A DNA stretch of 64,000 nucleotides from Utricularia gibba. Lineage: Eukaryota; Plantae; Magnoliophyta. A program made the translations under genes and the position numbers. The notes beneath the pieces were generated by a model. The model was not told the DNA's origin, searched no databases, and worked only from the letters and a program-made list of their open reading frames with translations. The stretch is from the NCBI GenBank assembly GCA_002189035.1, contig NEEC01000008.1, positions 2,914,001-2,978,000 on the forward strand, read 5' to 3'. Positions 1 through 64,000 of this stretch are shown here, one piece after another. How positions within the stretch are numbered: the stretch's first letter is position 1; each line of letters begins with the position of its first letter.

Positions 1-71
1 CTCCAGCACAGAAATCAGATCTACACCGTCCCCAAGGGAGGGACGCCAAGAATGGAAGTGGGATGACTTAC

Positions 72-281
72 AGCACGAACAACCAGACTACGGCGCCTGG
101 CGGAGGAATCAAGCTTGTAAGGCAATGAAGGAGCGAAAGAGGCGCCCCCGGCGAATGTAGAGCCGTAGGAAACGGAGAGAGGAGAAACCGATTTCTTAAG
201 AGAACTGCGAGGTTTTGGGTTGAGATTGGAGTTAGATGAAACTAACGCAGACATGGAAGCGGCAAACGCCGAGCAAGCCAT
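72..281 (-). CDS. BAS1: First coding exon (plastid transit peptide) of a probable 2-Cys peroxiredoxin; the gene continues beyond the left edge
   Basis: MACSAFAASMSALVSSNSNLNPK...ARRRSLVVRA is Ser-rich, ends in a V-R-A cleavage-like motif and is followed by a GTAAGT donor at 71-66. It resembles recalled asterid BAS1 transit peptides (MACSASS...RRRFVVRA). The mature domain is not visible. Confidence 0.55.
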
Positions 282-733
282 GCTTCTTTCAAAGGGCAAA
301 ACACTCGACGGATAATGAACGGCGACGCTCGCCTCTCCACCTTGCTACTGCTTCCCCCAACTGTCCACTATTTGGCGAACAGACAAATTCAAACGGCGCC
401 GTTTCATACGTGGGACAAGACCAACTTTTCTCTAATTTTTAAAAGCATATTCTAAATTTCAAAATTAAAATTCAATTTTAAAAAGTTTTTTTTCATTGAA
501 AACAACTATTTTTTTTATTTATCATATATTTAACCAAATATATTCACTTTTTACACACTTAAATTATTCACTGGATTTGAACATGAAGTACCCCTAAGTT
601 ACATACATCAAGCTGCTGACTCTCAAAAGTGCAGGCATCACGCTCAGCGTTTGATTTGGATCCTCTTCAAGCTGCTAACTCTCAAAAGTACTCCATCATC
701 TCCTTCTTCATATTCGGTTAATGGAGCCCATAC

Positions 734-2379
734 TCACTGAAGAAGGTATGCAGTGAGCATGCCGCCTTCCCCTCCAATGATGATGATATCTGATAACTTT
801 TCCAGTAGACTGATGAGCTTTGTGGCCCCAAACTTGGAAACATCAAGAGGGTGCTGGAAAAGCTTCGCATATTCCACCGGAAAACGACTCAAAAGCAAAT
901 GACCACCATACGTCTTCAGCAACTTGATCAACCGGCGCTTCAGATCATTGAGATCACCCGGTTGGGCAGACGTCCCAGGAAGAAAAGAGGATGCCTCAGA
1001 TACTGACTGTTGAAGGTACGCAACCCTGTTATTGGACTGCCCTCCAATGGCAATAACATCCGGTAACTTTTCCAAAAGGCTGATGAGCCTTGTAGCCCCA
1101 TATTCAGGCAAAATAAGAGGCTGTTGGAATAGCCTCGCATATTCTTGCTGAAACTGGTTCAAAGACAAGCAACCACCTGATAATTTGAGCAACTTTACAA
1201 GTTGGCATCTCAAAACATTCATATCCCCCGGAAGCAGAGACATTCCAAGCGAACAAGATGGCATCGTGTTCGACTGGCCAGTTTTTGCACTCTGGAATGT
1301 GTTCTTCCGTTCAGCTTCTCCAGCCTTTTTCCACTTACCATATTTTTTTGGAGTGGATACAGCAAGAAATGCTTCCTTGTTATCAGTATTCCCTCGAATG
1401 CTGATAACATCGGATAACTGTTCTAGATAATGGATGGGCTTTTCACCCCCGTATTCAGAAGAAATAAGAGGTCGCTGGAAAAGCTTCAAGTATTCCTTCG
1501 GGATATGATTCAGAGACAAACAGCCACCTGATAATTCGAGAGACTTCACGAGTTGGAACTTCATCTCATTCATGTCTCTTGGCTGCAGAATGGCCGTGCA
1601 ACCTTTATCAGTAGAAGGACGAGTTCTGGCTGATGTTTCAGGTGAAGAAGATGATATCTTAGCTGATTGGGAAGTTTGATAACTGTAAAAGGTCGCTGTT
1701 GAAGCACTGCTGATGCATTCAGATAGAGATTTCGATTCTTTAACTTGACTTCCCACAGACCCTTTGACAGGAGTCCTCATCATCTTGGCTGGAATAGAGC
1801 AAGGGGTGACAAAGCCCTTCCCATGAGCCAAGCTTGGCCAATCCCACACGAATCGGCCAGCATTCTGTAGTGCAGTGAAACACAAACACCAGTTGGGATG
1901 ACAAGAATAACATTGTACCCACGCTGGCCCAAAATATGAAGCGTGGGAGCAAAATCAGCATCTCCAGAGATAAGCATAATAGATGATGGAGGACGATTGT
2001 CTAAAGCGAAAAGGAACATGTCAACCAAGATGGCCTTATCAGCTGCTTCTTTTCGATTGTTTGGGACATCAACAATCTTGACTCCAGTTCTATAGAAACA
2101 TTCTCTAAACCGCTTCGAAAAAGACATTAAGTCCGCAAATGCTGAAAATAGAGTGACTTCTCCCTCTATCATGCTATTATTTTGCAATGCAGTCCTGATG
2201 TTACCTGCCACATCTTCAGGCAAAACATCACTAGGCACAGCACAGTTCTCTATGTCCCAAAAAATCCCAATGGGACCTTTTAGCAAACACTTATCGTTGC
2301 TAGGCATCTGCTTGGAATGGAATAATCCACTCATAACTCCTCCCATGATTACTGTTACACATGCATCATCATCTAACAT
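734..2379 (-). CDS. DNE1: NYN (PIN-like) endoribonuclease with three OST-HTH/LOTUS domains, DNE1/MARF1-like; intronless CDS split by a 1-nt frameshift at ~1875/1876
   Basis: NYN motifs FWDIENC, ADKAILVDM and ISGDADF in ORF 1780-2379. ORF 734-1885 continues with ALQNAGRFVWDWPS and three repeats PxDxNxxxxxLxKxLxxxGGxLxL...YxxLFQxPL...G. Adding one base after GTT TCA joins the two ORFs. Confidence 0.85.
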
Positions 2380-3698
2380 AATTAATTTCGATCATACAGG
2401 AACACAAGATGTAATGAAGAGCAAATCATATCATGCGAAGAATATGACAAAGATGAAATCCAGAACCTTGAAGAAGAAGGAACCGGAACCCCGAAAGACA
2501 AGAGGAAGCTGGGGCACTTCCTCAAATTCAAGGTCGGCAACTGAAAGAAGAATGAAGTCAGATCAAGAACGATCTTTTTTCAGATGAAGAACAGCTTTTG
2601 TTAAAGATATAACCATTGCTTCTTCTATTATAAAATCAATACTTGTAATTTAGAACTCAGTTTTTGGGAGTGAAGAACTCTACCTTCTTCTTCACCTTCT
2701 CTTCTGCACTCTCCTTCCCTGCCTTCTCCCTTCTTCAATTTTAATCTTCTCTATATGTTCCCTAAGTTTTGACAATTTCCTACTACACCTTGAGCAATCG
2801 ATATTCTGCTTTCCTGTCACACCTCAAATTCTAAACGATAAAGAGAGGAAATGAGCTTAAGAACAATATCAAAAACCATGTATCAAAATAATCAAACACA
2901 TTGAAGGTAAACCGTAAAACCAGTTAAGCAAACACATTGAAGGTGTAGAAAACAGGGTTGAAAATGAACACCCACAGAAGCAGTGCCTCGTCCCCAATAC
3001 TAAAAACAATGAGACAAATGGGGTTGATCAAATTGGAAAACTAAGTAAAGGTAGCTTTGAAGTTCCACGTAATAACCCAACCACTAAGGAAACTTTCTGC
3101 AACCGCCCTTTTCTTCTTTTCGATATGGTGGCATAGTGGATGCTACTTTGCTATGAACAAATTAAAAAAAAAAAAAAAAGAGACAACTTACATTCGCCAT
3201 TTCGATCCAAGAAGAACCCACGTCACCAACGCCTTCCCCTGACGAGGACGAAATCGACGGTTGCGTGGATTCACCAACAAATATAAGTGAAGCTCAATCG
3301 ACCGAGCTTCAAACCCCCTTGAAACGCGTTGACTAGACTCATTATTGATCGGGGAAAGGAAAAGACGCGTACGCTGCGCCGATCCCCGACAAGCCGCCAT
3401 AACCAACTTACGAAAACAGTAACTTCGGGGCATCAAAAAAAGTATCTTGCATTCCAATTTCCACCCAACATCTTTGGAAATACAGAAATCAGATGCAGAA
3501 ATCCTGCATTTTCACTCATCAATTTAATTTTAAGTAAAGGATAATTTGGTACTTGGCATACATCTTAAAAAAAAACATAATTAGAATAGATTCTGCATAA
3601 AACACAAACTTTCCAAGGAGTGCAGCAAAAACATGGGAATAGGTTCAGGGGAAAACATGAAGGAATTTGAACGGGAACCACAAATGGGAGCAGAGGGA

Positions 3699-4858
<1,160 letters not shown>

Positions 4859-4911
4859 CGCTGGAAACCTTACTCAGATCTGCTCCGCCGCGTCTACCTG
4901 TCTCTGAAACG

Positions 4912-4991
4912 AAACCCTAACTAGAATCATATACATAGTAAACTGGGCTCATTTGGGCTTTAAGCTACCCAATGGGCTTGTTCCCGGGCCG
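4912..4991 (-). promoter_or_regulatory. Telo-box plus site II (TGGGCY) elements in the RPL24 promoter
   Basis: AAACCCTAA at 4912-4920 and three TGGGCT motifs at ~4944-4979; this combination is established for plant ribosomal protein promoters. Confidence 0.75.
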
Positions 4992-5182
4992 AAACAGCAT
5001 AGAATTTGTCGGTTAAAATAAGATTTAATTAAACTCATTTAATTTTATCAATGTAATAAAAAAATATTATCGGGACATGATTCCATAATTTTAATTGAAT
5101 ACTTTAGTCATACCAGTTCAATAATTAAATTTTTTATCAAAAGAAAATGGCCACTTCTTATCTTCCCATGGTTCATTAGTAG

Positions 5183-5423
5183 TTGTGTTTTCAAATCCAC
5201 CAATTAACCAACAACTAAAACCCATTACCGATTTTTAGCAAATTACCGATACAAGAAATTTTCAATTTTGTGAGATATAGTATGTAAATAGTCATCATTA
5301 TTATGATACACTTTTATTTAAAACTATTATCCTTTTTTTGATTGGTCAAATTGATCAAAACTGGATTTTGAACCGAACCAATACAGTACCGGTTCGGTTT
5401 GTAATACCGGCTTGAAAACATAG
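5183..5423. mobile_element. hAT-type MITE, 241 bp, with an 8-bp target-site duplication
   Basis: Identical ATTAGTAG at 5175-5182 and 5424-5431 flanks imperfect 12-bp TIRs (TTGTGTTTTCAA ... TTGAAAACATAG) with subterminal ACCGA/ACCGG motifs. An 8-bp TSD is diagnostic of hAT. Confidence 0.8.
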
Positions 5424-5580
5424 ATTAGTAGGCAATCTCCCAGTGTAAACCCATCCATGCAAAATATTCATTGGAGATGAGTAATATACAGAATCAGGTT
5501 GCACAGTTCAAACCTGAGGTCCAATGCAATTCCAGCAAAATGGCGATCATGTAGTCGCCTCCACCTCCATCTTCTTAGTG

Positions 5581-8500
5581 CTATTGCTCAATGGGTGAAA
5601 GTGCAGCAGTGTAGGAACCATCACTGTATTTCAAGCCTTTCAAATAAGCACGCCGTTTGTGGAGAGCTAGGCTTGTGTTCGGAATTCCGAAGTGCAAAGC
5701 GCTTTCTTGTTCCTTTCCGGTTGTGTTGTCGATGGCAAAGTTCAAGCCGACTGACATTGGTTCCGTGACAAAGCTGCGATGAGATAGGGGAATTTCATGC
5801 ATCAGCATGAAATGTTCAGTTGGACATGGATGATTAAGGGGAGGTAATTCAATGAACTTGACTAAAGCAAAGCACATTAGCCTTGCTTCCAACCCTTGAG
5901 ATAACCGAAGAGAGAAAATCACATGAGATCTTCGTTTAAGAGCAGGAAGAATGGGAATACCTGGCCTGAAAGTCGGCGCCATTGGTGCGCATAGTATCAC
6001 AGATACCACAAATCAGCCAAGGTGGAAGAAGGGCATCCTTAATTTCAACGCTGTAGCAGATGCCAGGAGCAGAAGCACTCCCGGTTTCAAAAGCCGAAGT
6101 AGAGCCTGTTTGTTGGGATGACATGTAACCAACTTTTCTCACCTGCTTGCATTTAACCTGCACAGTTGCAAAAGGATGGATGCTTTAGAATGTCGAAGCA
6201 TGCAGGGAACATATGCATATATTATTTGATTGTTAAATAATTTGACAACTCAGAACGCATCACTCATGAAGACCCATTTTTGAGAAACCCCCCTTTTTTT
6301 TACCGTAGGCATAGTTTTTTTCATACCAGAACAAAATGGTGATGAGCTAACCTCGGGAGAAGAAAGTGCAGCATTCTCAAACGGAACAGGTGCATATAGA
6401 ACTGGTACATCACCGCCAGTCAAAGTTGTCAATAAGAATCTGAAAGCAAAGACAGGGAAAACTTAGATACAAATGGTCACACATGATCTTCATGCTTCGT
6501 ACACGATATGCTCCCTGGGACCAACCTATAATTTAATATAAAGTCATATAATGCATGCACATTTTTTGGTCCAGTAAACATCAACAAGGATTGTGGGGTG
6601 TTATCAACACCGGGGATTCCCTCTGGAACTCGAGTCTGTCATGTGGTTGAATCACAAGTTAGGGTTGGTGAACAATAAATATGTTAAAATGCACATCAAT
6701 ACTGTGCTAAATTGTGGACCTGGCCAAGATTATGTCTTTCAATTTCTGAAAGTTCAACAAGGTCTTCTGCAGTTCCTTCTTCCATTTTGGAGCAGCAAAG
6801 AGGCATTGAGAAAAGAACATCCTGAACCATAATAAACAGAAAACGTGGAAAGGTAAAGTTCATATGATATTTAGCAGTTACATTTTTATGAAAACGTTAA
6901 ACTTACATGCTGTTTCAGAAGCGACCTTAAATTTCTCGTAGACTGAGATATATAAGCACAGCACAAAGACTTTGTTTGGTTTGCGCAATCAGATAAAGTG
7001 AACATTACTACAAACTGTGAGCTGCAAACTGCACATAACAGTGTGAAAAAAAAAAATCAAAAGAACCATCTAAAGAACGATAGCAAAAACAATTGCAAGA
7101 TGGAAAGCATACAAACAGATGGTGGGCTAGATGATATAATATTTTCAATTATTTCAATAATTCAAGATTTGAAAAAACGTGACAAGACGTTATTTAGCTC
7201 AATTTTCACTATTTGTGGCAAAAGGCAATACCATAGAAGATTCTACAAAGCCTCCTCCGCAGCATATAATAAAGACCTCGAAATGACTCCTCCCATGCCT
7301 GCTGCCGTTTATCAAGGAAGTCTGTTTTTTCATTGATAGAGGATGTAAGAATTGCTTAGACCTATGTAGCAACAAAAGAATGGAGCAGTTATAAGGAGGA
7401 TGTTCAATAAAGTTACACCTCCTGGTGCAGACGCCAACGCTGATATTGCTTGACATGGAAGACAAACTTGCGGGTGTACCCATGAGTGTAAAGTTCCCAG
7501 AGGACCCGATAATTCACTTTTAATTTTAGGTTGACAATCTCCACTCGGAAACATAGACGTGCTGCTTATTGAAGCAGAATTTATTAACCGGTGAAACCTG
7601 TAAAAATATTCTGAAAGATGTCAAATGAAATATTAAGATTTCTGGAAAAGCAGGTGCTAAGAAAAGCAAGAAGGGTTATGGTTACCAGCTCACAGGCGAT
7701 GAGGATATTAAGTGCATTTTAGTTTTGAGGGTGAAATCTAAAGGAATTCCTCTGGTGGACACAGAAAATTCTGTGAAAATTGTTGGTAAACCATTTCCTG
7801 ACATGTCGGTGGTCGCTTTCAATGGAGCTGGAGCAATAGATTCATGTGAAACCAAGCCCTTCAAAGCTGTACCCTGTAGACACCGGAGTATTTTGGAACT
7901 CATTCATATATTGGCAAGTTGAATTGAAAAAAGTTACCATATCCATAAATAATGAGCAATCTGTCTTTTCATCACGAAGTGATAATTCCCGCACAGTTTT
8001 GAATGTACTGAAATTCTGTGTGGAGTTGTCACCCATATTTGAAGCATTGCCACTTTCAGAAGTGATGGCATCCCCTGGACTTAAGCACGTAAATACAAAA
8101 TTTGAGTCAGTCCATAACATAAAATATACAGAAGTTAAAAACTGTCATAAAGGGAGATGGGGTATACAGAAAATTTGGTTCTCGATTTTGAGACATAACA
8201 CCCAATGGAGCACTGGAATGCAAATGGCAGCTCCCGAAATTCTTAGAAACAGTTTCCTGCCAAGGTTTTATAACAAATTACAAAAACTACGGGTAAGAGA
8301 ATTCGCTAAACCAAGCAAGCACTTTCTAACCTTCGATGAATCCTCCTTTCTGGGAAGCAGTCTACTGATTTTAGTGACAGGATAATGTTCATCCATCCTT
8401 GTACATCGTGGTCCTTTTGATGAATCACATGTCTTGTGCCTGAAGATGAGTTAATTAAGAGCGAACAGAAATACAATACCAATGATTATGACAAACTAAT

Positions 8501-8965
8501 ACCTCATGTCACTAGTAAAAGATGGTGATTCATCCATTGTTTCCACTGAAAGCCTTCTCCTCAATAATTCTCCCTGTAACATTAGAGAATTGAAACAGAA
8601 ACTGTCTGATACATTCTATAAAATCATGTACAAACAGCGCCGAATTTTTAGGAATTAGAGATCAAAATAATTGTATTTCTCCACTACCCTAGCTCACATT
8701 CCACAGCTTATAACCATAACATAGTAGGAATACCACACCCAAACACACAAAAAAATTAATGAATTTTAATTAAGTGGACACAACAATACCAAAATATATA
8801 AAAAAAATTCATATCCAGGGATAGCAAAGGTACTCTTAATTCAGATGGAGTTTTCCGCTTCATGTTTTTCCCGGTAACCATCAAACCCCTGCTTGCAGTA
8901 GATACAGGGCCAAAATGCAGCGCATTTTGCGCGGGCAGGTCACCGGCCGTGGCAACCTTGGTCAT
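5581..8965 (-). CDS. DONSON: DONSON (downstream neighbor of SON) homologue, replisome/CMG assembly factor, ~12 exons
   Basis: Spliced exons give MTKVATAG...KRKTPSELR|GELLRRR, PLDFTLKTKMHLISSSPVSW, HSWVHPQ, DFLDKRQQAWEESFRGLYYMLRRRLCRIFY|VCSSQFVVMF, AYISQSTRNLRSLLKQH|DVLFSMP, VDNTPQSLL, DVPVLYAPVPFENAAL and SFVTEPMSVGLN, matching recalled Donson motifs. Confidence 0.85.
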
Positions 8966-9616
8966 TTTAGTGCCTGCATACATCACAGAAATCCCTAAAA
9001 TCCAAAGAAAAAAGCGAAAACAAAATCTCAAACAAAAATGACAACAACAGCATCTGTCATAACCTGAAAATCCATTAGAAACCGCCAAAATTATCTATGG
9101 TTCATCACTCACCTTCTTCGCCGACGGCAGTTCGACGGCGCGGAATATGAAGGTTTTAAAAATATCTGGGTTTTCCCTCGCTCGTATGTCGTGTACATTT
9201 GCCGTCAAGTGCCGTTATTGCTTGACGGCCGTTGGTAGCGAATTTGTTTCTTTGTTTAAATAGCAGGATTTCGAATTTGAGTTGGGCTTCGTAAAAAAAC
9301 GCGAGCCCAGCCCAGCCCAGCATCGTCATATAGGGGAGAGATTTTGTATTTCGTTTAAAGTAGGGGAGTACACATTATTACAGTAAAATCTGGGGACTAA
9401 GTTACAAATAAAATTATACTAATTTTATTAAATCGGACTTTCATTAACGATATCCAAAATCTCCCCATAGAAGCTTAAGAAGATTAATTGCTAAAAACGC
9501 CCTCATTTTTTCTATTTTTACAGAACGCCGTCAATTCTGCAGCAAGTTGCAGCCTCTCGCCGTCGCCGTCATTGCATCTTCTCCGGCAGCTTCCTCGCCC
9601 ATCTGGTCGCCTTTTG

Positions 9617-9693
9617 CAGTTTTCTACTGTAGTCTTCAGGCCTCAGTTTTCTACTGTAGTCTTCAGGCCTCAGTTTTCTACTGTAGTCTTCAG
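9617..9693 (+). repeat. 27-bp tandem repeat (x2.85) in the 5' leader exon of the FLX-like gene
   Basis: The unit CAGTTTTCTACTGTAGTCTTCAGGCCT starts at 9617 and 9644, with a partial copy at 9671; a GTAAGG donor follows at ~9699. Confidence 0.95.
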
Positions 9694-10285
9694 ATTACCG
9701 TAAGGCGCCGTGGTTTCGACTTTGGCATAATTTTGAGTGTTTTCTTGCACTCTGTTTGATGAAGGATATTCTTTGTTGTTACTGGGTTGATAACAAAAGT
9801 TTTGAAGATGGTATTGTGCTAATTTCGTTAAATATTATGCCAATTTCGTTGAAGATCAATGATGTGATGCCATGTAAAGCTGTATCTGTATATGCATTTA
9901 GGTTACTTGTAGCATCATCTAAGGATTATCTCAGTTGATCACTCGAAGTCAATCCCTCCTCTTAGAAGTCTCCCTTTCAGCAAAGAATCGTTGAAGAATT
10001 CCTTCATCAATTGAATGACTGCAATTTAAGGCAAGTTTTTTGACTGTGTGCAGAGTTCTGTTCTTCCCTGAAATTGTTCTTTTTGTTGCTTATATCATGA
10101 AACATTTCAAAAGATTGCTTTTTTGTGCCTTTGAAATCGACGAGCTGCTTGATGTGTGTCCCGTTGTTTTTTGGAAATAGGGGGATCTGTAATTAATATT
10201 TGAAATCACTCTAAGTTTCTGTGCGTACCCTCCTTGATGATTTCAAGAGGTTCACCTGAAGATTCATTTTGTATAGTATCTAGGA

Positions 10286-11311
10286 ATGATACCTGAGGCT
10301 TCAAGACCTCGTCCATTCCATGTTATGGAACCAATTCCACCTGTGGAATTTTTGGAGAAGACACTTGCGACACAGGAAGCAAGGCTTGAACAGCTTGCCA
10401 GGGACAATCGTATATTGATATCTAGTCATATGAGGTTGGTGGACACTGTTGCAGCTGCAAGAATAGAAGCTGACAGACTCAGAGAACACATAAGAAATAT
10501 CCAGGCTGAGGGCGATATAGAAGTACGGATTATCTTGGACAGGTACTCGAAAATAGAAGCTGAAATTGGAGCTGGAGATACCGTGAGAAGAGACATTCAG
10601 GAAGCCCGCAAGGAAGCTCAGAGCTTATTGACATCAAAGATGATGCTAACGTCTGCGATCGACCAGGCTACAAAAGAACTGGCAAAGGCGCGTGTGGACA
10701 TAGACAATATTCCTAGAATGCATGTTCAACTTGATAGCCTGAGGCAGGAGCAGCTGAGATTACGGTAATTTAACTCTTTTTGCATTTGCTGCTAACCTTG
10801 AATGAATCCTTGAAATTTCATATCTTCCTTCTTACAACTTTAACTTCTCATATACAAAAAAACAGCAAAACTTTCGAGTATGAAAAGGGGCTGAACACCG
10901 AGAAAGTTGAGCAAATGAAGAGGCTGGAAAAAGACTTGGTTGTTGTGGCTGAGGAGGTTAAAAAATTGCGGAACAGGTTATCGGAAGCCGAGAGGAGAAC
11001 CCCTGGTAAAATTTACACTTTACTTACTATGATCTCCTCCTCCAATGGCCAAAACTGAAACCTCCCATATGTTTGTAGCTGCTGTTCCTTGTGATGCTCC
11101 ATTTGTAAACCGAAACCCTCCAAATCCTCTACCAGCTCAGAGATGCTATGCAGAGAGTTTCAGCAGACCGCACCTCCATCTGGATGGCGGTGACAGCAAT
11201 TCTCACCGGAATCAAAACGACGCCGGCACCTCTCATCCCCCTGCTCTGGAGAAGGGTGCTGGCGATCCTGCTTCAGGTACGGACAGTGACATGTCCTACG
11301 ATGAATTGTAG
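10286..11311 (+). CDS. FLX-like (FLC EXPRESSOR family) coiled-coil protein, 3 exons
   Basis: LEKTLATQEARLEQLARDNRILISSH...LDSLRQEQLRLR|KTFEYEKGLNTEKVEQMKRLEKDLVVVAEEVKKLR matches the FLX/FLL family; GT-AG junctions are in frame. Confidence 0.85.
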
Positions 11312-12421
11312 ATCATGAAGTGGAAGATGTTGATGCCTCTGAATGGAAGCTAATACATCACAGTTTCTTCCCTGCAATCTACACCAGTGGGGAAAAAATC
11401 AGTAGCTCGTCAAGGTTTTCTTTATTATCCTATATTTAGCGTTTTTTTAGCATAATATTTTAAATTAAATTAGTAAATCTAATTTTAGAAAATGCATAGG
11501 ATGCCAAATTTTAAGATCAAAACAATCTTAAAGAAGTGATTTTAGAAGTACTTTAGTTTTTTTTGAAATAATAGTACTCCATTTTTTTCAATTTTTTTCA
11601 AAAAATTAAAGTATTTTATTGTTTTAACTTCATCTAAATTAGAAGTAACGTATGTTTTATTAGAGAGTCATTTTTAAAAATATTTTTATTGAAATTAAAA
11701 CTGCACAAACATACCTTTAGGATGAACAATATAAAATCGGTTTAAAACTTCTTCCATTTATAGAAAATTTCGTTTTTTTTTAATAATAATATTTATTTAT
11801 AAACACAATTATCATAAATTTTATAAATATGTATTTTAAAATGTTATTAATTTTGACAAACATATTTAAATAAATACATCTCTGAAAAAAAAAGCCCATC
11901 ATCAAGTGCAAATAGTACTATGTTTGTCGGAAATATTTTCAGGGAAGCAGATTTAGTTATCTAAGTACAGTGAGGAGAAAAGATTAATGTAAAGTCGGAA
12001 GCATGGATGATTTGATGTGAAACAGTCGATGGCGACTTGGGACAGCAACAAGTGCATATGAGAAAAAGTCAAAATTTCAATGCAGAAGATATTATAGAGA
12101 GGATCCCGGAGGATCCAAGGTTTCCGCTTTAGGAGTTATCTTTGAGGTTTTCAACAATGGCTGGTGTGGAGGAAAAAGCTTGATTTCAAAGCGCATGCGC
12201 TTATTTATTCGCGGAGTGGCATCTCATCATTTACTTTTCTTCCCCACCGCTCTTTATTTTGAGGTGTGTCTGAGAATGAATTGAATTCCTGTTTCTGGGT
12301 TTGGGAGATCTCCGGTGTTTTATATTCACAATTTAATTTTTTTTTTCTGGGTTTTGTTTTCCACAGGTCTTGGTGCGTTCCCACGTATTTTTGTTTTGCT
12401 CTGGGCCATTCTCTTCCTTCT

Positions 12422-32358: not shown

Positions 32359-35300
32359 ATGCCAGAACATAGAGATCCAGATGAAATTGAATCAGCTTTG
32401 CACCAAGATCAGGTGGGAATCTCCAGCTGTTTCTTGGTTATTATTACTTGGCATACTTTTCTATGCGATTGCTCACTAGTTCATTTTTTAAATTGATAGG
32501 GGAATCCTGTGTGTAGTTCAGATCGTATGGTGGGATGTTTTTTCTCTGCTTCTGTTTTGCATTCGTAACTTGGTGTTAGTGTTGAGAGTTGTAGGTGATA
32601 ATGGAACCCAAGGAGCCTCCATCTCTGGCATTCAAACGGAACCTAAGTGATGAGGAAAAGGCCCTTTCTGCATTGCCACTAACTATTAAAGAGATTATTA
32701 GCATGGTATTTTTCAAAATTTGACCCAACTTCTATAAGGCCTTTTTGCTCCAAGTGCACTTTATCTTGAATAACGTGATCCGCTACGCTATATTTCATTC
32801 TTGGAGCATTTACACGAATTGAGGCATTAGTATGGCGACAGTTTTAGAGTGTAATACCTTTTTTTTCTTTCTTCAATGAAATTTATGTTTTTGCTTTTTT
32901 AGGCACCAATAGGCTATAGAATTTGGAAGACCCTTCAAATCCCAAAATCAAAAGGCCAGGTAAGTTATTTATTAGTGAATACTACCTCTATTCTTCAAGA
33001 TGAAAACTTTTCCCATTTACTGTCCTTTCAGGATGTATTCATCGACCCCTTTCTGAAGCGATACACATCATCTTGTCAAGGGGTGCCTTTAGGTGGTATT
33101 GGGTACAATTCCTGTTCTTTTTTTTGTTCTCTCGGATAATGAAACCTGTATCTTGGTCGTGACCTTTCTGAGATATGAATCAACGACAATGATTTTTTTT
33201 TTACTGTCACAGCCTATGAGAAATTTATAGGCATCAGCAGATGCAGGTTTTTTCTTTCCAGTTTGGTTAAAACCTATTGTACTCATCTGTCTCACCATCT
33301 AAACTATAGCCCCAATCTAATTCATCTATTTTACTCGCTGGGTATTCCAATCCATGACCCTCAAATTATCACCACCACCACTATTCTCCGGTTGAACCCC
33401 TCAGCCTTGTTGAGAGAGTTTTCTTTTTCCTGTTATTCCTGTTTCCGTGATTCCACACTTCAGAGATTAAGTGGGAATTAGAAATTAAAAGAAGCTTATG
33501 ACTACTTTTGAGTTTTAGTTTAAATTTTCAGAAGGTAAAAGTTAAGTTTTAATGCACAGGAAGTAATAGCTATTGGTTTAACACTTTTCAGTGCTGGAAG
33601 CATCGGAAGAAGTTGCAGGGGCGAGTTTTTTCGTTGGCAGCTATTTCCTAGGATCTGTGAAGATAAGCCAGTCCTAGCAAATCAGTTCTCTGTAAGCTCA
33701 ATTTCTAAGATCTATTTTAATGGCCCAATATCGTTTCAAAATGACTTTTTTGTTGTTGCCTTGCCTTTTAGTCACTGTTTACAAAAATGAGTAATAAAGC
33801 TTCAATATGTCCACGCTGTAGTTGGGAACAATTCTTAATTAATAACGTATCAGTCATTACACTCTAAGGATATTTTTCCCTTATGATGCCCCTGAAATGG
33901 TTTCATCTATTGCTACTTTTGTAGATTTTTGTTTCACGACCAAATGGTGAAAAGTTTTCTACTGTACTATGCCCCAAGCGTCCAGGGACATTGAAGTACG
34001 CTGATAGTTCAATACTTCAGCATTTTATGATGTTTTTGCTCCTTTCTCTGGAGTGCAGTTGAAAAATTTTTCACTTGCAAGGACTCCCTTTTTGGAGTAA
34101 ATATTCACTATGCCTAAATTATTTGATTAACAGTGATAATTCAGCTTCTGGAATAGGATCATGGGACTGGTCCCTTGATGGTAAAAATTCTAGGTACCAT
34201 GCATTGTATCCTCGGGCTTGGACAGTATATGATGGTAACTTTTTGTTGTTTCTGATATTTTTTTTCTTCCACATTTTCAATCTCTATCATTTCTGGGGTT
34301 CTTTTGTCAAACAAAGGTGAACCTGATCCGGAATTAAAAGTTGTCTGTCGCCAAATTTCACCTTTTATTCCTCATAATTACAAGGATAGTAGTCTCCCCG
34401 TTGCAGTCTTTACATACACGGTATATGAATATGATCTCATATTACATTTCTCCATGTGCGTCATAGGATTAAACCAGCTATTAGTAATTTTTACAAAATA
34501 TGTTTTTCTATGGTTCCATCAGCTAACTAATATGGGGAAATCAGAAGCAGCTGTTTCCTTGCTATTTACATGGGCTGTAAGTTTCTTTCCTTTGTTTGTT
34601 ATTAGGAGCAAAGTGCACTACGCGTACACTTTGACATCTCATTGTATTTCTCCCTGAATTTAATTTTAGAATTCAGTTGGTGGGGACTCAGGGCTGTCTG
34701 GTCATCATTTCAACTCAAAGTTCAGGTTAAATCGCTTGACTAGTTTTCAAATGTCAAAATAAATGATTGCCATCAAACTAGTAGCTGGTATTTCAGGGGC
34801 AAAATAAATATTTGATTACCTGTATTTCTCCATATCTAACTGTTCCTTTAAATTTATCCATCATACTGGCCTGAACTTGATATGCTTTTTCAGGACGGAT
34901 GATAACGTCAAGGGAGTTCTGTTGCACCATATGTAAGTTTAGATTATTTTATGTTACCCTACATTTTTCCTTAAAGGATCCGATTTGTGCATCTCATCTT
35001 CTCATGTTTCTTGACTCCTCCTAATTAGGACAGGACTGCAGGCGGTCTACCTTCCGTAAATTATGCAATTTCAGCTGAAGAAACATCAGCTGTTCATGTC
35101 TCACAGTGCACTTGCTTTACAATATCTGGAAAGTCGCAAGGCATTACTGCAAGAGACTTGTGGCAAGAAATTAAGGAGGTAAAAAGCATTTGCCCAGAAG
35201 TCATTGGCAGCACTTTGTTTTGCTTGTAAATGTTTCTGAACTCCCTTAATCGTTCTTGTTGTGTTAGCAAGGATCATTTGACAACCTACCCTCTCAAGAC

Positions 35301-37756
35301 GTGTCACCGCCCTCTGAGCCCAACTCACTCACTGGGGCAGCCATTGCAGCTTCTGTGAAAGTACCTCCAGGAACAACACAAACTGTTTCGTTCTCATTAG
35401 CATGGGCTTGCCCTGAAGTTAACTTTCGTAGTGGAAGAACTTATTACAGGTCATTAAATTATTGGTCTTCTGTCTGTATTTGCATGTTTATCTGGTTCTT
35501 TAAACTCGACCGATTTTTTTACCCCCTTGTTTTTTTTTATTTCATTTCTTTATCAGGCGCTACACCAAATTTTATGGTACTCATAGCAATGTGGCAATAA
35601 ATATTGCGCACGATGCAATTCTTGGTACTTCATCTAACCATTGTTGGCAAATTTTACTGACCCATGTTGTCATGTTTTTTGAAAAATGGGTTTGTCAGTG
35701 TATTAATGGTTATTAATTCATGGAGAATTCTTAAATGTATTTCAATTTTGTCATTCTTGGTTATTTCTAAATTTTTTTATACAAAAAACAAGGGCATGGA
35801 GAATGGGAGTCACAAATTGAAGCATGGCAGAGGCCCGTTCTTGAAGACAAGAGTCTCCCGGAATGGTATGCTGTGTTAAAAGTGTTGCTTCTTGGATAAC
35901 TGTAATTTCAAATTGCTCATAATTTTCTGATGCAGGTACCCTCCGACTCTTTTCAATGAGCTTTACTTCTTGAATGCGGGGGGACAATTTGGACAGGTAG
36001 TCAACTCCTTGATATTTTCTTTAAGGTTGGTGCGCTTGCTCTAATGGGAGTTCGCTTTCTCTTCAGATGGTACCCTGCCAAGTAGTAATTCGGGAAAACA
36101 TAGGCTTTGCCGCTCTATCTCTAATTTGGTTTTCAAGAATGACGATAACTTATCTGATGATGATGGAATGGCAGTCAGAATTCTTGAGAGTATTATGTTG
36201 TTGCACGAGGTTAAAATTCCTGAAATGGTAGCTTCTGCTATGGGCACACGATTGCTTCATGAAGGAGAAGAGAATGTGGGCCAGTTTCTCTATCTTGAAG
36301 GGATTGAGTATCATATGTGCAACACATATGATGTCCATTTTTATGCATCTTTTGCTCTAACTATGCTATTTCCCAAAATCGAACTTAGCATACAAAGAGA
36401 TTTTGCTGCTGCAGTGATGATGCATGATCCTAGTGGAATGACGCTTTTACAGGATGGAACATGGGCTCATAGAAAAGTCCTTGGTGCCGTTCCTCATGAT
36501 ATTGGGATGAAAGACCCATGGTTCGAATTAAATTTTTACAGTCTACACAATACTGATAGGTGGAAGGATTTGAATCCCAAGTTTGTTCTACAAGTTTATA
36601 GAGATATAGTGGCAACAAGTGACAAGAAATTTGCTCGAGCTGTGTGGCCCTCTGTGTATATTGCAATGGCATATATGGAACAGTTTGATAAGGATGAAGA
36701 TGGAATGATAGAGAACGAAGGATTTCCAGATCAGACATATGATACTTGGTCCGTATCTGGTGTCAGTGCGTACTGTGGTGGCCTTTGGGTGGCAGCCTTA
36801 CAGGCTACTTGTGCAATCGCGCATGTGGTGGGTGATGAATCTTCCGAGGAGTATTTTTGGTTTAGGTATCAGAAAGCAAGGGGAGTCTATGAGAAGTTAT
36901 GGAATGGCTCTTATTTCAATTATGATGACAGCGGTAGAGCTACAAGTTCATCCATTCAGGCTGATCAGTTGGCAGGACATTGGTAAGTGACACAAGGAAC
37001 ATACGAATCTGGTGGTACTCCATTTCATTCATGTTTTTGTATACTCAACCGCCAGCAATGATGTTTCTCTTTTGATGCTTTTAGGTACGCGCGAGCATGT
37101 GGTCTACATCCGATTGTTGACGTAGAAAAGGCCCAAAAAGCACTTGATATGGTTTATAAGTTCAATGTAATGAAAGTGAAGCAAGGGAGGATAGGGGCTG
37201 CAAACGGCATGCTGCCTAGCGGAGAGCTAGATATGTGTACCTTGCAGTCAAGGGAGATATGGAGCGGGGTAACATATGCTGTTGCAGCCAGCATGATTCA
37301 TGAAAACATGACTGAACCGGCATTCAACACCGCCGTGGGCATTCATGAAGTTGTATGGTCTGAGAGAGGCCTCGGGTGAGTGCAGTTGACACATCACAGC
37401 ATTCACTTTTTCTTTCGATAAGCACTTAACTTACAGATGTTCCTGGCACTGAATGGCCAAACAGTTATGCGTTCCAGACACCGGAGGGTTGGGACGTGGA
37501 GGGTCGATACCGATCTCTTGGGTACATGCGTCCTCTGGCAATCTGGGCGATGCAATGGGCGCTGGAACAAAACAACACCACGAGCCAAAGGCTAGTGGTG
37601 AAGCTGAAGGAGAGGGAGATACAAGAAGAATCTGTTCTCAAACAACATGTTGCTTTCATCAGCGTTGCTCGTCTCTTGAAGCTCCAACCACAGCCTGATT
37701 CAAGGAGTCGTCTACAGGTAATGTACGAATCCACATGTAAAAGGATGTTCCGATAA
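32359..37756 (+). CDS. GBA2: Non-lysosomal glucosylceramidase (GH116), ~19 exons; apparent 1-nt frameshift at G6 run 35978-35983
   Basis: GVPLGGIG|[28 protein letters not shown]|[68 protein letters not shown] and FQTPEGW. Motif NAGGTIWT|DG requires G7; only G6 is present. Confidence 0.95.
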
Positions 37757-38098
37757 AGCATCACTATTCATACTAGTCATTATAAACTTGAATTTTGTGA
37801 TGAGAACAAATAGAATAAAGTACTCTTGTCAGATGCTTTTGTTTGCATTATGCGTTTTCCCCAGATCAAAGATTCTGTTCATATCAAAGATTGTGTGCTC
37901 CATCAGATTCATAAACAGAAAGATTCTTAGAACCTTGCTTGTTCTGCAACTCTTGAACCACTCTGGTCTCAGACTTTGTGAGAAAATTGACATTTTACAA
38001 TTGAAACTCCCAACTCATGTGAAAATCAAAAATCTAAACTCGCCCAACCATGAAGTGCGACCACAAGGGAGAGAGACAGACAAAAGCAGCTTCTCTGC

Positions 38099-40417
38099 TT
38101 AAGGTTGATGTGGAGTTTGAGTTAAAAGAGGTTGCTCCCTAATCTGAGATAGAAGAGCAGCGATTTGATCAATGACCAAATCCATGCGTTGCTTGGATTT
38201 TGCTGATTCTGCTACGAGACTTGACAGCATGCTCTGCAATAACTCTACTCTTTCTCTGTGATCATTCCCAGTAGCATGTCTATTCCCTCCGGAAGGAAAA
38301 CTGCTTACCCTGCGCCATCTCATGGGCAGATACTGCTCTGGTAACTGAAAACAATTCCCTGTTGAAAGAACTCGAAGAGCATGCCTGCACAGGATCCCGC
38401 TGAACTCAAAGTGGTGACAGCTGCAACTTATGATCCCTTCCCTTGGGGACCAGTAGACTTTCCTGCCTCCTTCCACCTTCGTGTGGTGCCTCACAACGAA
38501 ACCATCTTCTGTCTGGTATGTTGCATAGTGGGCAGCCATAACGAGTTGTTCTTGAAACTTCGAGAAGGCGAAAGGTGTGAGAACCGATGCAGCATGCGAT
38601 TCCATGGGTGCACCTGTCTTTAAGCTGATATTTTGGATATTCTGCTGCATTGTCTGCTGCTCTCCAGGTTGGTCCTTGAAATCCACAGCTACAGCAACCT
38701 GTTAAGTAACAGGAGGTTAATGCAACATCTAAGTTACCGGATTTAAACAAAAATAATCCACAATATAATGCATGACGACAAAAAAGAAATTTACTTGCTC
38801 AACAAAATGTGCAAGCCGGGTTTGAGCGCTTAAAAAACGTTGAATAAAAGCATTAATTGATTTAGAATGGCCTGGTGCAGTCATTCCTGCAAAAAAGTGG
38901 GTTCTCAAATATGGCAGCGCCCAAAGAGTTCTAAAGGCATACAAGCCAGCAATATGCCTGTTTGTGTCCAAGCCAAAAGTGTTCACCATATCTTGCCATC
39001 CCATCTCAAAATCCTGAACCGATTCCAGATGATAAAGGCGATAGAATTCAGTTTTCCACTCATTGTAGCGCTCTCCCAAAACAGCATTAAACCATGAGGG
39101 GAATTTAGCAACAATAAGCCATATACAAAGAGCATGCTTGGTGGTAGGCAACTCCATTGCAATGGCATCTTTGAGGCACATACTCTGGTCAGTCAGTATA
39201 GTCTCTGGAGCTTTTCCATTCATGAATCCTGAGAAAGCCTTCAGATTCAAGAGAATGTTCAAATTTAGAAGTTGTGCAAACTGTCAAAAAAAAAGTTTGC
39301 AAAAATGACAAAATAAGGGTTTAGGTCTCCCTCTCCTCCTTTCCATCAACGCAAAAAGTGGTGTCACTAAGAATCGAATGAGAGAATGTAACAAAGAAGC
39401 TTCATTAGCTACAAATGAAGGTTAAGAATCATATCTTACCTTCAAAGCCCATGAAAAAGATCTCAGGTTCTCTTCACGAAGAAGCACACAACCAAAGAAG
39501 CATGGCATCCCATAATTGTTCACTCCTACCCATATACCCAAAGGCATGTCAAAAGCAGTCAGCCGGTGTGTTGTATCAAAAACTACAGCATCACCAAAAA
39601 TATCGTAGGACTGAACAGATGAGGAATATGACCAAGCTATGTTCTCCAATCTTCCATTAGAATCAAGCGTGAACTCAAATCTAAAACCAGGATCTTTGTC
39701 CTTAATGTTTCGGCACATCTTGAGTAAATCAATGCTCCCATGCTCAGGATCTACTTTTTTTAATGATTGTAGCAAATTCCTTACATCTTTCTCAGTGAAC
39801 GGCAAGTATCCAGGCTCCACACACTTTTCAAGTTCCAGAAGTCTCATCATTTGTTGAACTGAAATACCTGTCTTAGCAAACATGAGAATTCGGCTCTTAT
39901 CAGATTCTGAAATAGTTCGATATGCAGGAAGAAAGCGCACTTGATTCGGTTCCAGTAGATCATGATTATGATGATTCGAAAATCCTGTGACTCTCCATTC
40001 AGGTATTCCCAAATCAGTTGACTTGGTTATCCGCATGAATGCTTGGCATCCACACCTTGAAGATTTTCTATTCCTTTGTGATTTATTTTCGCTCAATGCC
40101 TTCACAGGGGTATTCCCCGCTCGATGGCACACAAAGTATCGTCTGGTGAGACCTTTCCCAACACCATCTTTACCCTCTGTTCTATGCCGCCTGATCGAAA
40201 ATCCACTGTGTTTCGCAAAATCACTGTAGAATTCATAAGCAGAGTCATGAGTTGCAAACCGCTGACCCATATAAGGAATAGGGTCATTGACTGTTTCTAA
40301 GGAGAGCTTTGTTCCATCTGGTGAATCTTCAGTGCTACTTGCATCATCCAAAGAAATGGATCTCTGATCAGAAGTCTCCTGATACATCAGAATCATATGC
40401 TCGTTGTCTTCTGTCAT
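38099..40417 (-). CDS. FRS11: FAR1-related sequence 11-like (domesticated MULE transposase: FAR1 zinc finger, MULE DDE, SWIM), 3 exons
   Basis: PYMGQRFATHDSAYEFY...RRYFVCHRAG...RCGCQA...HNH, FDTTHRLTAFDMPLG, TILTDQ and CSCHHFEFSGILCRHAL. No TIRs were seen and the gene has introns. Confidence 0.93.
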
Positions 40418-41265
40418 CCCTGTCTTCAAAAAATATCCCAGCTTCTGCTATTTTGCACCCATTTCCGAGCCTAATATCATTCAGAAAACTGCAATACATT
40501 GATTATCTTTACGTTATTCACTATCGATTCAAGCGCCAACAGCCAAGGGAAAAGAAAAAACACAACAAGAGCATGAAACAGCATATGAAGCACCAATACC
40601 AACACCGCACTCCCGTTTTCCATCAACGTAAAACACCCAACGCCGCAAAAGCACACAGCATTCAAGAACTAATACAAGATTAAAACTTGAGAACTATATC
40701 GATCAACACTTCATGCTTAAACTTTCGCTTACATAAAAGGAAAAAAGAAAATCTTCATTGATGATACAAAAAGGGATTTACATGAACACTGCAGACAGCA
40801 GAAGGCATTCAGAAATACACCAGAATCGTCCCTCCTTCCGGGGGAGCAAAACGAGGAGGAACCCTAAATTGCGCAGGGGCGTGAGGCGCAACGTATATAC
40901 CAGTAGCGCGTCCTGCTATATGACGCCGAGTTTTTATTGTACGGCCAGAGGGTTTGGTTCGGTCCAGATGCGATAGTAGCGATCCAATCGACGCGACCGG
41001 GTGGTTGACTCTGAGCAAATCTTGCCGAACCGGTCCAAAAATTTTATTTTCCGTTTTTTTATTGAAAATTTCTGCTGCAACAAAGCCGACCGTTTTTTGT
41101 AAATAATCTTTTGTGACGTTTTATTTCATTAATTTATTCCCTGGGAAACATATTAGCAAATTAGGATAATACGACCATAAATGAATTTCTAAATTAAAAA
41201 TAAAAGACAAACATTTAAAATTGCAATTCGCTTGGAAAACAAAAAAACAAGGCAGAAACTTGAAG

Positions 41266-44200
41266 ATGAGCGCGCGGCTTCAAGTACACCGTCTCGCTCG
41301 CCTCGTCGACGAGTTGCTCCATCCATTCAACGTAAGCGTTGCCTTAGTGCTTTGAATTATTATCTCATTTTGGTCAGATGTTGTAGCATGGTTCCGATTA
41401 CGTGGCAGGGTCTTGATTCGATTTTTTTGACTGAAGATGCCGAGAAGAAACTCCTGGTTTCTTTGTCTCAGGTTTGATTCTGGTTTTTCTCGATATTTCA
41501 TTAAGTGTTTGATCTTGATTGGTTGTTTATTTTTTGTGGATTCAGATTCTTAAACAAATTAATCAGTGGAAACATGAATTTATCTCGGGCGAGGTTTGTG
41601 TTTCGTTATGGTTTTAATGTTTTCAGAATTCCGTGTCTCATGATTTGAGCTCGAATTTTAGCTGGCGCTTGTGAAAGATTCTTCAAATTATACGGAGTAT
41701 CTTGTTGCTGCGATTCCAACTTCAAATTGCCTGGCTAAGATAATCTGTAGTTTGGTATGAACAATCATTTGCACTAGATGAGTTCTAATTATTTTTTTCT
41801 AGTGATTCTCACTCTCTGTTTATGTGGAAATATTTTGAAAATTCATATGTGAAGTAACTGTACAAATATGGAACCAAAATATTTAGGGTGTTTTTGAAGC
41901 GGCATTCACACATTCATAATCTTGCGCTGATCTCTTTGCAGGTTCATTTACTTGGAATTAAAAATCAATATGCAGAGTATCTTGTTGGCAGTACACTCTT
42001 TGCTGTTTGTGAGTTCCTGCTAATTATAGTATGTTCCCATTTGGAGCATTCACTCTCTTCAATTGCATATTTTCCGAATTGTTGATTTGGATCAAGTGTC
42101 CGCTTTTTTTCCAGGATCATGCTTGGGATGATTTCCTGATTTTGATGTGCTATTGTGTGAAATTAGTAATTGGAAAATGCAGTGCACAGTCTTCAGAATT
42201 AGATACTTCAAACGTGAGCACTTCTCATTCTGATCTATTCGATGCACAATCTTTGTTGAAGTTGAAGTTGAATAATACAAGTTTTTCAACAGCAGCGACA
42301 CTATTTCAAGTCTTGCATAAGGTGCAGAAATATCTTAAGAAGGACTCGGATGAAACCATGGCAGCTTATCTGGATTATACCAGAACTCTAGTGTCAAATT
42401 TACCTGCTGATATTTTTTTATGTACGGTAGATAGGCATACTGACTCTTGCAAACAATCTGGTGTGGAAGCTGTATATGTGACAGATTCGGCAGGTCTGGG
42501 AGAAGAAACAATTTTTGTTGGGGCATTTATTCAGTTACTCTGTTCTTTGGTCACAGAGAGCTGTTTCCTGGAAGCTAGGGATGGTTGTTCACCATTTTCT
42601 TGCAAAATTATTGGCCTTATTCCCTATCTAGCATCTTGGTGTCTACTAGAGCCTCAAAGTGGTATCAGCTTCCGTGCTTCCCATTACATCAGGCATAAAC
42701 TGCTGGTATTCATACTTAAGTAGATCATTTTCCTATTTGGTACTTTGACAACAAGATTATGTCTGTATTTTTTTCTGATGACGGGTGCATTACTTATTCT
42801 ATGTCTGATCATTATATCCATAATTGGCAGTTTCTAATGGTCAAGCTTAGTTCTTCTCAACTTGAGAAAACAATTTTAGTGACTTGGATAGATTTGCTCC
42901 ACAAGAATTTCGAAGATCTCATTTTGGAACCTATTTATGGGGTTGAACTTGATGATCATGATGATGATGGCTTTCTGGAGGGCTCTCCATTTTTCTCTAG
43001 TGTATTCAATTCAGAAAAACCTATTACAAAATCCCGCCATTTGCAGAGGCTTGCTGCTTTCCTCTTCTTGAAGTGTTCACTCAGTTTGATGAGTATGCCC
43101 GATGAGCTCCTGCCTGTGAAAGGAAGTATGAATCAAAATTCGATTGTCAATGAAAGCTTGTGCATCCAGTGTGAGGTTAGGAGTCTAGGTTCCATGAAGC
43201 TCCATCAATGGTTTGTAGCACATGCTCCTGCTGATATCTTTGTAAGGACGGAAACGTGTCATGAATGGTGCCTTCAGTTTTCCTTGTGCTTTCTCCGGTT
43301 ATATATGCACGAGGTTTGTTTGCAGTCAACTGCTTTTGAGGGCCTTGCGAGTTATCTTGAAGTTCTTTTCGCTTGACTGCTTTCGGGTCTTTTGTCGTAC
43401 CTTTTCCTTGATTTCCCAATATTTCATTTAATATTCAATCTATTTTCGCTTCCCTTGATTGCAGGACGATATCCTGTTTGAAGTTCTCTTACTTCTGCTT
43501 CGTTTTCCATTGCATCCCCTCCGTCAGTAAGTTGTATTGGGGGATCTACTTCAAGTTTCAAATCATTAGAATAGAATTTTACAACTGATACAAATTACTG
43601 TAGGGCTGCAGATGATGAACCTCTCCTGCACGGAAAGAATATCGAGATCCTTGCTTCCAAATTGTTCAACCCCATAAATCTTTTTCATTTATTTCTCTCT
43701 GAGGTAATATGTCTTCGTAAAAGGTAGATGCATGATCAGTGTTGTAGCAATGCTTATCCTGGTAATGATTTCGTCTTTAATTATGTGTTTGTAGATATTC
43801 TATGATCATCAAGTTCTCCTCGATTATCTCATCTCAAAAGACACTGGCCCCAAATGTGCTGAATACATTTTAAGGTTCTATTTTATGTCAACCTCGTTGA
43901 ATTCCATGTTATAAACTGAGGCTTATTTGCGTCACGTGTATTGCTCTCAAGGTCTCTGCGATATGTTTTCGATTCTTGGAAATCGTTCACTGAGTTCCCT
44001 GGAGTGGAAAGCCGTTCTAGATCAAGTTGGAAGCCGCAAAAGGTTTCTGTGGAAAGCCATGACTTGATGACAGAAGAATCTCATGAAAAACTGAGCGATT
44101 GCATCACTTCAGCACATGAGAATCACGACGAAGATTTTGAGCACAAACGAAAGCGCCAACGGAACTCTAGGCCTCCACATTCTGCTGTTAGGCATTGTTT

Positions 44201-44448
44201 TGCATCCTTGAGAAGATCCATTGACAGTCTTAACAGAAAGAAGTTGTTTCCTTATAATCCAAAGGTGCTTCTTCAACGGTGAGAACGCTTGGTATAGTAT
44301 GCTCCTCTGTTTTGAACATATTATTCTGACGGCAGTTACTGTCCATTAACTCATATCACCCTCCATTTCTTGCACCTTCCATGCCTACACTTAAATTCTA
44401 CACATTTTCAGTTTGGCAAGATTCGAGGAACTGTGCGCACAAGCATGA
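41266..44448 (+). CDS. Protein Lines (LINS1)-like uncharacterised protein, ~11 exons
   Basis: MSARLQVHRLARLVDELLHPFN...; C-terminal LFNPINLFHLFLSE|IFYDHQVLLDYLISKDTG..CAEYILR|SLRYVFDSW and LRRSIDSLNRKKLFPYNPKVLLQR|LARFEEL* match the recalled Lines_C signature. Junctions stay in frame. Confidence 0.75.
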
Positions 44449-44546
44449 TGTCTACCCCAGTCAATGGCGGTGCATGCAGAGGCCCTGGTTATCATGACGT
44501 TCTCTCACGGTATGTTACACTCTCATTTCTTTACTACAGAAGGTGA

Positions 44547-44639
44547 CCCTAAGTGTTCCAGTCTGGTAAATTGTCCTCCCTAAGTGTTCCAGTCTGGTAA
44601 ATTGTCCTCCCTAAGTGTTCCAATCTGGTAAATTGTCCT
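44547..44639. repeat. 31-bp tandem repeat x3 at the broken end of an NLR LRR fragment
   Basis: The unit CCCTAAGTGTTCCA(G/A)TCTGGTAAATTGTCCT starts at 44547, 44578 and 44609. Confidence 0.95.
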
Positions 44640-44738
44640 TGGGACAGATTGCACCATTCCTCATTTTCAAATATGTAGAAAATGAATTGCAGCACCTCCA
44701 GATTGTGCAACTCCATAATAGTTCTCGTCCGAGCTATT
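44609..44738 (-). pseudogene. NLR LRR fragment (C-terminal module) from the local cluster
   Basis: ARTRTIMELHNLEVLQF..FENEEWCNLSQGQFT is near-identical in DNA to 46543-46639 and 47015-47119; it is truncated at both ends. Confidence 0.9.
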
Positions 44739-45311
44739 AATGAAAAAAGTTTTTTGTATAAAGGTTTAATTATAAATTTACTAGAATCGAAAATTAATGA
44801 ATTAGAAAACATGAAAAACACAAATACATATATATTTACATTTTTTTAATAATTTTTAATATATATTTAAATATATTAATCATTTTTAATATATTTTATT
44901 GAAAATCATAATTTACAATAAACGTATATATAAAAAAGTTGGAGTTAAAAAATGTTTGTATTGTTTTTTAATTTTTTCAAACAACGTATGTATCTAAACA
45001 ATATTTTAATAAACGTTGATATTTAAAAAATGATATAATATTTAACGTTTGAACTAAAATGATGTATTTTGAAATGTTTGTATTGAATTTAAATAAAAAC
45101 TAAAACATTTGTATTACAAAATTATTTTAATAAATCTGTGTATCTAATTATAATCAACATTTGAAACGTTCGTATTTAAACGAATTTTTTCCCGAACCAA
45201 AACCAATTAGTTCGGAACTGATCACAACTCTACTCTCAAGTTTGCTCAAGATCGCTCAAGAGATTACTATCCCATGAAGCTCTGATCAATGACTCTTAAA
45301 CGAAGACTCTT

Positions 45312-45600
45312 ATGAAGTTTCACCATCTCAAGGAGATCATATTCTTCATGTGTCCTACGCTCAAGTACTTTAGAGTGGGAGAAGAGCGATTCCCCCAACT
45401 CCAAACTCTTGGGATAGACAGCTCCCAAACAATGAGGATCTCTCATGATGATATTCATGGCATCTCAACGCTGTTGAGGATTCAAATACGATCTTGCGGA
45501 GCCTTGATCGGGGGAGACAAAGATTTCTACGTTGAGCTCCAAAATGACCAGTTGAAGATACAAGAAAAAGATATGATGATGATGATGATAGCGATTACAA
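45312..45600 (+). pseudogene. Diverged NLR LRR C-terminal fragment, inverted relative to the cluster
   Basis: KFHHLKEII..CPTLKYFRVGEERFPQLQTLGI....DDIHGISTLLRIQIRSCG...DFYVE aligns with the cluster module LKYLKVGAEQFPQLLILGI...GIPTLSSIQLGDCG...DFYV. Confidence 0.75.
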
Positions 45601-46223
45601 TGACCCAGATGTGGAGTTGTAAAGCAGCATCCGTCTGCCGTCCCCATCGCCGGTGTAGCGCCGATCAATTGAAATGCAATAGTAGCTTCAGCAATGTGAT
45701 CGCTTTGTCAAGGAAATGGAAACCGAAAGCATTCATCTTGGGAGTAGTTGATCGATGTAGATAAATAAGATAATTTTGTTTTTATGTTATATTAAGATGA
45801 TCTTTTCTTCCAACTTATTTAATTGCATTTTCAACCCTTTTTATTATTACTTTTCCATTTGATTTAAAATAATGGTGCTTTGATGTTTTCCAATTTTTTT
45901 TTCTCTTCTTTATAATTTTGTTGGGCTTGATGTTATAAATTTAACAAATAAAGTATAATCATCTTTACATCAAAATAAGTTTCCCTAAAATATTTTTATA
46001 TCATTTTCAATTTATTAAACAAATATATTTTTTTCAAAACATCTCTTTAATAAAACATATCGATTTCTTATTTATATATTTCTATTAAAACATTTTCCTA
46101 TATATCACTTTCACCAAATGAAACATATCATTCAATAATACGTAAATTGATAACAAAATCATGTCCTGTCATTTTTCCATGGATTTCAAAAAATTTAACA
46201 AAAAAGTATATATGATGATTATT

Positions 46224-49200
46224 TTAAAAATTTAACATTTCTTTTTTTTTTCCTTCTTCTTCTTCCAATGTCAACAATTCATCATCAACCATGACATAGA
46301 ATTCCTCATCTGCCCAATCATACCTCCTTTCTCTTAATATTTTCTTGGCTGCTATAATGGTTGAGGCTCCACAATCCCCTAACCGAATTGATGATAGCGT
46401 TGTAATATTACATGTAATATCACAAATACCGTCCTCCCTTTTATTCGAAGAGTTAGTAGCTGGGGAAATTGCTCTTCTTCCACTTTCAAGGACTTGAGAC
46501 CACCTGGATAATCAATCCTTAATTCTTTCAGTTTGGTAAATTGTCCTTGGGACAGATTGCACCATTGATTTTCAAATGTGCAATCATAGAATCTCAGCAC
46601 CTCAAGATTGTGCAACTCCATAATAGTTCTCGTCCGAGCTTCATCAATTAAAGTGGAAGAGACTCTCAATTTCTTAAGCAAACTTGAGAGGGGGGCTCCG
46701 CCCCATGCCCATAAGCATCCTTTTTCTTTTTCTTCTTCCTCCAACATCAATAACTTGCCACCAACCTCAAGAGAGAAGTCCTCATCTGCCCAATCATACC
46801 TCCTTTCTCTTAATATTTTCTTGGCTGCTATAATGGTCAAGGGTCCACAACACCCTAACCGAATCGACAATAGCGTTGTAATATTACATGTAATATCACA
46901 AATATTGCTACTATCACTTATTTCAAGAGTTAGTAGCTGGGGAAATTGCTCTTCTTCCACTCTCAAGGACTTGAGACGAACTGGATAACGAATAATTAAT
47001 TCTTTCAGTTTGGCAAATTGTCCTTGGGACAGATTGCACCATTCCTCATTTTCAAATGTGCAACGATAGAATTCCATCACCTTGAGATTGTGCAACTCCA
47101 TAATAGTTCTCGTCCGAGCTTCATCAATTAAAGTGTGCTGGAGTTCCAATTCCTTGAGCAAACTTGGGAGGGGGGATCCATCCCATGCTGCCCTCATTCT
47201 TATGACCTTCAGATTTGGATATCGGACTGCAGTATTAGAATACCGTTTGGGCATAGGAGACCCTTCTCTATAGTCAATCATACTTCTTTGAAAGAGGAAA
47301 AAGTGTTCTCGTTGCCAGTCTTTGTGAAATCCACTTAGATAATTGATTACGTCTTTGTAACTACGCCATGTCATGTCAATTAGTTGTGTACAGATCATCA
47401 TTTCAAGCAATGGAAACTCTTGGTCTTCCAATCCTTGTCTACATAAAAGCATAGAAGGTCTACAAATCTGCCAAACTCTCTTTGACCAATCAAACTGCAT
47501 CCTTCCATCCATCTCTACATAAAAGTTGTTATCCCCCAAACTCCGCTTCTTCTCCAATATTTCCATCGCCCATTCGACAGTAGACTCTCCACAACCTTCC
47601 AATCTGATCGACTGCAAGGATGAATCATCACAAATATAAAAGGATGCATAAGGAACATTGTGTAGCCAAAGCCTTTCAAGTCGAGGACAACCAATCTCAA
47701 GACAACGATTCCCGCCATAGTTAGAAAGCCAACGATTCCCCCCATAGTCAGAAATTCCAAAGTATCTCAAACTATGTGATCCTACTATGGTGGTTCCAAC
47801 ATGGTCGTAAAAGCTGAGAGCCAAATACTCGAGATTAGGCATATCCCAAATAGCACTTCGGATTTGCTCTGAGAAGTAATTACAAAATATTCCCAATCTC
47901 TTGATCGATTTGGACAAGAAAGGGTTCTCCCAAACATACATCATGGAATCTATGCCAATTAATTGTTCCAGCACGATGTCCTCCTCATCTTGATTAGGCA
48001 AATAATCCAAAAATTTAAGTTGTGGCATCATCCTAAATGAGCGTGGTTCATGACCACGATACTGTTGAACATTCCATAGAAGATTTCCTGGAAAATGATA
48101 TTGCTCAAGTGATTCAAAATAAATAATATCCTCATTTATTCCATGAAAATGTGGAACCTTGATTTCTTTACACATAGATATGTTGCTAACTGAGAAAGTA
48201 GGATGCAGAAGCACTCCATAAATAAAGAGCTCCATTTTGACCACCTTGTTGCATTCAACGCAAAGTTGTGCACACACATACTCTATAGGTAAAATAGAAT
48301 GTATCTGATGAAAGATTCTACCATAACACAGCCATGTACTACTATTGCTCACCGGGACAATGTCACAAAACTCCATGAAATAAGTAGTGGAACAAACCAC
48401 ACATCTCGTCGCTTGAATATCAACAGATGATTTCTTTTGTCTATCGAAAATTTTATCCACTCCTGCTGCCACACATACATTCTCAATAGATGATTCCTTT
48501 CTGCATAGCTCAAACAAGAGATCATGTATTCCGATATAATTAATTTCCATGATATGATTATATTTTCTAACAAAGATCATGTTCCTTCCAATAAGATCTT
48601 TCAAATAATCTAGTGCAACCTCTTCCATTCCTCGACCTCCTTCCGATCTTACCATCATCTCAACAATCCACCATCGTATTAAATCATCAGCATCAATATT
48701 TTCATCTTCAGGATAATATGAAAAACTAAGAAAGCATAATTTAAGATGAAGCGGAAGGTTATCATAGCTCAAGTATAATGTTTTCATACAACGCTCATCA
48801 TCTTCCAAACTCACAAAGGATGTAACAGCATCCGCAACATTCCTCCAGGATTGCAAACTCATGTCAGATTTTGAGAGAAGCCCACTGATTGTAACGATTG
48901 ATAAAGGAAGTCCTTTGCAATTTCGAGCAATCTCTCTTCCGATTCCTTGGAGCTCATCCGGACATGGGACTTTTTTAGACAATAATTCCCAACTTGCCTC
49001 TTCATCTAATAAATCCATTTGGTGAATAAGTGCAGGGGAAAGAGATTTAGCAACACTTAACTTCCTTGTAGTCACAATAATCCGACTTCCATTATTCCTA
49101 TTAGGAAAGTATACTACTAATTCTTCCCAAGCCTTAGTACTCCATAAATCATCCAATGCGATCAGGTACTTATCATCAAATAGCTTCTGATGTAACATAG

Positions 49201-49938
49201 TCCCCAAATCTCTTACCTCGTGAGTTACTTTATCACCTAACATATCTTGAAGTATTTTTCGTACATCGTATTCTTGAGAAATAGTGACCCAATAGTGTTT
49301 GTCGAAGTGCCTCCCAGTCGCTGAACAATCATCATAAACTTTCTGTGCTAAAGCCGTTTTACCACTACCACCCATACCGACGATCGCTATCACTCTTCGA
49401 TCTTTCACGTGACTCTCAAGTTCCTCCTTTATCTCTTTAAGGGGGCGCTCAATTCCCACTAGAGTTGCTGCTTCCTTGGTCTTCTGATAAGAGAGGTGAA
49501 CCACTTCCTCCTTAGTGCTCCTCGAGTAGCTTGATGATTCTTCTCGAATGCTTGCTGATTGGAGTGTGATCAACTTTAGTTCATCACTCAAAAGATCAAT
49601 ATCTCGATTGATATCAAACATGGCTTTGCAAAATTCATCCCAAAAAGATGAATATCATGCACTTTCTGATCAACAACATGATAATCAAGGATATTACTCC
49701 ACTTGAAGGCATACTGGCTGAATCTTTGAGACATCTCTCTTACCTCTCGAGTCACATCCCTTGACTTGAGGCTTTCCAGTAACTTCATCCAAGAACGAAT
49801 CTTGTCTTCAAAATCACAGATCTGCTTTAGATCAACTGCTAGCAGTTTATTGTTGTGGTGCGCCTGCATGGATTGGAGAAGCTGCAAAAGACGGAGCGCA
49901 GAGTAATAAGCAGATACTATTCCCGGACCCTCTTCCAT
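46224..49938 (-). CDS. NLR-1: CC-NB-ARC-LRR (R1B/NRC-sensor-like) with three tandem LRR C-terminal caps; apparent 1-nt frameshifts at 49639-49641 and ~46436-46442
   Basis: ATG at 49938 (MEEGPG; 49944 is TTG). P-loop GMGGSGKT, kinase-2 YLIALDDLW, RNBS-B GSRIIVTTR, GLPL, CFLSFSYYPED and IHD. The restored frame ends at ~46224. Confidence 0.9.
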
Positions 49939-50169
49939 CGCCAATCACCAAACAAGATTAGTGACTGATTGGGTAATTCTGCCCTATACAGAAGAAAGAT
50001 GCGCCCCCAGAAATACTCCCCAGTTTTGCATATAAGAAGAAATAGGTTCCTTGGAATGAAGAGAAGCTATGGGTTGCAAATGACTTGACTCAAGTCTTCT
50101 ACTCATCTTCACACGTCTCTGGTATCTTATCTCTGAAAATTTTATCACCAAATAGCAGTCACATATTAT

Positions 50170-50940
50170 CATGGACAGATTAAAAATCAGCTGATGCTAA
50201 TAGATGATGAGATATTCAATTTAATGTAAAAGTAAAAGTATAATTGCATTTTTTTTTTTGTAAACTCAAGATGAACATTTGTGCTTCAATTTGTTTAAGA
50301 AAATTGTGTTTTCTGTTTTGTTTTCAAATTTTGATTCTTTTTTTTTTCTCTTCTTTAGATTTAGTTGAACTTGATGTTATATAGTTAAAAAAAATACAAC
50401 ATAATTAATTCTACATAAAAATAAGCCCCACAAAAATATTTTTTATCCTATGTTCAATTATCAATCAAATATATTTTTTTCAAAACATCTCTTTATGAGA
50501 TTATTTCGTTTTTCTTATCTTATTAAAACCCTATTAAAACATTTTCCCATGTATCAATTTTATGAAATGAATACAAAAACATCTTTAAATGATGCGTAAA
50601 TTGTTAACAAAATCATATTAAAATATAAATTTTAAATCATATTTTTTTATATGGCAATTCGTATAAAAAATGCAGTTAATTTTTGTAAAAGTTGTAAATG
50701 AAGGATCATAGTTTTAGAATTAAATAAGCATGCTAATTAGGATTGTGGTTTTAAATTTCTATTAAAAATGAATTGATACAGTATATGATGCTATATTTTG
50801 GAATCATGATTTTTGGATAAATTGTTTTGAGCTAATGAAAAATCGAATATCATTAAATCACTCATTTATTGTTTGTAATAAATGCATAGTAACACTCTAG
50901 GCCACAACAATTATTTCCTAATCATCATTTTTATTAGTAT
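50170..50940. repeat. Duplicated NLR 3'-flank and unit-junction sequence; other copies at ~45890-46130, 54586-54660 and 58693-59340
   Basis: TAAGAAAATTGTGTTTTCTGTTTTGTTTTC occurs at 50296 and 58693 with ~650 bp of colinear AT-rich sequence. AAAAATCAGCTGATGCTAATAGATGATGAGATATTCAATTTAAT occurs at ~50182 and ~54592. Confidence 0.85.
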
Positions 50941-50941
50941 T

Positions 50942-53900
50942 CTATTTCTTCTTATTCTTCTTCTTTTTTTTCTTTTTCTTCTTTTTTTCTTCCAATGACA
51001 ACAATTCACCATCAACCATAACATAGAAGTCCTCATCTGCCCAATCATACCTTCTTTGTCTTAATATTTGTTGGGCTGATCTGATGGTCGATGTTCCGCA
51101 ATCGCCTAATTGAATTGATGATAGTGTTGGAATACCACATATATCATCATCATCAGCATCTGAGATGATATTCAATGTTTCACACCCAAATATCCCAAGA
51201 ATTAGTAGTTGGGGAAATTGCTCTGCTCCCACCTTCAAATACTTGAGATCATATGGATCATAAATCATCAACTTTTTCAGTTTGCAAAATCGCCCTTGGG
51301 ACAGATTGCACCATTCCTCATTTTCAAATGCGCAACTCGAGAATCTCAGCTCCTCGAGATTGCACAACTCAATAATAGTTCTCGTTTTAGCTTCATCAAT
51401 TAAAGTGCCACAGAGATTCAATTTCTTGAGCAAACTTGGGAGGGGGATCCATCCCATGCCGACCTCATCCTTATGGCCTTCAGATTTGGAAATTGGATTG
51501 CTGTATTAGAATACCAATTGAATATATGATACATTGTCCCGTCTGCATGAAAGAGTGTAGATAAAGGACGCAATCTTGGCTTTGGAGGAAAGAGGAACAA
51601 GTGTTCTTGATGCTGTGCTTTGTTAAATCTGCTTTGATACTCGATTACATCACTATAATTATGCCTTCTTTCGTCATATCTTTGCATACCCATCATCATC
51701 ATTTCAAGCAATGCAAACTCTTCGTCATCATAATCTTCTTCTTCTTCTTTTGCATCACAATTGTTAAATCTTCCATCCGTCTCTACATAAAAGCTGTTAT
51801 CCCCCAAACGTCGCTTCCTCTCTAATACTTCCATAGCCGATTGGACAGCAGACTCTCCACAACCATCCAATGTGATTGATTGCAAGGATGAATCATCACA
51901 AATATAACAGGATGCATCACGAACATTGTGTAGCCAAAGCCTTTCAAGTCTAGGACAATCAATTTCCAGTCGGCAATTTGCGTAATAGTCAGAAATCCCC
52001 AGGTATCTCAAACTATAAGATACTATGGGCATTACATGATTGTAATGCCTGAAAGCCAAATGCTCAAGATTAGGCATATCCCGAATAGCTATTTCGAATG
52101 ACATGCAGCCCCATATTCCCAATCTCTTGATGGGTTTCGGCAAGAAAGGTTCAGCATAAATACCAAGCATTCCATCTAGACCAACTAATTGTTCCAGCAC
52201 GATGTCCTCCTCATCATGATGAGGCACAAAACCTAAAAATTTAAGTTGTGGCATTATCCTGCATGAGCTTTCTCCTGAACACAAATACTGTTGAACATTC
52301 CACAACAGATTTCCTGGAAAATGATATTGCTGAAGTGATTCAAAAGGAATAATATCTCCGCCCACTCCATGAAAATGTGAAACCTTAACTGCGTTACACT
52401 CAGATATGTCGTTAACTGAAAGAGTAGGATGCAGAAGCACTCCATAAATAAAGAGCTCCATTGTTTCAAACTTGTTGCATTTAAAACAAAATTGTGCATA
52501 GACACAATTTTCCATCTGTAAAATAGAATGTATCTGATGGAAGATTCTGCCATAACACGGCCTCATACTACTATTGCTCACGGGGACAATGTCACAAAAC
52601 CCCATGAAATAAGTAGTGGAGCAACCCACACATCTCGTCGCTTGAATGTCGACAGACGATTTCTTTTTTCTATAGAAAATTCTATCCATTCCTTCTCCCA
52701 CACATACATTCTCAATAGATGATTCCTTTCGGCATAGCTCTAACAAGAGATCATGTATTCCGATAAGTTTAATTTCCATAATATCATTATATTTTCTAAC
52801 AGAGATCATGTTCCTTCCAATAAGATCTTTCAAATAATCTAGTGCAATCTCTTCCATTCCTTGATCTCCTTCCGGTCTTACTATCGCCTCAACAATCCAC
52901 CATCGTATTAAATCATCAACTATAATATATTCATCTTCAGGATAATATGAAAAACTAAGAAAGCATAATTTAAGATGAAGCGGAAGGTTATCGTAGCTCA
53001 AGTATAATGTTTTCATACAACGCTCATTATCTTCCAAACTCACAAAGGATGTAACAGCATCCGCAACATGCCTCCAGGATTGCAAAGTCATATCAGATTT
53101 TGAGAGAAGCCCACTAATTGTGACGATTGATAAAGGAAGTCCTTTGCAATTTCGAGCGATCTCTCTTCCGATTCCATGGAGCTCAACCGAACATGGGACT
53201 GTTTTAGACAATAATTCCCAACTTGTCTCTTCATCTAATAAATCCATTTGGTGAATAAGTGCAGGGGAAAGAGATTTAGCAACATTTAACTCCCTTGTGG
53301 TCACAATAATCCGACTTCCGTTATTCTTATTAGGAAAGTATACTACTAATTCTTCCCAAGCCTTAGGACTCCATAAATCATCCAATGTGATCAAGTACCT
53401 ATGATCAAAAAGCTTCTGATATAATATAGTCCCCAAATCTCTTACCTCTTGAGTGTTGTTATCATCTAATATCTTTTGAAGTATTTTTCGTACATCGTAT
53501 TCTTGAGAAATAGTGATCCAATAGCATTTGTCGAAGCGCTTCCTAGTCACTGAAAAATCCTCATAAACTTTCCGTGCTAAAGCAGTTTTACCGCTACCAC
53601 CCATACCGACGATCACTATGACTTGTCGATCTTTGACGTGATTCACAAGTTCCTCCTTTATCCTTTGAAGAGGGCGCTCAATTCCCACTAGAGTTGCTGC
53701 CTCCTTGGTCTTCTTATAGGAGGGATGAACCACTTTCTCCTTAGCGCTTCTTAGGGAGCTAGATGATTCTTCCCGAATGCTTGCTGGTTGGAGTGTGATC
53801 GACTTTAGTTCTTCACTCAAAAGATCAATATCTCGATTGATATCAAACATGGCTTTGCGAAATTCTTCCCCAACAAGATGAATATCATGCACTTTCTGAT

Positions 53901-54168
53901 CAACAACATGATAATCAAGGATATTACTCCACTTGAAGGCATACTGGCTGAATCTTTGAGACATGTCTCTTACCACTCGAGTCACATCCCTCGAATTGAG
54001 GCTGTCCAGTAACTTCATCCAAGAACGAATCTTGTTTTCAAAATCACGTATCTGCTTTAGATCAACTGCTAGTAGATTATATTTGTGGTGCACCTGCACG
54101 GATTGGAGAAGCTGCAAAAGACGGAGCGCAGAGTAATAAGCAGATAGTATTCCCGGACCCTCTTCCAT
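50942..54168 (-). CDS. NLR-2: CC-NB-ARC-LRR with two C-terminal caps and a poly-Lys tail; apparent 1-nt frameshift at G5 run 51442-51446
   Basis: Same NB-ARC motifs. The paralogues have G6 at this position (47170-47175 and 55129-55134), giving WDGSPLPSLLK; ORF 50942-51457 carries the continuation. Confidence 0.9.
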
Positions 54169-54669
54169 CGCCAATCACCAAACAAGATTAGTGACTGATT
54201 GGGTGCTGATCTGTAATTCTGCCCTGTATAGAAGAAAGATGCACCTCCAGAAATACTCCCCAGTTTTGCATATAAGAAGAAATAGGTTCCTTGGAATGAA
54301 GAGAAGCTATGGGTTGCAAATGACTTGACTCAAGTCTGAAAATTTTATCACCAAATAGCAGCCACATATTGAGTTCGGTTGGTGGGAATGCAACATCAAC
54401 TATAAATGCATCACCATTATTGTGAAAGAAGAGAAGCCAGGGACTCGGTCAAGATACATATTTCTTAAACGAAAAATGGGCATCAATTCATATTAATCAA
54501 TTATTTGCTCTGTATCAGTTGCTGTCAGTAGTTCACATTGCTGGTTCAATCGTACGGTTCCAATAAACTGCACAAGACGAAGCACAGACTAAAAATCAGC
54601 TGATGCTAATAGATGATGAGATATTCAATTTAATTTACAAAGTAAAATTATATTTGCATTTTTTTATTC

Positions 54670-54997
54670 TTCTTTCTTTTTTTCTTATTTTCTTCCAATG
54701 ACAACAATTCATCATCAATCATAACATAGAAGCCCAATCATACATTCTTTGCCTTAATATTTGTTTGGGTGATCTGATGGTTGATGCTCCACAATTGCCT
54801 AATTGAACTTATGATAGTGTTGGAATACCACACATATCATCATCATCTGAGATGATATTCAATGTTTCACACCCAAATATCCCAAGAATTAGTAGCTGGG
54901 GAAATTGCTCTGCTCCCACCTTCAAATACTTGAGAGCATCTGGACGATTAATCTCCAACTTTTTCAGTTTGCTAAATCGCCCTTGAAACAGATTGCA
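54670..54997 (-). pseudogene. Decayed remainder of the NLR-3 terminal module
   Basis: Colinear with 50960-51300 but carries TCA>TAA at 54809-54811 and a 10-nt deletion at 54732/54733. Confidence 0.85.
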
Positions 54998-57820
54998 TCA
55001 TTCCTCATTTACAAATGTGCAACCCGAGAATCGCCGCTCCTCGAGATTGCACAACTCAATAATAGTTCTCGTTTTAGCTTCATCAATTAAAATGCCACAG
55101 AGATTCAATTTCTTGAGCAGACTTGGGAGGGGGGATCCATCCCATGCCAACCTCATGCTTATGGCCTTCACATTTGGAAATCGAATTGCAGTATTAGAAT
55201 ACCGAGACCCTGTCCCGTTTGGATGAAAGAGTTTAGATGCAGGACGGAATCTTGGGTTTCGAGGAAAGAGGAACGAGCGTTCTTGTTGCAGCGCTTTGTC
55301 AAATCTGCTTTGATACTCGATTACATCACTGTAATTATTCCTTCCCGCATCATATCTTTGCATACCCATCATCATCATTTCAAGCAATGCAAACTCTTCG
55401 TCATCATAATCTTCTTCTTCTTCTTTTGCATCACAATTGTTAAATCTTCCATCCGTCTCTACATAAAAGCTGTTATCCCCCAAACGTCGCTTCCTCTCTA
55501 ATACTTCCATAGCCGATTGGACAGCAGACTCTCCACAACCATCCAATGTGATTGATTGCAAGGATGAATCATCACAAATATAACAGGATGCATCACGAAC
55601 ATTGTGTAGCCAAAGCCTTTCAAGTCTAGGACAATCAATTTCCAGTCGGCAATTTGCGTAATAGTCAGAAATCCCCAGGTATCTCAAACTATAAGATACT
55701 ATGGGCATTACATGATTGTAATGCCTGAAAGCCAAATGCTCAAGATTAGGCATATCCCGAATAGCTATTTCGAATGACATCATGCAGCCCCATATTCCCA
55801 ATCTCTTGATGGGTTTCGGCAAGAAAGGTTCAGCATAAATACCAAACATTCCATCTAGACCAACTAATTGTTCCAGCACGATGTCCTCCTCATCATGATG
55901 AGGCACAAAACCTAAAAATTTAAGTTGTGGCATTATCCTGCATGAGCTTTCTCCTGAACACAAATACTGTTGAACATTCCACAACAGATTTCCTGGAAAA
56001 TGATATTGCTGAAGTGATTCAAAAGGAATAATATCTCCGCCCACTCCATGAAAATGTGAAACCTTAACTGCGTTACACTCAGATATGTCGTTAACTGAAA
56101 GAGTAGGATGCAGAAGCACTCCATAAATAAAGAGCTCCATTGTTTCAAACTTGTTGCATTTAAAACAAAATTGTGCATAGACACAATTTTCCATCTGTAA
56201 AATAGAATGTATCTGATGGAAGATTCTGCCATAACACGGCCTCATACTACTATTGCTCACGGGGACAATGTCACAAAACCCCATGAAATAAGTAGTGGAG
56301 CAACCCACACATCTCGTCGCTTGAATGTCGACAGACGATTTCTTTTTTCTATAGAAAATTCTATCCATTCCTTCTCCCACACATACATTCTCAATAGATG
56401 ATTCCTTTCGGCATAGCTCTAACAAGAGATCATGTATTCCGATAAGTTTAATTTCCATAATATCATTATATTTTCTAACAGAGATCATGTTCCTTCCAAT
56501 AAGATCTTTCAAATAATCTAGTGCAATCTCTTCCATTCCTTGATCTCCTTCCGGTCTTACTATCGCCTCAACAATCCACCATCGTATTAAATCATCAACT
56601 ATAATATATTCATCTTCAGGATAATATGAAAAACTAAGAAAGCATAATTTAAGATGAAGCGGAAGGTTATCGTAGCTCAAGTATAATGTTTTCATACAAC
56701 GCTCATTATCTTCCAAACTCACAAAGGATGTAACAGCATCCGCAACATGCCTCCAGGATTGCAAAGTCATATCAGATTTTGAGAGAAGCCCACTAATTGT
56801 GACGATTGATAAAGGAAGTCCTTTGCAATTTCGAGCGATCTCTCTTCCGATTCCATGGAGCTCAACCGAACATGGGACTGTTTTAGACAATAATTCCCAA
56901 CTTGTCTCTTCATCTAATAAATCCATTTGGTGAATAAGTGCAGGGGAAAGAGATTTAGCAACATTTAACTCCCTTGTGGTCACAATAATCCGACTTCCGT
57001 TATTCTTATTAGGAAAGTATACTACTAATTCTTCCCAAGCCTTAGGACTCCATAAATCATCCAATGTGATCAAGTACCTATGATCAAAAAGCTTCTGATA
57101 TAATATAGTCCCCAAATCTCTTACCTCTTGAGTGTTTTTATCATCTAATATCTTTTGAAGTATTTTTTGTACATCGTATTCTTGAGAAATAGTGAACCAA
57201 TAGCATTTGTCAAAGTGCTTCCTAGTCACTGAAAAATCCTCATAAACTTTCTGTGCTAAAGCCGTTTTACCACTACCACCCATACCGACGATCGCTATGA
57301 CTCGTCGATCTTTCACGTGACTCTCAAGTTTCTCCTTTATCTTTTTAAGGGGGCACTCAATTCCCACTAGAGTTGCTGCCTCCTTGGTCTTCTCATAAGA
57401 GAGATGAACCACTTCCCCTTTGGTGCTCCTCAAGGAACTAGATGATTCTCCCCGAATGCTCATTAGTTCTTCTATCAACATCACTAATTCTCCATAGAAA
57501 GTATGCACAGCTCCACCAAACTCAACGCCATACACTCCACACTTTTGATCAACAACATGATAGTCGATCATATTACTCCAGTTGAAGGCACAATGGCTGA
57601 ATCTTTGCAACAGGGCTTTTATACCTGGGGTATGATCTGTTGCCGTGAGGCCTTCCAATAATTCTATCCAAGCGTGAACCTTGTCTCGAAAACCATGTAT
57701 CTGCTCCATATCAACGGCAAGCAGTTTATATTTGTTGTGCACTTGCACGGATTCAAGAAGCTGCAGGAGACGCAGCGCAGAGTGATAAGCTGATAGTAGT
57801 ATTCTCGAATCCCCGGCCAT
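54998..57820 (-). CDS. NLR-3: CC-NB-ARC-LRR, open for 940 aa and truncated in its second LRR module by TGG>TGA
   Basis: Uninterrupted ORF with all NB-ARC motifs. The stop at 54998-55000 replaces the W of EEWCNL found in the paralogues. Confidence 0.9.
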   Translation of the reverse strand: MAGDSRILLSAYHSALRLLQLLESVQVHNKYKLLAVDMEQIHGFRDKVHAWIELLEGLTATDHTPGIKALLQRFSHCAFNWSNMIDYHVVDQKCGVYGVEFGGAVHTFYGELVMLIEELMSIRGESSSSLRSTKGEVVHLSYEKTKEAATLVGIECPLKKIKEKLESHVKDRRVIAIVGMGGSGKTALAQKVYEDFSVTRKHFDKCYWFTISQEYDVQKILQKILDDKNTQEVRDLGTILYQKLFDHRYLITLDDLWSPKAWEELVVYFPNKNNGSRIIVTTRELNVAKSLSPALIHQMDLLDEETSWELLSKTVPCSVELHGIGREIARNCKGLPLSIVTISGLLSKSDMTLQSWRHVADAVTSFVSLEDNERCMKTLYLSYDNLPLHLKLCFLSFSYYPEDEYIIVDDLIRWWIVEAIVRPEGDQGMEEIALDYLKDLIGRNMISVRKYNDIMEIKLIGIHDLLLELCRKESSIENVCVGEGMDRIFYRKKKSSVDIQATRCVGCSTTYFMGFCDIVPVSNSSMRPCYGRIFHQIHSILQMENCVYAQFCFKCNKFETMELFIYGVLLHPTLSVNDISECNAVKVSHFHGVGGDIIPFESLQQYHFPGNLLWNVQQYLCSGESSCRIMPQLKFLGFVPHHDEEDIVLEQLVGLDGMFGIYAEPFLPKPIKRLGIWGCMMSFEIAIRDMPNLEHLAFRHYNHVMPIVSYSLRYLGISDYYANCRLEIDCPRLERLWLHNVRDASCYICDDSSLQSITLDGCGESAVQSAMEVLERKRRLGDNSFYVETDGRFNNCDAKEEEEDYDDEEFALLEMMMMGMQRYDAGRNNYSDVIEYQSRFDKALQQERSFLFPRNPRFRPASKLFHPNGTGSRYSNTAIRFPNVKAISMRLAWDGSPLPSLLKKLNLCGILIDEAKTRTIIELCNLEERRFSGCTFVNEE

Positions 57821-59344
57821 CGCCAGTCAATAAACTCGACCACTTGTTGGGTGCCGATCTTCAACCCCGCCCCTGTCAAAGAGAGTCCCCAATTTCACAC
57901 ACCAGAAGAAGTGGGTTTAGGAGTTCAATGAAGAGAAGGTAGCACCACAGCGTCTATGAATGATTGAGTCAACAGGAAGGCGTCGTTCTCCAGTAAGAGT
58001 CTTTTTTCTGCTTTATCAAGAAACAGCACCCACACGTCTTTGAAAAAATTGTCACAAATAATTGGTACGGACTCATATAAATTATTAGTTTTTAGAATCA
58101 TGTTTATAAAAATTACAAAGTTTTTTCCAACTCATTATTCATATTTTCCAAGTTACACATTTTCCAAACATATCCTTTCAAATAATATCATTTTCCATAA
58201 GTTTTATTTAATTCTTTTTTTTCTTAGACAAGAAAAAATAATATCATTTATCCAATAAGTTTCCAAATGCAAACAAGTTATGTACGGTAAAGCTTTTTTT
58301 ATATATATACAAAAATGATTAAAACCCCAATTATTTCAAATGATAACTACATTTTTGTGTTGTCGCACTGAAATCAAGCACAAAAAATAAAAAACATTAA
58401 TGTATTAGTAGTCTATTAAAATCAACTATCACAATTCTACTCCTACGCAGAATTCTTTTCCATTCTATTAACTTTCTTTACACTTCCGCGCTTCTTAAAA
58501 ACCGTATTAGCGATGCTTATACTCTAACATGTAAAAACAATTTGTAAAAAGTTTGCATAAAAGAACTAGATTGTGTACTTTATGAATTTGGATATTTAAT
58601 GAGACATATTAAAAATTTACTTCTATCTAATATCAGATTGAATCCATATTTTCTCTCAATTTTTTTTGCTATTTTCATCGCATTATTGTGTCTAAGAAAA
58701 TTGTGTTTTCTGTTTTGTTTTCCAATTATGATTCTTCTTTTTTCTCTTCTTTAGAATTTTTTTGGGCTTAATATTATAAATTTAAAAAATACACACTAAT
58801 CATCTTTACATCAAATTAAACCCCTAAAAAATAATTTTTATGCCACTTTCTACTTACTAATCAAACATATTTTTTCAAAACATCTCTTTATTAAAATATA
58901 TGGACTTTCTTATTCATATATTTCTATTAAAATATTTTCTCATGTATCAACTTTACGAAAACAAACACATTGTTAAATAAAACTTAAATTGTTAAGAAAA
59001 TCATATGACCATATATAGTTTTTAGATCATATTTTCTTGTATGGCAATTTGTAAAAAAAAAAATTGCAGCTAACTTTTGTAAAAGCGGTAAATGAAGGAT
59101 GATGGTTTTTAGAATAAAATAAACATGTTGATTAGGAAAATGATTTTGAATTTATATTAAAAATGAAATGAGATAGTATATAAATATATATTTTGGAATC
59201 AGAATTTGTGGATCAAATCATTTTGAAGCATTGAAAAATCAAACAATCAATAAATCACTGATTTTTTGCTTCTAATGAATATGTAGAAGGACTTGTACAC
59301 TACAACAATTATTTCCCAATCCTCATTTTTGTTAGTTTCCTTTT

Positions 59345-59618
59345 TATTCTTCTTCTTCCTCCAACGTCAATAACTGCCATCAACCACAAGAGAGAAGCCC
59401 TCATCTGCCCATTCATACCTCCTTTCTCTTAAAATTTTCTTGGCTGATCTAATGGTAGAGGCTCCGCAATCCCATAACTGAATTGACGATAGCGTTGTAA
59501 TATTACATGTAATATCACAAATATTGCTACTATCACTTATTTCAAGAGTTAGTAGCTGGGGAAATTGCTCTTCTTCCACTTTCAAGGACTTGAGACCATC
59601 TGCACAATTAATCACTAA
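59345..59618 (-). pseudogene. NLR-4 remnant: last ~85 codons of the LRR, with its 3' flank (58693-59340)
   Basis: GLKSLKVEEEQFPQLLTLEISDSSNICDITCNITTL...RERRYEWADEGFSLVVDG is near-identical to the NLR-1 modules; similarity stops at TAA 59616-59618. Confidence 0.9.
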
Positions 59619-60837
59619 GGTTGTGTTTGGTAATAAGGATAAAATAGAATATTCTAATATGTAGTATAATAATAACACGTTTAGTAATCTAAAGTAAATT
59701 TTTCTGGGATACTTTTTTCATTTCTATAAATCATAAAATTATCTCCATCAAAACATTTCCTTAATTTTATACCTAATATATGAATAAATTTTTGATTATG
59801 AAAAGTCTAAAATACCCATAAATACATCTACATATTAAATTAAATTTGGGGGAAAATTATTTTTCAACTATAACGATTTTGTTTCCCCCCAACCTGCGAA
59901 TATCTCCCTCCATCTACGAAATTTCTTCCTCAACCTATGAAATTTTCTACATCAACTTGCAAAATTTGGATTGAAGACCCATTGTTGGGTCTCAAATTCA
60001 GGTAATTGAGGTTCATGTTTTGACTGTTCGGCAGCACAACAAAGTATTCAATCAGTGTCCCACTCATTTGGAGACATCAAAATTGAAGTATAATAGTTGA
60101 GATGAATGAATAATTTCTTTAATTATTTTTTGCACTGTTCTTGATGTGTGTACGCATAAACATGTAGTCTCTCATGCATTAATTATTATATGTGATGAAT
60201 TAATTGTAAAAACCCAAAGTTTTTTTTAATGGAATCGATTGATGAGAATGCTCAATTATTACTATTGGCACATTTGCTGCAAAGGAATTTCGAAATTGCT
60301 CATATTATTATGTTGCTCCGACTACGTTCTCATGGTTCAAGACATCAATGTCGATATAAATTAATTAGCAACATAAACAACACAGCTTTGGAGGAACTGA
60401 GGATGAATTGGAATGTCTTTGGACGAATGTGTTGTCTACTTCTTAATTATGCAAGGTTTCGTGACTCCTCTATCCACTGTTAATAATATCCTTGAAAACG
60501 ATAATAAGAATACGTCATTCTTCAACACTCCACCCGCGTTTCGATTTCAATTGACCATTGTTGATCTCTATGTGGGACATGCTCATTTCGCACAAAAAAT
60601 TGGAGAATTATTGAAAAGTTGAAGCCAAGAACCCTACTTAGATAAAAAAAAATATATAAAAAGGTAAAAATATGTTTGTTCAAAATCTTTAAAAAATAAT
60701 CAAATATATATCTACCAAACAACTTATTCCAATCCACAAATTACATACTACCAAATATAATGTACACTTATAGAAGGAATAATTTTTATTTGATATAAAT
60801 TATACAAATAGTACTAAAATCATTACCAAACACGGCC
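59619..60837 (+). mobile_element. Non-autonomous PIF/Harbinger element, 1.2 kb, with a transposase N-terminal remnant
   Basis: TIRs GGTTGTGTTTGGTAAT (59619) and ATTACCAAACACGGCC (ending 60837) match at 14/16; flanks are TAA and TAG. Internal 60229-60620 encodes ELRMNWNVFGRMCCLLLNYARFRDS, similar to the recalled Harbinger N-terminal ELRMDRNTFGRLCxLL...LxDS motif. Confidence 0.8.
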
Positions 60838-60922
60838 TAGAGATTCCACAACACTTTATTCATTTTATTTCATCGTTTCCTTTCATTTTTGTACATCGAA
60901 GCTGCTACAGGAGGGTATTTAT

Positions 60923-63080
60923 CTACCATCGGCAAATCCCCGGCGCCTCCATCCGCGATAGAGCCACCATCTCGTCGTACTTGGAAGCATATACGAAACC
61001 CCATAGCTACAAGATGGAGATAAAAGGGAATCAATAGGATCACCATCTCGATGTCATTCCCAATAAAGCAGCCTTTGTATACCTCAACCTCCTTCACTTG
61101 AAAATCCTGAGACTTGGCCAAGCAAGGGTTTCCGTACGTCTCTGAAGACGAGCTTGATCCACTTAATCTATACAAGCCAGGTTGTGAGTAGAGTAACCTC
61201 ACCACATGAGCTGTTATTTCAGGAATAACCATGAAAATGCAAGGCTTACAGATCAGAGTCCAGATACAGCGCGAAATGGCTGCCTCCACCCAAGGCCAGG
61301 TAGTCCACCGAACACAGTGTAAAATACCGATTTATACCTGTTCAACTTTGAGAATATAAAGACCACTGGTAGAGACAAGATTAAACGCAGGAAAGTTGGA
61401 GCTTGGTTAGAATTAGGCAACTCCTTTATCATTTACTATTATGCTTCCTCACTCGCAGCCTGATGACTTTGGCAGGTCAGATGCGAGCGATGAAAATAAC
61501 AGTTAGTAGTAACCTGTTGGACGAAATATTTGAGGCTGCCCAGATGTATTCGAGAATACAAAGGAGGTATTTGTTCCCTGTGATGCTTGCAAGTTGAGCA
61601 TGTCGCAGATAAAATGTCACTCTGTATCAAATGATCGATCATCAATTTGTTACCTGGTACCTTTTCTTGTTTGTTGGATTCAAAGGAGCCTCAACTAACC
61701 CTCCAAAAACAGCACCTTTACAGTCTCCCACGACCTAAAGAGAAGATGGCAAAAGAGAGAGAAGTGAAGGAACATTATCTCTATAGCTACTCCTAAACGA
61801 AGAGATGAATCACAAAGAGGATAATGCAAGAAGGAAAATCAACTGGTATTTGAGATCATGAGAAGTCACTGGCCTCAATCAAAAAAGGATAATCGAAAGC
61901 ACAACTGCAGCCGAAGCATGCAAAAATGATCATGTAGAGAATGAGATTACCAACAGACTGAGGCCAGGCCAAAGCGTGCTTCTTCGGTACAAGGTCGAAA
62001 GTGAAATACCATGCCGAAAAGTGCTGAAAGATACCATAAAAAGGAATTACAAAACAGGCATGCTGTGGGACATGATTGCTAGATACCTGTACAACAACAT
62101 CCATTTTCGGCCTTGGACAATCACAGGTAGAGCAGAATAAAGGAAACCCCGAGTCTTCTCTGAGAGGAGCGCTGAAGGTTCAGAAATTTCAGGAAGATTT
62201 TCAACCGGTCGACTCTCAAGCTCCTTCAATGTCTGCATTGCGATGCCCTCTTCCTCATTGATCTCGCAGACACCGTCGGAACTACTCTTGGAGTGTTGAT
62301 GATGGAAACCGCCTACCTTAGCTGCTTGATGCCACACTTTTCCCAGTGCTCTCCTGCCCCTGGATAAGATATCTGACCTCTTCTTCGTCACTACTGCTTC
62401 TAAAGATTTCATCAACTCATCATCACTCAGAACAATATCTTCCTTAGGTGCTTTCGTGTCAGGAGATGCCAAGAGGGAATAGAGGAATGCAGCAAAAGAA
62501 GATGTATCAGGACCATCAACAGTGTCCTTTGCACTCTCATCAGTTTGGCTTTCTCCACATTCATCCTGATCATCATCCTATACAAAACATCTATGGACAC
62601 AGTTATCACATGGATTCAAGACAAGAACCATTTCCAACGTATCCAACAACAGAGAAGAGATGAAATTAAAACCATTCACTACAAACACTTCCTGCTTCTC
62701 GTTACTATACACAGACACTCTGGTTCGGGGTATTGATTGAGGAAGCATTAGCACGAATGATATAAGTGACAAGCAATTACGCCTAAGGCGAACAGAAGTA
62801 CAGAAGAGTGGTAGAAAGAATAAAAGATCTCCATCGCTATCGCATCATAAGAATAAGAACACCCAACTGGGAGTCTAAGGAAAATGGAAACCAGATAACC
62901 ATAAAAATAAAACGTTCTTCAGAAGAATTTCACCTGCGTAGGAACAGTGTGCGGTCGGTCCGACATGGGATTGAGTAGAGCGGTGGAAAGCCCGGATACA
63001 AATTGGACTGCTCTACTCTTCAAGGACTTGTGTTGCTGGACGGTCTCCGCCTTCAGTTCCCCCTGCCGCTTTGTCTCCAT
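60923..63080 (-). CDS. TLDc-domain (oxidation resistance, OXR-like) protein, 8 exons
   Basis: METKRQ...KSLKSRAVQFVSGLSTALLNPMSD|...GPDTSSFAAFLYSLL...GRKWMLLYS|TFRHGISLSTLYRRS...|VVGDCKGAVFGGL...|INRYFTLCS..LALGGGSHFALYLDSDL|LSGSSSSSETYGNPCL...EVE|LWGF. Confidence 0.92.
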
Positions 63081-63440
63081 TGCTGGTGCGTGATTACTAA
63101 GCTAAACGCTTCCGAAATGCAGCGGCGCATGACGGTATGTGCGATACACTCGGGAACATTTTTAGGTTTTCCGGCAATTTTACCCAACCAATTCCACTGT
63201 TTTCACAAACCAGGGAAGAAGGAACAGCCAACCGGTTACGAGGCAGCAATCAGCATGCCCGGTATAATAATTTATTTTCATTATTTAAAATATCTATTTA
63301 TTTTTATTTTATTTTATTTTATTTTTGTAGGTGCACCAAAATATCTAATGAGAAATTCTGGAAAATTTTATTATGAGGTCGTTTTTTCGCGGGAGGTTTT
63401 GGAAAATTTATAGCCTGTGAATTGGTTTAAATGACGTCGA

Positions 63441-63484
63441 AAACCCTAAAGCTGAACCCTGGGTTGCAATTGGTAAAACCCTAA
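63441..63484 (+). promoter_or_regulatory. Two telo-boxes upstream of PRMT11 in the divergent TLDc/PRMT11 promoter
   Basis: AAACCCTAA at 63441-63449 and 63476-63484; a TGACGT core lies at ~63432. Confidence 0.65.
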
Positions 63485-63518
63485 CGGCCAACTCCGAATT
63501 CCCCATATCTTCGGTACA

Positions 63519-64000
63519 ATGGACCACGGCCACCGAAAAGCTCCCACAGCAGTTGGCCAATCTTCGAAAATCAGGTTCCAGTGTAACGACGAAGATGAAG
63601 CTGATGCCGTTGAGGAAGTAGCCACCGAGAGCTCCAATCTAGAGGAGGACTCTACTATGTCAGAGGCCGGAGATGATAAGACCAGCGCGGATTATTACTT
63701 CGATTCATATTCACATTTCGGTGAGTTGCTTCTCTGGATTGCCGTAATGTCAATTTATTCCTCGACAAGATTTGATTTTTCTGGTTGTTTCTTGACTTTG
63801 CTGCCGAAATTGTACTTCAGTGATTGGTTTTGAATGGATATGGTCTTTTTATTGGTTTTGAGATCGAAAAAGATGGTTGTAGTTCTCTCCCTTTTCGATA
63901 ATGTTTGGCAGCATGCTAGGGAAAACACCGAGTGGTCTCACATTCTCATTTTCTGTTTTTAATTTTCAGGAATCCATGAAGTAAGTATTCAGTTAGAAGT
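63519..64000 (+). CDS. PRMT11: Protein arginine N-methyltransferase 1 (PRMT11/12), first two exons; continues beyond the right edge
   Basis: SKIRF...DDKTSADYYFDSYSHFG|IHE|, with a GTGAGT donor at ~63722, mini-exon ~63971-63980 and a GTAAGT donor. Confidence 0.92.

Follow-up and report, generated by a model that had tools for sequence, protein, structure and literature searches.

In the window analysed here, the whole 64,000-nt stretch of Utricularia gibba DNA, three NLR genes (NLR-1, NLR-2 and NLR-3) lie in tandem, and each carries, behind the cap at which related receptors end, a linker and one or two further blocks of LRRs (Table 1). The repeated block, here called a module, consists of ~5-8 terminal LRRs, a C-terminal cap helix and an acidic tail. 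Comparison of the copies shows that their common ancestor already possessed a complete NLR with cap 1, a ~100-aa linker and module 2 with cap 2, and that module 3 is a recent addition, which NLR-1 gained later when about 480 nt were duplicated in tandem and in frame. The explanation that is favoured as a whole, with moderate confidence, is that the genes are a tandem array of paralogs from a lineage-specific subfamily of CC-NB-ARC-LRR immune receptors, in which the gene's own last coding block was re-added in frame behind the normal end, was kept as coding sequence and is now decaying. In the assembly, all three genes are interrupted somewhere between the CC and the last cap, and no complete protein is encoded.

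Pfam searches identified the NB-ARC domain (PF00931) in three of three genes with E-values of 4e-51 to 1e-52, followed by WH_DRP (PF23559, E 6e-12 to 8e-13). The NB-ARC motifs GMGGSGKT, LI(T/A)LDDLW, GSRIIVTTR, CKGLPLSI and IHD were found in the ORFs, and the P-loop, kinase 2, GLPL and IHD motifs are all intact. No Pfam match, Rx_N included, was obtained for the first ~150 aa, and no TIR domain was matched by Pfam. Pfam LRR models remained below threshold on the C-terminal LRR, which was matched by a family-specific HMM at E 2e-9 to 6e-26; a C-terminal LRR domain as in CNLs was recognized by the family HMM, by the LRR fold of the AF2 model and by a match to NRC2 (see below). According to best hits, the closest relatives are Lamiales NLRs that are automatically named R1A/R1B homologs, with 29-47% identity. 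These CC-NLRs (for example P0002 of Rehmannia, P0003 of Sesamum and P0080 of Striga) share the NB-ARC, the WH and all NB-ARC motifs with the array genes, whereas their N-terminal LRR half is replaced in the array by a Cys-rich stretch that is not folded by AF2.

Table 1. Coordinates of the array genes, their parts and nearby module remnants in the window.
Feature	Position	Strand	Remarks
NLR-1	49944-46224	(-)	NB-ARC gene
NLR-1 N-terminal CC-like ORF	49588..49944	(-)	Out of frame with main ORF
NLR-1 main ORF, 1080 aa	46379..49621	(-)	NB-ARC 49450-48758; WH 48715-48506; then Cys-rich middle region; stop at 46379
NLR-1 module 1 (terminal LRRs and cap 1)	47507..47929	(-)	Cap at 47620-47504
NLR-1 linker, ~105-110 aa	47171..47503	(-)	GC 39%, indels in frame only
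NLR-1 module 2 (LRRs and cap 2)	46763..47170	(-)	Cap at 46876-46763, same frame as cap 1
AAGGATG at module 2/module 3 junction	46716..46722	(-)	
NLR-1 module 3, LRR part	46436..46711	(-)	Main frame retained
NLR-1 cap 3, tail and stop	46224..46427	(-)	Frame differs from main ORF; cap 3 46427-46287; stop 46226-46224
NLR-2	54174-50942	(-)	NB-ARC gene
NLR-2 ORF, 918 aa	51418..54174	(-)	Putative CC; NB-ARC 53679-52987; module 1 with cap 1 (51888-51772); linker
NLR-2 module 2 with cap 2 and poly-Lys tail	50942..51457	(-)	Open in shifted frame; cap 2 51127-51014
NLR-3	57820-~54720	(-)	NB-ARC gene
NLR-3 ORF, 940 aa	54998..57820	(-)	Putative CC; NB-ARC 57352-56666; cap 1 55564-55448
NLR-3 rest of module 2, degenerate	54719..54997	(-)	Second stop 54811-54809; 10-nt deletion in cap near 54733
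Orphan module 3' half	59336..59633	(-)	Cap 59495-59382; no NB-ARC upstream
Degenerate module copy, inverted	45255..45572	(+)	Cap helix deleted
Short fragment of module LRRs	44588..44734	(-)	

At least one frame-breaking lesion is present in each of the three genes, and all lesions are private to single genes. In NLR-1, one nt is missing from a T/G run near 49642, which puts the CC-like ORF and the main ORF in different frames. The main ORF then continues through module 1, the linker and module 2 into a truncated module 3, where the frame is lost by a 1-nt deletion relative to module 2 at about 46436-46428. In NLR-2, a C-run at 51447 is shortened by 1 nt (C6 to C5), and the ORF ends shortly behind it. 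In NLR-3, the ORF continues past cap 1 through the linker and two LRRs at the start of module 2 and is terminated by TGA at 55000-54998, a site at which the other copies have TGG. The array copies are at different stages of decay and NLR-3 has truly lost module 2; the 1-nt length changes in NLR-1 and NLR-2, two of them in homopolymer runs, could reflect either true slippage during replication or errors in the assembly consensus. A first-pass annotation of this DNA had described the caps as stacked in one reading frame. This is correct for caps 1 and 2 of NLR-1, but cap 3 is frameshifted, and the C-run deletion separates cap 2 of NLR-2 from the frame of its NB-ARC ORF. The proposed copy numbers of three, two and effectively one apply to the modules and not to translated caps, the low value of NLR-3 agreeing with its two stops and its 10-nt deletion.

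To compare the modules with the end of canonical receptors, an HMM was made that spans 149 positions at the C-terminus of 50 canonical relatives (Lamiales NLRs). Three matches were obtained in the NLR-1 ORF, covering aa 565-705 (E 2.2e-9), aa 818-953 (E 6.4e-26) and aa 979-1061 (E 1e-14), and module 2 of NLR-2 was matched with an E-value of 1.7e-29. In BLASTP searches, modules 1 and 2 of NLR-1 both aligned to the extreme C-termini of relatives (E 1e-9 for module 1), and the last ~140 residues of the R1A/R1B-named proteins align to both modules of the array NLRs. The cap consensus IPTL.SI.L..C..S...SAK.I..EQ...GN..L.V is common to the array and these relatives; however, these relatives have a single terminal module, the end of which lies at a median distance of 20 aa from the C-terminus, whereas the array NLRs have two or three and a novel linker. 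Cap 1 of NLR-1 was found where it had first been placed (~47505-47620), but the first cap is not early, as had been stated: in NLR-2 and NLR-3 it lies ~800 aa into the protein, where canonical relatives (mostly 810-950 aa) end. From there, reading on through a linker of about 100 aa to a second LRR block with an in-frame cap 2 was confirmed for NLR-1.

In the AF2 model of NLR-1, module 1 forms strands followed by the cap helix (aa 570-706, pLDDT 70-93) and module 2 forms an LRR with a cap helix (aa ~800-957, pLDDT >90), while the linker and the Cys-rich middle region have a pLDDT of <50. Each module is predicted to fold by itself into a short LRR solenoid that ends in a cap. The best match of the module 2 model among solved structures was the C-terminal LRR of NRC2 (8rfh_A, residues 669-884; Z 14.9, rmsd 2.5 Å over 173 residues, 17% identity). 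NRC2 differs from the array proteins in that its LRR is continuous and ends only once.

The linker contains conserved islands (EF.LLEMM; Y.DVI.Y.S.F.K; FLF; YSNTA..PN.K.I.MR.AWDGSP), but matched no Pfam family even at E <= 1 and gave no HMMER match in 1.84 billion protein representatives. None of these representatives shares the cap-linker-module layout. An exhaustive HMMER search with aa 560-965 of NLR-1 returned 36 weak matches, none of which reached across the linker, a word-index protein search with aa 660-965 gave no match, and aa 700-960 found only generic NLR-LRR fragments in the ESM Atlas. With the whole NLR-3 protein only distant Lamiales NLRs were retrieved; the top match, P0001, owed its high score to its two NB-ARCs and was rejected. 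P0123, P0129, P0135 and P0131 were rejected as two-module relatives, being concatenated tandem gene models with CC/NB-ARC between the modules, and P0121, P0122 and P0125 as spurious repeat, RLK and BTB matches.

In NLR-1, module 3 (46708-46240) follows module 2 (47188-46718) head to tail with 85% identity. The two copies have AAGGA(TG) in common where they meet, past the acidic tail, and the module tree places them as sisters. The third module annotated at 46715-46240 and joined at an AAGGATG near 46715 is a real tandem copy, although its cap is out of frame. The idea that partial 3' duplicates were added in frame is supported by this module; the older junction of cap 1, linker and module 2 may plausibly have arisen in this way too, but its linker matches nothing. 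In the tree, module 1, modules 2/3 and the canonical C-termini form a three-way split without order, and module 1 is not told from another NLR as the source of module 2. NLR-2 and NLR-3 have an exact tract of 1,290 nt in common, whereas at its 5' end NLR-2 resembles NLR-1 to 94-96%; sequence similarities of this kind indicate that the array evolves by sequence exchange. The number of cassettes may shift through unequal exchange inside the array.

The dN/dS was 1.24-1.32 for the linker, 0.87-0.89 for module 2, 0.95 for the NB-ARC and 1.48 between module 2 and module 3. Values near 1 in linker, module 2 and NB-ARC fit, as expected, with relaxed constraint. Since region-wise dN/dS is ~1 almost everywhere, the NB-ARC included, and does not tell coding from neutral sequence, indel phase, a stop-free simulation and a comparison of core and non-core positions were used instead. 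The lengths of the six older indels in linker and module 2 (33, 3, 27, 12, 21 and 6) are each divisible by 3, and the frame-breaking lesions are all on terminal branches. NLR-1 and NLR-2 differ by 186 substitutions in linker plus module 2, yet neither has a stop there (neutral Monte-Carlo P = 5e-4). Between the module 2 copies of these genes, 16 of 67 family-core positions differ in amino acid against 35 of 66 other positions (Fisher p = 7e-4); under neutrality 31.5 core changes are expected, and 16 or fewer occurred in none of 20,000 simulations. The non-core positions change at the neutral rate or faster. Together, these sequence-based tests show that the extension stayed open and that selection preserved the LRR scaffold of module 2 over most of the divergence of the paralogs.

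The rival that survives best, although it is considered unlikely, is that a partial 3' copy was fused by stop loss, that the extension was never functional and that the three genes are pseudogenes drifting neutrally. The private lesion in every copy and the dN/dS of about 1 in NB-ARC, linker and module 2 count for it, as does the module debris around the array (59633-59336, 45255-45572 and 44734-44588; the first of these is followed by the shared AT-rich 3' flank, to 58689). Against it stand the frame-preserving older indels in a region without stops and the core changes at half of the neutral prediction, and also the exon-like GC content, the intact NB-ARC motifs and the restriction of the lesions to terminal branches, two of them being 1-nt homopolymer changes.

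NLR genes use alternative 3' ends, and the extension might be absent from the mature protein, with linker and later modules removed as an intron or used as alternative 3' exons by alternative polyadenylation or splicing, so that one cap is present at a time. This is judged improbable. No copy has an in-frame stop after cap 1, the indels of the linker preserve the frame, and the conserved AT-rich 3' flank begins only behind the last module and not behind cap 1. In addition, linker and modules have a GC content of 39-41% (linker 39%), as in the remaining CDS, compared to 20-27% in the AT-rich flank and spacers (37% in the third spacer, 54200-54640), and an intron in the linker was judged unlikely from this base composition. 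An assembly artefact, in which reads from a repetitive NLR cluster were wrongly joined or collapsed, is a very improbable source of the modules or of the whole array, although the 1,290-nt exact tract and several 1-nt frameshifts (one in an unrelated NYN/LOTUS gene) might point to it. Divergence amounts to 15% of sites between module 2 and module 3 of NLR-1 and to 10-30% between modules of separate genes, which are therefore distinct loci and not duplicated reads, and the cap 1-linker-module 2 layout is seen in three diverged copies.

In flax L/M alleles and Arabidopsis RPP5, too, sensor domains vary in length through intragenic tandem duplication of LRR-coding blocks. Those duplications lie within one continuous LRR of TIR-NLRs and are not known to repeat the cap or to include a linker. 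NLR-ID receptors resemble the array genes in having a domain added to an otherwise complete NLR, but in the array the added piece is the NLR's own LRR end and not a foreign decoy domain: no integrated non-NLR domain was detected, the linker being without Pfam family or HMMER match and the rest being NLR-derived LRR.

Functional analogs are known in Prunus Ma and wheat Yr87/Lr85. In Ma the C-terminal end domain of an NLR was also multiplied by intragenic duplication; its repeats hold most of the polymorphism and are proposed to carry recognition, and its cluster contains truncated and frameshifted paralogs, too. However, Ma is a TIR-NLR with a post-LRR (PL, C-JID-type) exon as repeat unit, whereas the array genes are putative CC-NLRs with a unit of last LRRs and cap in a single open frame without introns. 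They have neither a TIR N-terminus nor repeated PL/C-JID exons, their repeated unit aligning to LRR and cap, and the resemblance is one of analogy rather than homology. The Aegilops gene Yr87/Lr85 encodes a functional CC-NLR, with a C-terminus modeled as two LRR horseshoes and a short spacer between them; it is a grass gene with an LRR of 36 repeats, described as unusually elongated (PMC11568145). NLR-1 is likewise predicted to have two LRR solenoids and a spacer in one polypeptide, a likeness of layout; unlike the array NLRs, Yr87/Lr85 is described without repeats of a terminal cap block or a copy-number series (PMC11568145).

If self-block addition is the correct explanation, the extension would be translated, and the extra solenoid or solenoids on their linker tether could offer further or different surfaces for ligand binding. 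In sensor CNLs of the clade to which the genes would belong (Rx/Gpa2), recognition specificity resides in the C-terminal LRRs. A role of the extra modules in recognition is conjecture; the modular sensor surface suggested in the first-pass annotation finds indirect support in the purifying selection on the module 2 scaffold combined with neutral or faster change at its other positions. It is doubtful, but conceivable, that sensors of this CC-NLR subfamily grow genome-wide by serial in-frame addition of a cassette of linker, terminal LRRs and cap, giving one to three independently folding, diversifying recognition solenoids per receptor, with their number reshuffled by unequal exchange within clusters. 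If true, this would be the CNL counterpart of the Ma PL repeats and a distinct route to multi-specificity.

Self-copied LRR-plus-cap blocks are an unusual, but not unprecedented, route to a longer immune receptor, the function of which we infer. For annotation, domain callers based on Pfam LRR models miss the array modules entirely, and gene predictors are likely to split or truncate multi-cap NLR genes. If the extra modules are translated and act in recognition, the family would show how sensing surface can be gained by a simple genetic step, in which the final ~0.5 kb of the CDS is duplicated in tandem and attached in frame after the acidic tail while the NB-ARC switch stays untouched, and the genes would form a natural series of one, two and three copies for the roles of the C-terminal LRR end and its cap in autoinhibition and specificity of sensor CNLs.

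Three paralogous NLR genes form a tandem set on the minus strand (57820-46224). Pfam identifies NB-ARC in NLR-1, NLR-2 and NLR-3 with E 4e-51 to 1e-52, each gene also encodes a winged-helix domain, and no damage is seen in the P-loop, kinase 2, RNBS-B, GLPL or IHD motifs of any of them. In the public collection, Lamiales NLRs named R1A/R1B homologues by their source come closest, with only 29-47% identity, and no nearer relatives were found there, so that the stretch probably derives from a Lamiales-type asterid whose own proteins are missing from the collections. In the main ORF of NLR-1 (46379..49621, 1080 aa), the MHD motif is followed by a Cys-rich stretch (residues 384-567; 48470-47920) that leads up to the first LRR module, whereas the canonical relatives, Lamiales NLRs with one terminal module, carry N-terminal LRRs at this place. 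AlphaFold2 (AF2) modelled the stretch with a pLDDT of ~30, even with an NB-ARC-anchored alignment.

The first-pass annotation had proposed that C-terminal LRR caps are stacked in these genes, and BLASTP, a family HMM and AF2 models all agree that this is the case: module 1, consisting of terminal LRRs and cap 1, is followed by a linker of ~100 aa, by module 2 with cap 2 and, only in NLR-1, by module 3. In BLASTP, NLR-1 residues 480-706 aligned as far as the very end of canonical relatives at the C-terminus (best E 1e-9), as did residues 793-965 (best E 1e-11), and the linker between them had no match. An HMM covering the 149 C-terminal positions of 50 canonical relatives matched the NLR-1 ORF at residues 565-705 (E 2.2e-9), 818-953 (E 6.4e-26) and 979-1061 (E 1e-14, an incomplete module). 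Exactly one match, full-length to the HMM end, was obtained in 132 of the 156 relatives retrieved, and their terminal module stops a median of 20 residues short of the C-terminus. Cap 1, which had been described as early, sits where a normal receptor of the clade ends. Four retrieved proteins (P0123, P0129, P0131 and P0135) were rejected as multi-module proteins, being concatenated tandem gene models with CC/NB-ARC between the modules. Another, P0143, is an RPP8/RPP13-like LRR protein or fragment of 718 aa that ends in a near-perfect tandem duplication of its last LRR block; this one-off parallel belongs to another NLR clade and may be a messy gene model.

The AF2 model of module 2, built on an alignment of paralogues and relatives, contains eight beta strands, a cap helix and a closing strand with pLDDT >90, and its top match among solved structures was the C-terminal LRR of NRC2 (8rfh_A 669-884; Z 14.9, rmsd 2.5 Å, 173 residues). 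Module 1 showed the same build in a second, NB-ARC-anchored model (pLDDT 70-93). Both were modelled as LRR strands with a cap helix, and each module is predicted to fold independently.

Several independent lines argue that the extension, the linker and module(s) beyond cap 1, was once coding; selection tests were based on the three paralogues only. In the three-gene DNA alignment, indels of 33, 3, 27, 12, 21 and 6 nt separate the linker and module 2 of NLR-1 from those of NLR-2/3, all in frame, and every frame-breaking indel is confined to a single gene; under a binomial model in which a third of neutral indels keep the frame, at least six of eight in frame has p ~0.02. No stop occurs in the linker and module 2 of NLR-1 or NLR-2, although the two differ there at 186 sites, an outcome seen in 0.05% of neutral Monte-Carlo trials with an equal number of changes. 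The linker has a GC content of 39% and modules 2 and 3 have 40-41%, compared to 37-45% in the remaining CDS, 20-27% in the 3' flank and two spacers, and 37% in the third spacer (54200-54640). The AT-rich 3' flank common to the array units follows the last module and never cap 1. Between NLR-1 and NLR-2, the amino acid in module 2 changed at 16 of 67 core positions, i.e. those conserved in the canonical family, versus 35 of 66 others (Fisher p = 7e-4). A neutral simulation on the actual codons predicted 31.5 core changes, with 16 or fewer in 0 of 20,000 runs, and non-core changes occurred at the neutral rate (35 observed, 31.8 expected). A conserved scaffold combined with a surface that is free to change or diversifying is what a translated and folded LRR shows, and this explains why region-wide dN/dS is uninformative (0.87-0.89 for module 2, 1.24-1.32 for the linker). 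The linker, modelled with low AF2 confidence, retains conserved islands (EF.LLEMM; Y.DVI.Y.S.F.K; FLF; YSNTA..PN.K.I.MR.AWDGSP). At the sequence level, the layout and its upkeep as coding sequence are established.

Module 2, found in all three genes, is older than their divergence. The module tree pairs modules 2 and 3 of NLR-1 as sisters (support 92), and likewise module 2 of NLR-2 with that of NLR-3 (support 88). Between module 1, module 2/3 and the canonical C-termini the tree shows a three-way split without branching order, and the first extra module may derive from module 1 or from another NLR. Module 3 duplicates module 2 head to tail (46708-46240 versus 47188-46718, 85% identity). The AAGGATG joint claimed for it was located behind the acidic tail at 46722-46716, and AAGGA additionally occurs at the NLR-2 module start and in the tail of an orphan copy, a pattern compatible with a putative microhomology-mediated duplication. 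An exact tract of 1,290 nt is common to NLR-2 and NLR-3 (53457-52168 = 57136-55847), and near-identity of the two extends over ~1.8 kb. They are 66-79% alike at their 5' ends and 88-94% in the linker/module 2 region, and the NLR-2 5' end is 94-96% like that of NLR-1. This suggests that gene conversion or unequal crossover took place recently, or that the assembly collapsed here, and the array appears to evolve by sequence exchange. The orphan copy, upstream of which NB-ARC is absent, represents the remnant of a fourth unit.

Features of the array and of other genes in the window
Feature	Position	Strand	Remarks
NLR-1	49944-46224	-	
NLR-2	54174-50942	-	
NLR-3	57820-~54720	-	
NLR-1 cap 3	46427-46287	-	frame other than main ORF; stop 46226-46224
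NLR-2 cap 2	51127-51014	-	module 2 otherwise open until stop at 50942
Orphan 3' module half and cap, then shared AT-rich 3' flank	59633-58689	-	1-nt deletion after cap
Inverted degenerate module copy, cap helix deleted (…IRSCGALIGGDKDFYVEL)	45255-45572	+	downstream of NLR-1
Module fragment	44734-44588	-	downstream of NLR-1
FAR1 DNA-binding, MULE transposase and SWIM zinc-finger ORFs	40429-38099	-	putative Mutator-like/FAR1-type element or domesticated gene
Exon-sized ORF, GH116 (DUF608) catalytic region	36126-36986	+	E 1e-108; by homology a conserved housekeeping gene

The main rival explanation is that the array is decaying, as all three copies are broken and dN/dS is ~0.95 even in the NB-ARC. 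The caps had been placed in one reading frame, which holds for caps 1 and 2 of NLR-1 only, and not for its cap 3, cap 2 of NLR-2 or module 2 of NLR-3. In NLR-1, module 3 loses one base at about 46436-46428, so that the ORF ends at 46379 with cap 3 in another frame, and near 49642, at a T/G run, the CC ORF falls out of frame with that of the NB-ARC. In NLR-2 the frame is lost at 51447, where a C6 run is reduced to C5. In NLR-3, TGG has become TGA at 55000-54998, 54811-54809 is also a stop, and cap 2 has lost 10 nt. As assembled, none of the three copies encodes an intact protein from CC to last cap. At 2379-734 (minus strand), an NYN-domain ORF overlaps an OST-HTH/LOTUS ORF that lies in a different frame, and the NYN reading seems to go on in another frame near 1850; this locus, seemingly a frameshifted gene or an assembly indel, bears on assembly quality. 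Two of the four frame-breakers alter the length of a homopolymer run by one base, and with this unrelated gene also looking frameshifted, consensus errors of the assembly may be involved.

Cap 1, linker and module 2 were found together in none of 1.84 billion cluster representatives, and word search, Pfam and ESM Atlas gave no further match for the layout. LRR-block copy number varies in flax L/M and RPP5. The Prunus Ma/RMja TNLs carry five repeated post-LRR domains from intragenic exon duplication, proposed as recognition carriers (PMC6141779), and the wheat-relative CNL Yr87/Lr85 was modelled as two LRR horseshoes with a spacer between them (PMC11568145); both are functional analogues. Unlike these, the array genes are CC-NLRs in which terminal LRRs, cap and tail are repeated as a self-contained cassette with a novel linker.

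In sensor CNLs of the clade, specificity is carried by the C-terminal LRRs (Rx/Gpa2). Extra solenoids on the linker tether would add or swap ligand-binding faces; alternatively, they could compete with module 1 for NB-ARC docking. Function and decay are compatible readings of the sequence, as the architecture may have been functional in the family, with these three copies partly dead.
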